Assembly (NCBI GenBank): GCA_016181465.1
Contig: JACOZG010000041.1
Location: 1 to 51,267 of the forward strand
Reading direction: 5' to 3'
DNA length: 51,267 nt
Origin: Candidatus Vogelbacteria bacterium
Lineage (GTDB): Bacteria > Patescibacteriota > Minisyncoccia > Phycocordibacterales > JACOZG01
A model generated the notes under the pieces. That model was not told the origin of the DNA. It worked only from the letters and a program-made list of their open reading frames with translations, and searched no databases. The first letter of the stretch is position 1. Each line of letters begins with the position of its first letter. This document shows positions 1-51,267 of this stretch, in pieces. The position numbers and the translations under genes were made by a program.

Positions 1-2
1 CC

Positions 3-2051
3 TCCGAAGCCGGAAACCTTCTGGAGCGGGAAAAACAGGAAAGAGAAAATGAATTGTCGGTCTTGAAAAAACAAATACTGGTTGGCGCGATTCTCTCGGT
101 GATAATTTTCCTCGGCAGTTTTCCCCAGTGGTTTGCGTTTGTCCCCGAAATTCTAAACGATTATTTTGTCTTGTTCGCCTTGACGACGCCGGTTCAATTC
201 TGGGTGGGCTGGAGATTTTACAGCGGCTTGAAAATTCTTTTCAAATACCGAACGGCGGATATGAATACTTTGATTGCCGTGGGCACCTTAGCCGCTTACA
301 CCTACAGCGCCGCGGTAACTTTTTGGGGTGAATTTTTCAGCCGCGGCGGCGTGGAACCGAAAATTTATTTTGACACCTCGGCCATTATCATCACTTTGAT
401 CCTGCTTGGCCGGTATCTTGAACTTCTGGCCAAAGGCCGGGCCAGTGAAGCGATCAAAAAATTGATGAAACTTTCGGCCAAAACCGCGCGCGTCTGGCGC
501 GACCCCGCAGGACAAGCCAACGGGGCAAGCGGCCAAGAACAAGAAATCCCGATTGAAGAAGTAAAAGTCGGCGACATTATTATTGTCCGGCCGGGAGAAA
601 AAATTCCGGTTGACGGCGAGGTTCTTGACGGACATTCGCAGGTGGACGAATCAATCGTGACCGGCGAGAGTCTGCCGGTGACCAAAGGGCCGGGATCAAA
701 AGTGATCGGCGCCGCCATCAATCAAACCGGCTCTTTCAAATTTAGAGCGGAAAAAGTCGGCCAAGAAACGGTGCTGGCGCAAATTATTAAAATGGTTGAG
801 CAAGCTCAAGGATCAAAAGCGCCGATTCAACGTCTGGCCGACATAATTTCCAGCTATTTTGTCCCGGCGGTAATCGGCGCGGCGATTTTGACTTTTATTA
901 TCTGGCTAATCTTTGGTCCGGCGCCGGCGCTCACCTTTGCTCTGGTCAATTTTGTCGCGGTGCTGATCATTGCCTGCCCTTGCGCCTTGGGACTCGCCAC
1001 GCCAATGGCCATGATGGTGGGTATCGGCCAAGGCGCGAGAAGGGGGATTTTAATCAAAGAGGCGGCGGCGCTGGAAACGGCGCATAAAACTGGAGCCGTG
1101 ATTTTAGACAAAACCGGGACCTTGACTCAAGGTAAACCGGCGGTAACGAATATCTGGCCGGTCGCCGATCAAACTAACGATCAAATTCTAAAAGTGGCCG
1201 CCAGTTTGGAACAACGGTCCGAACATTCTTTGGCTAAAGCAATCATTGAAAAAGCTCGAGAGGAAAAATTTGTTCTGTTCGAGATTTCTGATTTTGAAGC
1301 CATCCCGGGGAAAGGCATCAAGGGCAATCTTTTAATCAATAACCAAAAGACCCCGGCGGCTTTAGGCAATCGCGAGCTGATGAAAGCGTTGGGTTTAGAT
1401 GAAGGAAAACTGGAACCGAAAATTCAAGAGCTTGAGAGCGAAGGAAAAACCGTGATGATTTTGGTTCAAGGCAATCAAATTTCCGGCTTGATCGCCGTGG
1501 CTGATATTTTAAAACCGGAGACAAAACCGGCGATCGAGAAACTCAAACAAGCCGGTTTGGAAATCTGGCTGATTACCGGCGATAACGAGAGAACCGCCAT
1601 AACCATTGGCAAACAAGTCGGGATAGAAAATATTATGGCGCAGGTTTTGCCGCAAAATAAAGCCGCCAAAGTTCAAGCCTTGCAAAAGCGGGGCAAGAAA
1701 GTGGTCATGGTCGGCGACGGCATCAATGACGCGCCGGCTTTGGCGGCGGCAGACCTGGGAATCGCCATGGGCGAGGGCACCGATGTGGCGATGGAATCGG
1801 CCGGCGTGACGCTCTTGCGCGGCGACCTCAATCTGATACCCGAACTCTTTAATTTGTCGCGGCGGACTCTGCGCATCGTCAAGCAAAACCTGTTTTGGGC
1901 GTTTTTCTACAATACCGCTTTTATTCCGGTGGCCGCCGGCGTCTTGTACCCGTTTTCCGGCGTCTTGCTCAATCCGATTTTCGCCGCCGCGGCCATGGCC
2001 TTTTCTTCCTTATCAGTCGTGCTCAATTCTTTACGTTTGAAACGTGAATGA
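3..2051 (+). CDS. copA: Cu(I)-type heavy-metal P1B ATPase, 5' end cut by window edge
   Basis: ORF track gives 54..2051, but the frame stays open back to nt 3, so the N-terminus is probably outside the window. Motifs read directly: TGES (VTGESLPV), CPC ([11 protein letters not shown]), [15 protein letters not shown]. Confidence 0.9.
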
Positions 2052-2063
2052 AGTAAAATACAA

Positions 2064-3329
2064 ATGATTACGAACCAAACAAAAACTAGAGCGCTCGTTG
2101 TCGGCGCCGGGTTCGGCGGCGTGGCCGCGGCGCTCACTCTGACGAAAGCCAAATCGTCAGCACTCGAGATCACTTTAATCTCCAACAAACCGCACTTCGA
2201 GTATTATCCGGCGCTCTACCGCGTGGTCACCGGCCGGTCGCCGCTCGAGGTCTGCATTCCGCTCTCGGCCATCTTCCACGGCAGCAAGATCGAAGTGGTG
2301 ATTGATGAAATTACGACTCTGGATCCAGGGACGCAAACCGCCGCCGGCCTCTCGGGCCGGCGCTATGGCTACGACTACGCGATTCTGGCTTTGGGTTCTG
2401 AAACTGCTTACTTTGATATTCCCGGGCTTCGTGAATTTTCTTTTGGCTTCAAATCTATTCAAGAGGCCTCACGGTTAGAAAAACACCTCCAAGCACTCTT
2501 CAAGAATTGCGCTGGCGGTGAGACCACGCAAGAAGATAAGGTCTGCCTCTTACATTTCGTGATCGTTGGCGCCGGACCGAGCGGGGTGGAGCTGGCCGGA
2601 GAATTAGCCGGCTACCTCAAGCAACTGGCCCGGCACTATCGCGTGGCAGAGAACTTGATCACCATTGACCTCTTTGAAGGCGCCGGGCGCATCCTGCCGG
2701 CCCTGCCGGAAGCCGTCGCCCGGCGCGCCAGCCGCCGGCTCCGCGCGCTCGGCGTCAATATCTTCGTCAACCGACCGCTCGTCAGCGAAGAAGCGGAAAA
2801 GATTATGGTGCGCGGCCTCTCGGCCAAAACGGAAACCGTCATTTGGACCGCCGGCATCAAACCAAACTCATTTTTCCAGAAAATCCCCGGACTGACTTTT
2901 GATCAGCGCGGACGAGTCATCGTTGATGAATATCTGCGGGCCAAAAACCAAGAACGAATCTTTGTCATCGGTGACGGCGCGGCCACCCCTTACACCGGTC
3001 TGGCTCAAACCGCGATTTATGACGGCCGGGCGGCGGCGGTAAACATCAGCCGGCTCGCGCGCGGCCTTAAACCATTGGCCTATCAGCCAAAACCGCCATC
3101 TCACGCCATCCCCATCGGCCGCGGCTGGGGCCTGGCGGTCCTGGGGACTGTCATTATCTCGGGCCGGTTCGGCTGGCTTATCCGCCGCGCCGCCGACCTC
3201 CGCTACTTCTTGTCCATCCTCCCGGTCCGGAAAGCTCTGCTGGCCTTCCGACCGGGCAAGAAAATTTGCCGAGATTGTCCGATCTGCGGTAAAATTAAAA
3301 TTATTAAAAAAGAAGAAAAAACTATATGA
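2064..3329 (+). CDS. ndh: Type II NADH:quinone oxidoreductase-like FAD-dependent pyridine nucleotide-disulfide oxidoreductase
   Basis: 421-aa ORF with two Rossmann GxGxxG motifs (VVGAGFGGV at the N-terminus, IVGAGPSGVELAGE mid-protein). Starts 12 nt after the copA stop. Confidence 0.75.
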   Translation: MITNQTKTRALVVGAGFGGVAAALTLTKAKSSALEITLISNKPHFEYYPALYRVVTGRSPLEVCIPLSAIFHGSKIEVVIDEITTLDPGTQTAAGLSGRRYGYDYAILALGSETAYFDIPGLREFSFGFKSIQEASRLEKHLQALFKNCAGGETTQEDKVCLLHFVIVGAGPSGVELAGELAGYLKQLARHYRVAENLITIDLFEGAGRILPALPEAVARRASRRLRALGVNIFVNRPLVSEEAEKIMVRGLSAKTETVIWTAGIKPNSFFQKIPGLTFDQRGRVIVDEYLRAKNQERIFVIGDGAATPYTGLAQTAIYDGRAAAVNISRLARGLKPLAYQPKPPSHAIPIGRGWGLAVLGTVIISGRFGWLIRRAADLRYFLSILPVRKALLAFRPGKKICRDCPICGKIKIIKKEEKTI

Positions 3330-3961
3330 AAATCGCTCAATGGTGTTTGGTTTTTGTTCTCTTGTTTGTGTTTGCCGGCCTCTCTGTCGCTGACGCGCAC
3401 GCGGAAGACGTAACGGGAATCGCGCCTGGACGAGAAGACCACACTGCCGCGGAAGAAGCCGCCGGCCAGATCGTCTGGCAAAAATTGCAGACCAAAGAAA
3501 CGAATTGCGCTCAATTGGCCGAAAATGATTTCGCCGCGCTCGGCGAATACTTCATGGGGCTAATGCTTGCCCCGTCCGGAACCGAAGGTTCTCGTACGGG
3601 GATGGGTACGAGTCACGGCTTAATGAATCAAATGATTACCCAGATGCACGGCGAAGAAGGCGAGGAAGCGATGCATGTGGCGCTCGGCAAGCGGTTGAGC
3701 GGCTGCGACCCGAACGCCGCTTTCGCGCCCGGCGCGTTCGGCTCTATGCCGATGATGAATATGGGCTTTGGAATGTGGGGGTCGGGTAACGGAATGATGG
3801 GTTACGGCCCGGGCCGTTTCGGTAATTTCGGCGGCGGTTGGAATTTTGGTTTGGGCGGCACTCTCTTCATGATCCTCTGGTGGACCATCCTCATCGCCGG
3901 CGTCATCACCATCGTCAAATGGCTCGCGGCACTCTTTAAGGGCAAAAACAGTGACCACTAA
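3326..3961 (+). CDS. Hypothetical secreted/membrane protein, His/Met-rich and Met/Gly-rich
   Basis: 211-aa ORF overlapping the ndh stop by 4 nt. Has an N-terminal hydrophobic signal-like segment, MNQMITQMHGEEGEEAMH, the low-complexity stretch MPMMNMGFGMWGSGNGMMGYGPG, and a C-terminal TM helix. No family recognised. Confidence 0.6.
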   Translation: MKIAQWCLVFVLLFVFAGLSVADAHAEDVTGIAPGREDHTAAEEAAGQIVWQKLQTKETNCAQLAENDFAALGEYFMGLMLAPSGTEGSRTGMGTSHGLMNQMITQMHGEEGEEAMHVALGKRLSGCDPNAAFAPGAFGSMPMMNMGFGMWGSGNGMMGYGPGRFGNFGGGWNFGLGGTLFMILWWTILIAGVITIVKWLAALFKGKNSDH

Positions 3962-3968
3962 CCTGTAA

Positions 3969-4337
3969 TTAAAATAAATCTGTAATTCTCGAACGCGCCA
4001 ACTGATTCATTTCTATTTCATTGTAGTTGTCAACATGAGTTGAAATGCATAAAGAAACAATGATTGCGCCTTTCACGGCAAACCACATTCTTGGATATTG
4101 GTTTGGACGCAAGCCAGAATCCGGTATTACAAGCTCAATTTTCCACATGGTCCAAACATCGTTTTGTGTTATACGATGAATTTTGGCAGGCGCAATAACT
4201 TGCCTCGGATTTGTTGGATGAAACTGCACTTCGCATAAAAGCTCGAACGCGCTTAAACCATCACGAATACGACGAAATCGCCGCTCGAGGGCGGCGATTT
4301 CTTTTTGAATGCCGTCGTGATACAGAAACTCGATCAT
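3969..4337 (-). CDS. Candidate toxin partner of the Panacea-domain antitoxin (family not recognised)
   Basis: 122-aa ORF whose start overlaps the stop of the upstream DUF4065-like ORF by 4 nt (ATGA). AT-rich. The C-terminal part (PRMWFAVKGAIIVSLCISTH) is vaguely RelE/ParE-like. Confidence 0.5.
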   Translation of the reverse strand: MIEFLYHDGIQKEIAALERRFRRIRDGLSAFELLCEVQFHPTNPRQVIAPAKIHRITQNDVWTMWKIELVIPDSGLRPNQYPRMWFAVKGAIIVSLCISTHVDNYNEIEMNQLARSRITDLF

Positions 4338-4828
4338 AAATCATTAAAATCTGTACCGCGATAAAAGGATAATTCATAAGGTATCGTCTTACGCAATTCA
4401 GTCCCGACAAAAGGAGCTTCGGCGTGAGACAATTCTTCTAATTGTTTACCGTTCAGATGACCATATTTGGTTGTAACGCGGTCAAGCATCGCCTTCTCTT
4501 CTTCATCAAAAGCAGAAATATCTGGTTCTGCAATACAGCGATAGATTTCCGTTGCATTATAATCATCGCGCTCTTTAACATTCTCAACAGTAAGCAATTT
4601 CTTTTTGGTCATTTCTACAGTAACTAATTCAAGTGTTGAAGGAAATGGTCCCATCGGGATAGCTTTGTATACATCTCCTGTTAGTGATTTTTGTCTTTTT
4701 TCATACAAATCAAAATCGGCGAAATAAAGCAATTTCGCCAGCTTTTTCTTACCGCGCACTTCGCCACCTAGTTTCCGACATAAGTATAGAACGGCATTCT
4801 GGTACTTTTTCCGATTTAGAACAACCAT
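4334..4828 (-). CDS. SocA/DUF4065 (Panacea-domain) antitoxin-like protein
   Basis: 164-aa ORF. The N-terminal segment KKLAKLLYFADFDLY...AIPMGPFP matches the DUF4065/SocA pattern as I recall it. Translationally coupled to the 122-aa ORF. Confidence 0.65.
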   Translation of the reverse strand: MVVLNRKKYQNAVLYLCRKLGGEVRGKKKLAKLLYFADFDLYEKRQKSLTGDVYKAIPMGPFPSTLELVTVEMTKKKLLTVENVKERDDYNATEIYRCIAEPDISAFDEEEKAMLDRVTTKYGHLNGKQLEELSHAEAPFVGTELRKTIPYELSFYRGTDFNDL

Positions 4829-4975
4829 ATTTACTTAACAATACCAGAACCGACGAAGAAGGACAAATACACACCTTGCGGCAAGGAGAGTCCTTGCCGA
4901 TAGCAACAGATTTCGGATTCTGAAAAATTTCAATCGTCTCCAACCATTAAGGACTCTTCTTGATAATTAGACACG

Positions 4976-5014
4976 AACTGACGACTAAATGCGATCGCTG
5001 ATAACTGTCAGTTC
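4976..5014 (-). repeat. Dispersed 39-nt repeat, copy 1 (inverted relative to copy at 30653..30691)
   Basis: The reverse complement gaactgacagttatcagcgatcgcatttagtcgtcagtt matches 30653..30691 at 35 of 39 nt. Weaker similarity continues for about 25 nt further. Confidence 0.7.
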
Positions 5015-5219
5015 AAATTCAATCAAATCGTTATGTTCGTGTTCGACGTCAGACGTCCAACAATTTCACGTCCAATCAATCGCGCCGCCGACCCGCCGGA
5101 TTTCTTCTTGCATCGTAATAACGCTAGAGTTAACCCTTTCACTAAATCCAAAACCTAGCTTTCTCAAAATCTGGCTTGAATTGAAAACAAATTGCCGGAA
5201 CATGATTTTTGTCATCTTA

Positions 5220-5552
5220 CTAAATTTTTGTTTTTTTGTCACCAAATGTACTAACCAACTGGAGTAAACCGCCAGCCAATAACAAACTTATGCCCCCATA
5301 ATAATACCCAGTAGTAATTTCGGTATGCGACGGACTAATCCCAGATTCAATGACTTTTCCATCAGTAATTGCTTTGCCAAAACTAGTTGAGCTGGTAACA
5401 ATACCGCCACCCGGTAGATTTATTTGCGGTTGAATATTATCTATTCTTATAGCTTTAAAAAGTAAGATGCTGGAAATCACGAAGCAGATTAATCCTATTC
5501 TGTTTAGCCATATTTTTATATTCCACCAGCTTAAAGATGATTGCGAGTTCAT
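5220..5552 (-). CDS. Hypothetical two-TM membrane protein
   Basis: 110-aa ORF 16 nt downstream of the RM gene on the same strand. Has hydrophobic segments near both ends. AT-rich like its neighbours. Confidence 0.5.
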   Translation of the reverse strand: MNSQSSLSWWNIKIWLNRIGLICFVISSILLFKAIRIDNIQPQINLPGGGIVTSSTSFGKAITDGKVIESGISPSHTEITTGYYYGGISLLLAGGLLQLVSTFGDKKTKI

Positions 5553-5567
5553 ATGTAGTATGAAGGT

Positions 5568-8246
5568 TTATAAAGTTATCGCACCTTCAATAATCTTAAT
5601 TTCTTCCTCTTTCAGTCCATAAAGTTTGTAAACCTCGGCATCAATTTTTTTGTCGGTTGATTCAATCTCTTCCTTAAGTTTATGCCACTCGTTTGAATTT
5701 TTCTCTGTTTCGGAAAGTTTTTTGTTAAGCTCGATCATTTTTTTCGCAAGGTGGGAAATTTCTTTTATCTGTTTTGGTGTGCCAATAACGAAAGGCAAAT
5801 CTCTCAAGTATTTCAATTTAACCTGCGGAAAAACTTTGCCAGTTTCTAAGACTTTTTGTCGATATAAATAATCAATAAATCTGGAGTTAAAAATTGCTAG
5901 CGCGTATTCGTAAGTTATTCTATTTTTAAACTCATCTCTAATAAGAGCAGCGTGGATCGTCTTGCCGAAATATGCAGGGAAATTCATTAAGGCCGCGTGT
6001 AAAGTATCTGCTGTTTGCCTCCAAATGATTTTTATCGGAGCATCAAAAACATCTTTAGAAAAATGCACCCACTCTCCTTGGTTTACTACTGATTTATAAT
6101 CATTGCGGAAAAAAGATTTCACTTTATGATTAATTAACCAACCGCCTCTTTGTATATTAGAACCAGTATAAAAAGGGATTTTGTGGTTGTTGTCTTCATT
6201 TTCACTAAAAATTCTCTTGGGTAAATCGCTTTTACCCTTACCAGACTTACCCGCACCAACAGATGCATATTGAATACCGGCATCTTTCAACAAAAACACT
6301 TCATCGAAAGTCAATCCGGTGTCCTTTGAAACCACGGCCTGGACCGTATACGGTTCATCAGACCAGACGGCAACAAGAAGTAGACCACGATCAATTTTTG
6401 TTAGATCTCTGACTAGATGCTGGTTACTTTCTATCTTCCTTAAAATGATCATGCAAGAAGGTAATTGAACGTTAATAAATATCTTTTCACCCAGATTAAT
6501 AACGGAATAATCGTATTGATCAACCATATCTTTAATATCTTGATAACGTGGTTGATAAAGAAAAGTGTTCGGCAACACAAAACCGAGTACACCACCATCT
6601 TTCAGTAGCGAGAGCGATCTATCAATGAAAATCTTGTAAATATCTTTGTATGATCTTGTTGAGTCGGGATATTTTTCACCAAAATATGCAACATCCTTAT
6701 CAATGTCCGCCCCCCATGGCGGATTGCCAACAATTACATCAAAACCGCCTTGGGTAAAAACCTCCGGAAATTGCTCCGACCAATTAAATGGTTTTTTATC
6801 TCCAAAATTTTTACCGAAATATTTGGTTAATTCTTCATCGGTGCCAGAAATAAGCGAGTTTCCGTTTTTAATATTCTTATTCAAATAAGGCAGACGCATC
6901 CGCTCATCAAGCGCGTTGACCAGCAAATTCAATCGCGCAATCTCAACCGCTTGCTGGTCTAGATCAACGCCGTAAATATTTTCCGTTAAAATCTGCAGTT
7001 TATTAAAAGCGTCACCGCGAGAACCGAAATCTCTGTATTTTTCATTTATGACCTCCAGGGCTTTGACGAGAAAAGAGCCAGAACCGCAAGCCGGATCAAG
7101 CACTTTTATCTTCTTTAAATCATTAATGCTCCGGCATTTTCCCAAAACTGGTTTCAGCGCGTTATTGACGATATAATCAACGATGAAAGTCGGCGTGTAG
7201 TAGATACCCTCCTCCTTTTTCTTTCGGGCGTCTTTAGATACAGTGATTTTTTTCTTTGACTTAGCCAAGCGATGACTTAAATAACTCTCATAGACACCGC
7301 CCAAAACATCCGCCGGCATAACCTTAAAATCGTACTCGTAATAGCCCTTTTTGCCGTAGAGAATCTTTATCACTTCCTTTAGGGCGTCGTCATGTTCTTC
7401 CCACTGCTCTGACGGATGAAACGAAAAAAGATTAGAATTGTATATCTCATCCAGCTCTCTAAACTTCTTGATCATTGACTGGTAAAGCGGTTCTTTGGTC
7501 TTGCTCGATTCCCATTCATTGACTAAGCGATTCAGTAGCGGCGGCTCGACTCTTCGATCTTCAGCCACCCTGATAAAAATCAAGCGATCCAAGATTCTTT
7601 GTACTCCCTCATCTAACAAGTCAGGGGCAACCTTCTTGTTCCAAGTATTAAACGAGGCAGTGAGCAAATCTCGGCATTTCTTTAAATCCTCGTAGAGTTT
7701 AAAACTGACGATCGACAATTTTTGAAGTTTCTTTCCATGTTCCTCGGCATATTTGTCCAGTAAATTTTTCTCGAATGACTCTTTGGACAATAATTGAAGC
7801 TGTTCGAATCTTTCGATGTATTGATGATAGGGTATCTCAAAAATCAGTTTGTCGCCTAACGGCTTCCCTATCTCTTGAGAATTAAAAAGTTTCAAACTCT
7901 CAAAATCCGTTAAGACCGCGTAAGTGACGCCCCGGTTCCAAGAATAGCGAATGGCTTGATGGGCAAATTCACTGTGGTGCAAATCCGCGCTTAATTTCTT
8001 TGATTCGAGATAGAACTTTGGCCGATTATTGAGATAAAAACCGTAATCCACACGACCAGCCGAGGTGATTTTTTCTTCCGCCGACACCTCTTGTTTGTTC
8101 TCAATATCCCAACCTAAAACCGCAAAAAGAGGCAAGATGAAATCTTTTTTAGTTTCTTCTTCGGTATAGCGTCTTAGACCGCCGCTCTGTTTAACTTTTT
8201 GATATTTGTCTACGAGTGATTGAATTTGAGTTTTGGCATTGTTCAT
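5568..8246 (-). CDS. Type IIG (fused endonuclease / N6-adenine methyltransferase / specificity) restriction-modification enzyme
   Basis: 892-aa ORF. N-terminal PD-(D/E)xK-like motif (GRVDYGFYLNNRPKFYLESKK), SAM-binding motif I (DPACGSGSFL), and gamma-class catalytic motif IV (VGNPPWG). The long C-terminal region is presumably the target-recognition domain. Confidence 0.75.
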   Translation of the reverse strand: MNNAKTQIQSLVDKYQKVKQSGGLRRYTEEETKKDFILPLFAVLGWDIENKQEVSAEEKITSAGRVDYGFYLNNRPKFYLESKKLSADLHHSEFAHQAIRYSWNRGVTYAVLTDFESLKLFNSQEIGKPLGDKLIFEIPYHQYIERFEQLQLLSKESFEKNLLDKYAEEHGKKLQKLSIVSFKLYEDLKKCRDLLTASFNTWNKKVAPDLLDEGVQRILDRLIFIRVAEDRRVEPPLLNRLVNEWESSKTKEPLYQSMIKKFRELDEIYNSNLFSFHPSEQWEEHDDALKEVIKILYGKKGYYEYDFKVMPADVLGGVYESYLSHRLAKSKKKITVSKDARKKKEEGIYYTPTFIVDYIVNNALKPVLGKCRSINDLKKIKVLDPACGSGSFLVKALEVINEKYRDFGSRGDAFNKLQILTENIYGVDLDQQAVEIARLNLLVNALDERMRLPYLNKNIKNGNSLISGTDEELTKYFGKNFGDKKPFNWSEQFPEVFTQGGFDVIVGNPPWGADIDKDVAYFGEKYPDSTRSYKDIYKIFIDRSLSLLKDGGVLGFVLPNTFLYQPRYQDIKDMVDQYDYSVINLGEKIFINVQLPSCMIILRKIESNQHLVRDLTKIDRGLLLVAVWSDEPYTVQAVVSKDTGLTFDEVFLLKDAGIQYASVGAGKSGKGKSDLPKRIFSENEDNNHKIPFYTGSNIQRGGWLINHKVKSFFRNDYKSVVNQGEWVHFSKDVFDAPIKIIWRQTADTLHAALMNFPAYFGKTIHAALIRDEFKNRITYEYALAIFNSRFIDYLYRQKVLETGKVFPQVKLKYLRDLPFVIGTPKQIKEISHLAKKMIELNKKLSETEKNSNEWHKLKEEIESTDKKIDAEVYKLYGLKEEEIKIIEGAITL

Positions 8247-8298
8247 CTTCCGAAATCTAACACAAATTTATGGTTAAACCAAGCCACCCCGCACCACT

Positions 8299-8853
8299 TT
8301 GACTTTTATTCGGCAATCGGCTATCATCAATCCTACCCAGTTGAAAGAAAGAATTAGAATCAATCATTTTATTAAGGCGCCCAGCTTGCGCCTGATTGAT
8401 GAGACAGGAGAAAATCTGGGTATTTTCTCTTTAACCGAAGCCCTGGCGAAAGCCGAGAGCGCCGGGGTGGACTTGATTGAAGTTTCCCCCGCCGCTAATC
8501 CGCCGGTAGCGAAATTGATGGATTTCGGCAAATTCCAGTATCTGGAAAACAAGAAGCTGCGCCAGCAACGGGCCAAATCCCACCCGACCGAAACCAAATC
8601 TATCCAATTAAAAATCGGCACCGGCGACCACGATCTGGAAATCAAAGCCGGCAAGGTGTCGGAATTTCTGGCCGCCGGCCACCGCGTCAGAATTGAGCTT
8701 TACCTCCGCGGCCGGGCCAAATATTTTGATCAGCAATTTCTCCGGACGCGGCTGGAACGATTGCTCAAATTCATCAGCGTGGATTTCCGCCGGGCCGGCG
8801 AACCGGAAAAAAGCGCCAAGGGGATCTCCGTGATCATCGAACGAGCCAAGTGA
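8299..8853 (+). CDS. infC: Translation initiation factor IF-3
   Basis: INHFIKAPSLRLIDETGENLGIF...AGVDLIEVSP plus a C-terminal domain. Followed by rpmI-rplT as in the canonical operon. The true start is uncertain (the track uses TTG, and IF-3 genes often use atypical starts). Confidence 0.85.
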   Translation: MTFIRQSAIINPTQLKERIRINHFIKAPSLRLIDETGENLGIFSLTEALAKAESAGVDLIEVSPAANPPVAKLMDFGKFQYLENKKLRQQRAKSHPTETKSIQLKIGTGDHDLEIKAGKVSEFLAAGHRVRIELYLRGRAKYFDQQFLRTRLERLLKFISVDFRRAGEPEKSAKGISVIIERAK

Positions 8854-8879
8854 GCAATCGCAATTAATCAACAAGTTTA

Positions 8880-9065
8880 ATGAAAACGAACAAATCGCTC
8901 CTGAAGCGAGTGAAAATCACCCGGCGCGGCAAAGTGCTGGCCCGCCAAAGCGGGCAAAATCATTTTCGGGCTAAGGCCCGCCGCGCCAAACAGCTAAACC
9001 AAAAAAAGCTGGTGGCTTTTACCCTAAAAAATAAAATCCTGCGCCGGTATTTATCGAGCTATTAA
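8880..9065 (+). CDS. rpmI: 50S ribosomal protein L35
   Basis: 61-aa basic ORF (MKTNKSLLKRVKITRRGKV...) between infC and rplT. Confidence 0.9.
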   Translation: MKTNKSLLKRVKITRRGKVLARQSGQNHFRAKARRAKQLNQKKLVAFTLKNKILRRYLSSY

Positions 9066-9076
9066 TTTTTCCAAAC

Positions 9077-9445
9077 ATGCCGAGAGTTAAACGAGGAACA
9101 ACCAGTTTGAAACGCCGCCGGAAAATCTTGCGCCGGGCCAAGGGCTTCCGCTTCGGCCGAAGCAAGAAAGAGCGCGCCGCGCGCGAGGCCTTGCTCCATG
9201 CCGGCGCCTACGCCCTCGCCCACCGCCGCGACAAGAAAGGCGACTTTCGCCGGCTCTGGCAAATCAAAATCAATGCCGCTGTCCGGCTTGCCTCGCCTCA
9301 AGGCGGGCCGCTCGGGCTCTCTTACAGCCGCTTCATCAATTTGCTGAAACAAAATAAAATCGAGCTCGATCGAAAAATTCTCGCCGATCTGGCCGAACAC
9401 GAGCCGGCTGTTTTTGCTAAAATTGTTGAAGCGGTCAAAACTTAA
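9077..9445 (+). CDS. rplT: 50S ribosomal protein L20
   Basis: MPRVKRGTTSLKRRRKILRRAKGFRFGRS is a typical L20 N-terminus. Confidence 0.95.
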   Translation: MPRVKRGTTSLKRRRKILRRAKGFRFGRSKKERAAREALLHAGAYALAHRRDKKGDFRRLWQIKINAAVRLASPQGGPLGLSYSRFINLLKQNKIELDRKILADLAEHEPAVFAKIVEAVKT

Positions 9446-10011
9446 TGGCTGGTCTTATCAGTTTCAATCATCGCGATCAGTCGCGAGACAAGTTGTTTAG
9501 GTTCTGAATCAAAAATCACTTTCGGGTTCGGCCGCTGGCCCTTCGCCATAATGTCGCGGATCAGTTCAGCCGTCGGCCAATCGCCTTCTAAAACGCCGAT
9601 CGGCTTGCCGTCTTCAAAAGCAATGGTGAACTCATTGATCGTGCCCACTCGGCCGCAACCGATGAAAACGCCGTCAGAAGCGCGGGTCAGCAAGAGATTA
9701 CGGCCGGAATAGCCAAAACCAGTGTAAATAATCAAATCCAGATAATCCACCGGCAAACCATACTGCTCGAGGTGTTCTTTTTCGCTCGCGGCCGGCGACA
9801 TACCAAGCGAGATGCCGCCGGCTTCTTTCGCGCCCATGGCCGCCCAAAGCGGGAAACCGGTCGTAGCGCCGGTAACGAGCACCGCGTCCTGGGCCACAAT
9901 TTCGCGGCCCAGGGCCTTGGCCAATTCCATCGCCCGTTCGCCGCAGTGACCGGTTTCGGCCGCGCCCGAGACGCAAAGTTTCAACTTAGAATGTCCGTGT
10001 TTAGTCATCAA
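9442..10011 (-). CDS. TIGR00725/LOG-like (SLOG) Rossmann-fold protein
   Basis: 189-aa ORF. KLCVSGAAETG...VLVTGATTGFPLWAAMGAKEAGG resembles the LOG/DprA-like nucleotide-binding family. Confidence 0.55.
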   Translation of the reverse strand: MMTKHGHSKLKLCVSGAAETGHCGERAMELAKALGREIVAQDAVLVTGATTGFPLWAAMGAKEAGGISLGMSPAASEKEHLEQYGLPVDYLDLIIYTGFGYSGRNLLLTRASDGVFIGCGRVGTINEFTIAFEDGKPIGVLEGDWPTAELIRDIMAKGQRPNPKVIFDSEPKQLVSRLIAMIETDKTSH

Positions 10012-10014
10012 ACT

Positions 10015-11379
10015 TTAGTCTAACACGAATTTTTCCCCGGCGCGAGGCACGATCGCCTCGAGTCCAAGATAATCACGGATCCGCTGGGCCAGAAATAACG
10101 AGGCCCGCGGCTCGCCCATCGCCACATAGACCCGTCTAACGACATCGGCCGTGCGGCTGACAAAATCCAACAGGCCGTCTCGATCACCGTGGGCCGAGTA
10201 GCCGGTTAAGGTAAGCACTTTCGCCCGCACCGCCACCGGCTCGCCAAGAATCTTGACGCTGGTGGCCCCTTCCTGGAGCAACCGACCCAGACTGCCGGCC
10301 GATTGATAACCGATCAGGAGCAAAGTATTTTTAGGATCGGCGAGATAACGTTTCTCATGATGCAGGATTCGGCCGCCGTTCGACATACCCGAGCCGGCGA
10401 TAATCACCTTCCGGCCAGCCGGCGGGATGGCCTTGGATTCCTCGGTGCTTAAAGTTTTCTTTAAGTTGCGGAAATTAAACAGTCCGTCCCGAATCAAATC
10501 CGGATCGGCCACCCGCTGATTAAAAAAAGGCTCATATTTTTTATAAACCGCCGTCACCTGGATAGCCAAAGGCGAATCAAGATAAATCGGCACCTCGGGA
10601 ATCCGACCTTCAGCCGTCATTTGCTCGATTTCGTAAAGCAATTCCTGCGTCCGCTCAATCGAGAAAGCCGGAATCATCAAGGTGCCGCCGGCCCGCATCG
10701 TATTTTCAATCACATCTTCCAATTTATCGCGCCGCTCTTTCGTCCCTTCGTGCGCCCGATCGCCGTAGACGCTTTCCATCACCAGATAATCGGCGTCGGT
10801 CACTAACTCGATGTCAGGGAGCAAAGGCGACGGCGAGTTGCCGAGATCGCCGGTGAAAACAATTTTTTTGCCGGCCGCCGAGACTTCAATCATCGCTGAA
10901 CCGAGGATGTGGCCGGCGTCACGAAAACAAATGCTGGCACCACCGAGTGCCAATTTTTCTCCGTAATCCCGCGCCTGCCACAAATTCATGGCGGCGCTAA
11001 TATCCGTCTCGTGATAAAGCAAGGGTTTGTGCCCGGCCTTCGCTTCTTTTTCCATCACGCCCAAGCTGTCGGTCAAGATGAGTTCGGCAATGTCGCGGGT
11101 CGGCGGCGTGGAGTAAATGACGCCGTGAAAGCCCTCGCGGACAAGTTTGGGTATCCGACCGACATGATCAAGATGCGCGTGAGTAACGAACAGAGCGTCA
11201 ATGCTGGCCGGATCATAGGGAAACGGCTCGCGGTTTTTATCTTCCACGATTTTCCCGCCCTGAAACAAACCGCAATCAATTAAAAATTTATGACCAGATG
11301 TTTCCAACAAAAAATTGGCGCCGGTGACCGTCCCGGCCCCGCCGTGAAAAGTGATAGAAGCATGCTCGGTTTCCGCCAT
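10015..11379 (-). CDS. MBL-fold beta-CASP family RNA-metabolising hydrolase
   Basis: 454-aa ORF with the HxHxDH motif (THAHLDHVG). Length and C-terminal region are typical of CPSF73/RNase J-like beta-CASP proteins. Confidence 0.8.
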   Translation of the reverse strand: MAETEHASITFHGGAGTVTGANFLLETSGHKFLIDCGLFQGGKIVEDKNREPFPYDPASIDALFVTHAHLDHVGRIPKLVREGFHGVIYSTPPTRDIAELILTDSLGVMEKEAKAGHKPLLYHETDISAAMNLWQARDYGEKLALGGASICFRDAGHILGSAMIEVSAAGKKIVFTGDLGNSPSPLLPDIELVTDADYLVMESVYGDRAHEGTKERRDKLEDVIENTMRAGGTLMIPAFSIERTQELLYEIEQMTAEGRIPEVPIYLDSPLAIQVTAVYKKYEPFFNQRVADPDLIRDGLFNFRNLKKTLSTEESKAIPPAGRKVIIAGSGMSNGGRILHHEKRYLADPKNTLLLIGYQSAGSLGRLLQEGATSVKILGEPVAVRAKVLTLTGYSAHGDRDGLLDFVSRTADVVRRVYVAMGEPRASLFLAQRIRDYLGLEAIVPRAGEKFVLD

Positions 11380-11391
11380 CGTCGCTTAATT

Positions 11392-11424
11392 ATAAACAAA
11401 AATCCCCCAAAAAGTAGGGAGATT
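11392..11424 (-). terminator. Candidate intrinsic terminator downstream of ndk
   Basis: The minus strand reads aatctccc-tacttttt-gggggatt, an 8-bp stem with one G-U pair, followed by ttttgtttat. Confidence 0.45.
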
Positions 11425-11618
11425 CTTGAATAAGGCTATTTGGGCGTTTAACCTAGAGAAACTCCAGGTGGGTTCCCGCAACCGGACGCCATAACGCCGC
11501 AGTATTTAAGGATCCCAAAAAATATATTATTTGATCTAGATAATACCCCAAATAACCTTACTCTAATTATAACTCCTGAACCGAGTGCCAGGCAACATAA
11601 CTGATCATAAATTATCCA

Positions 11619-12095
11619 CTATTTATCCCCATTAGAATAAACCCAGGGAAATTCCGGTTTTTGATAGTCAAAAAGCTCGTCTGGTTTGAAAAAACGCGCG
11701 ATTTCCCGCTCGGCGGCCTCGACCGAGTCCGAGGCGTGAACGATATTGGCTTGCCCGCTCATCGAGAAGTCGCCGCGGATTGATCCGGCGTCGGCCTCGT
11801 AGCCCTTGGTCGGTCCGACAATCAAGCGAATCGCGCCGATCGCGTTAATGCCGGAAATGACCGCCAGAATCACCGGCGCCGATTTCATAAACTTTTTTAA
11901 AGAGTCAAAAAACGGCTGGTCTTTGTGATGCGCATAATGATCTTCCAGCATAATGTCTTCCAGCTCAATCATTTTGAGGCCGACAATCTTGAGTCCCTTC
12001 CGTTCAAAACGGCGAAAAATCTCGCCCACCAATCCCCGTTGCAGGGCGTCGGGCTTCATAATGATCAAACTGCGTTCGGCTCGGCTTGGAGACAT
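11619..12095 (-). CDS. ndk: Nucleoside diphosphate kinase
   Basis: ERSLIIMKPDALQRGLVGEI and the active-site His context NIVHASDS. Confidence 0.92.
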   Translation of the reverse strand: MSPSRAERSLIIMKPDALQRGLVGEIFRRFERKGLKIVGLKMIELEDIMLEDHYAHHKDQPFFDSLKKFMKSAPVILAVISGINAIGAIRLIVGPTKGYEADAGSIRGDFSMSGQANIVHASDSVEAAEREIARFFKPDELFDYQKPEFPWVYSNGDK

Positions 12096-12109
12096 GGGAT
12101 TTTAGTCTA

Positions 12110-12895
12110 TCATATTCTGGTCAAGATTTCCGGCCCGTGCCGAGTAATGGCAATCGTGTGCTCAAAGTGGGCGGCTAAATTGCCGTCGCTGGTCCTAACG
12201 GTAAAACCGTCCGGCGCGGTCTGAACCGCGCCGCGGCCGGCGGTCACCATTGGTTCAATGGCCATCACCAAACCGGGCTGAAGCTCAAGGCCCTGACCGG
12301 CGCGGCCGTAATTTGGCACTTCCGGCTCTTCGTGAACCCGAAAGCCGACCCCGTGCCCGCCAAACTCGCGCACCAATCCAAAACCCTGACCGCTGACAAA
12401 TGATTCAATCGCCGCGCCGATGTCGCCGAGCCGGCCGCCCGGCCGGGCCGCGGCGATCCCTAACTCAAGTGCTCGAACCGTCACCCGAATCAGTTTAGCC
12501 GCCGCGGCGCTCACCCGACCGACCGGCACCGTTACCGCCATATCAGTGAACATCCCTTGGTGCTCCAATCCCAAATCCAAACTGACGATGTCACCCTCGA
12601 TCAGTTGACGTTCGCCCGGAAGCCCGTGTACCACTTCATCATTAACCGAGACGCAGAGTGCCGCCGGAAACGGTCGTTTAGCCCCGGCCGGCTGATAATT
12701 AAGAAAGGCCGGTCGGCCGCCGGCCGGCTTGATTTCCTCGCGCGCCAACCGCTCCAGTTCAGCCGTTTTGATTTGGGGACGGACTGCTCGCGTCAATTCA
12801 TCCATAATTTGAGCGAGCCGCCGCCCGCCGGCGCGCAAAATCTCAATTTCCGCCGGCGTTTTCAATTTCCAAACAGAGTTTTTTAATTTCCTCAT
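12110..12895 (-). CDS. map: Methionine aminopeptidase type I
   Basis: MetAP pattern (EIEILRAGG..., VVHGLPG, DIVSLDLG, GHGVG, MAIEPM). I moved the start to the ATG at 12895 (MRKLKN...), because the longer track ORF runs into adk. Confidence 0.9.
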   Translation of the reverse strand: MRKLKNSVWKLKTPAEIEILRAGGRRLAQIMDELTRAVRPQIKTAELERLAREEIKPAGGRPAFLNYQPAGAKRPFPAALCVSVNDEVVHGLPGERQLIEGDIVSLDLGLEHQGMFTDMAVTVPVGRVSAAAAKLIRVTVRALELGIAAARPGGRLGDIGAAIESFVSGQGFGLVREFGGHGVGFRVHEEPEVPNYGRAGQGLELQPGLVMAIEPMVTAGRGAVQTAPDGFTVRTSDGNLAAHFEHTIAITRHGPEILTRI

Positions 12896-13442
12896 GGATC
12901 GCTGCCACCGCCTGGTCGCCGTCAATTCTCGCAAACTGATAGCCGGAGTGCCGGCGATAATAATCAATTACCGGCTCCACATCGCGCTCGTACCAGCCGA
13001 GCCGCTTCTCGATGCCGTCTTTGTCGTCGTCCGGACGGCCCCGATTCGCGAGCCGATCCCGCGCGCTAACGGCGGAAATATCCAGAAAGATAACCCGCGG
13101 TTTCTCCGATTTATAAAAAGCGACCGCCGTGTCGAGCGCTTGCGCTTCCACGAGCGATCGCGGCGTGCCGTCAAAGACCAAATGCTCATTGCCGGCCAAA
13201 TTATTAACCAGAAAATTCGCCCAGAGATAAATGGCGAGGAAATCGGGTTGGCGCTCGCCGCTGGCCGACACCGCGCGAGCCAGCTGACCGGAGTAAGTCG
13301 GCTGGTTGATCAATTCACGGACATAATGGCCGGTTTCCAAATAAATCACTGGTTCGGCCTTCTGACTTTGCAAATGTTTAATCAAGAGCGCGGCCTGCGT
13401 CCCCTTGCCTGATCCGGACCGGCCGATGAAAATAAAGGTCAT
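12843..13442 (-). CDS. adk: Adenylate kinase (short form)
   Basis: P-loop IGRSGSGKGTQ. Sits in the canonical secY-adk-map position. Confidence 0.85.
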   Translation of the reverse strand: MTFIFIGRSGSGKGTQAALLIKHLQSQKAEPVIYLETGHYVRELINQPTYSGQLARAVSASGERQPDFLAIYLWANFLVNNLAGNEHLVFDGTPRSLVEAQALDTAVAFYKSEKPRVIFLDISAVSARDRLANRGRPDDDKDGIEKRLGWYERDVEPVIDYYRRHSGYQFARIDGDQAVAAIHEEIKKLCLEIENAGGN

Positions 13443-13639
13443 CGTCCAATGAAGAAAATAACGACCGAGAGGAAGAAAAGGGCGAGCGCAAAAACAAACA
13501 GGACCAAATTGGCGGAGTGTTCATTTTTGATCCGACCGCCGGCCAGCCGCATCACGAGCCCGACAAGACCGCGCCCGCGGCTGGCCGGGCGCAGATAATC
13601 GCGGTCATCGGGATCAAAATGAACTGACTGATTATCCAT
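13439..13639 (-). CDS. Small hypothetical membrane protein
   Basis: 66-aa GC-rich ORF with a C-terminal TM helix. Its stop overlaps the adk start (ATGA). Confidence 0.45.
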   Translation of the reverse strand: MDNQSVHFDPDDRDYLRPASRGRGLVGLVMRLAGGRIKNEHSANLVLFVFALALFFLSVVIFFIGR

Positions 13640-13827
13640 GCTTTTAATATAGCATAATGATCCTGAACCGCAAAACTACCATCTAGCTTTGTTCAATCTT
13701 CCATCGGTCCCAAGAATAAACAAAATGTTACCAGAATCTGACGATCGTCTGATTTCGTCTCAATTTATAAATTAACAATAGTAGTCTGGTAAGGGGAACC
13801 CTTGCCATTGGCATATTTCTCCGATTT

Positions 13828-14025
13828 TCATCCTTTAATCTTGGACCACGCCTCATCGCTTAATGATTCCCACGCGTCAAACTCATTCCTCATCGCCAAT
13901 GAATTCTCCAAATTATCAAGATAGAATAACATCGCGCGATTCATCATCTCTGCTTCCCCAACTCCCAGAACTCTAGAGGCGGCTTTTACCCGCTGATTTA
14001 TTTTGCTAGCTAATTTGATGTTCAT
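13828..14025 (-). CDS. Small ribbon-helix-helix-like protein (orphan antitoxin-like)
   Basis: 65-aa AT-rich ORF. The N-terminal beta-strand/helix pattern (NIKLASKINQRVKAASRVLGVGEAEMMNRAM) is compatible with CopG/RHH. No toxin partner seen. Confidence 0.4.
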   Translation of the reverse strand: MNIKLASKINQRVKAASRVLGVGEAEMMNRAMLFYLDNLENSLAMRNEFDAWESLSDEAWSKIKG

Positions 14026-14042
14026 AATTTAATCGTTACCAT

Positions 14043-15215
14043 TCAAGGGTTGTTTAGACATTGAGTCAGCGTGGCGCTGGGGGTCCAACCGCACTGCCCC
14101 GTCGCTTGGCGGGCACAGACGGCATTACGGTAACAAGCATATTCCGGACGCCATTCACAAGTAGAGACCAAATCTTGGTCTGAACAAATCTGTCCACTGC
14201 ATCCAGTCGCACGACAAGCTGGTAAGGTGATAGCCCCAGAAATAGTGAAGTAATTGTCGCTTGAGTCGCAATTCGTTTGCGATCCGGCGCCGCAAATTCG
14301 GATACGATAGTCCCCTGATGGAATCGGATTGTTCACAATATCAGTCGCCACGATCCAATTGTAAGTTGATAAGGCAGAAATATTTCTATCAAGAATGTAA
14401 GGCGCGTGAACTGATGGCTGGGAGCAAGGATAACCATAACGCTGAATGCACATGATTGGTTGTGCCACAGGATCAAGATACAAATCAACTTTTGTGGCAC
14501 TGGTCGCGCCGTTGTAGCGCCAAGTGATTGGCTGAACCGAATTCGCCACCCACTGCTCGCCGCCGTTGGGACTAATTACAGTGATTGGAGAATTGATTTG
14601 GCCCCACCACCACGCTCAAACTCGTGCTGTTGGATTGCCCGGCGTTGTCTGTAACTTTGAATCTTGGATAATAAGTGCCGGCGCGAGCATAGGCGTGAGT
14701 GAAGGTCGCGGTCTGCTGAACCGCCGATGCCGCGGGCGAACCGGCCATAGGTGCGACTGTAACCTCGTCACCCCAAATCACCGAGTATGAGAGCGGGCCG
14801 TTCTCCGGATCACTCGCCTGCACGGTCCAAGTTCCCGCTTGGCCGACATTAAGTGTCGTCGGACCGGAAACGCCGGAGATTGTGGGTGGAAGATTGCCGG
14901 GGATTGGCGGCATCCTATTGCACCCGTAAAGCTGATTGAGTTTCTTGCGTGTGGCCGGGCCGACATAGCCGGTCGGGTTGGTGAGTCCGAGCGGCGCGAG
15001 AATCTCATTTTTGTACTTCAACTGGAAGACCGAAACCGCCGCGGCCACAGTCTCACCATAATAAGTAGCCCTAAGAGAAGAACCAGCTGTTCCCGGCCGA
15101 TCTGGCGCTGGAGCTCGGCGATCAGCCGCGCAATCTCATCGGCCGACTGGGCCGAGGAAGTAAGCGGCAGTAAAGTGCCGAGAACCAGCAAAACAACTAA
15201 AATTCGTTTGAACAT
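14043..15215 (-). pseudogene. Decayed secreted PG-binding / PKD / 8-Cys-domain protein (three frames)
   Basis: One domain series is spread over three ORFs (15018..15215, 14572..15048, 14043..14549) in frames 2/0/2. The parts are a signal peptide, a PG-binding-like segment (YYGETVAAAVSVFQ), a PKD domain, a SPNGGEQW repeat and a Cys-rich C-terminus. Reading frames stay open across both junctions. One shift lies in gtggtggtgggg near 14600. Confidence 0.6.
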
Positions 15216-15295
15216 AATAATTTAATGGCTTAAATTAAGCTGATAAGAGGGGTTTTCGATCCGATTTAAGACATTCTAGCACAAAACTCCCACAA

Positions 15296-16570
15296 TCAAT
15301 ACTCCCGCATGCTGATCTGACTATCCACTTGTTTGGTGAATTCCAGCGCCACGGACACGACAATGAGCAGGGCCGTGCCGCCGATCGCGAGCGCCGTGAG
15401 GCCGGTGATCGCCCGCATCAGAAGCGGCAGCATCGCCACCGCGCCAAGAAACAGCGCGCCGACGAAAGTCAGGCGAGTGACGGTTTTCGCCAAATGCTCG
15501 GCCGTGGGCCGGCCGGGCCTGATCCCCGGAATAAAGGCGCCGCTTTTCTGCAAATTTTCGGCGATGGCGGTCGGATCAAAAGTGATCGCCGAATAGAAAT
15601 AAGTGAAGAGAAAGACTAAGGCAAAGTAAACAATGGCGTAAAACCAAGTGTTGTTCAGCAAAGAAAGAACGACATCAGCCACGGCTCGCACCGTTGCGTT
15701 TGACGCTTGAGCAAAGAAATTGACGATCATCTGCGGAAATAGAAGGAGCGACAGGGCAAAAATGATCGGCATCACGCCGGCCTGATTCAAACGGATCGGC
15801 AGATAGGTGGAGACGCCGCCGTAAACGCGCATGCCCCGCACTCGCTTGGCATAAGTGATCGCCACCGGCCGCTCGGCCTCGGTCATCACCACCACGCCGG
15901 CGACGATCACGGCGGCGGCCGCGAGGTATCCGAGATAAAGCGGCACCGAGGCCAGTTCAAAATTGACGATGACCTGACTAATGGCCGAAGGAATACCCGC
16001 CACGATGCCGGCGAAAATAATGAGCGAGGTGCCGTTGCCGATGCCATATTCATTGATCAATTCGCCAAGCCACATCAAAAGCAGGGAACCGGCGGTAACC
16101 ACGATCACGCTGACCAATTTGTCGAAAAAAGTCAGCTCGGCCAAAATGCCCTGCCGGCCGAGGAGCGCCAAGAGGCCAAAACCTTGAAGGAGCGCCAGAG
16201 GCACGGTGAGCATCCGGGCGTACTGGGCGAATTGCCGCCGGCCGACCTCGCCCGACTCATGATAGAGTTCTTTCAGCGACGGAAACATTATGGTCAGAAG
16301 CTGCATAATGATCGTGGCGGTGATATAGGGACCGACGCCGAGCATCACGATCGAGAGGTTAGACAAACCGCCGCCGGAAAAAAGATTGAGCAGATTGAAA
16401 AATTGATTGTCGGCGAAGAAACGTTCCAGAGCCGCCACATTGACCCCGGGAATCGGGATGCTGGCGCCGAGACGAAACAGGAAGAGCGCCGCGCCGACAA
16501 AAACGAGCCGGCGGCGGAGCGGCGCGTCCGACACCGCCAATTTTAATTTAGTCCAGAAAGCGGCAAGCAT
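15296..16570 (-). CDS. secY: Preprotein translocase subunit SecY
   Basis: 424-aa polytopic membrane protein directly after rplO, the canonical position. Confidence 0.95.
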   Translation of the reverse strand: MLAAFWTKLKLAVSDAPLRRRLVFVGAALFLFRLGASIPIPGVNVAALERFFADNQFFNLLNLFSGGGLSNLSIVMLGVGPYITATIIMQLLTIMFPSLKELYHESGEVGRRQFAQYARMLTVPLALLQGFGLLALLGRQGILAELTFFDKLVSVIVVTAGSLLLMWLGELINEYGIGNGTSLIIFAGIVAGIPSAISQVIVNFELASVPLYLGYLAAAAVIVAGVVVMTEAERPVAITYAKRVRGMRVYGGVSTYLPIRLNQAGVMPIIFALSLLLFPQMIVNFFAQASNATVRAVADVVLSLLNNTWFYAIVYFALVFLFTYFYSAITFDPTAIAENLQKSGAFIPGIRPGRPTAEHLAKTVTRLTFVGALFLGAVAMLPLLMRAITGLTALAIGGTALLIVVSVALEFTKQVDSQISMREY

Positions 16571-16573
16571 AAT

Positions 16574-16996
16574 TTATTTTACCAGTCCGCCGGCGGCGAT
16601 GATCGCCTGGCGCGCCGCGACCGACAAACGGCACCGTTCGACCGTCAGTATGACCGATAATTTTCCATCGGCCAGAATTTTCACCGGAGCGCGGGCATCG
16701 CGGATCAAACCCTTGTCCGCCAGGGTCTTGGGCGACACGACTTCGCCGGCGGCGAAATATCGTCCGAGGACAGCGAGCTTGACCAGCTGCGGCGGCGTCT
16801 GGCGGCCGGGAAAACGGTAGCCGCGGCGCTTGGGCAATTTTTTGATCAGATCGCGGCTTTCCGGCCGGATCCGATGGCCGGCCCGCGCCTTCTGGCCTTT
16901 GGTGCCGCGGCCCGAGGTGGTGCCCCGTTTGCCGCCGCGGCCGACGATTTTCCTACGGTGATGACGATTTTGTCTTTTCAGCTGATGTAATTGCAT
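16574..16996 (-). CDS. rplO: 50S ribosomal protein L15
   Basis: GRGGKRGTTSGRGTKGQKARAG motif. Overlaps the rpsE end, so there is no room for rpmD (L30). Confidence 0.93.
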   Translation of the reverse strand: MQLHQLKRQNRHHRRKIVGRGGKRGTTSGRGTKGQKARAGHRIRPESRDLIKKLPKRRGYRFPGRQTPPQLVKLAVLGRYFAAGEVVSPKTLADKGLIRDARAPVKILADGKLSVILTVERCRLSVAARQAIIAAGGLVK

Positions 16997-17496
16997 GTTA
17001 GGGTTGGGAAGTGGGAAGTTAGAGAACCCAAAGCGGCCAGGGCGGCGCGGGCGATATTAATTTTATTTTTACTCGGGGAAATGACCTTGGCGCTGACGCC
17101 CCGGACCCCGGCGAGGGCGAGAAGCACGCGCACGGCCGAGCCAGCGACGATGCCGCGCTCCGGGGCCGGGCGGATGACGACTCGAGAACTTCCAAATTTA
17201 GCCATGACTTCGTGAGGAATAGAATGATCAGCCGTTAACGGCAAAGTGAGCATCCGCTTCTTGGCCTGACGGAAACCCTTCTCGATCGCCTCGGAAATGT
17301 CGCCGGCCTTGCCGAGTCCCAAGCCGATTCGGCCCCGTTTGTCGCCAGCCGCCACCAAGGCCGAAAAACTGAAACGGCGACCGCCCTTAACCACTCGCGT
17401 CACCCGCCGAAGGCTGATCATCTTATGGTCAAACTCTGACGGAGCCGTCTTGGTCTTAGCTGTTTTTGTCCGGCCAAAAATTTCAGTCATGATCAA
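16978..17496 (-). CDS. rpsE: 30S ribosomal protein S5
   Basis: [26 protein letters not shown] is typical of S5. Confidence 0.93.
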
Positions 17497-17861
17497 AAGA
17501 TTAATCCGCCCTCGCGCGCCCCCTCGGCCAGCGCCCGGACGCGACCGGTATAACGGTAACCGCCCCGATCAAACACGACTTGCTTGATCTTTTTGGCTAC
17601 GGCCCGCTTGGCCAATTCAAGCCCTAGCTCTTTAGCCCGGCTGACCCTGGATTTAATTTTAATGTTTTTATCGTTGAAACCTAAGAAGGTCCGACCCGCG
17701 GCATCATCTATTAATTGAACATAAATCTGCCGATGAGAACGAAAAACCGAAAGCCGCGGCCTGGCGGCAGTGCCGGAAATTTTGCCGCGCACCCGGCGGC
17801 GGCGAAATCGAAATCGATCTGATTTAGTATGGGATTTGAAATTGGACATAAAATAATTCAA
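17493..17861 (-). CDS. rplR: 50S ribosomal protein L18
   Basis: [20 protein letters not shown]...[24 protein letters not shown]. Confidence 0.93.
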
Positions 17862-18403
17862 GCGGTTACGGCCTTTTTGCCTTGCTTTCTGATCACCACC
17901 TCATCGGCATAACGGATGCCTTTCCCTTTGTACGGATCCGGCGGGCGGATGGCGCGAATGACGGCGGCAAACTGACCGACGAGTTCCCGGTCAAAACCGC
18001 TGATGTTGATCAGATTTTTCTCCACCGTTACTTTAAGCTCTCGAGGAATAGGCCGGACGACCGGATGCGAAAAACCGGCGTTGAGAATGATTGTGTCAGA
18101 ACTAACGACCGCCTTGTAACCAATGCCTTCGACGAGCAAACTTTTTCCAAACCCCTCGGTCACGCCGCGGATCATATTTTTCAAATGCGCGGCATAAGTG
18201 CCCCAGAGCGCGCTCTGTTCGGACGCCCGGCTAGCGTCCCGCAAACTCACTTTAACTTCGCTCGCGGTAATAGCGAGGGCGAGCGCCGCCGGCCACGGCC
18301 GTTTGAGACTGCCCTTGGGCCCCTTGACCAAAACCTGACCGGCCGCGGCCGTCACTGTGACGTCGGTCGGGATAACGATTGTTTGTCTGCCGATGCGCGA
18401 CAT
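17858..18403 (-). CDS. rplF: 50S ribosomal protein L6
   Basis: [14 protein letters not shown]...G..L.VKGPKG pattern and [11 protein letters not shown] near the C-terminus. Confidence 0.93.
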
Positions 18404-18515
18404 GTTAATAACTTAAAAAGCAAAACGAAAAGCGTAAGACAATAGTCCAAAGTTCAAAATATTTTTAATTTTGAGTTGTATGTTTTGCATTTTCAGCTTT
18501 TCACTTTAAATTTCC
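18404..18515 (-). repeat. AT-rich palindromic intercistronic repeat, copy R1 (rpsH/rplF gap)
   Basis: Fills the whole gap. The core ttcaaaatatttttaattttgagttgtatgttttgcatttt (18453..18493) is identical to 28047..28087. The left arm aacttaaaaagcaaaacgaaaagcg is roughly the reverse complement of the right arm. Confidence 0.85.
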
Positions 18516-18908
18516 TCACCAGATGGTAAACAGCGGTTCGCCGCCGACCTTGAGCCGCCGCGCTTCAGCACCGGTCAAAACGCCGCGAGCCGTGGAAATG
18601 ATCAGCTGGCCGTGCCCTTGCCGCACCGGACGGATCGCCCGCCAGCCCAAGTAAACGCGGCGCGATGATTTGGAGAGCCGTTTGACGTTGGTGATTCTCG
18701 GCCGGCCGTCTTGATACGCCAGCTCGACTTCAATAAATTTTCTCGTTTTCTTGCCCTTCTTAACCGCGGCCTTCAATAAGCCGGCGGCCGCGAGCTTCTC
18801 CGCGATCGCCATGGTTAAATTGGAAAAATCAACCGTCACCGTCGCCCGGCCGGCGGCCGAGCCGTTGCGTAAACGAGTGATAAAATCGGCAACCGGATCA
18901 GTTACCAT
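18516..18908 (-). CDS. rpsH: 30S ribosomal protein S8
   Basis: [16 protein letters not shown]... Start moved to the ATG at 18908, which overlaps the rpsN stop by 7 nt. The longer track ORF is an upstream extension. Confidence 0.92.
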
Positions 18909-19087
18909 GAAGATTTTTTGACCCCGGGAATCATCCCCTCGTTGCCGTACTCGCGAAAACAGATCCGACACAGACCAAAATCGCGCATAAAGCTCCGCTT
19001 CCGGCCGCAACGGAAACAGCGCCGCACCAGACGGGTGCTGAACTTCGGGGTTCGTTTGGCTCTCGCGATGACTGATTTTTTGGCCAT
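18902..19087 (-). CDS. rpsN: 30S ribosomal protein S14, Zn-ribbon (type Z) form
   Basis: 61 aa with CFRCG...CRICF. Confidence 0.92.
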
Positions 19088-19123
19088 CTTGAGCCCTATG
19101 CTAGCAGGATTCCCCGCGGGGTG

Positions 19124-19378
19124 TCAAATTGCCGCTTCCAATTTTATTTTTGCCTTTTGGGCAATTTGTTGAATCCACCTCTCGTGGCGATTTAACTGAG
19201 AGGTCACAGCCGCGTATTCAACACGAAGATTATCAATTACTTTGGTTAAACCATCAATCGCCGTGAGTAAACTATTGAGTGTCTCGCGCATAGAATCGAC
19301 TTTCGCATCCAAGAGTTGGAACTCTTGCTTGGTGACCAAAACAGAAGTTAGTTTGGCTATATCTTGGTTAGTGAGCAT
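19124..19378 (-). CDS. Hypothetical coiled-coil protein
   Basis: 84-aa AT-rich ORF inserted between rplE and rpsN. Heptad-like sequence, no family recognised. Confidence 0.5.
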   Translation of the reverse strand: MLTNQDIAKLTSVLVTKQEFQLLDAKVDSMRETLNSLLTAIDGLTKVIDNLRVEYAAVTSQLNRHERWIQQIAQKAKIKLEAAI

Positions 19379-19385
19379 ACCCTAA

Positions 19386-19413
19386 ATAATACCACCAACT
19401 CAAAACGCTGCAA
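19386..19413 (-). promoter_or_regulatory. Candidate sigma70-like promoter for the 84-aa ORF
   Basis: The minus strand reads TTGCAG-16 nt-TATTAT, ending 7 nt before the ATG at 19378. A perfect 12-nt tandem duplication atgtcgcacaaa x2 lies just upstream (19439..19462). Confidence 0.3.
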
Positions 19414-19482
19414 ACCGTAAATAAATGTTAGACATCCGATGTCGCACAAAATGTCGCACAAATAAATACCACCTCGGCTGTC

Positions 19483-19522
19483 AAGAAAAAGGAGACCCGC
19501 TCGCCAAGGCAAAACGGGTCTT
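19483..19522 (-). terminator. Candidate intrinsic terminator inside the rplE-rpsN gap
   Basis: The minus strand reads agacccg-(loop ttttgccttggcgag)-cgggtct followed by cctttttctt. Lies just downstream of the 64-aa ORF. Confidence 0.45.
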
Positions 19523-19578
19523 TGGAAAAATCGCTATGAGTTAGTTGACCGTTCGGCAAGGTTTAACTTTGACACTAC

Positions 19579-19773
19579 TTAAACTCCGCCAATTTTTTCT
19601 TTTGTTCGTTCGTTGAAAATCCTTCTTGCAAGCAACAACACCTGGGCTTTTCCGAGCAGATCGTCGTAGTACGGTTTCTTTTCAGACGCGCGCACGATTG
19701 CTTTCATCTCCGTCACCGGATCGTCGCTACCCAGCGTCTCGACTAGGCGGCGGAATACCCGATTAGGTGTCAA
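19579..19773 (-). CDS. Hypothetical small protein
   Basis: 64-aa ORF with a TTG start in the track. No recognisable motif. Confidence 0.3.
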   Translation of the reverse strand: MTPNRVFRRLVETLGSDDPVTEMKAIVRASEKKPYYDDLLGKAQVLLLARRIFNERTKEKIGGV

Positions 19774-19946
19774 TTTTCGAGACTTAAAAAAAAATCATAA
19801 CATTCTTCTCCTTTTTTAACTTGTTAGAGATCCAAATCCTTCCTATTACTAGCATGGGTACGGACCGGTGACAAGTATCCCCGTATCACAAATAGCGCAC
19901 GATCGTGGCTTATTTATGATATCAAACCGGGTCACAATTTGTGATC

Positions 19947-20498
19947 TTAAAGTTTCCGGAACGGGAAGTCGAGGGCGCGGAAGAGGGCGAGGCCGCGGTC
20001 GCGCGTCCCCGCGGTCGTCACGATGGTTACGGCCAAACCGAAAACATCTTTCAAATCCTCGTCCGCGGTTTCCGGAAAAATGGTGTGCTCGCGAATCCCA
20101 ATATTAAGATTACCGGTGTCGTCCACCATTGATTCCTCAAAGCCGCGGAAGTCCCTCATCCGCGGCACAGCGACATTTAAAAATTTATCCAAGAAACGTT
20201 CTAGCCGCTTGCCGCGCAGAGTAACAAGCAAACCGATCGGCTCATGCAAACGCACCTTGAACGAAGCGATGGCTCGCTTCGCGCCGCGCCAAGCCGGTTT
20301 CTGACCGGTGATTTTCGCCAGCCGGTCGGCGGCGAGCTCCAGTTGTTTTTTGTCGCGGCGCTTGCCGGTACCGGTCGCCACCACGACTTTGACTAACCGC
20401 GGCGCGGCGAAACGATTCTTCAAACCCAATATTTTCAGCAATTGGGGCAGGACCTGCTCGTATTTTTCTTTAATCGGAATCATAGATTGGAACCGCAT
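19947..20498 (-). CDS. rplE: 50S ribosomal protein L5
   Basis: Typical L5 (LKNRFAAPRLVKVVV..., NLNIGIREHTIFPE). Confidence 0.93.
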   Translation of the reverse strand: MRFQSMIPIKEKYEQVLPQLLKILGLKNRFAAPRLVKVVVATGTGKRRDKKQLELAADRLAKITGQKPAWRGAKRAIASFKVRLHEPIGLLVTLRGKRLERFLDKFLNVAVPRMRDFRGFEESMVDDTGNLNIGIREHTIFPETADEDLKDVFGLAVTIVTTAGTRDRGLALFRALDFPFRKL

Positions 20499-20830
20499 TT
20501 ACGGCAAATCCTGATTTTATTTAATCCTTCCCGCCGGGAGCCGACCCGGACCCCGCGCCCGCAACGGGCGCATTTAATCATCACTTTGGCCGCCGGGAGC
20601 GGGTAAGCCACAGCCACGACCTGACCCTTTTCTCCGGCCTTCTTGGGCCGAAGGCGTCGTTTGAACAGATTAAGACCTTCAACTACCACTTTATTCTCCC
20701 GGGGCCCGCCCGATCCGAACGAAGCCCGGCTCGTTCGGGCGGGGAAAACGCGCAGGATTTTGCCCTCGCGGTTGCGATCCTTGCCTGCCAGCACAATCAC
20801 GGTGTCACCTTTTTTCAGTTTCATTTTCAT
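20480..20830 (-). CDS. rplX: 50S ribosomal protein L24 with C-terminal CxxC...CxxC
   Basis: KOW motif KKGDTVIVLAGKDRNREGKI. Start moved to MKMKLKKGD at 20830. The C-terminus carries CARCG...CRKCG. Confidence 0.85.
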   Translation of the reverse strand: MKMKLKKGDTVIVLAGKDRNREGKILRVFPARTSRASFGSGGPRENKVVVEGLNLFKRRLRPKKAGEKGQVVAVAYPLPAAKVMIKCARCGRGVRVGSRREGLNKIRICRKCGSNL

Positions 20831-20934
20831 AAACGTAAAGTGTAAAACTAAAAACGAAAAATAACAGCGCAAAATTTAAAATTTTTAATTTTGAGTTGTA
20901 TATTTTGCATTTTACGCTTTGAGTTTTGCATTTC
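20831..20934 (-). repeat. AT-rich palindromic intercistronic repeat, copy R2 (rplN/rplX gap)
   Basis: atttttaattttgagttgtatattttgcattttacgcttt (20891..20930) differs from the R1/R5 core at about 1-2 nt. Confidence 0.8.
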
Positions 20935-21306
20935 TTAGACAATTTCCGGCGCCATTGAACCAATTTTGGCATAACCCCGCTCGACCAACTCGCGCGGGAT
21001 CGGCCCAAAAATCCGTCCGCCCAGGGGTTCGAGCTTTTCTTTATCCAAGAGCACGACGGCGTTATCGTCAAAACGGAGATAGGACCCGTCGCGGCGGCGG
21101 AACGGCTGGGATTGACGCACAACCACCGCCCGCACGACCTCTTTTTTCTTGATCGCTTTTTTGGGCTCGGCGGTCTGAATTGAAAGCACGACTAGATCGC
21201 CGATCTTGGCGTAGCGGCGGCGCGAGCCGCCGAGCACTTTAAAAATCCGTCCGATCTTGGCGCCGGTGTTATCGACAATCTTAACAATGGAACGCGGCTG
21301 GATCAT
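20935..21306 (-). CDS. rplN: 50S ribosomal protein L14
   Basis: MIQPRSIVKIVDNTGAK is a typical L14 start. Confidence 0.95.
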   Translation of the reverse strand: MIQPRSIVKIVDNTGAKIGRIFKVLGGSRRRYAKIGDLVVLSIQTAEPKKAIKKKEVVRAVVVRQSQPFRRRDGSYLRFDDNAVVLLDKEKLEPLGGRIFGPIPRELVERGYAKIGSMAPEIV

Positions 21307-21316
21307 AATAACGGAG

Positions 21317-21544
21317 TCAGATTACTGCAAAATGCTTTCGCCGCGACATCGGCCGCGTCTCCTTAATCTTAACGCGATCGCCGACCTTATGACCGATCTC
21401 GTCATGCGCCAGATACCGTTTGGAACGGCGGATATATTTGCCGTACTTCGGATGTTTGACCAGTCGTCTGATTTCCACCACCACAGTTTTTGGCAAGCGG
21501 TCGGAGACCACGATGCCGGCCAAAATTTTCGGCTTAGTTTTCAT
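21317..21544 (-). CDS. rpsQ: 30S ribosomal protein S17
   Basis: ILAGIVVSDRLPKTVVVEIRRLVKHPKYGKYIRRSKRYLAHD. Its start overlaps the rplP stop by 4 nt, so no rpmC (L29) lies between them. Confidence 0.93.
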   Translation of the reverse strand: MKTKPKILAGIVVSDRLPKTVVVEIRRLVKHPKYGKYIRRSKRYLAHDEIGHKVGDRVKIKETRPMSRRKHFAVI

Positions 21545-21960
21545 TGTCGTTCAACCACTTTAGTTTTCAAGGGTAATTTCGACCCGGCCTGACGCAAAAC
21601 AGCCGCGGCTGATGCCGCCGCCAAACCGTCAACTTCAAACAGCACCCGGCCGGGCCAGACAATGAATTCGTAGCCGGCCGGATCGCCCTTGCCCTTGCCC
21701 ATGCCGACCTCGGCCGGCTTGGCGGTAAACGGTTTGTCGGGAAAAATCCGAATCCAGAACTTGCCGCCTTTCTGCGTCTCGCGGCTGATCACGCGCCGCG
21801 CCGCCTCGATTTGCTCCGAACGCACCCGGCCGGCGCCCGCGGCCTTCAACCCATGCGAACCAAAAACCACTTTCAAGCCCCGCGACTCGACGCGGGGCCG
21901 GTTGGGATTGCGGCGCATCGTGTGCCATTTTCGAAATTTTACTTTTTTGGGATACAGCAT
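21541..21960 (-). CDS. rplP: 50S ribosomal protein L16
   Basis: MLYPKKVKFRKWH...GKFWIRIFPDKPFTAKPAEVGMGKGKG. Confidence 0.95.
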   Translation of the reverse strand: MLYPKKVKFRKWHTMRRNPNRPRVESRGLKVVFGSHGLKAAGAGRVRSEQIEAARRVISRETQKGGKFWIRIFPDKPFTAKPAEVGMGKGKGDPAGYEFIVWPGRVLFEVDGLAAASAAAVLRQAGSKLPLKTKVVERQ

Positions 21961-21961
21961 T

Positions 21962-22615
21962 TTAGGTGAAAATCTCTCCCCGATAAATCCAAACTTTGAC
22001 GCCGATCACGCCGTAAGACAGGAGCGCGCGTGCCCGAGCAAAATCAATGTCGGCCCGGAGAGTCTGGAGCGGCAGGCGGCCCTTTTTCATCGACTCGGTT
22101 CGGGCAATGTCCGTCCCGCCCAAACGGCCGGCGACCACCACTTTCACGCCTTGAACTTGCTTGTTGGCCATCACTTTTTCAATCGCCTGCTTCAGCACCC
22201 GTTTGAAAGACAGACGTTTCTCCAGTCCTTCGACCACGAGGCCGGCGGCAATCGCGGCATGCGACTCGGGCTGACGGACTTCTTCTATATCCAATTTGAA
22301 TTCTTTCGGCCGGGCGAGCTGGTGCTTAGCGAGGAGCGCCAAAATCTCGTTCCGGAGTTTGGTCGCGCCTTCGCCAGAACGGCCGATGACGAGCCCGGGC
22401 CGGGCGGTTTTAACCGTCACGCGGTAAAAATTGGTACCCCGTTCAATTTCCACCTTGTCCACCGAAAGGCCCCGGAGCCGCTTCTCCAGAAATTCGCGGA
22501 TTAAAATATCACTCCGCAGGTACTCGCGGTAGGCGCCGCGCCGACCAAACCAGCGCGACTGCCAATCGCGGATTAAGCCGAGCCGATGCGCATAGGGATG
22601 AACGGAGTGAGACAT
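21962..22615 (-). CDS. rpsC: 30S ribosomal protein S3
   Basis: HPYAHRLGLIRDWQSRWF, plus KH and C-terminal domains. Confidence 0.95.
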   Translation of the reverse strand: MSHSVHPYAHRLGLIRDWQSRWFGRRGAYREYLRSDILIREFLEKRLRGLSVDKVEIERGTNFYRVTVKTARPGLVIGRSGEGATKLRNEILALLAKHQLARPKEFKLDIEEVRQPESHAAIAAGLVVEGLEKRLSFKRVLKQAIEKVMANKQVQGVKVVVAGRLGGTDIARTESMKKGRLPLQTLRADIDFARARALLSYGVIGVKVWIYRGEIFT

Positions 22616-22735
22616 GGTAGCAACTTAAAATGTAAAATGCAAAACGCAAAACAACAATGCAAAACTGAGAATATTTTTAACTTTGAATTGTATGTTTTTC
22701 ATTTTTCACTTTCAACTTTGCGCTTCCAGTTCGAC
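22616..22735 (-). repeat. AT-rich palindromic intercistronic repeat, copy R3 (rplV/rpsC gap, reaching into the rplV 3' end)
   Basis: aatatttttaactttgaattgtatgtttttcatttttcacttt (22670..22712) plus the left arm aacttaaaatgtaaaatgcaaaacgcaaaacaa. The rplV stop codon lies inside the element. Confidence 0.75.
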
Positions 22736-22950
22736 CGAGAGACGGCTGGCGCGACGACGAAATTATCGACGGGGCCGGCGCCGTAATTAGCGCTGGCCGA
22801 CCGGATGAGTTTGGCAAGCGGCGAAGCCGCTCGCTTGGGTAAAAATTTAAGCCGCTTCAAGGCCTCGCCAACGGTCTGGCCGCGGACCAAATCAGCCAGC
22901 AAACGGACCTTGCGCGGCGATTGACGGTAATTATTTAGTTGGGCTTTCAT
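22699..22950 (-). CDS. rplV: 50S ribosomal protein L22, unusually short (83 aa)
   Basis: Start moved to [24 protein letters not shown] at 22950. The N-terminal two thirds are typical L22. I could not find the C-terminal beta-hairpin region (..PRAxGRAxxIxKRTSHI..) in any frame. Confidence 0.8.
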
Positions 22951-23296
22951 GTTTAATTTCCGCCGCGGCGGCCCGCTCTTTAGCCGCTTGTGCGGACGCG
23001 ATTTCAGCCTCTTTCCGCTTCTGCTCTTCTTCTTTCTGCATCTTGCCGCCATGACGGACGAATTTTCGCGTTGGCGAAAATTCGCCCAAGCGATGACCGA
23101 CCATCTCCTCGCTGACCAGCACTTCAAGGTGCGTCCGGCCGTTGTGCACGGCAAAGGTAAAACCGACCATCTCCGGACTAATTTGGCTCCGGCGCGCCCA
23201 AGTTTTAATCACACCGGCTTGCTCCGGTTTTTTACCGGAAATTTTCTTCAGCAATTTTGGGTCCAGATAAGGACCTTTTTTAAGCGATCGTGTCAT
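22931..23296 (-). CDS. rpsS: 30S ribosomal protein S19 with Lys/Glu/Ala-rich C-terminal extension
   Basis: [12 protein letters not shown]...[29 protein letters not shown], followed by about 30 extra residues ([27 protein letters not shown]). Confidence 0.92.
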
Positions 23297-23446
23297 AAGC
23301 AGCAGGAATAAATCCTAGCAAACTTTGTTTATTTGAGCAACTTAGGTACAGAAAAAGGCAAAGTTAAAAACTTAGAATTGAAAACAACAACTAAGAGTTT
23401 TAAGCTGTATGCTTTAAGTTTTTCGTTTTACGTTTTACGCTTTCAC
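23297..23446 (-). repeat. Divergent AT-rich repeat, copy R4 (gap between PKD-dockerin gene and rpsS)
   Basis: Contains gttttaagctgtatgctttaagtttttcgttttacgttttacgcttt and aaaacaacaac. Related to R1-R3 and R5 but more diverged. Confidence 0.55.
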
Positions 23447-25492
23447 TTACCGCCCGAGGGACTGTTGGAGGGTTTGGAGTAAAGAGCTTAAAGCCGAGAG
23501 CGCGTTGGCCAACTGGCTCTGGGCGCCGGCTTGCCCCGCCAAAGGCTGGGGGCAAGCCGGCAGAGAACGGATGGCGTCCGGCGCGGAGAGAATCTCGCCG
23601 GCGCGGGTCACATCAGCCGCGTTGAAGACGCCATCGCGGTTGATGTCGGTCTTGTAGAGCGGCTGACTGGCGCCAGCGGCTGTGCCGACCCAGGCATTTA
23701 GGAGACCGATGTCTCTAGCCAACGCCCAACCATCCTGATCCACATCCCCGGGCAAGAAGCCGAGGCAGATACTTGTGTTACTCGGTTTGTGGGTGATGCG
23801 AATCCGTTCGCCGGGGAGAATTTGGCGAGAGAAAGAAACAGCATAGTTATTTGCATTGGCCCAACGAACTTGAGAAACGGCTGGAGCCCCTGCCGCGTTT
23901 GAACTAGAAATTGAGAAATAATCAAGGAGAGAACCCGAGGTAGGAAGTAAGCCAGAGAAAGTTAACCCAACAGAACCCCACGGCAATTCACCTCGCACAG
24001 CACTAAGTAATGTAGCTTCAGCCGCATCAATCGCCCCATCTGGCGGATAAGAAGAGATGATGGTGGGGATGGGGGTAGGAATTGAACCTCCGATTTTAAA
24101 TGGTCGATCACTATCATCAACAATACAACTGTTATCTGAACAATTGATAAAAATCACATAATTACCGGAGGGAGTAATTTTATTTCCTGTCCTTGGATCA
24201 ATTAAAGAATCGAGAGGTTTTGCAAACCAATACTCAGTTCCATCATTTGGTATGCCAGAGAAAATTACTCTGCCTAAACGAGTTGGGTGATCAAGAAGCC
24301 AAATATCAACCTTGCCGGCTTGAGTGGGGATATCTGTATGTGGTACCCATTGAATCTTATATTCTTGACCAGTATTTAATGTCTCATCACCGTTCGGCCA
24401 AAGGACTTTTAATTGCGCTAAACCGGTTCCAGTAACCACCACGCTCAAGCTCGTCTTAGCCGGTTGGCCGGCGTTGTCGGTAACGGTGAAAGTCGGGTAA
24501 TAAGTGCCGGCTTGGGAATAGGTGTGAGTGAAGGTGGCGGTTTGCTGGATTTGCTGGACTGTGGGTGAACCGGCCGTTGTGCCGCCTTCATCGCCCCAGA
24601 CCACCGAGTAAGACAGCGGCCCATTCTCGGGATCAGACGCTGTCACGCTCCAAGTGCCGCTCTGCCCGACATTGAGCACCGTCGGCCCGGAGACGCCAGA
24701 GATTGAAGGGGGAAGGTTAGGTACTGAATCAACTGCAATACGGAACGCTTTGTCACTAGTATCAGCAATACCCGCTCCGTGTATATATACCACTATAAAA
24801 ACATCACGCCCTACCCAATTGGACAAGGTACTGGGGATCGTCCATAGATATTCACCGGTATTAGGCATAGTAAATACTAGGGTTACCTCTGGCCCCTCAG
24901 TAGAAGGAGGACTACCCTTCAAACCAATCTGTACATTAGAAGATGCATACTTATCAGAAGTTTTCCATTTAATAGGATAAGTGCGACCAATCTGCCAACT
25001 CTCTCCCCCGTTCGGGGACACGACGGTGATAGCGGGGGTGGAGGGAGAAGACGATGGAGGAAGCACAAGTGACGGAGTGATAGCCGGCGCCGGCAACCGT
25101 TGGGCGGCTAACTGCTGTTGTTGCAAAGCGTTCACCAGAACGAACAGCTGATTCATTATGTTGGGACAATCATTGACACCGCAATCAAGCTCCAACACTT
25201 CCGCCTCCGGTGAAATGACGAAAATGGAAGGAGCGACAGCCGCGGTGCTCGTGCCAAAGTTCGGACAAGGCAGCCCAGTAATCGGGTGGTAGCCGGACCT
25301 CAGGCCGCAAGGGCGCCGCACCGGCTTCGGCGGGCGGCCCCGAAACATTTCTATCAATTGCTCCTGCAACTGTAAAGTTTGAATCTGAAGGGTGCCGACT
25401 GTATTGAGCGGCGTTTGAGCCTTAGTTAAAACTGGCGGCATTAATAAAATCAATGCCAAAACGCCAATCGTCAAAAATCTGTTGATTTTCAT
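23447..25492 (-). CDS. Secreted multi-domain surface protein with PKD domain and C-terminal dockerin-like repeats
   Basis: Start moved to MKINRFLTIGVLALILL (signal peptide) at 25492. PKD domain (ISGVSGPTVLNVGQSGTWSVTASDPENGPLSYSVVWGDE...YYPTFTVTDNAG). Two SPNGGESW/LWPNGDE Ig-like repeats. Two Ca-binding dockerin-type loops (GDVDQDG..., TDINRDGVFNAADV). Confidence 0.85.
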   Translation of the reverse strand: MKINRFLTIGVLALILLMPPVLTKAQTPLNTVGTLQIQTLQLQEQLIEMFRGRPPKPVRRPCGLRSGYHPITGLPCPNFGTSTAAVAPSIFVISPEAEVLELDCGVNDCPNIMNQLFVLVNALQQQQLAAQRLPAPAITPSLVLPPSSSPSTPAITVVSPNGGESWQIGRTYPIKWKTSDKYASSNVQIGLKGSPPSTEGPEVTLVFTMPNTGEYLWTIPSTLSNWVGRDVFIVVYIHGAGIADTSDKAFRIAVDSVPNLPPSISGVSGPTVLNVGQSGTWSVTASDPENGPLSYSVVWGDEGGTTAGSPTVQQIQQTATFTHTYSQAGTYYPTFTVTDNAGQPAKTSLSVVVTGTGLAQLKVLWPNGDETLNTGQEYKIQWVPHTDIPTQAGKVDIWLLDHPTRLGRVIFSGIPNDGTEYWFAKPLDSLIDPRTGNKITPSGNYVIFINCSDNSCIVDDSDRPFKIGGSIPTPIPTIISSYPPDGAIDAAEATLLSAVRGELPWGSVGLTFSGLLPTSGSLLDYFSISSSNAAGAPAVSQVRWANANNYAVSFSRQILPGERIRITHKPSNTSICLGFLPGDVDQDGWALARDIGLLNAWVGTAAGASQPLYKTDINRDGVFNAADVTRAGEILSAPDAIRSLPACPQPLAGQAGAQSQLANALSALSSLLQTLQQSLGR

Positions 25493-25606
25493 AGTATTAT
25501 TCTGGTTTTTAACTGATAATTTTGCGCTTCGCGCTTTATGCTTCACTTATTGTCCCATAAACGAAAAAAAAATCACTTGAGTTATCAACAGCCGCAAGAG
25601 AGAATC

Positions 25607-25870
25607 TTAGCGGTAAATATTCTTACGATGACCAACTTTGAGTAGATGAATTGTTTCTGCCGAAAGAAACTTAAAAATCACTCGATAATCCCGCCCTAAA
25701 CGAAAAGAGTAAAAACTTTTCAACTCACCGGTTAAAGGTTTGGTATGCAAAAGTGACGAGAATGGTTCTTTGGCCAACAAGTCCAAACTACGGCGGAGAC
25801 GAGATTGAAGATTTTTATCGAGCAGTTTAGCCGAGCGGATAAATGACTGACCGAAAATCAGAGAGGACAT
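25607..25870 (-). CDS. RelE/ParE-family type II toxin
   Basis: 87 aa. PLTGELKSFYSFRLGRDYRVIFKF..ETIHLLKVGHRKNIY is the RelE/StbE pattern. Abuts the upstream 67-aa ORF. Confidence 0.75.
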   Translation of the reverse strand: MSSLIFGQSFIRSAKLLDKNLQSRLRRSLDLLAKEPFSSLLHTKPLTGELKSFYSFRLGRDYRVIFKFLSAETIHLLKVGHRKNIYR

Positions 25871-26074
25871 TTAGGATTGGAGTATCCTTAAAAATTCTTT
25901 TGGATGGTAACGATAAATAGTTTTTTCGTTAGCGATTCTCAAGACACTATTTACAAACTCGACTTTGTAGGATCCTTCTGGATCTTTAATCTCCGACAAA
26001 ATTGGGGTAATGAATTCTTCAATTAACTCCCTTTTTATCTCGGTTTTTAATTTGTTGTAAGTAGCGATAGTCAT
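25871..26074 (-). CDS. Putative cognate antitoxin (family not recognised)
   Basis: 67-aa ORF ending immediately before the toxin ATG. Confidence 0.5.
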   Translation of the reverse strand: MTIATYNKLKTEIKRELIEEFITPILSEIKDPEGSYKVEFVNSVLRIANEKTIYRYHPKEFLRILQS

Positions 26075-26199
26075 ATTCTATGTTTTTTTAGTCTTAATGA
26101 TTTAACCAAAAGTCGTTTATAATCACTCCGAGGAATGACGACCAGTTCGCCTTTTTGGGTCAGAGATCTGGGAATAATTAAAATTTTCATAATCGTCAT
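26071..26199 (-). CDS. Possible 42-aa AbrB/SpoVT-like small ORF (below ORF-track cutoff)
   Basis: My translation is MTIMKILIIPRSLTQKGELVVIPRSDYKRLLVKSLRLKKHRI. Its TGA overlaps the ATG of the 67-aa ORF (ATGA). Confidence 0.3.
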   Translation of the reverse strand: MTIMKILIIPRSLTQKGELVVIPRSDYKRLLVKSLRLKKHRI

Positions 26200-26229
26200 C
26201 CTAACACAAAGCGACACCAACATCAAGTA

Positions 26230-27078
26230 TTACTTTTTCTTCCGGCGCGAGACAATAAAAACATTGGAGTACTTCTTGGCCCGGCGGGTTTTGCGACCGC
26301 CCGTGACCTTACCCCAAAGAGTTTTGGGACGGCGCGTGCCCCGGCCTTGCCGGCCCTCGCCGCCGCCGTACGGGTGATCCACCGGATTCATCGCCGTGCC
26401 GCGCACCGTCGGCCGGATGCCGAGCCAGCGCGAGCGCCCGGCCTTGCCGATGCTAACTAATTTCTGCTCCTCGTTGGAGACCGCGCCGATGGAAGCCCAA
26501 GCATTTTCATTGATCCGGCGGAGCTCACTCGAGGGCAAACGGACAGTGGTGTAACCGGCATCATTTGATAAAACTTGGGCAAAACTGCCGGCCGAGCGCA
26601 CGAGTCGAGCCCCGCCCTGCGGCGCGATTTCAATATTATAGACAAAAGCGCCGACCGGAATTTTCTTAAGCGGCAAACGGTTGCCCGGCGAGAGCGGCGC
26701 GGTTTGGGCCGTTATGACTTCGTCGCCGACCTTCAGGGCTTTCGGCAAAAGTAAGTACCGGCGCTCGCCGTCCTGGTAGAGCGCCAAACCGATAAAGCCG
26801 GTGCGATTGGGATCATACTCAATTGTTTCCACGCGCGCCGGCACGCCGACCTTGTCGTACTTAAAATCCACTAAGCGGTAGAGTCGTTTATGACCGCCGC
26901 CCTTATGCCGAACGCTGATCCGACCGGCGCTCGATCGGCCGACCGCGCGCTTGCCCCCGCGGGTCAAAGACTTCAGCGGTTCGCTCGCGGTCAGCCGCTC
27001 GCGGTAATTTATGCCGATGGTCTGGCGACGACTGGGCGTGAATGGCTGATATGTTTTCATCTGTTTATTTCCAGTCAA
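26230..27078 (-). CDS. rplB: 50S ribosomal protein L2
   Basis: GRSSAGRISVRHKGGGHKRLYR, and GTAMNPVDHPYGGGEGR near the C-terminus. Confidence 0.96.
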   Translation of the reverse strand: MTGNKQMKTYQPFTPSRRQTIGINYRERLTASEPLKSLTRGGKRAVGRSSAGRISVRHKGGGHKRLYRLVDFKYDKVGVPARVETIEYDPNRTGFIGLALYQDGERRYLLLPKALKVGDEVITAQTAPLSPGNRLPLKKIPVGAFVYNIEIAPQGGARLVRSAGSFAQVLSNDAGYTTVRLPSSELRRINENAWASIGAVSNEEQKLVSIGKAGRSRWLGIRPTVRGTAMNPVDHPYGGGEGRQGRGTRRPKTLWGKVTGGRKTRRAKKYSNVFIVSRRKKK

Positions 27079-27352
27079 TTTTCTCGCCCGGACTCAAGTA
27101 GACCAGAACTTTTTTGTAACCGGGTTTCTTGGCCGGCCGGCCGCGGTAGATCAATCGTTTAGACGGCACATTGATGACCCGCACCTTGATCGGCTTGACC
27201 TGATAATTTTTGCCGATCGCTTTCTTAATCTCGGTCTTGTTGGCCGCCGCCGGCGCCGTAAAAGTAAAAACGGGGCGCGGCGCATTCTGGCGCGCCTGCG
27301 TCTTTTCGGTTAGATGCGGCCGCCAGCCAAGATTATTTTTATTTTCGGCCAT
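27065..27352 (-). CDS. rplW: 50S ribosomal protein L23
   Basis: Start moved to MAENKNN at 27352. FTFTAPAAANKTEIKKAIGKNYQVKPIKVRVIN is typical of L23. Confidence 0.9.
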   Translation of the reverse strand: MAENKNNLGWRPHLTEKTQARQNAPRPVFTFTAPAAANKTEIKKAIGKNYQVKPIKVRVINVPSKRLIYRGRPAKKPGYKKVLVYLSPGEKIDWK

Positions 27353-27998
27353 AAAACGTTTCCAGACTGCGGACTGGATCAACGACCACCAGATAGCGGT
27401 AGCGCAAGAGCCCCAGCGGATTAAGATTTCTCGCTTCTTCCACGGCGACCGCCGGCAGATTGCGAAAACTGCGCTGTAAATTCTGATTTCTCTCCGGTAT
27501 CGCGATCAGCGCGCGTTTGCCCTGACGATAATTTAACTGATTAAAACCCTTGACGCGCGACAGAGCATTGATTACCGCTTGAGCTTTTTGGGTCTTGACC
27601 GCTTCTAATTGCAAATCTTTCAAAAACAAGATGCCGCCGGCGCGCAGTTTGGCCGACAAAACAACGGCGAGCGCTTGGCGCTTCATCTTCTTGTTGATCT
27701 TCTGGCGATAGAGACGTTCGGCGCGCGGCCCGTGGGTGACGCCGCCGCCCCGCCAGAGGGGCGAACGAATGGAACCGTGCCGTGCCCGGCCGGTCCCTTT
27801 CTGCCGCCACGGTTTCTTGCCGCCGCCTCTGACCTCGCCGCGATCCTTGGTTTGGGCGCGGCCGGAACGGGCATTAGCCTGCAGGCCGATCACCACCTGA
27901 TGCACCAGATCGCCGTTCCACGGCCGGTTAAAAAAAGACTCCGACAGATCAATCGTGCCTTCAGGTTTACCGTCTTGATTGTAAATTTTGGCTTCCAT
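27339..27998 (-). CDS. rplD: 50S ribosomal protein L4
   Basis: RGEVRGGGKKPWRQKGTGRARHGSIRSPLWRGGGVTHGP. Confidence 0.95.
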   Translation of the reverse strand: MEAKIYNQDGKPEGTIDLSESFFNRPWNGDLVHQVVIGLQANARSGRAQTKDRGEVRGGGKKPWRQKGTGRARHGSIRSPLWRGGGVTHGPRAERLYRQKINKKMKRQALAVVLSAKLRAGGILFLKDLQLEAVKTQKAQAVINALSRVKGFNQLNYRQGKRALIAIPERNQNLQRSFRNLPAVAVEEARNLNPLGLLRYRYLVVVDPVRSLETFYGRK

Positions 27999-28092
27999 AA
28001 TTAAACTTAAAATGCAAAGCGAAAAGTGTAAAACAACAGTTTAAAATTCAAAATATTTTTAATTTTGAGTTGTATGTTTTGCATTTTACGCT
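27999..28092 (-). repeat. AT-rich palindromic intercistronic repeat, copy R5 (rplC/rplD gap)
   Basis: Fills the whole gap. 28047..28087 is identical to 18453..18493. The left arm aacttaaaatgcaaagcgaaaagtgtaaaacaacagtttaaaatt is an imperfect reverse complement of the right arm aattttgagttgtatgttttgcattttacgcttt. Confidence 0.85.
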
Positions 28093-28512
28093 TTAAACTT
28101 TTAGCTTCTTAATTTCCAGCCTGGTGCCCCGCCGGCCGGGCACGGCGCCGCTAATCAAAAATTGACCGGCTTCCCTATTCACAGCCACCACTTTAAGATG
28201 ACGAACGGTCGCCCGCCGGCCGCCCATCCGGCCAGCCATCCGCATCCCCTTGGGCACGCGAGTGCGCAAGCCCCCGCCGATGGAACCGGGTTCGCGCTCC
28301 GAGTGTTTCTGCCCGTGGGTCCGCGGCCCGCCGTGGAAACCGTGCCGTTTGACCACGCCCTGGAAGCCCTTGCCCTTCGTCAAACCGCTGACAGAGACAA
28401 GGTCGCCGACGGCTAAATCCCCGGCCTCGCCGGACACCACCGTGACCGGATGAACGACGCCGCTGTCGTCAAATATCTGAGTCATTGACTCTTTTTTAGC
28501 CACGACTTTCAT
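28093..28512 (-). CDS. rplC: 50S ribosomal protein L3, unusually short (139 aa)
   Basis: N-terminus [21 protein letters not shown] and C-terminal half [34 protein letters not shown]...MAGRMGG are typical L3. About 60-70 aa are missing between them compared with the ~210-aa L3 I know. Confidence 0.85.
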
Positions 28513-28517
28513 GTTGT

Positions 28518-28889
28518 CTACATCATCTTAACGTCAATATTGACTCCGGAAGGCAGAGTTAAACTGGTTAATTGTTCGATTATTTTCCCCGATGGATTGG
28601 CAATGTCAATCAGCCGTTTATGGATCCGCATCTCAAACTGCTCGCGGGCGTTCTTATGGACAAAAGAGCTGCGATTGACCGTATACTTTTTAATCTCGGT
28701 CGGCAGCGGGATCGGACCTTCCACCTGGCCGTCATAGCGCCGGGCGGTGTCCACAATTTGCTTGACCGAAGCGTCAAGAATTTTATGCTCGTAGGCCGAG
28801 ACTCGAATCCGGATCTTTTGAATATTCTCGACCTCGGTTTTCTTGACGCGGCCCTTGATTTTGTCGGTCGCGGACGACGGTTTGGCCAT
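28518..28889 (-). CDS. rpsJ: 30S ribosomal protein S10 (with N-terminal extension)
   Basis: [24 protein letters not shown]... Sits in the canonical position after tuf. Confidence 0.93.
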
Positions 28890-28895
28890 TATAAT

Positions 28896-30089
28896 TTAAG
28901 CGATGACCTTGGCCACCACGCCGGCGCCGACGGTCTTGCCGCCCTCGCGAATAGCAAAACGTTGTTTAGCCTCGAGGGCCACCGGCGCCACTAGTTTGAC
29001 CTTAAAGGTTACGGTGTCGCCGGGCATAACCATTTTAACGCTCTCGGGCAGAGTCACTTCGCCGGTCACATCGGTGGTCCGAATGTAAAATTGCGGTTTG
29101 TAACCGGTGACGAAAGCCGTATGCCGACCCCCTTCTTCTTTCTTCAAAATGTAGACCTCGGACTCAAATTCAGTATGGGGAGTGACACTCGCGGGCTTGG
29201 CCAGCACCTGACCGCGCGTCACATCTTCTTTCTTGGTGCCGCGCAGGAGCACGCCCGCATTGTCGCCGGCGATGCCTTCGTCGAGCGCCTTATTGAACAT
29301 TTCGATGCCGGTCACCGTAGTTTTGGCCGTCGGGTGGATGCCGACAATCTCCACTTCTTCGCCAACCTTGACCTTGCCCCGCTCAATGCGGCCGGTGACC
29401 ACGGTGCCGCGGCCCTCAATCGAGAAAATGTCTTCAATTGGCATGAGAAACGGTTTATCCACCTCGCGCGTGGGCGTCGGGATGTAAGTGTCAAGAGCAT
29501 TGGTCAATTCCAGAATCTTCTTCGCCCACTCGTCGTCCACGCTTTTCGCCTCCAGCGCCTTCAAACCAGAACCGCGAATGACCGGCGCTCCGGCGCCATC
29601 GTACTCGTATTTGGACAAAAGCTCGCGCACTTCCGTTTCCACCAAATCAATAAGCTCCGGGTCATCTACCGCGTCAACCTTGTTCAGAAAAACGACGATT
29701 TTCGGCACGCCGACCTGCCGGGCCAGCAAAATGTGCTCGCGGGTCTGGGGCATCACCCCGTCGGTGGCCGCCACCACAATAATTGCCCCATCCATTTGAG
29801 CGGCGCCGGTGATCATATTTTTGATGTAATCGGCGTGGCCCGGCGCGTCAATGTGAGCGTAATGGCGGGTGTCGGTTTCGTACTCGTTGTGCGACAAGGC
29901 AATGGTGATGCCGCGCTCCCGCTCCTCGGGCGCGTTGTCAATGTCTTCGACTTTCTTCAATTTCACTTTCTTGCCCGCTAAATTAAGAACATGGAGGATC
30001 GCGGCGGTTAAGGTTGTCTTGCCGTGGTCCACATGCCCAATAGTGCCGACATTGATATGGGGTTTGGAACGATCAAATTTTTCTGCCAT
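28896..30089 (-). CDS. tuf: Elongation factor Tu
   Basis: [22 protein letters not shown]. Confidence 0.98.
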
Positions 30090-30146
30090 GATTGTTTTGA
30101 ATTAAACTAATAATTAAGATTATCCTATATCCTACCAAATAAATAG

Positions 30147-30353
30147 TCAAATCCCTAAGTTCCTCTCTTCAATCGCCCGCTTGGCGTCTTCGGCCGAGTC
30201 AATGATGGAACGGGCTTGACCGGGGAGACCCTGATCAGCCGATGGCGGATAAAGTTGAGCCAAAATTTTAACCGCCAGAAACGCGATCACCGCCGCCGTG
30301 ATGAGCAAACCCAATAACCCGACAAACCCACGCTGACTTCTATCATTAGTCAT
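30147..30353 (-). CDS. Small membrane-anchored hypothetical protein
   Basis: 68-aa ORF with an N-terminal TM helix (GFVGLLGLLITAAVIAFLAV). Confidence 0.45.
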   Translation of the reverse strand: MTNDRSQRGFVGLLGLLITAAVIAFLAVKILAQLYPPSADQGLPGQARSIIDSAEDAKRAIEERNLGI

Positions 30354-30652
30354 AGACAGCGTTACTCATGTTACCATAATAAACGATGATTCTCGCCACC
30401 CATACTATTGCCGGAAAGACGAGAATAATCCGCTCAACGACCTCCGCTGGCCCTGGCTAACCGCGCTTCAGCGCTTCCACCAATGGATCCACGCCGACCA
30501 GGCGCGGGAACTCCGACCCCTCCCCGGCCTTACCCTTCAAGCGTTCCTCGTTATCATCCTCGCCGTAAAAGTTATTTTATAAACCGAAAATTTGATCACT
30601 TTTGCCATATCAACACCAAGTGTTGAGAGTTTGGCCACCAGTAACTTGTAAC

Positions 30653-30691
30653 GAACTTACAGTTATCAGCGACCGCATTTAGTTGTAAGTT
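30653..30691 (+). repeat. Dispersed 39-nt repeat, copy 2
   Basis: gaacttacagttatcagcgaccgcatttagttgtaagtt matches the reverse complement of 4976..5014 at 35 of 39 nt. Confidence 0.7.
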
Positions 30692-30755
30692 TAACTATTT
30701 ACTGATGCCAAGGCGTGATGTTAAGGCGACGCCTTGCCAGTGGCAAAGTTGATTA

Positions 30756-31346
30756 CTACTGAAATTTAGCGATGCAAATATCAGGATCGTTATCTTGGGC
30801 GGTGAAATATATCTTCAACCCGTTATCAAACTGTAGGGCCTTGATCTCTTCTACGGCAAATTGCAATTTACTACCGTTGATTTCTAAAAGCGACCAATCA
30901 TCTTTAGTTTCACAAAATTTCCTGTCTTTGGTACAGAGTTCCCGACGAAAGTTTGGGTCGTTCTCATATCTTTCCAAAAGCTTTATTTGTAGTTTGGTGT
31001 CAAAGACGTTTAACTCTTTAACTTTATTTACCTGACCATAAAGTTTAATAATGTAATCGCATTTCGGATAAAAAGAGTCATCGTCCTCTTTGTGGCCAAC
31101 AGTGACAGCACTCGTAATTTTACTTAATTTTGTCTCCGGAGAAGGAGCGGCGCTGTTAGTTAGCGGTATCGCCGCGGATGGAGTCGGCGGTGGCAAAGTG
31201 GTAAAAGAATTGTCGCTACCAGTGGCAGGAGTGGGGGCCGGTGGCGATATAGATTTTTTGCTCAACAAATAACCGCCGACGCCGACCGCGAGTAAAATGA
31301 TAATGATAATCCCGACTCCCCCGAAACCGCGTTTGGTGTTTAACAT
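30756..31346 (-). CDS. Membrane-anchored hypothetical protein with Pro/Ser/Thr linker and 4-Cys C-terminal domain
   Basis: 196-aa AT-rich ORF. N-terminal TM helix, PPAPTPATG...PPPTPSA linker. Confidence 0.55.
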   Translation of the reverse strand: MLNTKRGFGGVGIIIIILLAVGVGGYLLSKKSISPPAPTPATGSDNSFTTLPPPTPSAAIPLTNSAAPSPETKLSKITSAVTVGHKEDDDSFYPKCDYIIKLYGQVNKVKELNVFDTKLQIKLLERYENDPNFRRELCTKDRKFCETKDDWSLLEINGSKLQFAVEEIKALQFDNGLKIYFTAQDNDPDICIAKFQ

Positions 31347-31347
31347 A

Positions 31348-31596
31348 TCAGTTACTTATCGACGAGGCCGTCACCGCTTGGAAATTAAGCATCACCGGCA
31401 GTTGTTTCTTCTTTAATTTCAAGCCAAATTGCCACGGAAAATGTTTCGAGGCGTCCAAAACTTCCAACCCAATAATTTTACCCTTTTGTCCGTAGTCAAG
31501 AATAATCCCGGGCGACACTTCATCGCTCTCAAAATAACGCTCTTCGTTGAAACGAAGATATAGAGCGTCTATTTTTTTATCATAATGGAATTTCAT
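31348..31596 (-). CDS. DUF2283-family small protein
   Basis: MKFHYDKKIDALYLRFNEE...GIILDYGQKGKIIGLEVLDASK matches the DUF2283 pattern as I recall it. Confidence 0.65.
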   Translation of the reverse strand: MKFHYDKKIDALYLRFNEERYFESDEVSPGIILDYGQKGKIIGLEVLDASKHFPWQFGLKLKKKQLPVMLNFQAVTASSISN

Positions 31597-31620
31597 AAAT
31601 ATTTTTTAATTTTTATTGTA

Positions 31621-31848
31621 TCACCCTTTACCTTCAGCAGCAAGCTCGCGTATCCGTCTGTACTTTTTGTTTCGATATGCGAACTGGTATTTCGTAGTAT
31701 CGTCGATAATCCATTTTTGTTCTTTTTTGGTTTTATATTCTGATTTATCTACATAACAATGACCCATTATTACCATTTTATTTTTCTTAGCCTCAAAGTG
31801 AAATTCCGCTAACCGATTGTTTATTATGGCAAAAGACCAATAAAACAT
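31621..31848 (-). CDS. Hypothetical 75-aa Lys-rich protein
   Basis: AT-rich ORF directly upstream of the DUF2283 gene. No family recognised. Confidence 0.4.
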   Translation of the reverse strand: MFYWSFAIINNRLAEFHFEAKKNKMVIMGHCYVDKSEYKTKKEQKWIIDDTTKYQFAYRNKKYRRIRELAAEGKG

Positions 31849-31855
31849 TGTGAGA

Positions 31856-32005
31856 TTAAATTAATTGATGGACCGAAAGACGCCGTAGAGTTTCAAATTC
31901 TTTGAGTCGTGATAAATCACGTACATCCCATCTATTGGCACCGCGCATTTTGTGTGGCTTGCACAAGGCGCAACTATGCTTTTTTAATTTTAGTCTTTTT
32001 CTCAC
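31856..32005 (-). CDS. Small basic CxxC protein, paralog of 43424..43579 (below ORF-track cutoff)
   Basis: My translation from a GTG start is MRKRLKLKKHSCALCKPHKMRGANRWDVRDLSRLKEFETLRRLSVHQLI. It aligns with MRKRFKLKRRSCALCKPYKMGWSQRWNNRELSRLREFEKQ... at the other locus. Confidence 0.6.
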   Translation of the reverse strand: MRKRLKLKKHSCALCKPHKMRGANRWDVRDLSRLKEFETLRRLSVHQLI

Positions 32006-32159
32006 TAATTAAGCGGTTCTTTTTAAGAAAAGAAGTAATGGGCTTTCCACACACATCACACAAAAGTACATTAGCGCCCCAAAAACCAATAACAACGTTG
32101 ACTTTCTTATTCTCGTCGCGGATAACTTTTCTGCATTTATCACACTTATGAATCAGCAT
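31974..32159 (-). CDS. Small zinc-ribbon protein
   Basis: 61 aa with CDKC...CDVC. Confidence 0.45.
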   Translation of the reverse strand: MLIHKCDKCRKVIRDENKKVNVVIGFWGANVLLCDVCGKPITSFLKKNRLISEKKTKIKKA

Positions 32160-32202
32160 GCATTAATAGTATCAAAGCGCGATAAAAACTCCAACAAAAA
32201 AA

Positions 32203-34383
32203 CTACTTCCGTGCTTCAATGATCTTTTCCGCCACATTGGCCGGGATGATTTCGTATTTATCAAATTCCATCGTAAAGGTGCCGCGACCCTCGGTCATCG
32301 AACGGAGAGCGGTCGAGTAACCGAACATCTCGGCCAGCGGCACCCGAGCGCGCACGGCCTTGGCCAATCCCCGGTCATCAATACTTTCAATCTGGCCGCG
32401 CTTGCCGGATAAACTGCCGGTGATGTCGCCCATAAACTTTTCCGGCACGATCACTTCCACCTTCATCACCGGCTCCAAGAGCGCCGGTTTGGCCCGACGC
32501 GCCGCTTCTTGCAGCGCCATTGAGGCCGCGATCTTAAACGCCATTTCTGACGAGTCTACTTCGTGGTACGAGCCATCGTAGAGTTCGCAGGAAATATCCA
32601 CCAAGGGAAAACCGGCGACGACGCCGCGCTCCATCCCCTCGCGCACGCCTTTTTCCACCGCCGGCACATATTCTTGCGGCACGACCCCGCCCTTGATGGC
32701 ATTTATAAATTCAAAATGGCTTTCGCGCGAGATGTTCTTTTTCACTTTGGCGCCCGGGACGATCGGCGCGAGCGGTTTAACCCGGAGACGGACATGACCG
32801 TACTGGCCGCGGCCGCCGGACTGTTTGATGTACTTACCTTCGGCCTCGGCTGGCGCGGTAATCGTCTCTTTATACGCCACCTGCGGCCGGCCGACATTGG
32901 CCGCGACCGAGAATTCCCGCTTCAGCCGGTCAACGATAATCTCCAGATGGAGCTCGCCCATGCCCGAGATTATCGTCTCGCCGGTTTCCTGATCGCCTTT
33001 AACGCGGAAGGTCGGGTCTTCAATGGAGAGTTTTTTCAGCGCCAGACCCATCTTCTCCTGATCGGCCTTAGTCTTCGGCTCGATCCGGAGCGAGATGACC
33101 GGTTCGGGCGCCTCGATTCCCTCCAGCAAAACCGGAAAATCCAAAGCGCATAAAGTATCGCCGGTTTGCGTGTCTTTCAGCCCCACCGTCGCGGCGATAT
33201 TGCCGGCGCTGATCTCCTTGATCTCGCGGCGCTCGTTGGCGTGCATCTGGACCAGACGGCTAATCCGTTCTTGATTGCCGGTCCTCGAATTCAGCACATA
33301 GGACCCGGCGCTCAAACGCCCCGAGTAGACGCGAAAGTAAGTTAAGGATCCGACAAAAGGGTCGCTCGCGGTCTTGAAAGCGAGCGCTGTCAGGGGGAGA
33401 TCGGCGCGGGCTTCGATTTTCACGGTCTCGCCGGTTTCCTGATTCACGGCTTGGCCCGGCGGAATATCCGAAGGCGACGGCAGATAGTAGGCCACGGCGT
33501 CGAGCACCAATTGCACGCCTTTATTTTTCAAAGCCGAGCCGGCGAGCACCGGGAAAATTTTATTGGCGATCGTGCCGCGGCGGATGAGTTGGCGTAAACG
33601 AGCCAGATTGATTTCTTTGCCTTCGAGATAATCGCGGGTGGCCTCGTCATCAAACTCAACGATCTTCTCAATCGCGGCCGCCCGTTCGGCCAGGGCCGCG
33701 GCGCGCAAATTTTCAGGTATGGCCGAACGGACGACTTTTTCCCCGTTCTCGCCCTCGAAAGTGATGTACTCCATCGTCAGGAGATCCACCAGACCGCGGA
33801 AATGCTCCTCGTGTCCGTCCGGAATTTGGAGCTTCACCGCCTTCTGCGACAGCCGTTCCAGAATTGATTTATAAGAACGTTCAAACGACGCTCCCAGCCG
33901 ATCAAGTTTGTTGACAAAACAGATCCGCGGCACGCGGTAATCATCGGCGTAGCGCCAGTTGGTCTCGGATTGCGGCTCGACGCCGGCCACGCCGTCAAAC
34001 ACCACCACCGCGCCGTCGAGCACTCGGAGCGAACGTTTGACTTCAATCGTAAAATCAATGTGCCCGGGCGTGTCAATGATGTTCAATTTTACTGTTGATG
34101 GCAAGGTTAAACCTTGAGCATCTGAAAAAGGTTTGACCTTGCCGCCAGCTACGTCAGTGGGCGTCCAAAAAGCCGTCGTGGCCGCGGCGGTGATGGTAAT
34201 ACCGCGTTCCCGTTCCTGTTCCATCCAATCCATCACTGTGTCGCCCTCGTGGACCTCGCCGATCTTATGACTCAAACCGGTATAGAAAAGCACCCGTTCG
34301 GAAGTCGTGGTTTTCCCGGCGTCAATGTGGGCAATGATGCCGACATTTCTGACCTGATCCAAGGTGTCGTGGTGCGGCTCCAT
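32203..34383 (-). CDS. fusA: Elongation factor G
   Basis: [22 protein letters not shown]. 726 aa, with an extra ~20-aa segment ([24 protein letters not shown]) before DTPGH. Confidence 0.98.
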
Positions 34384-34392
34384 GCGAAAGGA

Positions 34393-34914
34393 CTAACGAA
34401 CTGGTCGCGGCGCGCTGGCCGAGACGGAGCGCATCCCGCCGGCGGCGGGTCGCGCAAAGTGAGCAAAGGCCCGATTGGCTTCGGCCATCTTATGAACATT
34501 CTCTCTTTTTTTAATCGCCTCGCCCTGGTTCTGACTGGCGGCGACAAGTTCGTCGGCTAACCTCGCCGACATCGGCCGGCCGCTCTTTGAGCGGGCGGCT
34601 TCCAAAATCCAGCGCATCGCCAGCGTCAAGCGCCGGCGGGAATTGACCTCATGCGGAATTTGGTAATTGGCGCCGCCGACACGGCGCGACTTGAGCTCGG
34701 TGTGCGGACCGACATTTTTCAGCGCGGTTTCAAAAACTTCGAGCGGCTCGCTTTTCGTTTTCTCCTTGATCGCGGCGAAAGAATCATAAACCGCGCGCCG
34801 GGCGACCGACTTTTTGCCTCGCCGCATCACATGATTTATAAACTTGGCGACTTTGAGTGAACGGAAAACGAGATCCGGTTGAATCTGACGGTTGATTTTA
34901 ATTTTTCGCCTCAT
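34393..34914 (-). CDS. rpsG: 30S ribosomal protein S7 (C-terminal extension)
   Basis: Typical S7 (KFINHVMRRGKKSVA..., GGANYQIP) plus about 17 extra C-terminal residues. Confidence 0.95.
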   Translation of the reverse strand: MRRKIKINRQIQPDLVFRSLKVAKFINHVMRRGKKSVARRAVYDSFAAIKEKTKSEPLEVFETALKNVGPHTELKSRRVGGANYQIPHEVNSRRRLTLAMRWILEAARSKSGRPMSARLADELVAASQNQGEAIKKRENVHKMAEANRAFAHFARPAAGGMRSVSASAPRPVR

Positions 34915-34917
34915 CGC

Positions 34918-35346
34918 TTATTGGCCTTTCGGCTTCTTCGCCCCGTACAAGCTTCGGCCCTGGCGGCGATTATCCACCCCGGCGGCGTCAAACTTGCCGC
35001 GGATAATATGGTAACGGACCCCGGGCAAGTCTTTAACCCGACCGCCGCGAATCATCACCACCGAATGCTCCTGAAGATTGTGGCCGATGCCGGGGATGTA
35101 AGCCGTCACCTCGAGACCGTTGGTCAGCCGCACCCGAGCGATTTTACGGATCGCCGAGTTGGGCTTTTTCGGCGTCGTGGTTTTGACTTGCACGCAGACG
35201 CCCCGTTTGAAAGGCGAGGGATAGAAGAAAGGACGGTTTTTCAAGTTGCTAAAACCGCGCGCCAAAGCCACCGAGCGCGACTTCCGCCGCGACTGAATTC
35301 GTCCGCGCCTAATCAATTGATTAACCGTCGGCATAAATTTAACCAA
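34918..35346 (-). CDS. rpsL: 30S ribosomal protein S12
   Basis: [11 protein letters not shown]...[21 protein letters not shown]. Confidence 0.97.
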
Positions 35347-35441
35347 TAAAGATTACACTTTAATATGTTGACCGCAAAAATGCAAGGACTACTAACTTTT
35401 TAACAGGCGAAAATACTCTAAGCGAGAAATACTAGCGGTTT

Positions 35442-35501
35442 TCAGATTTTCTCAAAAACTTTCATCAACTTCCGGTAATCCACCGGCGAGAGTTTAGACA
35501 T
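35442..35501 (-). pseudogene. hicA: Truncated HicA toxin remnant (19 codons)
   Basis: My translation MSKLSPVDYRKLMKVFEKI* resembles a HicA N-terminus. It starts 9 nt after the HicB-like stop. No room for a full toxin before rpsL. Confidence 0.45.
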
Positions 35502-35509
35502 TCTACATT

Positions 35510-35791
35510 CTAACTGACTAGAGACAAACGTCCGGTTAAAACAAGTTGCGGCTCAACCCATCTTTTATCATTACGGACGTACCCGGCTTCTTCCAAAATT
35601 CCTTCAAGCGTGCCTAACTTTTGAGCCGACTTCAAAAACCCGACCAGGGCATCTTTCAAATTAGACTTGGCTTGGTCAAGAGTATCACCGCAACTTGAGA
35701 CATTAAGTTCGGGATTATGTGCAACATAAGTTTGGCCTTCACGAAAAATCTGAATGGTAACACTTAAATCAGGGAAAGTAATTTTTCTCAT
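35510..35791 (-). CDS. hicB: HicB-family (UPF0150) antitoxin-like protein
   Basis: 93 aa. IQIFREGQTYVAHNPELNVSSCGDTLDQAKSNLKDAL matches the HicB N-terminal domain pattern. Confidence 0.65.
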   Translation of the reverse strand: MRKITFPDLSVTIQIFREGQTYVAHNPELNVSSCGDTLDQAKSNLKDALVGFLKSAQKLGTLEGILEEAGYVRNDKRWVEPQLVLTGRLSLVS

Positions 35792-35835
35792 ATCTTTAGG
35801 TTAGCACAATTCACCTTCAAAGTAAAAACCGAGGA

Positions 35836-36456
35836 CTAAATCGCCAAACCGGTGAAGGTCCGAAACAAAAAGAGAGCGGCCGGCAAAATCAGGCGCCAAA
35901 GAAAAAACAAGAGGATGAGCAATAAAATCAGCTGATAGCGATTAAGCCAGTCCTCAAGCCAGTGATAGCGATAGGGCAGAAGGGAAAAAAGGATTTTTGA
36001 GCCGTCCAGAGGCGGCACTGGAATGAGGTTAAAAACGGCCAGGATTAGATTGAGCAGAACGACCAAGGCCGAGAGTTCAATAAATGTCGGCGGCAAACCG
36101 AGAACGGCGCTAAATCTAATCAAACCGGCGAAAACCGCCGCGACGACTAGATTCGAGAGCGGCCCGGCCGAGGCGACATAAGCCCCGCCGTAACGGGAAC
36201 GAAGATTGTACGGATTGTAGGGCACGGGCTTGGCCCAGCCGAAGATGAAACCGCCTGTGGTGTAAGTGAGAAGCGGAATCAACACCGAACCGACCGGATC
36301 AAGATGCTTAATCGGATTTAAGGTCAGCCGGCCGGCGAGTTTGGCTGTCGGATCGCCGAGGTAATAAGCGGCATAGCCGTGCGACACTTCGTGCAAGACT
36401 ACCGACATCAATAAAATCAGAATGGGAAAAATAATTTCCATGACGATGTTGGCCAA
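35836..36456 (-). CDS. M50 site-2 protease family membrane metalloprotease
   Basis: HEVSHG zinc motif in the first TM region. Polytopic. LNPIKHLDPVGS is typical of the short M50B proteins. Confidence 0.8.
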   Translation of the reverse strand: MANIVMEIIFPILILLMSVVLHEVSHGYAAYYLGDPTAKLAGRLTLNPIKHLDPVGSVLIPLLTYTTGGFIFGWAKPVPYNPYNLRSRYGGAYVASAGPLSNLVVAAVFAGLIRFSAVLGLPPTFIELSALVVLLNLILAVFNLIPVPPLDGSKILFSLLPYRYHWLEDWLNRYQLILLLILLFFLWRLILPAALFLFRTFTGLAI

Positions 36457-36496
36457 TTGATGATATCACGATGAGACTTGATGACCAAACTGACGT

Positions 36497-37431
36497 TCAA
36501 AAGTTTAAAATCGATTGACGCAACTTGAAAGCATTACCGTGCTTCAATAATCCTGAATACGATGCCACGACCGCCGGAGCATAATCAGTGACTTCCAACC
36601 TTTTGAGCGTCCGCCGCCTTGTAGTCGTTCTCAACACCCGATGATCCGGAAAATGCACCCAGCCCAAGTAATCCACGCCCGAAGCCAAAGTTTTTATAGA
36701 AACCTTGTCGGGATGAAGAACCAGTCTCAACTGCTCATGTAAAAATACTCCCATATATGATAGTGACTCAATCAGCTGATCTCGATCGGGCGATAATAGA
36801 ACAAAATCATCGGCGTAGCGAAGATAATGTTTGACTTTCAGCTGATGTTTAACAAACTGATCAAATTCGTTCAGGTAGAGGTTGACGAGCAGTTGCGAGG
36901 TATTACTTGTCGGAGTAACCAAGTGATTTTTTCGTCCGGTATTCGTTCGCGCAAGATGACTAAGAGAATCTCGTGGTCAATGCTGGCAAAGAACTTCTTG
37001 ATGTCGCACTTCAGAACCCAACAAGTGTGGGTATGATTATAACTAACTCGGTAAGCCAAAGCGCGAAAACGGTTAAGGGCACGGTGCGTGCCTTTGCCTA
37101 AGCGACAGGAATAGGAATCGGTGATGAAAAGGGGGTGGTAGAACCAGTAAAGAATGCGGTGGATGGCGTGATGGAGAAGACGATCGCGTACAGTGGCTTT
37201 GTGGATATCGCGTGGTTTTGGATCGTGGAGACGGAAATGCCGGTAGGGGCCGTGGCGGTAATTTCCAGCTTGCAAATCGCGCTGCAGTGCGAGGATGTTA
37301 TCCATCAAACGAAAAGCAAACGCCTGAACGTCGAGTTTATGCCGCTTGCCTCGGATAAATTCCCGCCAAGCGCCGAGCAGATTGTCTAACGATATGATAT
37401 CTTCATAGCGATGAGGCAGTTGCCGTTTCAT
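36497..37431 (-). pseudogene. DGR-type reverse transcriptase split over two frames (36871..37431 and 36497..36922)
   Basis: RT motifs 1-2 in the first ORF (PRDIHKATVRDRLLHHA, DIKKFFASIDH). The second ORF holds SQLLVNLYLNEFD, RYADDFVLL and the thumb. The expected G-x-P-I/L-G-N-x-T segment before SQ is missing at the junction. A T6/A6 run lies at 36927..36932. Confidence 0.8.
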
Positions 37432-37445
37432 AATCAGAATTTACC

Positions 37446-37814
37446 ATGGAGCGCCCCCCCCGCAGGAAAAATTTGCCGATTATTGAACGGTTGGTGACGG
37501 CGTATAAATTATGGCATGGATTTCAAGTTCACATTCCGAAAGTTCCTCGTTACAGTTTGGGGATAAAGATTGATCGGCTGTTTATAGAAGTAATCGAATT
37601 GGTCTTCAACACCCTGCAAACTAACGAAAAAATGTCACCGCTAGAATCCGCCTCGCAAAAAATGGACACGCTCAAATTTATGTTGCGAGTCGCTTGGGAA
37701 ACAGGGGTGTTAGATGACAAAAAATACACGAGTTTGTCTGAAGAATTGAACGAGGTCGGCCGGCAATTAGGCGGCTGGTTGAAGAAAGTCCAAAAAGAAA
37801 ACTCCGCCCGATGA
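37446..37814 (+). CDS. avd: Avd-like DGR accessory protein (four-helix-bundle / S23-IVS family)
   Basis: 122 aa. The pattern KLWHGF....PKVPRYSLGIKIDRL...LKFMLRVAWETGVLDDKKYTSLSEELNEVGRQLGGWLK fits the TIGR02436-type bundle. Head-to-head with the RT gene, with 14 nt between the ATGs. Confidence 0.7.
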   Translation: MERPPRRKNLPIIERLVTAYKLWHGFQVHIPKVPRYSLGIKIDRLFIEVIELVFNTLQTNEKMSPLESASQKMDTLKFMLRVAWETGVLDDKKYTSLSEELNEVGRQLGGWLKKVQKENSAR

Positions 37815-37823
37815 GAGGCGGAG
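37790..37823 (-). terminator. Hairpin plus U-tract downstream of TR (minus-strand sense), overlapping the avd stop
   Basis: The minus strand reads ctccgcc-tctcatcg-ggcggag followed by ttttctttttgg. It lies 42 nt after the TR 3' end. Confidence 0.4.
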
Positions 37824-37865
37824 AAATGAAGAGAATTTCGGACAGCGAGGAAGCGATAATGCTCA

Positions 37866-37974
37866 TTCCAGTCACTCTCAAACCAGTTGAGGTTGAGCTT
37901 GCGCTTGTCGTTCCACTTGTCGAGATACGTGACGTTCCGGTTGCCGTTCAGGTTTCGCCACGGTGAACCAATGT
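37866..37974 (-). repeat. DGR template repeat (TR)
   Basis: Gap-free alignment to 38211..38319 at offset 345. All 14 mismatches in 37868..37974 are at TR adenines. A conceptual translation is Asn(AAY)-rich: GSPWRNLNGNRNVTYLDKWNDKRKLNLNWFESDWN. Confidence 0.88.
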
Positions 37975-38206
37975 GCAAGATATCATCCGCGCCACCACCC
38001 CTTGAAGGCCTGATGACAATCTTGGGGTTGAATCTAATTTGGGATCTAAAATCCACCAATATCCTGCACCAAGTATCTTCATTTTTAAAACCACAACAGA
38101 TCGCACTAGACGCAAGCTTACCCGTGTCTATTCCGGATCTTGTTGTCGCTTGGTTCGGCGGTCGCAAGCGTACCCGCGACCCGATATTGCCTGACCAAAC
38201 ATAATT

Positions 38207-38725
38207 TTACCACCAGTCACTCCCAAACCAGTGGAGGCTGAGCTTGCGCTTGACGTGCCACTCGCCGAGATACGTGACGCGCCGGTAGCCGTGCAGGTTC
38301 CGCCACGGTGAACCAAGGGCAATTATCGGAAATTGTCTCTGGAGGTCGGGGCGCGCGGCGCCAAGCGCCAAGAGTTCCTCAATCCTCGTCGGGCGGTAAC
38401 CGACTCGGTCGAGTTCGGCCATAACCTGTTCCGAGGACATCACCCGACCAAAGTGGAAAAGTTCCACCTCGACTGCCTGTTGACCGCGGCCGGTGACCGG
38501 GAAGTGTTCGGCGGTGATGCTGGAGTTCACCGAGTCATATCGTCCGGCGGCGATCATCTCGGCGAGGGTCTGGTCGTAATTGACGACCAGTTTGTAGGCG
38601 GGGCGGACGGTGGACTTCTCGACCGCCTTCTGGCTACTCTCCTCTTCTGGCGGACACAGGTCCCGAAGGAACTCTTGGAGTCCTTTGGGATTATCAATCC
38701 ATCCTTGCATGACAGTACCATCCAT
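38207..38725 (-). CDS. DGR target protein (172 aa), VR forms the last ~36 codons
   Basis: ORF ends ...GSPWRNLHGYRRVTYLGEWHVKRKLSLHWFGSDWW*. No signal peptide or TM segment seen. N-terminal domain not recognised. Confidence 0.8.
   Translation of the reverse strand: MDGTVMQGWIDNPKGLQEFLRDLCPPEEESSQKAVEKSTVRPAYKLVVNYDQTLAEMIAAGRYDSVNSSITAEHFPVTGRGQQAVEVELFHFGRVMSSEQVMAELDRVGYRPTRIEELLALGAARPDLQRQFPIIALGSPWRNLHGYRRVTYLGEWHVKRKLSLHWFGSDWW
38211..38319 (-). repeat. DGR variable repeat (VR)
   Basis: Counterpart of the TR. Ends at the stop codon of the target gene. Confidence 0.88.
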
Positions 38726-38797
38726 GTTTGGCCTTATCCATGGCGTTTTCTCCTTTCGGTTTTGCCACTATTATTTCGCCAGAGGACTAACCACATT

Positions 38798-38851
38798 GGT
38801 AGTCATAGCCATGAAATACCAATGGTTTAGTACCTCGTGGCTATGACTACC
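38798..38851. repeat. Perfect 14-bp inverted repeat with 26-nt loop
   Basis: ggtagtcatagcca (38798..38811) and tggctatgactacc (38838..38851). Lies in the gap between the DGR target gene and rpmB. Confidence 0.8.
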
Positions 38852-38984
38852 GTTTCGCAAATTTCAAAGTACTCACTACCCACAAGAACCAGATTTTAGT
38901 CGCTACTTTTAGGTTAGCATAAGCGCTATAAAAAGTCAAGTGTAAATCTCAAAAATTGATGGTAGCATAAAACCGATAAATAAA

Positions 38985-39194
38985 ATGAAAACCTGTTACT
39001 TCTGCGGCAAAGGGAGTCTGGTCGGCGGCGGGTATTCTAACCGCGTCCGGGCGACTAAATTCAACCCCACTGGCTTGAGACGGCGACAGCCCAATCTTCA
39101 GTGGGCCAGTCTGCCAAGCGGCCAACGAACTAAAATTTGCACCCGTTGCCTTAAAAGAGGGAAATATCTCACAAAGAAAAGTCCCCCACTTTAA
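38985..39194 (+). CDS. rpmB: 50S ribosomal protein L28
   Basis: 69 aa. CYFCGKG...SNRVRATKFNPTG..RRQPNLQ fits L28. Confidence 0.8.
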   Translation: MKTCYFCGKGSLVGGGYSNRVRATKFNPTGLRRRQPNLQWASLPSGQRTKICTRCLKRGKYLTKKSPPL

Positions 39195-39209
39195 GCGAGG
39201 GACTCGAAT

Positions 39210-39869
39210 TCAACACTGCGACAGAAGACCGGTAATAACTGACGGTAAATCCTCAAGCTCGTGCACCCAGGCCACGGCGCCGGCCGTGACCAATACCGGT
39301 GGCATGAACGGGTAATCAGCGGCAAAACCGATCGGGAGAATACCGGCGGCGCGAGCGTCGCGCATGTCTGACGAGAGGTCGCCGACAAAACAGGCGCGCT
39401 CGGGCGGCAGGCCAAAATCGGCGCTGGCGGCGCGGAGCGATTCGGTTTTGATCGCGGCGCCGGCGTAGACAGCATCGAAAAGTCCCCGAAGATCGAATTT
39501 CGACAATTTTGCCTCGATCCGTTCCGGACGGCCAGAACTCACAATAGCGGTTCTAAAACCGAAAGTCCTCAAACGCTCGACCGTCGGTCTAATCCCCCAA
39601 TACGGTTCAACCACTTCCTCATAGCAGGGAATGATCCGGAAAAAGAGGTCATCCAGTTCAGCCGGCGACGAGGTTACGCCGTAAGCGCGATAAAAACTAG
39701 CGCACGGCATGGCAAAGGTCGTCAAAAAACATTCGACATCGGGCAAACGCGCTTCAGGTACGCCAACCGCAAACAAGACCTCGCGCGTTGTCCGCCAAAT
39801 CGCCCCAATGCTGTCCAAAACCACTCCGTCCAAGTCAAAAAAGACGCCGCGACCGTTCCGGTCAGCCAT
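39210..39869 (-). CDS. HAD-superfamily hydrolase (phosphoglycolate phosphatase-like)
   Basis: Motif I FFDLDGVVLDS. Motif IV-like GDLSSDMRDA. Confidence 0.7.
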   Translation of the reverse strand: MADRNGRGVFFDLDGVVLDSIGAIWRTTREVLFAVGVPEARLPDVECFLTTFAMPCASFYRAYGVTSSPAELDDLFFRIIPCYEEVVEPYWGIRPTVERLRTFGFRTAIVSSGRPERIEAKLSKFDLRGLFDAVYAGAAIKTESLRAASADFGLPPERACFVGDLSSDMRDARAAGILPIGFAADYPFMPPVLVTAGAVAWVHELEDLPSVITGLLSQC

Positions 39870-39920
39870 AACCCCCTTCTCCTTTCTTGACTAAAAAGTC
39901 AAAGACCAACAAAGATCAAC

Positions 39921-40778
39921 TTACCCTTTCCAGTTTAGCATAATTCCATCGCTTTCAAAAATAATCGTGCCTGATTCGTCGGTCCGAAGGATCTCGGCGC
40001 CGATTCGTCGCAACGACTCCAGCACGGTTTCCCGCGGGTGGCCGTAACGGTTATTCTGACCGGCGGAAATCACGGCATAAGCCGGCCGGACGGCGGCGAG
40101 AAACGACGGGTCGCTCGAAGTGTCGGAACCGTGATGGCCGGCTTTCAGGACATCAGACGCGAGCGCGCGGCGGTCAAACGCCAATAAATATTTTTCAATT
40201 TTGATCGGCGTGTCGCCGGTGAGCAAAAATTCGTTCTCGCCGTAAGTCAGCCGCGCCACGATCGAGGCGGTGTTCGTTTCCCAGCCGGACGGATCGCGAT
40301 CGGGAAACAAAATTTCCAACACCGCGCCGCGGCCCAAAACGATTGCCATTCCCCGGCGAGCGGCAATTACCTTCGCGCCTTCGGCCGCCACCGCGGCGCG
40401 GAAAGCTCGGTAAATCGCCGTGTCAGACGAGACGCCGGGCTCCATTACCGCGCCAACAACGAAACGTTCCAGCACTGCCGGGAAGCCGCCGATGTGATCG
40501 GCGTCCGGATGAGTCGCAATCATCAAATCAATGGAACGATCAGAGAACGGCATCACTTGGCCGAGCGCCCGCAAGACCTGCCGGCCCGAACCGGCGTCAA
40601 TCAATACCTGGTTGCCGTTCGGCGCCTCAATATAAATGGCATCGCCCTGCCCGACATCGAGAAAAGCCGCTGTCAGCACTCCGCGCTCGGCGCCGTCGAT
40701 CGTCTGCCAAACAAAGACATTCCCTATCAGCAAAACGATGGCCGCGGCCGCCGGCCAGTTCTTAAACCAAAATTTCAT
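39921..40778 (-). CDS. ComEC/Rec2-related metallo-beta-lactamase domain protein (stand-alone, TM-anchored)
   Basis: 285 aa. N-terminal TM helix, FLDVGQGDAIYIEAPNGNQVLIDAG, ATHPDADHIGG. Confidence 0.7.
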   Translation of the reverse strand: MKFWFKNWPAAAAIVLLIGNVFVWQTIDGAERGVLTAAFLDVGQGDAIYIEAPNGNQVLIDAGSGRQVLRALGQVMPFSDRSIDLMIATHPDADHIGGFPAVLERFVVGAVMEPGVSSDTAIYRAFRAAVAAEGAKVIAARRGMAIVLGRGAVLEILFPDRDPSGWETNTASIVARLTYGENEFLLTGDTPIKIEKYLLAFDRRALASDVLKAGHHGSDTSSDPSFLAAVRPAYAVISAGQNNRYGHPRETVLESLRRIGAEILRTDESGTIIFESDGIMLNWKG

Positions 40779-40800
40779 TTAATCAGCTGTACGTAATGAT

Positions 40801-41271
40801 TTAAAAAAGAGCCGCCAAAACTTTAGCAAATCCAGGAAGCAAATCAAAAGTTTTGGCGTCTTTGACTTTTAGCCATTGATAATTTTGCGCCTCCCAATCC
40901 AACTTGATTTTATCGGTCTTGACCTCAACCAGGATCGGGTGAACAATCCAAGTCTTGCCGTATTCTTCTGCCTCTTGATCAAAGACCGGGCCGCGATGAA
41001 TCGCGATGATGTCGCCGGCTTTAATCCCTAATTCTTCTCGCAATTCGTCTGTCACTTTTTCCTCAATACTTCTTCCGTCATCAAGAAAACCGGAGATACC
41101 ATTCCAGAAACCCGGATACAAGGGCATTTTCTGACTCCTCTGGACAAGTAGAATCCGTCCCCCATGCTTAACAACGCAATTGATTACCGGCGCGTAACGG
41201 ATATTTGTATAATCAACCTGCCCGGGCCGCGGCTTAAATTTAGGTTCGGGCGTTTCGTGAACGTGGGACAT
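40801..41271 (-). CDS. NUDIX hydrolase
   Basis: Nudix box GFLDDGRSIEEKVTDELREELGI. Confidence 0.85.
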   Translation of the reverse strand: MSHVHETPEPKFKPRPGQVDYTNIRYAPVINCVVKHGGRILLVQRSQKMPLYPGFWNGISGFLDDGRSIEEKVTDELREELGIKAGDIIAIHRGPVFDQEAEEYGKTWIVHPILVEVKTDKIKLDWEAQNYQWLKVKDAKTFDLLPGFAKVLAALF

Positions 41272-41710
41272 TTGCTTTTTTCGCTTGATTTATTCGTTGG
41301 ACAAAGATTTTTATCGGTTGATTATTTATCTGGATGATTTTATCGATGTCTGATAAAGGGTCACTGCTTGTTCTATGAGTTTAGTTTTGACAACCTCAAT
41401 ATCAGTATCGCCGTGTAATTCTTTAATCGCCACAAAAACAAAATTATTTGGGACTCTCGAATATATTTTCTTACTTACTACGAGCGTCCGCACTTGTATA
41501 TCATCTATGAGTTCTTATCGGCACTTTTTCTGTAGCGGTAAATTTTATCTTTTTCCCGGTTCTAGTATAAAAATTGACCCGTATGGGTTTATTTTTATGA
41601 CGAGTGGCAATAAAGGTTACAAGTTTTTTATTCATATAATAATATACTACCCCGATAACTTTTTAAATGCAAAGATGGTTTTAATTAATTACGATCGCCA
41701 GATATTCTTC

Positions 41711-41878
41711 TTACATGTCATAATTTTCTTCCCGATCTTTATCTCCTAGCTCATTTTCTAGTTCTTCTATTCTTTCTTCTAACTCTGCTATTTCTCTTTC
41801 TAATCTGATTTTACCGCTGGCTGATATTCCAACAATAATAACTACGCCTAGAATTATCGCCCACCAAGGTATAAACAT
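41711..41878 (-). CDS. Possible 55-aa TM plus coiled-coil ORF (below ORF-track cutoff)
   Basis: My translation is MFIPWWAIILGVVIIVGISASGKIRLEREIAELEERIEELENELGDKDREENYDM. Lies in an AT-rich ORF-poor stretch. Confidence 0.35.
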   Translation of the reverse strand: MFIPWWAIILGVVIIVGISASGKIRLEREIAELEERIEELENELGDKDREENYDM

Positions 41879-41963
41879 ATAGTTATTTTAGCAAATGTGA
41901 GAGATTTAGGCATTTCGTTATTCACAGTTACTAGCACTTTTCTGACGAAATTCCAAGGACCGA

Positions 41964-42692
41964 TCAAGCGGCAATGGCCGCGCCCATGAGCACCCGCTCC
42001 AGAGTCGGACCGCGGAGCAGATCCGCCGCCCGGCCGGCAAAGGTTACTCGCCCCTGTTCCAGCACATACGCCCGATGGGCGACCTCAAGCAGTGATTTGA
42101 TATTGTGCTCCACCACGATGATTGCCGTCCGCCGGCGCTCATTAATTTCGCGAATGAGTTTAAATATTTCTTTCACCAGAAGCGGCGCGAGGCCAAGCGA
42201 CGGCTCGTCGAGCAACAGAACTTTTGGATCAGGCATCAAGCCGCGGGCGATGGCCAGCATCTGCTGACCGCCGCCAGACAGCAAGCCAGCCTTGGCCGCG
42301 AGACGAGCCCGTAAAAGAGGGAAAAATTCCAGCACCTCGCCAATTCGCTCTTTAATAATCCGGCGGTCGCGGACGACAAACCCGCCAACTTCAAGATTCT
42401 CGAGCACCGAAAGGTGCGCAAACACTCGCCGGCCCTGCGGCACAAAAGCAATTCCCCGCCGCGCCATTTCTTCGGGCCGCGGTTGGATAAGCTCGCCGTG
42501 CCAGCGGATTTCGCCGCGGGTAAGCGGCACAAGACCGAAGATACTCTTCAGCACTGTGGACTTGCCGGCGCCGTTCGGTCCCAACATTGCCACGATCTCT
42601 CCCTCATCAATCTCGGCCGAGACGTCGTCAAGCGCTCGAACCCCGCCAAAATTGACAAGAGCGTCTTTCAGTTGAAGCAAAACTTCTTTCAT
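41964..42692 (-). CDS. livF: Branched-chain amino acid ABC transporter ATP-binding protein (LivF-type)
   Basis: Walker A GPNGAGKST, signature LSGGGQQ, Walker B LLLDEPS. Confidence 0.85.
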   Translation of the reverse strand: MKEVLLQLKDALVNFGGVRALDDVSAEIDEGEIVAMLGPNGAGKSTVLKSIFGLVPLTRGEIRWHGELIQPRPEEMARRGIAFVPQGRRVFAHLSVLENLEVGGFVVRDRRIIKERIGEVLEFFPLLRARLAAKAGLLSGGGQQMLAIARGLMPDPKVLLLDEPSLGLAPLLVKEIFKLIREINERRRTAIIVVEHNIKSLLEVAHRAYVLEQGRVTFAGRAADLLRGPTLERVLMGAAIAA

Positions 42693-43423
42693 TCCCCAAG
42701 ATACGCGTCCACCACTTCTCGCCTCGCCAATACTTTTTCCGGCTGGCCTTCGGCCAAGAGCTCGCCCGAGTCCAGTACTATCACTCGGTCAGACAAGTCG
42801 CGAATCAAATTCATATTGTGTTCGACCAAAATCACGGTCTTACCGGCCTGGCGCAACTCCCGGAGAATTTTCGCCACGGTCTTGGCCATCTCCGGGAACA
42901 GGCCGGCAAACGGTTCGTCGAAAAAATAAACTTCAGCTTTCGTCGCCAGCGCCCGAGCAATCTCCAGGAGTTTGCGCTGGCCGTAAGACAGCGCGTTGGC
43001 CAAGGCCTGCCGCTTCTCCCAAAGGCCGACGCGGCCGAGCATCCGTTCGGCCTCGGCCAAATGAAATGATTGATGCCGCTCGAACAGCGCCGGCCAAACC
43101 CCGCGCTCGGTCAACATTAACAGAATATTGTCGAGTACCGACAATTGTTCAAACAACCGCACTTCCTGAAAAGTCCGCGTTAAACCGTAATCAGCCGCGA
43201 CATAGGATTTAAGGGCCGACAGGGTTGTATCTTCACCAATTTTTACCACCCCTTCATCCCACGGCAGAACGCCGGTCAAAAGATTGATCAAGGTAGACTT
43301 GCCCGAGCCGTTCGGTCCGATGAGTCCGGTGATTTGACCCGGCCGAAACTCAAGCGATAACTTCGCCACCGCCGCCACGCCGTCAAAATGCTTGGAGAGA
43401 TTTTTGGTGGTGATGATGGGCAT
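42689..43423 (-). CDS. livG: Branched-chain amino acid ABC transporter ATP-binding protein (LivG-type)
   Basis: GPNGSGKST, LSYGQRKLLEIARAL, FFDEPFAG. Confidence 0.85.
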   Translation of the reverse strand: MPIITTKNLSKHFDGVAAVAKLSLEFRPGQITGLIGPNGSGKSTLINLLTGVLPWDEGVVKIGEDTTLSALKSYVAADYGLTRTFQEVRLFEQLSVLDNILLMLTERGVWPALFERHQSFHLAEAERMLGRVGLWEKRQALANALSYGQRKLLEIARALATKAEVYFFDEPFAGLFPEMAKTVAKILRELRQAGKTVILVEHNMNLIRDLSDRVIVLDSGELLAEGQPEKVLARREVVDAYLGE

Positions 43424-43579
43424 TTATTCGTCTAATTTTACGAATTGGCCGTCGCGGATCTGTTTTTCAAATTCTCTCAAACGCGAAAGCTCACGGTTAT
43501 TCCATCTTTGGCTCCAGCCCATTTTGTACGGTTTGCACAGAGCACAACTTCGTCTTTTAAGTTTGAAACGTTTGCGCAT
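43424..43579 (-). CDS. Small basic CxxC protein, paralog of 31856..32005 (below ORF-track cutoff)
   Basis: My translation is MRKRFKLKRRSCALCKPYKMGWSQRWNNRELSRLREFEKQIRDGQFVKLDE. Its TAA is immediately followed by the livG ATG. Confidence 0.6.
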   Translation of the reverse strand: MRKRFKLKRRSCALCKPYKMGWSQRWNNRELSRLREFEKQIRDGQFVKLDE

Positions 43580-43584
43580 AATGT

Positions 43585-43644
43585 TTAATAAAGCTCGCCG
43601 TGGGTGCCGAACAACAAAAAATCGCCCCGCCTCACTTCACTCAT
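43585..43644 (-). pseudogene. Remnant of a RelE-family toxin 3' end
   Basis: My translation ...RRGDFLLFGTHGELY* resembles the C-terminus ...NDRVVFLLIGTHGEL* of the intact toxin at 45508..45765. Overlaps the hicA stop. Confidence 0.4.
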
Positions 43645-43867
43645 TTCTTAATTTAGAAAATTCCTCCGGCGAGATTTTAATTTGCCCTAAAATCTGACGC
43701 AATAATCCAGTGCTAATCTCCTCACTTGGATGAACGGGAACAAGCGTCGTCCGACCGTCATCATGACGAAAGAAAAGATGAGAACCCTTTTGCCGGACTG
43801 AATAAAATTGAAGTTTGTGCAATACTCGAATAATCTCTCTCGCTCGGATACTCCCCAGATGGGTCAT
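43637..43867 (-). CDS. hicA: HicA-family toxin
   Basis: REIIRVLHKLQFYSVRQKGSHLFFRHDDGRTTLVPVHPSEEISTGLLRQIL. Confidence 0.85.
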   Translation of the reverse strand: MTHLGSIRAREIIRVLHKLQFYSVRQKGSHLFFRHDDGRTTLVPVHPSEEISTGLLRQILGQIKISPEEFSKLRNE

Positions 43868-44109
43868 ACCTCCACGGTGTCCAGACCAATAAAAACCGGT
43901 TCAACAACTTCCAACCCTCGAATGCGACGGCGATAGACGGCATCTTCTTTGGCCACCTCCAAACACAAAGCAATGGCTTCTCGCACTCGTTTCCTAAGAG
44001 TACCAAGTTCTTTCGCTTGAGTATAACAACCGGGCAAAGCCGGCACGGAAGCAATAAAGTAACCATCCGCGCCCTGTTCAATAACAATTTTGAAATTTCT
44101 TTTTACCAT
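43864..44109 (-). CDS. hicB: HicB-family antitoxin
   Basis: FKIVIEQGADGYFIASVPALPGCYTQAKELGTL. 4-nt overlap with hicA. Confidence 0.8.
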   Translation of the reverse strand: MVKRNFKIVIEQGADGYFIASVPALPGCYTQAKELGTLRKRVREAIALCLEVAKEDAVYRRRIRGLEVVEPVFIGLDTVEV

Positions 44110-44302
44110 CCCCTTACTATACCATCACTCGGCCAGGCGGACAAACCCGCCTACTTCTTGCTTTGACTCAAAAAGTAAACGGCCAATCCCAGACAGAGAA
44201 TGAAAATACCCAACCCGATTGGTGACGACCAACTCAAATATTGCATCCAATTAATCATCATTTAAATCTTACCATAGGGTTATTCCGTTGACAAGCCAGC
44301 CG

Positions 44303-44350
44303 CTACCTCTCAAAATGCTTGCTCAAATTTTTAGTGGCGATGGTAGGCAT
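44303..44350 (-). pseudogene. Duplicated livG 5' fragment (15 codons)
   Basis: MPTIATKNLSKHFER* compared with the livG start MPIITTKNLSKHFDG. 44310..44350 matches 43383..43423 at 33 of 41 nt. Starts 3 nt after the stop of the binding-protein gene. Confidence 0.6.
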
Positions 44351-44353
44351 AAG

Positions 44354-45478
44354 TTATTGATACTCGATAAATTTACTACCTTTGAGAACTTCGAGGATCG
44401 ATGATTTGTTTTCTGGATAATTATTGACAGAAAAATCAATCCACCCAGAAGCTCCTTGATGGTCGGTAATTTTCTTTAATCCCGACTGAATTGATCCGGC
44501 TTCTATTCGATCAGAATATTCGATAGATTTCTTTATCAAATAAACCGCGTCGTAAGCCGTATCCGAATACTGTCCAGGGAAACGTCCGTAGAAATCTTGA
44601 AAATTTCTAGTGAAAGAGAGGTCGGGGTCAGCAAAACGAAAGGTAACGACACCATTTAACATATCGGCGCTCAATTGGCCATTATTGTACATTTCAATAA
44701 CCTTTTGCTCGATGAGCACCTTGGCCGGCAACTTCAGCTCGATTCTTCTTTTTAATAAATTGGTGACATCAGAAAAATTGGACGCTACCAGTATGGCATC
44801 CGGATTAAGCAATTTAACTCTAGTCAGTTCTCCTTGGATATCGTTGTTGTCCGCTTTCGGTAAAACAATTTCTTTTATGAGCAAATTACCAGTTTTTTCC
44901 ACCGCTTGTTTGAAAACTTTTTGATGGGCCAAGCCCCAGGGATTATCTTGGACAATGGTTACTATGCGACCATCGTTAAATTGAGACAGAAATTTTTCCA
45001 CTGCCGGCGCATGAACGGCCACCGGTGAATGAACTGAAAAAATATAATCGTTCGGCTTTTCAATAGTATCCGGTAAAGCAGAAGGGGTGATAAGAACCTT
45101 TTTCTCTTTTTCTATCACCGGCGCGGCGGCATTGATTAAGAAATCCCAAGTGCCACCAATAATGACTTCTGCCTTATCAATAGTGATCAATTTAGTTACC
45201 GAGTTTACTGTTTGAACCGGGTTAGTCTGATCATCTTCGTAAATTATTTTGAGCGGCCTACCCAGCACACCACCAGCATTGTTGATTTCTCTAACGGCCA
45301 AATCAATTCCCATTTTCTCGTTCTCGCCATGCGGCGCCGCCGGGCCGGTCAGCGATAAAACGGCACCAATCTTGATTGGCTCGTTTTCCGCCGGCACGGC
45401 TGGACCCCGCGACCGCCACCAAACGCCGCCAAGAATAACCAAAATAACGACTGCCCAAACGATAATTTTGTTGTTCAT
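44354..45478 (-). CDS. ABC transporter substrate-binding protein (Leu/Ile/Val-binding family)
   Basis: 374 aa. N-terminal TM/signal anchor, IKIGAVLSLTGPAAPHGE, which is the type 1 periplasmic binding fold pattern. Confidence 0.75.
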   Translation of the reverse strand: MNNKIIVWAVVILVILGGVWWRSRGPAVPAENEPIKIGAVLSLTGPAAPHGENEKMGIDLAVREINNAGGVLGRPLKIIYEDDQTNPVQTVNSVTKLITIDKAEVIIGGTWDFLINAAAPVIEKEKKVLITPSALPDTIEKPNDYIFSVHSPVAVHAPAVEKFLSQFNDGRIVTIVQDNPWGLAHQKVFKQAVEKTGNLLIKEIVLPKADNNDIQGELTRVKLLNPDAILVASNFSDVTNLLKRRIELKLPAKVLIEQKVIEMYNNGQLSADMLNGVVTFRFADPDLSFTRNFQDFYGRFPGQYSDTAYDAVYLIKKSIEYSDRIEAGSIQSGLKKITDHQGASGWIDFSVNNYPENKSSILEVLKGSKFIEYQ

Positions 45479-45507
45479 GGCCTTATTCTAACCATCCCTC
45501 TTTATCT

Positions 45508-45765
45508 CTAAAGTTCGCCGTGTGTTCCGATCAGCAGAAAAACAACCCGGTCGTTCTCTTGCCTGAAGATTGCCCGATAATCGCCGGTGACATTGATACT
45601 GCGACAACCGGGAAAAACCCTATCAACCGAGTGATTATTAAGAAGCGGGTGGAACGGCTCGTTGATAAAAAGATTTTTCCGTTCAACAAACCGGACTCGG
45701 ATTTTTTTCGTCAGTTTTTTGAAATTCTTAAGAAACTTCCGGTGAAGCTTTACTTCCATAATCAA
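45508..45765 (-). CDS. relE: RelE/StbE-family type II toxin
   Basis: 85 aa. LNNHSVDRVFPGCRSINVTGDYRAIFRQENDRVVFLLIGTHGEL. Confidence 0.8.
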   Translation of the reverse strand: MIMEVKLHRKFLKNFKKLTKKIRVRFVERKNLFINEPFHPLLNNHSVDRVFPGCRSINVTGDYRAIFRQENDRVVFLLIGTHGEL

Positions 45766-45768
45766 TCG

Positions 45769-46044
45769 TTAAAGTGACAAAAGATAGTTGTCCATTTCTT
45801 CAGTATTCTTGAATGAAATGAGATTCTTGCCCTGCTCAACATCACGCAGAGCGGCCCGGAGCTCCCGCGCGGTTTTGACGTTGAAACGTTCGGCGGGCGC
45901 GATGTCCACGGAGAATCGGCCCTCGGCAAAGGCCTTGGTTGCCAGTTTAAGAACCGAGGCAAAAGGCACGCCCTCGCGCTCGGCGCGCTTCATCGCTCGC
46001 GCCTTAATCTTTGGGTCAATTTTGAAAACAACTTGAGTGGTCAT
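45769..46044 (-). CDS. RelB/DinJ-like RHH antitoxin
   Basis: 91 aa. VVFKIDPKIKARAMKRAEREGVPFASVLKLATKAFAEG. Lies 3 nt upstream of the toxin. Confidence 0.7.
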   Translation of the reverse strand: MTTQVVFKIDPKIKARAMKRAEREGVPFASVLKLATKAFAEGRFSVDIAPAERFNVKTARELRAALRDVEQGKNLISFKNTEEMDNYLLSL

Positions 46045-46057
46045 AATATATATCCTA

Positions 46058-46906
46058 TCACAATTTATACTCCCCGACCAAACCTTGCGGCCGGTGGAGC
46101 ATCAAAACAACTAACAACAAGCCGTAAACCAACTGGCGCATTTGGGCGGCCACTTCGGACGGAAAACCGACAAAGCGCAAAATCTCGGGCAAAAGAACCA
46201 AGCACACGGCGCCCGCGAGTGACCCACGCAAGTTAGCCAAGCCGCCGAGAATAATGATCGCTAAAATAAAAATGGACTCGGACAGATTAAAAGTGGAAGG
46301 ATCGATAAAAGTGATGTAGCTCGCGTAAAGCGCGCCGGCGAGCGCCGCCAAGCCGGCCGCCGTCACAAAAATCAGCAGTTTGTAGTGCGCCGCGCGATAA
46401 CCAAAGACCTGGATGGCTCCCTCGTCATCGCGGATGGCTTTCAACACCCGGCCAAAAGACGAGCGCGTGAGCCAACGGCAGAAAAGATAAGTTAAAAAGC
46501 CAAAGGCCAAGGTCAAAAGTAAGAAAGATAAATTAGAGGCGACCGGCCGCGGAATCCCCGAGATACCCAGCGGGCCGCGCGTCACGGATTGAAGATTGAG
46601 AAACAAACTGAAAACAATTACATTAAAGCCGAATGAAGCCAGCACATAATAGTCGGCGCGGAAGCGGCTCAAGACCAGACCGATCAAGACACTCGCGAGC
46701 ATCGCCAAGAGCAGCGCCGCCGGCCAAGCCAGCCAAAAACTCCAACCCGCTTCCACCATAAGCAGGGCCGCGCCGTAGGCGCCGAGACCGTAAAAAGCGG
46801 CGTGAGTGACGGAAAGCAAACCGGTAAAACCGACGAGCAGATTAAGCGACAAACCGAGGATGCCGTAAATGCCAACGAGAATGCCTAGATGGATTAAGTA
46901 TTCCAT
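46058..46906 (-). CDS. livM: Branched-chain amino acid ABC transporter permease (LivM-type)
   Basis: Polytopic. Start moved to MEYLIHLGIL at 46906, 2 nt after the livH stop. Confidence 0.8.
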   Translation of the reverse strand: MEYLIHLGILVGIYGILGLSLNLLVGFTGLLSVTHAAFYGLGAYGAALLMVEAGWSFWLAWPAALLLAMLASVLIGLVLSRFRADYYVLASFGFNVIVFSLFLNLQSVTRGPLGISGIPRPVASNLSFLLLTLAFGFLTYLFCRWLTRSSFGRVLKAIRDDEGAIQVFGYRAAHYKLLIFVTAAGLAALAGALYASYITFIDPSTFNLSESIFILAIIILGGLANLRGSLAGAVCLVLLPEILRFVGFPSEVAAQMRQLVYGLLLVVLMLHRPQGLVGEYKL

Positions 46907-46908
46907 AA

Positions 46909-47766
46909 TTACCTTCTGACCAATCCTTGCGGTCGGAAAACGAGAAAAACAATAAGGAGCATAAAGGCGATCGCGTCTTTCCACTCGCCCGAGAACTGCC
47001 AGATGCCGAAGTTCTCCACCGCGCCGAGCAGGAAGCCGCCGAACAGAGCGCCGAAAGCGGTGCCAAGGCCGCCGACAATGGCCGCGATCACGGCCTTCAA
47101 GAGCAGGGCCAAACCCATTGTCGGCTCAAGCCCGGTGTCAAAACCGACGAGAATGCCGGCCAAGCCGGCGATGGCCCCGGCGGTCAGAACCACCGCGCTC
47201 GTAATCCGCTCAACCTTCAAACCGGTGATGCGCGCCACCTCGACGTCATCAGCCACGGCCTCGATTGATTTGCCGAGCCGCGTTCGTTTAAGCAGGTGAA
47301 GCGCCACGAACGTAAGGAGCGCCGCGGCCAGAATAACAAGCTGGGTGACGGTGTAGACGCCGCCGGCGATCTCCACCACGGTCGAGAGACTAGCCGAAAG
47401 CGTTTGGAATTGACTGGAAAAAATAATGGCCAGCGCCGCCTGCAAAATCGTCATCACGCCAAGCGCCGCCACGAGCAGAACCAGGTTGGAGGCGCGGCGC
47501 GCCCGGAGCGGCCGGTAAATCGTCAAATTGATCAACCAGGCCAAGAGCGCGCCGGCCAGGACGCCAGCCGGCGCGGCCAGCCAGATACTTAATCCGGCTA
47601 ATTTTGATAAGGCAAAAACCGTGTAACCGCCGGTGGCGGCAATCGCGCCGTAGCTTAAATCAAAAAATTTAACCGTCCGGTAAAGGAAGTTGAAGCCGAG
47701 CGCGAGGAGCGCATACAACGCGCCGGCAATGACGCTGTTCGCGACTAATTGCGGGACAATGTCCAT
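46909..47766 (-). CDS. livH: Branched-chain amino acid ABC transporter permease (LivH-type)
   Basis: 285-aa polytopic protein. MDIVPQLVANSVIAGALYALLALG is a typical LivH start. Confidence 0.85.
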   Translation of the reverse strand: MDIVPQLVANSVIAGALYALLALGFNFLYRTVKFFDLSYGAIAATGGYTVFALSKLAGLSIWLAAPAGVLAGALLAWLINLTIYRPLRARRASNLVLLVAALGVMTILQAALAIIFSSQFQTLSASLSTVVEIAGGVYTVTQLVILAAALLTFVALHLLKRTRLGKSIEAVADDVEVARITGLKVERITSAVVLTAGAIAGLAGILVGFDTGLEPTMGLALLLKAVIAAIVGGLGTAFGALFGGFLLGAVENFGIWQFSGEWKDAIAFMLLIVFLVFRPQGLVRR

Positions 47767-47767
47767 G

Positions 47768-48121
47768 TTACATTTCTCGTGTTTTTATTTTATCTTCAGA
47801 GACCATCGTAAACCGACCTGCGAGTTTCGGTCTTGTTCTCAATAAATTATCGAGTACGATAATCACATTATTCTCTCGTTCATTTTGTAGACGAAGCAAG
47901 ATCACACCGTTTGACTTTTTAGAATGGCGAAACACCAACGCGCCGAAATCCTTATCAAGAGTGATAACGATTCTTTTCTCGCGATTGGCTAAATGTAACA
48001 AAACGACATCGTTAGCACCGCGCAAAGACGCTTCTTCCAAAACCGAACGCACATCATGATGACGGCGTCTCAAATAGTTGACTGTTCTTAAACCGATATT
48101 TTCATCCGCCAAAAACCTCAT
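47768..48121 (-). CDS. DUF5615-family (PIN-like) putative toxin
   Basis: MRFLADENIGLRTVNYLRRRHHDVRSV...IVITLDKDFG. Its stop lies 1 nt before the livH ATG. Confidence 0.7.
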   Translation of the reverse strand: MRFLADENIGLRTVNYLRRRHHDVRSVLEEASLRGANDVVLLHLANREKRIVITLDKDFGALVFRHSKKSNGVILLRLQNERENNVIIVLDNLLRTRPKLAGRFTMVSEDKIKTREM

Positions 48122-48366
48122 GCCATAACCGCGGCGCGGCCAGTCAGGGGTACCACATTCTCGCCGCCGATTACTTCAGTCGCGTAAGCCAAACAAGCCT
48201 GAATCTGGACTTTAGTCAGGTGAGGATAGGTGCGGAGAATTTCTTCTATCGTCGCCCCTTGAGCTAAGAGCCGAAGGACCAACTCTACAGCAATGCGGGT
48301 ACCTTTAATAACCGGTTTACCAACCAGCTTTTTTGGATTGATTTCAATATAGGATCGGTAATTCAT
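48118..48366 (-). CDS. DUF433-family putative antitoxin
   Basis: Start moved to MNYRSYIEINPKKLVGKPVIKGTRIAVELVLRLLAQGATIEEILRTYPHLT at 48366. 4-nt overlap with the DUF5615 gene. Confidence 0.75.
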   Translation of the reverse strand: MNYRSYIEINPKKLVGKPVIKGTRIAVELVLRLLAQGATIEEILRTYPHLTKVQIQACLAYATEVIGGENVVPLTGRAAVMA

Positions 48367-48376
48367 AATCGCCACA

Positions 48377-48439
48377 CTAACATAAATCCCAGACGCCGGC
48401 AATGACGCTGTTCGCGACTAATTGCGGGACAATGCCCAT
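48377..48439 (-). pseudogene. Duplicated livH 5' fragment (20 codons)
   Basis: 48394..48439 matches 47721..47766 at 45 of 46 nt. Encodes MGIVPQLVANSVIAGVWDLC*. Its ATG is 3 nt after the stop of the upstream binding-protein gene. Confidence 0.8.
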
Positions 48440-48442
48440 TGG

Positions 48443-49594
48443 CTATTTCAATTCTTCGGCTTTGCCGTTTTTAACGACTTTGACAATATAATTAGCCCCG
48501 ACTAAATCGCCATTTTGATCAAACCTTATTTCGCTAGAAGAAATACCGCCGCGGTAAACGGTTTGATAGAGTTCATTCTTGATGGCAGAGCCGTTAGGGC
48601 CGACCTTGGTCAACACTTGAGCCAAAATCTTCAAACCGTCATAAGCCGTAGGTGTGCAGACGGCGATTTCATCATTGCCAATCTTGACCCGCATACTCGT
48701 CTTAAAACTCTCCGAGGGGGCGGCTGAAACTACCGAATACATCGCCCCCTCACCGGCACTTACCGTTTCCGTCCAAATTTTGGAATCATCCCAAGCATCG
48801 CCGCCGAAAATTGGAAGATTTAATTTTAATTCTGCGGCCTGCTTCAATCCCGGAATACTAGCTTCGGTGTAGCCGAGGAAATACAGAAGTTCGGGTTTAG
48901 CCGATTTGATCTTGGTTAAATTAGTCCGCAGATCACGCGCGGTTTGCTCGTACCCTTCCTCGGCCAAAACCGCGCCGCCGAGTTTCTTAAATTCTTGCAC
49001 AAACACATCTTTAATGCCCGTACCCCAGTCGGACTTAACGTAAAGCACGGCGACTTTGGATTTTTTCAAACCTTCCTTTATATATTGAGCGGCAAACGCT
49101 CCCTGGAAAGTATCAGACGGATAATCGCGGAAGATGTAATCACCAGCATTGGTAATTGACGGTGCCGATGAACAATAACTCAAAACCGTGGTCTGCGTTT
49201 GCTCGGCCAGACCGGTAAAAGAGGAAGTTTCTCCTGAACACGCCCCGCCGAGGATTACCGGAACTTTATCAATATTGATTAATTTATTAGCTGCATTCGC
49301 CGCTTCGGTGCCAGTGCACTGTCCGTCTTCATAAATCACGGCGAGCGGGCGGCCACCCACACCCCCCGCGGCATTAACTTCGGCTACGGCAATTTCCACC
49401 GCGGCCTTGGCATTCTGACCGATGTTGGCCGCATCGCCAGTAAGCGGACCAATAAACCCAATCTTGATCGGTTCGCTTGTCCCGCCGCCGGCTGGCGCCG
49501 GGGCCTCGGCTGGTTTGCCCGACCAGGAAGTCAAACCCCAAATCACTAAAATCACCACCACTAGACCTGAAATTACTTTCGCTGTTGTATTCAT
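48443..49594 (-). CDS. ABC transporter substrate-binding protein (Leu/Ile/Val-binding family), second copy
   Basis: 383 aa. IKIGFIGPLTGDAANIGQNAKAAVEIAVAEVNAAGGV. Confidence 0.8.
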   Translation of the reverse strand: MNTTAKVISGLVVVILVIWGLTSWSGKPAEAPAPAGGGTSEPIKIGFIGPLTGDAANIGQNAKAAVEIAVAEVNAAGGVGGRPLAVIYEDGQCTGTEAANAANKLINIDKVPVILGGACSGETSSFTGLAEQTQTTVLSYCSSAPSITNAGDYIFRDYPSDTFQGAFAAQYIKEGLKKSKVAVLYVKSDWGTGIKDVFVQEFKKLGGAVLAEEGYEQTARDLRTNLTKIKSAKPELLYFLGYTEASIPGLKQAAELKLNLPIFGGDAWDDSKIWTETVSAGEGAMYSVVSAAPSESFKTSMRVKIGNDEIAVCTPTAYDGLKILAQVLTKVGPNGSAIKNELYQTVYRGGISSSEIRFDQNGDLVGANYIVKVVKNGKAEELK

Positions 49595-49658
49595 GTTTCG
49601 TCTAAAAAATTAACTGATAATAATGAGGACCAAAACTGCCACTAGTATAGCGGGGGGG

Positions 49659-51029
49659 TTAGAAAAGTCTAGAGCCCCAAGCGGCGATGGTGAGGATATA
49701 TTTGGCGAGGAGCCAGGCGCCGGTCGAGGCGGGCCAAGCCAATCCTGCGAGCGCCCCGGGGAGAAAACCGAGCGCCATGGTCAAAAATCCAGCGAGCATC
49801 GCGTAGGGCACCACCGGCAAAACGACCAGATTGACCGGCAAAGCGAGCCAGGGCACTTGGCCGGTCTTGAGAATCAGCCAGGGCAGAACCGCCAATTGCG
49901 CCGCCAGGGTCGTGGCGGCCAGCGCCCGGACACCAAACCGTTCAGTTAGAAAAGTCAATTTCTTCTCCAAGCGCGGCGTCAGATAGATGAGACCGGCGGT
50001 TGCCAGAAACGAGAGCTGGAAACCCAAATCAAAAACAAGCACCTTGGGGTTGACGGCGACCATCAAAACGCCGGCCAAGACGAGCGCCCGGCCGGCGGCG
50101 TACGGCCGGCCGGTCGCGACCGCGAGAAGCGCAATGAGCGCCATCACCGCCGCGCGCACGGTCGCCGGTTCAGCACCAGTCATAATCGTAAATAGAATGA
50201 TGGCCAAACCCGCCAACGGCAGGCCGAGGCGGCGCGGCAAGGGGCGCAAAAGCCGCAAAATTACCGCCGCAATCACCGCCAGATTAAAACCAGACAGGAC
50301 AACGATGTGCGAGAGTCCGACCTGGCGAAACCGTTCGTTCCACTCGCTACCCAGCGACTGCCGGCCGCCAAAGACGAGCCCGCCGAGAAGCGACGATTCT
50401 GGCTCGGGCAAAGCCAGAGCCAATTTCTGAAGGAGCGCCTGCTTGAATCGGAATAAGGCCCTTTTCAAGTTTGAACCGCCCTGGCCGATGAACACCACCT
50501 CTGGTTCGAACAGCTGAAAGTAGATTTCATTGACCGCCAAATAATCCCGGTAATGCACCAGGTTACCGCTAGCGGAAACAAAATCCCGCGCCGGCGTCAA
50601 CTTCCCCGTGATTTCAAGACGATCGCCGTAAGCCCGTTCGGGATAAGACGGCGTAATCAATAAAATTTTAATCGGCCAACTGTCAGGTCGAAAAACGAGC
50701 TGACGGTTTTGATCTCGCGCCGCCGGCTCGGCCGCCACGGTGCCGGTTAACAGTATTCGTTCCTCGCTGGCCGTTGCCTGACGCACCGCGGTCGCGAACG
50801 CGGATTGGTCTTTAAGCTCAAACCGGATCACCCCGAGCGCGGCGGCAAGAAACAAACCGGCCGCCGCCAGCCAGAAACGGCGCCGGCTCGGCTCGACCAA
50901 ACCAGCCTGGCCGAAAGCGGCCAGGGCCAAAAACCCCAGCCAGAGCCAAAAACCGTCGCCGAGATTGACCAACGACCGGACGAGAATGCCGCCGCTAAAC
51001 CCGATCGCCAGCCGCCAAAAGTTATTCAC
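49659..51029 (-). CDS. comEC: ComEC/Rec2 membrane channel part (DUF4131 + competence domain), no MBL domain
   Basis: 456-aa polytopic protein with a soluble insert after the first TM helices. Ends without the beta-lactamase domain. Confidence 0.7.
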   Translation of the reverse strand: MNNFWRLAIGFSGGILVRSLVNLGDGFWLWLGFLALAAFGQAGLVEPSRRRFWLAAAGLFLAAALGVIRFELKDQSAFATAVRQATASEERILLTGTVAAEPAARDQNRQLVFRPDSWPIKILLITPSYPERAYGDRLEITGKLTPARDFVSASGNLVHYRDYLAVNEIYFQLFEPEVVFIGQGGSNLKRALFRFKQALLQKLALALPEPESSLLGGLVFGGRQSLGSEWNERFRQVGLSHIVVLSGFNLAVIAAVILRLLRPLPRRLGLPLAGLAIILFTIMTGAEPATVRAAVMALIALLAVATGRPYAAGRALVLAGVLMVAVNPKVLVFDLGFQLSFLATAGLIYLTPRLEKKLTFLTERFGVRALAATTLAAQLAVLPWLILKTGQVPWLALPVNLVVLPVVPYAMLAGFLTMALGFLPGALAGLAWPASTGAWLLAKYILTIAAWGSRLF

Positions 51030-51067
51030 AGTATTGCGCTTGCCGACAGTGCTTCTATAATAAACTC

Positions 51068-51267
51068 ATGTCCAGTTTACGCGAGGAGTACGACGAACAC
51101 CAATGTTGGGGGATGGTGGTTTCTCTCGATCTCTACGACTGCCATCCCCAAGTGATCAGAACCCCGGAAAAAATCAAATCGCTGATCGACGGTCTTGTCG
51201 CCGAAATCGAAATGACTAAATTCGGCGAGCCGCTTATCCAACGTTTCGCCGAAGGTGCGCTGGAGGG
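51068..51267 (+). CDS. S-adenosylmethionine decarboxylase-related protein (SpeH-like), 3' end outside window
   Basis: Not in the ORF track (open to the window edge). My translation MSSLREEYDEHQCWGMVVSLDLYDCHPQVIRTPEKIKSLIDGLVAEIEMTKFGEP shows the G-x-x-x-x-x-DLY-x-C start typical of pyruvoyl AdoMetDC. Confidence 0.5.
   Translation, partial: MSSLREEYDEHQCWGMVVSLDLYDCHPQVIRTPEKIKSLIDGLVAEIEMTKFGEPLIQRFAEGALE

Follow-up and report, generated by a model that had tools for sequence, protein, structure and literature searches.

The window analysed here, a stretch of 51,267 nucleotides from a Candidatus Vogelbacteria bacterium, contains a ribosomal protein operon that lies on the minus strand, which corrects the preliminary description on this point. 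AT-rich imperfect palindromes of about 105 nt were found in five operon gaps, and a repeat search, a profile HMM and a covariance model (CM) all confirmed the earlier claim that they are real and mutually related. The elements, with one further candidate, are located as follows.

18404..18516, minus strand: e1, from the rpsH stop to the rplF ATG at 18403; ORF-less, heptamer-armed hairpin; nhmmer E-value 1.7e-28; CM 90.2 bits
20831..20935, minus strand: e2, from the rplN stop to the rplX ATG; nhmmer E-value 9.6e-25; CM 99.4 bits
22616..22735, minus strand: e3, at the rplV/rpsC junction; nhmmer E-value 7.8e-29
23340..23446, minus strand, orientation ambiguous: e4, diverged copy; CM 54.8 bits (plus strand) and 50.5 bits (minus strand)
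27999..28108, minus strand: e5, at the rplC/rplD junction; nhmmer E-value 1.5e-26; CM 101 bits
25496..25550, minus strand: candidate solo left arm a short distance before the PKD gene, with heptad-like units AAGTGAAGCATAAAGCGCGAAGCGCAAAA; statistically unsupported

The repeat search of the window recognized a five-copy family (18458-18517, 20878-20937, 22670-22729, 23387-23446 and 28052-28111), with a pairwise divergence of 14-25% among the copies. The family HMM was built from e1, e2, e3 and e5 only, and these seed copies score with it at E-values of 1e-24 to 1e-28. Element e4, which was not in the seed, was recovered by the HMM with an E-value of 4e-6 (8.5e-14 after one iteration) and by the CM with an E-value of 1.5e-9. 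As noticed earlier, a 41-nt block is identical in e1 (18453-18493) and e5 (28047-28087); no such match occurred in 100 shuffles. The candidate at 25496-25550, first described as a half copy, is without significance (nhmmer E-value = 0.4-1.2) despite its heptad-like units. An explanation as generic AT-rich spacer is ruled out, because the family HMM matches only 14 of the 370 AT-rich islands (at least 80 nt, with a GC content of 30% or less) in the whole 644-kb genome.

The gaps had been described as completely filled. The stop-to-start gaps are indeed occupied by the elements, but e3 and e5 reach into the upstream ORFs; e4 follows immediately on the stop codon of the PKD surface-protein gene, and 43 nt of unique spacer separate it from rpsS. 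All of the elements are imperfect palindromes, but e2 lacks 2 nt of the proposed aaaatatttt centre. The proposed 3' motif ttttaagtt was recognized only in e1, e3 and e5, where it ends 5-6 nt before the ATG, and not in the other copies; the 3' end of e2 is cactttacgttt, which abuts the ATG directly. Copies start 0-2 nt past the upstream stop, or within the last codons before it, the distance from their end to the next ATG is 0-11 nt, and none of them shows a target duplication. A shortened rplV (ORF 22699-22950) terminates inside e3, which contributes its final codons and its stop and replaces about 32 rplV codons present in five of five congeners; in these, rplV ends with ..KRFRAGARGRA..KRTSRVTVVL and abuts rpsC. 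The truncated L22 matches only positions 1-54 of the 103 in TIGR01044, and there is no second rplV in the genome. Element e5 provides rplC with its final codons (..KKLKV) and its stop. Where the element frame runs into a downstream gene, it is translated as a signal peptide, as is the case in several secreted proteins.

Each arm is an array of 7-nt units (NAAARYG), the two arms being mirror images of each other, and the autocorrelation at lag 7 is 0.44. In the consensus stem, 91.6% of the cells are paired, compared with 61% or less when the partners are slid by one column. Compensatory changes are present in nine of the 38 stem pairs, and the covariation score was equalled by only three of 500 shuffles. 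The predicted folding of the ribosomal-operon copies is weak (z = -0.6 to -3.0; -18.3 kcal/mol and z = -1.5 for e1, -21.6 kcal/mol and z = -3.0 for e5), which counts against an RNA-hairpin reading; the strongest predicted folds are those of copies in 23S rRNA (-52 kcal/mol, z = -5.9 and -7.0). On the sense strand, G.U and A.C mismatches are about equally frequent (40:40, 30:38 and 40:28), and thus there is no strand-specific sign of selection for an RNA stem.

At least 11 full copies, together with partial ones, were found in the genome by the HMM scan. The HMM from the four operon copies also matches contigs C23, C36, C44, C11 and C18, and copies outside the ribosomal protein operon are situated in type IV pilus operons, upstream of two genes for secreted proteins and within the 23S rRNA gene. 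The pilT/pilC copy differs from that of the nearest congener, G004, in only 3 of 105 nt, whereas divergence at 4-fold sites is 32-34% in pilC and pilT; this copy is conserved more than 10 times more than synonymous sites.

A CM scan detected family matches in 18 of the 61 relatives' genomes. An ortholog of e1 exists in G004 (L058 11944-12052, 95 bits), and the e1 site is empty in G001, G003 and G006. In G001, G003, G005 and G006 the e2 site is empty, and G004 has an unrelated palindrome there. The e5 site is empty in the more distant relatives (G001, G006, G014 and G018), with only a heptad run retained in G004. The nearest congeners without e2, e3 and e5 keep coupled junctions of 2-12 nt. By comparison of these sequences, e2 and e3 were gained after the split from G004, and e5 was probably gained after it as well. 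The rplC/rplD junction is filled at the identical point in G015, which belongs to another genus; this fits either an old insertion with subsequent losses or a site-specific re-insertion. Copies at the pilC junction are shared with the independent assemblies G004 (pilT/pilC) and G005 (pilC), other filled junctions in relatives are rplW/rplB, rpsC/rplP, rplF/rplR, groES/EL, gatC/A, secD/F and ftsE/X, and the copies in G047 are mostly antisense to host genes. The dispersed copies, their patchy occurrence in relatives and the empty sites in congeners support the earlier suggestion of a miniature mobile element at intergenic sites. Neither a transposase nor a target duplication nor any other mechanism of mobility was identified for the elements; a RAYT-like gene exists 1.1 kb from one copy, as a weak match (50 bits against a cut-off of 80).

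Two copies in the 23S rRNA gene were found with the operon-copy HMM (E-value = 2.6e-11 and 2.4e-7). They are given here with a split copy and the RNase III gene of the same genome.

C36 1186-1291: 23S copy in helix 9; 113 nt in place of a 7-nt loop, model positions about 163-170 (Rfam LSU alignment)
C36 639-744: 23S copy in helix 25, within the hairpin at model position 583 (Rfam LSU alignment)
C18 19847-19904 (left arm) and 20253-20325 (right arm): split copy that brackets a 133-aa TIGR02436 ORF (E-value 8e-26)
C37 9065-9715: RNase III gene, 254 bits

The canonical intervening-sequence (IVS) sites of 23S rRNA are helices 9, 25 and 45, where IVSs are excised by RNase III (PMC4990558), and short ORF-less inserts at IVS sites have been reported in CPR rRNA (PMC11270868). 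Contig C36 terminates inside 23S, just before helix 45. One relative carries a family copy in the helix-45 loop, and the helix-45 IVS of G011 resembles the arms of G011's own four-helix-bundle (4HB) cassette. The rRNA copies occur in both orientations.

TIGR02436 is the "23S rRNA IVS protein" family of four-helix bundles, also represented by PF05635. The 4HB ORF on C18 has the N-terminus VQNIQLK, and the residual ORFs of e1, e2 and e5 begin with MQNIQLK. Nearly all 4HB genes in relatives are flanked by inverted arrays of 7-8-nt units. For the own-type 4HB subfamily, the same A-heptad arms were found in 80 loci (Patescibacteria, Omnitrophota, Planctomycetota and other phyla), and 59 of 65 cassettes lie in sense between co-directional genes, with gaps of about arm length. 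The present genome combines rRNA (helices 9 and 25), operon and 4HB-bearing copies of a single sequence family. Because copies occupy 23S IVS sites and a split copy surrounds a TIGR02436 gene, the operon elements seem to be ORF-less derivatives of an IVS-type cassette. Against this reading count the absence of 4HB cassettes from rRNA among about 100 checked, and the presence in G053 of about 19 copies with no 4HB gene.

We consider it likely that the palindromes are the miniature, ORF-less forms in a family of hairpin cassettes with heptamer arms, which insert selfishly at cistron junctions and may be severed there by RNase III. The full form would consist of a left arm, the TIGR02436/PF05635 4HB gene in the hairpin loop and a right arm, and the miniature form of both arms with the first codons of the 4HB gene (MQNIQLK...); the same family also fills the loops of 23S helices 9, 25 and 45 as IVSs. 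Such elements would proliferate selfishly, landing exactly at cistron junctions, and are necessarily co-transcribed with the operon; the transcript could form an AU-rich stem of about 40-48 bp. If RNase III cuts this mRNA stem as in rRNA IVSs, the polycistronic mRNA would be divided at the junction, and the cistrons on either side would be translated from separate fragments. The severed mRNA would be tolerated, as fragmented 23S rRNA is. The role of RNase III-type processing hairpins, which had been among those first suggested, is supported indirectly only, by the family copies at 23S IVS sites and the RNase III gene of the genome; by analogy, cleavage of the co-transcribed hairpin may take place both in the operon mRNA and in the cell's own rRNA. 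Since the elements lie almost always within transcription units and rRNA helix loops, they seem to be tolerated at the RNA level. Most of the copies in the ribosomal operon resemble near-neutral passengers undergoing decay. Elsewhere, some copies have acquired a use, one being strongly conserved and several giving signal peptides.

The strong conservation of the pilT/pilC copy, the filling of the same junctions across genera (rpsH/rplF in this genome, G000, and in G004 and G047; rplC/rplD in G000 and G015) and the stop and start codons at the stem base would also suit host-selected regulatory hairpins that set cistron stability, processing or translational (un)coupling, like REP/BIME, and are not selfish insertions. 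This seems unlikely, however, because e2, e3 and e5 are missing from the nearest congeners with their short coupled junctions, the stems of the operon copies are decayed, G.U is not in excess over A.C, an unrelated palindrome sits at the e2 site of G004, and the conserved rplV end is destroyed by e3. Somewhat less probable again is an element acting at the DNA level, in which the heptamer arrays would be binding arrays of the 4HB protein or ssDNA/cruciform substrates (for recombination or a Y1 RAYT-type transposase) and the RNA hairpin a by-product. The mismatches are symmetric between the strands, the orientation relative to transcription varies between genomes, the arm "word" tracks the 4HB subfamily across phyla, and one copy has the RAYT-like gene nearby, but the low score of that gene and the near-exclusive residence of the elements in transcription units and rRNA loops argue against this.

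The preliminary description had also proposed internal, near-leaderless promoters. On this reading, a sigma-70-type -35/-10 pair in each element would give rise to a transcript starting near the next ATG. The sequence (C/T)TTAC(A/G)-N17-TAAGTT does end 5-6 nt before the ATG in e1, e3 and e5, and other promoter-like matches exist in e3 and e5 (the region has 15 matches, shuffled sequences 8.5 +/- 2.8). But TTTACA-N17-TAAGTT proved to be limited to a subfamily, being absent from e2 and from the pilus and rRNA copies, and it was not called by the promoter scan (below threshold, with 3/6 in the -10 hexamer); T-rich 7-nt repeats yield such matches through composition, and with both orientations in rRNA and mostly antisense copies in G047 we regard this reading as very improbable. 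Fainter still is the prospect that the 20-25-codon sense ORF (MQNIQLKIKNILNF...), which is open in e1, e2, e3, e5 and the e1 of G004, encodes a small hydrophobic peptide, even if the same frame is read as a signal peptide when fused to a downstream gene: the pilus and rRNA copies have no such ORF, its start is explained as a remnant of the 4HB gene start, and the chance of such an open frame at this composition is estimated at about one in three. An artefact of collapsed or chimeric repeats is hardly credible. The genome is a MAG of 48 contigs, C36 stops within 23S and the truncated rplV beside e3 is odd, but orthologous copies exist in the independent assemblies G004 (e1, pilT/pilC), G005 (pilC) and G015 (rplC/rplD), and the copies of this genome diverge among themselves.

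The earlier remark that no counterpart had been described was too strong, because there are counterparts in 23S IVSs and in MITEs processed by RNase III (Correia, ERIC), but the link between them seems undescribed; we found no published description connecting operon, rRNA and four-helix-bundle copies. With the operon palindromes as gene-less copies of the 23S IVS/4HB hairpin element, the rRNA inserts, which have been a puzzle for a long time, seem to represent one of the habitats of a more widespread element that inserts precisely between the genes of operons. IVSs occur in the 23S rRNA of Salmonella, Leptospira, Coxiella burnetii and Alphaproteobacteria, some with an S23p/IVP ORF (PMC4990558). 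The family resembles them in that its copies take the place of the helix 9 and helix 25 loops, and lie in helix 45 in a relative, as extended stem-loops, in its sporadic distribution, in the optional ORF of the same family TIGR02436/PF05635 and in the presence of RNase III. It differs in that most copies lie outside rRNA, at cistron junctions of protein operons, that 7-nt units in inverted arrays make up the arms, and that a single genome has both ORF-less and ORF-bearing forms, comparable to non-autonomous and full-length versions of an element; excision by RNase III is presumed here.

Correia (Neisseria) and ERIC/IRU (Enterobacteria, Yersinia) elements, according to De Gregorio et al., are reportedly MITE-like palindromes that are co-transcribed with genes and are cleaved by RNase III or change mRNA stability; Correia elements are said to have defined terminal inverted repeats and a TA target duplication and not to reside in rRNA. 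The present elements are similar as dispersed imperfect palindromes of about 100-150 nt near genes, with transcribed hairpins and possible promoter-like hexamers, but have heptamer arms, exact stop-to-start insertion and no target duplication, and their full-length relative bears a 4HB gene instead of a transposase. REP units of REP/BIME and REPIN-RAYT are GC-rich, about 20-40 nt long and arranged as singlets or doublets (PMC3116915). Intergenic palindromes in operons and a RAYT-like gene are common to both, but the elements here are single, long AT-rich hairpins of about 105 nt with 7-nt periodic arms, and the RAYT match is below the cut-off. Rickettsia palindromic elements, reported by Ogata et al. 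in 2000, are said to insert in frame inside genes; they share with the present family the palindromic repeats, a reduced genome and readability as protein (here the C-terminal codons of L3 and L22, and signal peptides), whereas the elements here lie at gene boundaries and in rRNA loops. The STRR sequences of cyanobacteria are heptamer tandem repeats, to which the arms composed of 7-nt units are similar; the situation here is different in that rRNA, operon and 4HB-bearing copies belong to one family, with gains dated relative to congeners.

The AT-rich palindromes of the ribosomal-protein operon, which lies on the minus strand of the window, are related copies (75–86% alike in pairs) of one element of about 105 nt with a GC content of about 24% (family range 21–29%). 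As the preliminary description had it, they fill five intercistronic gaps, here called e1 to e5:

e1, 18404-18516, minus strand, rpsH/rplF gap
e2, 20831-20935, minus strand, rplN/rplX gap
e3, 22616-22735, minus strand, rplV/rpsC gap
e4, 23340-23446, minus strand, diverged copy in the PKD/rpsS gap
e5, 27999-28108, minus strand, rplC/rplD gap

The 41-nt block common to e1 and e5 is an exact match, whereas the half copy proposed at 25496-25550 contains heptad-like units but has a statistically non-significant match. A repeat-search match at 31597-31621 was rejected as a partial copy, since nhmmer does not recover it. At gathering thresholds, Rfam recognized no known RNA family within the window, and elsewhere in the loci examined it gave rRNA and tRNA context only.

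A profile HMM trained on e1, e2, e3 and e5 alone was scanned against the contigs of the organism's own genome (644 kb, 48 contigs, GC 51%). Only 14 of the 370 AT-rich islands match it, so that the motif is specific and not generic AT-rich spacer, and at least 11 full copies were found in this genome. The matches on other contigs (C numbers) are as follows:

C44 21495-21602 and 22865-22970, copies in the pilT-pilC-pilin operon
C11 9602-9689 and 8108-8206, copies in a second pilC/pseudopilin cluster
C23 19241-19346 and C36 6350-6454, copies each 5' of a secreted-protein gene
C44 47657-47714, partial copy
C36 639-744 and 1186-1291, copies in the 23S rRNA gene
C18 19847-19904 and 20253-20325, two half-matches

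Every non-rRNA copy in this genome is flanked by co-directional genes whose stop-to-start gap it fills, as do 15 of the 17 copies in a relative, G047.

Two copies reside in rRNA. Contig C36 begins with a 5' portion of the 23S rRNA gene (1157 model positions in the Rfam alignment), and only this 5' 40% of the gene is in the assembly; a genome search with RF02541 overlooked the partial gene, and exact rRNA motifs revealed no further rRNA contigs. In helix 9, the copy at C36 1186-1291 forms a 113-nt insert in place of a loop of 7 nt (model positions ~163-170); in helix 25, that at 639-744 lies within the hairpin of model position 583; and in the relative G011 a family match occupies the loop of helix 45 (model positions ~1205-1227). 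The intervening sequences (IVSs) of 23S rRNA have three canonical sites, namely helices 9, 25 and 45, at which an extended stem-loop stands in place of a tetraloop and is removed by RNase III without religation (PMC4990558). Loop replacement at these helices is thus found in both C36 copies and in that of G011, and an extended stem-loop formed by complementary ends in the rRNA and operon copies alike, although e1 to e5 are parts of mRNA and not of rRNA. In a survey of CPR rRNA genes, short inserts without an ORF proved numerous at such sites, and its authors guessed them to be IVSs (PMC11270868). RNase III is encoded in the organism's own genome (C37 9065-9715, 254 bits). At position 1 of C36 the contig breaks, just short of helix 45 (23S model position 1157); another copy of the repeat could have broken the assembly there. 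The 16S rRNA gene of G047 contains a hairpin whose periodic arms are of the GAATCAAGA type (locus L078, contig C1, 1674-1781), and a homing-endonuclease-like ORF is nearby.

The two half-matches on C18 are the left and right arms of a longer relative, enclosing an ORF of 133 aa. Its product is a four-helix-bundle (4HB) protein of TIGR02436 (E-value = 8e-26), a family named after the IVSs of 23S rRNA, and its nearest solved structure is 2RLD. The optional S23p/23S_rRNA_IVP ORF of IVSs is therefore present in a copy sited between protein genes, not in rRNA. The 4HB ORF starts with VQNIQLK and the residual ORFs of the operon elements with MQNIQLK (e1, e2 and e5) or MKNIQFK (e3), so that the operon elements look like internal-deletion derivatives of the C18 cassette. 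4HB genes are present in 26 of 61 relatives, and nearly all have inverted arrays of 7–8-nt units on both sides, with a word that varies by locus (assessed by local alignment; duplex folding of the flanks was set aside for its high background). The helix-45 insert of G011 is similar to the arms of the 4HB cassette that G011 itself carries, and likewise to a copy located between its rpsC and rplP genes; the full form occurs with the same arms in the same genome in the organism itself (C18), G011 and G047 (locus L045).

When species-representative genomes were scanned with an alignment of the own-type 4HB subfamily, 80 loci with the same A-heptad arms (..AAAATGCAAAAC..) were found in Patescibacteria, Omnitrophota, Planctomycetota, Zixibacteria, Nitrospiraceae and others. 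Full cassettes lie in sense between co-directional genes in 59 of 65 cases, with gaps of approximately arm length; the gene-less copies run for the most part antisense to the host genes in G047 and in sense in the organism's own genome. None of the 4HB cassettes checked lies within rRNA: one candidate, L107, was rejected as a 23S rRNA resident, because the BLAST match reflects arm-to-arm similarity and Rfam found no rRNA.

A covariance model of the family matched 18 of 61 genomes of the order, including two of the five congeners, and some relatives harbor about 18 copies each. Comparison of the operons revealed e1 to be shared with the nearest congener, G004, alone. The e2 site is empty in G001, G003, G005 and G006 (TAA and ATG being separated by 2 to 5 nt) and holds an unrelated palindrome in G004, and the e3 site is empty in all five congeners. 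The e5 site is empty in G001, G006, G014 and G018, has only a heptad run in G004, and is filled at the same point in G015. The earlier suggestion of a miniature mobile element with intergenic target sites is supported by the number of full copies, the matches in relatives and the empty sites in congeners. A copy starts 0–2 nt past the upstream stop, or replaces the last codons and supplies a stop, and ends 0–11 nt short of the next ATG; comparison of filled with empty sites gave no target duplication at e1, e2 or e5. In relatives, copies were found at rplW/rplB, rpsC/rplP, rplF/rplR, rpsH/rplF, groES/EL, gatC/A, secD/F and ftsE/X, with a single one inside a 16S gene.

Congeners lacking a full element carry AAAAGCT-type heptad runs where ribosomal-protein genes end, immediately ahead of the following ATG (L058 1660-1695 and the rplV/rpsC junctions of L059, L060 and L061), which may be solo arms or remnants. 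A second, unrelated palindrome family (~80–125 nt, with ends like ATCCCGTTAGAAAT...ATTTCTAACGGGAT and flanking ATGA-type repeats) fills the rplW/rplB, rplP/rpsQ and rplN/rplX junctions of G004 (L058 2620-2747, 9320-9445 and 10039-10151), and has a copy in the organism's own genome upstream of the 23S gene (L001 on C36, ~1484-1560).

In the alignment of copies, an invariant AAA recurs every 7 columns along the left arm and an invariant TTT every 7 columns along the right arm, the columns between being variable (lag-7 autocorrelation = 0.44). Each arm is therefore an array of a 7-nt unit that approximates to NAAARYG, and the two arrays mirror each other. Of the 38 pairs of the consensus stem, nine have compensatory changes. 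The cells of this stem pair in 91.6% of cases, a figure that none of 500 column shuffles reaches; the figure is 88.7% in the shuffles and at most 61% when the partners are slid; the covariation score was matched by three of 500 shuffles. The 23S rRNA copies (C36 639-744 and 1186-1291) fold most strongly (-52 kcal/mol, z = -5.9 and -7.0), and those of the pilus genes, C23 and C36 6350-6454 fold well (z = -3.5 to -5.0), with the exception of C44a (z = -1.0). The ribosomal-operon copies fold weakly (-16 to -22 kcal/mol, z = -0.6 to -3.0). On the sense strand, G.U and A.C mismatches are equally common in the stems, so the mismatch test lends no support to selection of the stem at the RNA level. 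The stems of the operon copies are decayed and, together with the symmetric mismatches, this counts against a selected RNA stem.

The elements had also been read as near-leaderless internal promoters, on account of a TTTACA-N17-TAAGTT motif upstream of the next ATG. This reading is not supported: the motif is confined to e1, e3 and e5 and falls under the promoter-scan threshold, and the orientation of the family varies (both orientations in rRNA, mostly antisense in G047), so that neither the conserved -35/-10 hexamers nor the fixed orientation of sigma-70 promoters is found. An intrinsic terminator, with a short GC-rich stem and a U-run, was likewise rejected, as the terminator scan calls no element and the AU-rich stems are internal to essential operons. 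That the ORF of the element is a small-peptide gene in its own right is otherwise explained, the ORF being accounted for as a remnant of the 4HB gene start. An artefact of collapsed repeats, also raised at the outset, is contradicted by orthologous copies in independent assemblies.

Among known mobile systems, the family resembles miniature inverted-repeat transposable elements (MITEs) in its inverted-repeat arms, its dispersed multicopy nature and its presence or absence between related genomes. This situation is different from that of MITEs, however, in that target-site duplication is lacking (e1, e2 and e5) and the longer relative encodes a four-helix-bundle protein and no known transposase; nor was a transposase identified accompanying the family. 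REP/REPIN-RAYT systems consist of GC-rich units of about 20–40 nt, often in inverted doublets, with a cognate RAYT gene, whereas the present elements are single long hairpins of ~105 nt with 21–29% GC; a RAYT-like ORF in the organism's own genome scored 50 bits, below the cut-off of 80.

Several insertions altered the flanking genes. Element e3 takes the place of about 32 rplV codons, among them those of the conserved ..RFRAGARGRA..KRTSRVTVVL end, and leaves an L22 of 83 aa (22699-22950) that matches only half of the family profile; all five congeners have the conserved C-terminal beta-hairpin and last strand, which are lost here, and no second rplV exists in the assembly. Element e5 and its counterpart in G015 add 3–6 codons to L3. 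The rplC gene itself (28093-28512) encodes 139 aa, matching positions ~99-202 of the 202 of the L3 profile plus a short N-terminus; since rplC of G004 is of equal length, the short L3 looks like a lineage trait and not an effect of the element. Where the residual ORF is continuous with the next gene, it encodes what looks like a signal peptide (MQSNNLKLKILNFALLFFVFSFTLYVSLVEA.. in C23, similar in C36, and in the orthologues of these two cases in G029 and G027), the A-rich arm giving a K/N-rich N-region and the T-rich arm an F/L/V-rich hydrophobic core. Such read-through into downstream genes was found at C23 18718-19320, C36 5527-6429, L011, L012 and C11 9215-9703; the C11 product resembles a prepilin leader and the others a signal peptide. 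At 4-fold sites, the organism diverges from G004 by 23% for the ribosomal operon and by 32–34% for pilC and pilT. Element e1 differs by 15%, which is not clearly distinct from neutral, and the pilT/pilC copy by 3 of 105 nt, a near-identity that reflects either strong constraint or a single master copy having inserted again at this site.

The operon palindromes are thus members of a heptamer-armed family that resides at IVS sites of rRNA, has a gene-bearing relative, is placed at cistron junctions and has been gained relative to congeners. Their position within the operon makes co-transcription unavoidable. The transcripts would fold into AU-rich stems of ~40–48 bp, which RNase III would cut by analogy with IVSs, and such cutting would split the operon mRNA at junctions where translation had been coupled before the element inserted. 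More broadly, we put forward, as a rather unlikely reading, that IVS-type heptamer-armed cassettes form a single, phylum-spanning, self-propagating class. The PF05635 four-helix-bundle protein, as an Avd-like pentamer, would be its dedicated partner, recognizing cognate 7-nt arrays and promoting insertion or maintenance in highly transcribed RNAs, or in the genes for them, at the tips of hairpins and at stop/start junctions; the 23S IVS would be merely the first habitat noticed, and the operon palindromes non-autonomous offspring.

The origin and mobility of 23S rRNA IVSs have been open questions since 1990, and their S23p/IVP protein has no established function (PMC4990558). In the literature, we found work on IVS biology and on CPR rRNA inserts, nothing that links either to operon palindromes or heptamer arms, and nothing relevant on a connection of 4HB genes, IVSs and inverted repeats outside rRNA. 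Here, three forms of the family coexist in one genome: IVS copies in helices 9 and 25 of the rRNA, operon-junction copies that lack a gene, and a copy with the 4HB gene. The comparison of congeners dates several of the insertions. It becomes testable that IVSs belong to a dispersed element family, that such elements colonize the stop/start junctions of essential operons, and that the four-helix-bundle protein is tied to heptamer arrays. A minimal genome has been reshaped by these insertions, which extended or truncated L3 and L22, donated signal peptides and broke translationally coupled junctions.

Two further features of the operon were observed. At the rplP/rpsQ junction (21541-21544) the genes overlap, leaving no room for rpmC (L29), and G006 and G018 have a gap of ~210–240 nt there; L29 seems to be absent from this position in the genus. 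In most genomes of the organism's family, rplB and rpsS are separated by a gene for a PKD-domain surface protein (23447-25546; L058-L063), which G014 lacks.

Follow-up and report, generated by a model that had tools for sequence, protein, structure and literature searches.

Diversity-generating retroelements (DGRs) of CPR bacteria (Patescibacteria) were reportedly described by Paul et al. in 2017. Groupings available for comparison include the 'CPR set' with architecture B3 of Wu et al. (2018, PMC5758913) and DGR clade 2 of Roux et al. (2021, PMC8144416). Wu et al. also state that more than half of the candidate DGRs were discarded for premature stops, truncations or poor matches between template repeat (TR) and variable repeat (VR), and they caution against presuming that a DGR functions. 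The reverse transcriptases (RTs) of DGRs bear a signature, [I/V/L]GxxxSQ, whose first residue has a described role (PMC7826257). Further, a recipient VR requires an IMH at its 3′ end (PMC3240598), and stem-loops lie just 3′ of the TR across DGRs, CPR elements included (Handa et al., bioRxiv 10.1101/2023.10.23.563531).

Here we analyse a candidate DGR in a 51,267-nucleotide stretch of DNA from Candidatus Vogelbacteria (GCA_016181465.1 JACOZG010000041.1:1-51267), hereafter the window, in which positions are counted from the first letter. A preliminary description had proposed that the region 36497..38725 holds a DGR with strictly adenine-specific TR/VR differences. We find that the element is a genuine DGR of the CPR (Patescibacteria) type, as comparative sequence analysis indicates. 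We also consider it likely that this chromosomal CPR DGR was active in the past and has since been inactivated by deletions.

A record of mutagenic retrohoming

Read on the minus strand, the part of the TR that still has a VR counterpart (37868..37974) and the VR (38213..38319; conservative core 38213..38316) align without gaps at an offset of 345 nt. There are 14 mismatches, at 37878, 37888, 37893, 37908, 37912, 37918, 37920, 37935, 37936, 37942, 37948, 37955, 37972 and 37974. This independent alignment returned the same 107-nt pair and the same 14 positions as the preliminary description, and a repeat search of the window lists the pair as family D1 (37868-37971 / 38213-38316, 88%). Every mismatch is a T on the plus strand, that is, an A in the minus-strand TR, whose base composition is A31 G29 C28 T19. 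Differences affect 14 of the 31 TR adenines and none of the 76 remaining bases, exactly as had been claimed. The probability that all 14 fall on adenines by chance, earlier approximated at about 3e-8, is 2.2e-9 by the exact hypergeometric test; the same test on the conservative 104-nt core (12 mismatches, 29 adenines) gives 3.0e-8. The two 5′-most mismatches (37972 and 37974) lie at the margin of the homology, next to a C/G mismatch at 37975.

The VR forms the final ~36 codons of a 172-aa open reading frame (ORF; 38207..38725), again as first described. Its 14 substitutions fall in 13 codons, 12 of which change the amino acid and one of which is silent (CGA to CGG). Among the AAC codons, six of seven are altered in the VR, to H, Y, R, H, S and H. 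These six replacements agree with the preliminary description; its seventh, to W, does not stand. That codon (AAT to TGG, 38212..38210) lies beyond the repeat and includes a non-adenine change, T to G, so the altered AAC codons number six and not seven. VR-TR homology ends abruptly at 38213/37868, two codons ahead of the target stop codon, and the window contains no additional VR-like copies.

Mutagenic retrohoming operated at this locus in the past. Because the RT gene is now split and the VR has lost its 3′ end, the adenine-specific mismatches are a record of that past retrohoming, and no proof of a working system.

Affiliation with CPR retroelements

The RT belongs, by comparison with solved relatives, with the DGR clade and not with group II intron, retron or Abi/DRT RTs. 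Its closest intact homolog (P0001, 76-81% identity) matches the 328-aa RT 8ub7_A at 1.9e-39 (139 bits), and the next solved matches are a group II intron RT (2.3e-18, 70 bits) and a retron RT (7.8e-5). A placement with DGR rather than group II intron RTs, on which the preliminary description depended, is therefore borne out. To judge by the aligned sequence, 8ub7_A is probably the Bordetella phage DGR RT (bRT). More than 8000 homologs make up the RT lineage; those listed are 313-408 aa long, and the ones named by source belong to CPR (Patescibacteria) lineages. Hundreds of Patescibacteria RTs are 60-76% identical to the RT of the window.

An accessory gene, avd (37446..37814, plus strand, 122 aa), is intact and stands head-to-head with the RT gene, 14 nt separating the two start codons. 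Its product matches Pfam bAvd (PF22296) at 3.1e-14, over the cut-off, and NCBIfam DivGenRetAVD (NF033474) at 5.9e-18, with the full profile covered at a score of 65 against a cut-off of 80. The layout of target, TR, avd (on the opposite strand) and RT is common to 81 of 81 related Patescibacteria loci, about 64 of which have A-biased TR/VR pairs of their own with the VR upstream. Judging from the text of Wu et al. (PMC5758913), this layout appears to be their architecture B3. Assignment of the host to the CPR is based on EF-G, which is 92% identical to that of Candidatus Vogelbacteria. The locus sits between an L28 gene and a group of M50-peptidase, S12, S7 and EF-G genes. No second RT or target homolog occurs in the 51-kb window.

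The repeat pair might instead be an ordinary duplication beside a group II intron, retron or defence RT. Homologs are named 'group II intron RT' or 'retron-type RT' in databases, and the RT fragments meet only group II intron, Drt and retron models in NCBIfam. All of these NCBIfam scores are far under their cut-offs, and P0001 itself reaches 132 bits on the model for group II intron RTs, whose cut-off is 300. Such a duplication is effectively refuted by the confinement of 14 of 14 mismatches to adenines (P = 2e-9), the adjoining Avd gene, the 139 bits of the best solved relative against 70 bits for group II intron RTs, and the A-biased pairs that 64 related loci possess. Searches of the window found no Rfam family reaching threshold, group II intron and retron RNAs included, and no tRNA or tmRNA. 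The proposal that the locus bears the hallmark of a DGR consequently stands for its identity, on the strength of the adenine-specific pair, Avd, RT lineage and layout; it fails for an intact element, since the RT and VR both carry lesions.

A reverse transcriptase gene in two pieces

The preliminary description had placed a YADD RT and an Avd-like gene next to the repeat pair. The YADD motif and the plus-strand Avd gene are both present; an intact RT is not, the gene being divided between two overlapping ORFs. The 5′ fragment (36871..37431, minus strand) is a 186-aa ORF with motifs 1-3 and a stop codon after the frameshift, covering RVT_1 profile positions 9-101 and 81% identical to P0001 residues 1-177. 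The 3′ fragment (36497..36922, minus strand) is a 141-aa ORF in another frame that holds ...TSQ, YADD and the thumb region; it covers RVT_1 profile positions 125-203 and is 79% identical to P0001 residues 190-327.

Aligning the DNA with three intact RT genes, and the protein with its homologs, places a deletion junction at 36900..36903 (minus strand), where ...CAAGTAAT abuts ACCTCGCAA. At this point 52 nt are absent relative to the related cassette L001 and 37 nt relative to L002, both lengths being 3n+1. The deletion takes out approximately SSFHSTRPGVGLPLGNL, including the first four residues of LGNLTSQ, and is seen in protein alignment with homologs P0001-P0088 as a 17-aa gap plus a change of frame. 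The signature motif is intact in P0001 and seven aligned homologs; the window retains only ...TSQ plus a separate YADD, and no one intact frame contains both [I/V/L]GxxxSQ and YxDD. The RT is recovered as two HSPs in the window only (one of 85 loci), and as a single HSP in all 84 related loci. Programmed frameshifting was considered for the split gene and is ruled out, since the gene physically lacks 17 conserved residues, some of them in the signature.

A target gene without its 3′ end

As now read, the target (variable-protein) gene (38207..38725, minus strand) encodes 172 aa and is C-terminally truncated relative to its family. Complete homologs all end in [C/Y/H]RF[L/A]A[V/I]RK; the window protein instead terminates in ...FGSDWW. 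Beyond 37868 the TR continues for ~32 nt with no matching VR sequence (37836..37867, minus strand), and this tail codes for NEHYRFLAVR(N), the C-terminal sequence that the target family conserves. The tail corresponds to the IMH*-like TR end. In loci L002 and L003, TR/VR homology continues through the equivalent ...WWFAGLRK codons to the last codons. Homology through the VR 3′ end, the mark of an IMH/IMH* pair, is thus kept in relatives and absent from the window, where the sole match to the lost VR tail is the TR itself. From the TR end to the avd stop is 57 nt in the window, against 25-40 nt in 64 loci. Contig L001 starts one base from the end point of the window's VR homology, a coincidence that counts against the reading of an inactivated element.

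The VR-TR spacer (37975..38212, minus strand) is ~100 nt shorter than those of relatives and lacks their periodic CTYNG array. With boundaries as used for related loci, it spans 241 nt against a median of 341.5 (IQR 324-357), and the 90 nt after the VR contain no CTYNG motif, where 64 related loci average 4.3. Autocorrelation and motif counts give the post-VR array of the clade a period of ~8 nt; Tandem Repeats Finder did not detect this array. Set against these relatives, the window looks to have undergone a deletion of ~130-140 nt, a size derived from clade medians and not from an ancestral sequence, that took ~11 last target codons, the VR 3′ homology and most of the downstream region.

Slighter hints suggest that the 5′ end of the target gene is probably damaged as well. 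A possible original start lies at 38694..38756 (minus strand), where a Shine-Dalgarno-like AAAGGAG (38756..38750) is followed by an ATG at 38741. Three-frame translation shows that this ATG opens an ORF of only 15 codons, out of frame with the main target ORF. The short ORF, MDKAKHGWYCHARMD and a stop, has 'GWY' in common with the N-terminus of homolog P0122 (MSSTALPGWY...), and full-length target homologs have ~30 extra N-terminal residues. A frameshift near the target start may be a third lesion.

The target protein has 49 homologs, none with a Pfam domain, and its own sequence has no match in PDB, Pfam or NCBIfam. A profile search with it returns 8091 representatives, and its 90% cluster has a single member. 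AF2 gave confident models, with a pLDDT of 88 for the target and 91 for a second model. Foldseek with these models returned mostly C-type lectin-like domains at non-significant levels (E 0.3-2, TM 0.3-0.49), with no significant structural match in PDB or BFVD. The last strand, nearly invariant in the family, is missing from the target protein.

Elements of the template RNA

Avd, the TR and the RNA elements flanking the TR are intact in the window. A conserved 5′ box of the TR RNA, AAAATGAAGATACT (38072..38085, minus strand), precedes the TR by ~100-105 nt in the majority of related loci. Within this box, AAAUGAAGA (38084..38076) pairs at nine of nine positions with UCUUCAUUU directly after the TR (37832..37824). 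Across 40 loci the pairing averages 8.2 of 9 positions against 7.8 with permuted partners; none of 2000 permutations reached the observed mean, and compensatory changes occur at several positions. The corresponding inverted repeat is family I9 in the repeat search and is present in both the MFE and centroid folds. The duplex signal emerged only with the conserved 5′ box as an anchor. When complementarity of the VR-TR spacer to the post-TR region was sought without restriction, the matches were no longer than in shuffles, and the MFE of the whole TR RNA is no better than that of shuffles (z = 0.07). Support within the TR RNA is limited to the specific duplex and hairpin.

The post-TR elements (37792..37832, minus strand) consist of UCUUCAUUU, the hairpin CTCCGCCT-ctcatc-GGGCGGAG (37823..37802; stem 8 bp in the window) and the U-run TTTTCTTTTT (37801..37792). 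Hairpin and U-run overlap the avd stop codon on the opposite strand and form the only terminator-like site in 36300..39100; we regard the structure as a terminator-like, putative Avd-binding stem-loop. In 57 of 65 loci the TR is followed by a hairpin with a stem of 6 bp or more and a T-run, as compared with 31 of 650 shuffles; the stems have 54 distinct sequences. After the VR of the window, a 9-bp hairpin at ~38181..38160 is non-significant (z = -0.9). A GC hairpin/cruciform after the VR, like that of BPP-1, was tried as a feature of the clade and occurs no more often than by chance (20 of 65 loci, 129 of 650 shuffles).

Probable decay at a chromosomal site

With these lesions the window copy looks dead. 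The flanking genes are shared by the syntenic relatives L089/L090 (EF-G 92%) and L091 (EF-G 89%). All that these keep of the RT, immediately upstream of M50, is a 107-aa tail in L089/L090 (P0001 residues 247-325 at 2e-17) and one of ~44 aa in L091 (P0001 residues 281-324). Since these closest syntenic relatives retain only C-terminal remnants of the RT, the decay is probably genuine and no artefact of assembly. The RT 3′ end of the window is 48% identical to the L089 remnant over 81 aa, not clearly closer than to other RTs. In L006/L007 a target homolog is present and the cassette is absent. The inactivation also appears recent, because none of the 76 non-adenine positions differ between TR and VR, neither RT fragment has further stop codons, and each is still ~80% identical to an intact homolog.

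Because the window comes from metagenome assembly, any one of the lesions might in principle reflect a mis-assembly or a minority variant. The DGR might then be intact and active, its split RT and truncated VR arising from chimeric joins of strains or paralogous cassettes, or from tangles at a hypervariable VR. DGR regions combine near-repeats with population-level hypervariability. Identity to L001 switches sharply at the RT deletion, from ~75% to 93-100%, as a chimeric join could also produce, and the 55-nt stretch at the TR tail that is identical in the window and L001 is of a typical assembly k-mer size. A chimeric join at a common k-mer would, however, stay in register and lose no 52 nt, and neither junction shows a visible repeat long enough for such a skip. 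Further, two to three independent lesions fall within 2.2 kb, yet the large ORFs in the rest of the window match their domains over the full length in 10 of 10 cases. Loss of the RT has gone further still at this locus in three syntenic relatives, which were assembled independently, and more than half of the candidate DGRs of Wu et al. (PMC5758913) were damaged. We consider assembly artefacts unlikely as the source of the lesions. Two exact-pattern scans of metagenome contigs found no same-strain sequence, and look-ups by exact protein returned no record for the Avd, the M50 peptidase or the target of the window. The S7 and EF-G clusters of the window are singletons, and a scan of genome contigs gave no copy closer than 66% except L001.

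A dead local RT could alternatively be compensated by an intact paralogous DGR elsewhere that services the locus in trans, with the VR still diversifying or the TR and Avd in use. In the related MAG GCA_964564105.1, two intact cassettes (L001 and L002) coexist with an RT remnant (L090) at the syntenic site. The L001 cassette, which neighbours PCMT/YqeY, is identical to the window over the 55 nt of TR tail and post-TR motif, and a ~250-nt RT patch at 93-100% identity points to recent exchange. Service in trans would also suit the intact TR, Avd and RNA elements of the window, and DGR components can be separately transcribed according to Wu et al. (PMC5758913). Yet the VR is without the 3′ homology and downstream region required of a recipient site in characterised systems, the target protein is missing its nearly invariant last strand, and the window holds neither another RT nor another target gene. 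On this balance we judge continued service in trans quite improbable.

Proposed mechanism and significance

If the locus is, as we favour, a once active DGR now inactivated by deletions, its anatomy and the Bordetella phage model suggest how the intact form would have worked. A minus-strand RNA of ~300 nt would be transcribed, beginning upstream of the box AAAAUGAAGAUACU, traversing the ~140-nt TR and ending at the hairpin and U-run that overlap the avd stop codon. The 9-bp duplex between the 5′ box and UCUUCAUUU would close the TR into a loop, and the terminal hairpin would be the putative Avd-binding stem-loop. RT and Avd, expressed from the divergent gene pair, would reverse-transcribe the TR, placing random bases opposite its adenines in the cDNA. 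This cDNA would then replace the VR at the target 3′ end, guided by TR/VR homology at the VR 3′ end; the integration mechanism and its need for 3′ homology are established for Bordetella and Legionella elements only, not for CPR DGRs.

We tentatively speculate that the CPR clade uses the CTYNG array after the VR, with its ~8-nt period, as a homing mark in place of the GC hairpin/cruciform of the phage prototype. This possible but doubtful scheme also includes a self-terminated TR RNA of ~300 nt, a covarying 9-bp duplex of AAAUGAAGA and UCUUCAUUU, and a stem-loop over the antisense avd stop, with the window as a natural knockout that has lost the IMH and array as well as part of the RT. If it is true, the window and the RT stubs of its relatives document stepwise loss of a chromosomal DGR in Vogelbacteria.

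A single locus carries little weight here: the abundance of CPR DGRs and the frequency of damaged copies are already known, and the window element is an ordinary, decaying member of a known DGR family. It does offer a caution, in that a perfect adenine-specific TR/VR signature with RT and Avd nearby is no proof of a working element. Before a DGR is called functional, its RT reading frame, its signature motif and the 3′ homology of its VR should be checked as well. Of modest specialist interest are the TR-flanking RNA elements (40-65 CPR loci), the periodic post-VR array, the target family (~8000 clusters, weakly lectin-like in fold and lacking a Pfam domain), and the decay series at a single syntenic site. 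These by-products are of interest because they suggest how a very large, uncultivated clade constructs its template RNA and labels its target.

Comparison with known systems

The window element resembles CPR DGRs in its RT clade, in its order of target, TR, reversed avd and RT, and in the adenine-specific substitutions between TR and VR. Its target is small and has no recognisable domain, as in the CPR DGRs of Roux et al. (PMC8144416) and of Wu et al. (PMC5758913). Unlike those elements, it has a frameshifted and internally deleted RT, and both VR and target have lost their 3′ ends. It would fail the filters of curated CPR DGR sets as non-functional.

With the prototype, the DGR of Bordetella phage BPP-1 (mtd-avd-TR-brt), it has in common a VR at the 3′ end of the target, a TR and Avd. 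The RT is likewise comparable, with [I/V/L]GxxxSQ and YxDD in the intact relatives of the window and a clear relationship to the 8ub7_A chain, presumably bRT. As in the bRT-Avd-RNA structure, a stem-loop follows directly after the TR, and the upstream and downstream TR flanks are paired. Unlike in BPP-1, avd is on the opposite strand, between TR and RT, and the TR RNA appears to finish at its own terminator-like hairpin. The CPR clade has no conserved GC hairpin/cruciform after the VR and instead carries an array of motifs with a period of ~8 nt. The target is not Mtd-like and bears at most a weak resemblance to C-type lectin domains, and the element is cellular rather than phage-borne.

The window also fits the class of inactivated or remnant DGRs that Wu et al. 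discarded (PMC5758913). Unlike other remnants, its decay can be traced at one chromosomal site, from the near-complete element of the window, through the 107-aa RT tail of L089/L090, to the ~44-aa RT tail of L091.

A repeat pair with adenine-specific differences

The diversity-generating retroelement (DGR) reads, in minus-strand order, as a target ORF, a spacer, the template repeat (TR), a terminator-like hairpin and a reverse transcriptase (RT). The target ORF (38725..38207, minus strand) encodes 172 aa, and the hairpin with its T-run (37823..37802, minus strand) is the sole such site in 36300..39100. Between the hairpin and the RT lies the accessory gene avd (37446..37814, plus strand, 122 aa), whose product matches Pfam bAvd (3e-14) and NCBIfam DivGenRetAVD (6e-18, full profile covered). 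The avd and RT genes are divergent, since their start codons are 14 nt apart on opposite strands.

With 37840..38010 aligned to the upstream segment, TR (37868..37974) and the variable repeat (VR, 38213..38319), both read on the minus strand, match without gaps at a 345-nt offset. Their 14 mismatches fall exactly where the preliminary description had placed them, every one at an adenine in TR. Given the composition of TR (A31 G29 C28 T19), differences affect 14 of the 31 adenines and 0 of the 76 remaining bases (exact hypergeometric P = 2.2e-9). The two mismatches nearest the 5' end are at the extreme edge of homology; a conservative 104-nt core with 12 mismatches gives P = 3.0e-8 by the same test. 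An independent repeat search also recovered the pair, as family D1, and additional VR-like copies were absent from the window. The 14 changes are spread over 13 codons and alter the amino acid in 12 of them. Six TR AAC codons correspond to H, Y, R, H, S and H in VR, as originally listed; the W given as a seventh must be set aside, as its codon (AAT to TGG, 38212..38210) is outside the repeat and includes a T-to-G change.

A disrupted reverse transcriptase

The RT is not a single gene. It comprises two overlapping minus-strand ORFs, one of 186 aa (37431..36871) covering RVT_1 profile positions 9-101 and one of 141 aa (36922..36497) covering positions 125-203. Comparison with seven intact homologs shows that a stretch of about 17 residues (SSFHSTRPGVGLPLGNL in P0001, the closest intact homolog) is missing, and the frame changes there. 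The corresponding DNA gap measures 52 nt against the related loci L001 (MAG GCA_964564105.1) and L003 and 37 nt against L002, each length being 3n+1. Its junction, between …CAAGTAAT and ACCTCGCAA, lies at 36902/36901. The deletion takes the first four residues of LGNLTSQ, the DGR signature [I/V/L]GxxxSQ, the first residue of which promotes adenine mutagenesis and dNTP binding in the Bordetella phage enzyme bRT (PMC7826257).

Among the 85 loci compared, only the window has an RT that matches as two pieces. The lesion looks like a single recent event, since both fragments are otherwise open and ~80% identical to P0001. Identity to the L001 cassette is ~75% upstream of the junction, 93-100% over the next ~250 nt (36650..36885) and then ~45%. 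This switch at the junction would place the deletion at a boundary of either recombination or a chimera.

A truncated target gene

A word-indexed search returned 49 homologs of the target protein, with a Pfam domain in none, while a full profile search yielded 8091 cluster representatives at 50% clustering, 1868 of them at 1e-30 or better. Some family members (P0291-P0305 among others) are 320-640 aa long and carry two or three tandem domain copies. Complete homologs all end in …W-x3-[C/Y/H]RF[L/A]A[V/I]RK; the last residues of the window protein are …FGSDWW. The absent tail is encoded by the window TR past the end of homology, as NEHYRFLAVRN. At related loci, TR/VR homology extends through the tail codons and ends 25-40 nt before the avd stop, compared with 57 nt in the window, and the VR-TR spacer has a median of 341.5 nt (IQR 324-357), compared with 241 nt. 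The simplest reading is a deletion of ~130-140 nt that would have removed the last ~11 target codons, the region equivalent to IMH (the site at the VR 3' end) and most of a downstream array. In the Bordetella system, IMH is required of a recipient VR (PMC3240598).

At the 5' end of the target, a good Shine-Dalgarno sequence (38756..38750) is followed by an ATG at 38741, but the ORF that it opens has just 15 codons and is in a different frame from the main one. Its peptide has 'GWY' in common with the N-terminus of the target homolog P0122, a faint hint of a possible third lesion. Farther upstream, in the intergenic region between the L28 and target genes, is a near-perfect hairpin (38798..38851; arms of 25 nt each, a loop of 4 nt, z = -5.4 for the DNA fold). 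Homology to syntenic relatives ends at ~38885, just before it.

AlphaFold gave confident models of the window target (pLDDT 88) and of the intact homolog P0134 (pLDDT 91); the RFxAVRK tail absent from the window forms the last strand (197-202) of P0134. Foldseek searches of PDB and BFVD with the target models gave nothing significant (E 0.3-2, TM up to 0.49). The top of both non-significant lists consists mostly of C-type lectin-like domains (LLT1, Clr, BDCA2, LOX-1 and poxvirus/herpesvirus CTLDs). A C-lectin-like fold would fit the suggestion that uncharacterised target domains of CPR bacteria (Patescibacteria) are new C-Lec variants (Roux et al., PMC8144416).

Is the decay real?

By EF-G identity, the closest relatives of the window are L089 and L090 (92%) and L091 (89%). 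All three share its gene order of Lactamase_B, HAD, L28, a variable slot, M50 peptidase, S12, S7 and EF-G. In L089 and L090 the slot holds an unrelated 241-aa protein, and a 107-aa ORF adjoining M50 upstream corresponds to the C-terminal quarter of a DGR RT (44% identity to P0001 residues 247-325, 2e-17; remnants at L089:3455-3778 and L090:3480-3710). The L091 remnant (L091:6061-6162) retains P0001 residues 281-324 only, directly upstream of M50. From these remnants we infer that an ancestral DGR at the L28/M50 site is eroding independently, with the window carrying the least eroded copy. An IS200-like Y1 transposase gene lies beside the remnant in L091, between M50 and S12 (L091:6869-7531), which hints at mobile-element activity at the site.

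Loss also appears to have occurred elsewhere. L001 has the order avd-RT-PCMT-YqeY, and the cassette appears to be missing from the otherwise equivalent site in L006 (4001-5143) and L007 (1363-2505), where a target homolog is followed directly by PCMT and YqeY, and TR, avd and RT are absent. This homolog (148 aa, 65% identical to the window target) keeps its …CRFAAIRK tail. The contig is not generally error-ridden, since 10 of 10 large ORFs elsewhere in the window have full-length domain matches. Damage of this kind has precedent, as Wu et al. (PMC5758913) discarded over half of their candidate DGRs as damaged.

Synteny supports genuine decay, at least as read from sequence, with some doubt remaining because of the similarity switch at the RT junction and the way L001 begins. 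The L001 contig starts one base from the window VR breakpoint, and its first 55 nt are identical to window 37813..37867, spanning the TR tail and post-TR motif. This mosaic suggests recombination between cassettes or assembly-graph effects.

Two further features of the window stand apart from the DGR. A low-GC island (4000..8300; GC 0.36-0.42, compared with ~0.54 elsewhere) encodes an 892-aa Eco57I/MmeI-like type IIG restriction-modification enzyme (5568..8246) and was probably acquired horizontally. Inside the ribosomal protein operon, L2 and the S19 region are separated by an inserted gene (23447..25546) for a protein of ~700 aa that carries PKD and Kre9/KNH-like Ig-like domains; it recurs at the equivalent place in L091 (15880-17949).

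RNA elements and a periodic array

Avd and the RNA elements around TR are intact in the window. A hairpin whose stem spans 6 bp or more, with a T-run after it, occurs 3' of TR in 57 of 65 loci, compared with 31 of 650 shuffles. The stems have 54 different sequences, which amounts to covariation. In the window it reads CTCCGCCT-ctcatc-GGGCGGAG-TTTTCTTTTT. Some 100-105 nt upstream of TR is a conserved box, AAAATGAAGATACT, in which AAAUGAAGA pairs with UCUUCAUUU directly 3' of TR (9/9 in the window). Across 40 loci this pairing averages 8.2/9, a value reached by 0 of 2000 permutations (7.8 for permuted partners), and the duplex shows compensatory changes such as G-C to A-T. The MFE and centroid structures predicted for the 306-nt RNA both include the duplex and the hairpin, although the total energy of this RNA is unremarkable. 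Handa et al. (bioRxiv 10.1101/2023.10.23.563531) described, in many DGRs including those of CPR, Avd-binding stem-loops just 3' of TR and a duplex between its upstream and downstream flanks, and the window elements are analogues of these. Features of the window's own clade are the T-run and the fact that the elements overlap the stop codon of the antisense avd gene.

The 90 nt directly 3' of VR in 64 related CPR loci (among L010-L088, e.g. L078:2556-2645, L079, L014) have a period of ~7.5-8 nt, and their autocorrelation peaks at lags 7-8, 15-16 and 22-23. The motif CTYNG occurs 4.3 times per 90 nt there, compared with 0.63 for a coding control. In the clade, the frequency of GC hairpins after VR did not exceed chance, and no CTYNG array is present in the corresponding 90 nt of the window (38123..38212). 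The array may be a clade-specific target-site element; we know of no previous description of it.

Lineage and relation to known DGRs

The joined RT returned >8000 homologs, the best of them 76% identical. Among the matches listed, lengths are 313-408 aa and named sources are Patescibacteria lineages such as Vogelbacteria, Kaiserbacteria and Uhrbacteria. P0001 matches the 328-aa RT chain 8ub7_A at 1.9e-39, compared with 2e-18 for group II intron RTs and 8e-5 for retron RTs. From the aligned sequence (…VGIPIGSLTSQLFANVY…), we take 8ub7 to be bRT; a text search of the literature for this entry code gave no paper. An RT scan of species-representative genomes yielded 80 loci, nearly all in MAGs whose titles name Patescibacteria. 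In 81 of 81 loci with sufficient upstream DNA, avd lies head-to-head with RT on the opposite strand. About 64 of the 81 have a TR/VR pair, with VR upstream, TR 360-530 nt downstream and ending 25-40 nt ahead of the avd stop, and mismatches almost all at TR adenines. The window EF-G shares 92% identity with a protein from Candidatus Vogelbacteria.

The RT lineage, shared layout, published clades and EF-G match therefore support a DGR in a CPR context. Indeed, the original identification was correct by descent and signature, borne out by the adenine-only mismatches, the Avd match, the RT lineage and the layout of CPR loci. As sequenced, however, the element lacks two of the defining features that were tested: its RT is not intact and has lost part of the signature motif, and the 3' end of VR is not homologous to TR. 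The best description is a CPR-type DGR that was recently inactivated. The comparative material, made up of the RNA elements around TR, the periodic array after VR and the series of decay stages at the syntenic site, is a property of the clade more than of the window. The arrangement of the window and related loci is that of architecture B3, which made up 90% of the CPR set of Wu et al. (PMC5758913), and it matches DGR clade 2 of Roux et al. (PMC8144416), which is restricted to Patescibacteria. This kind of DGR is well known, and the element is a new member of it in degenerate form.
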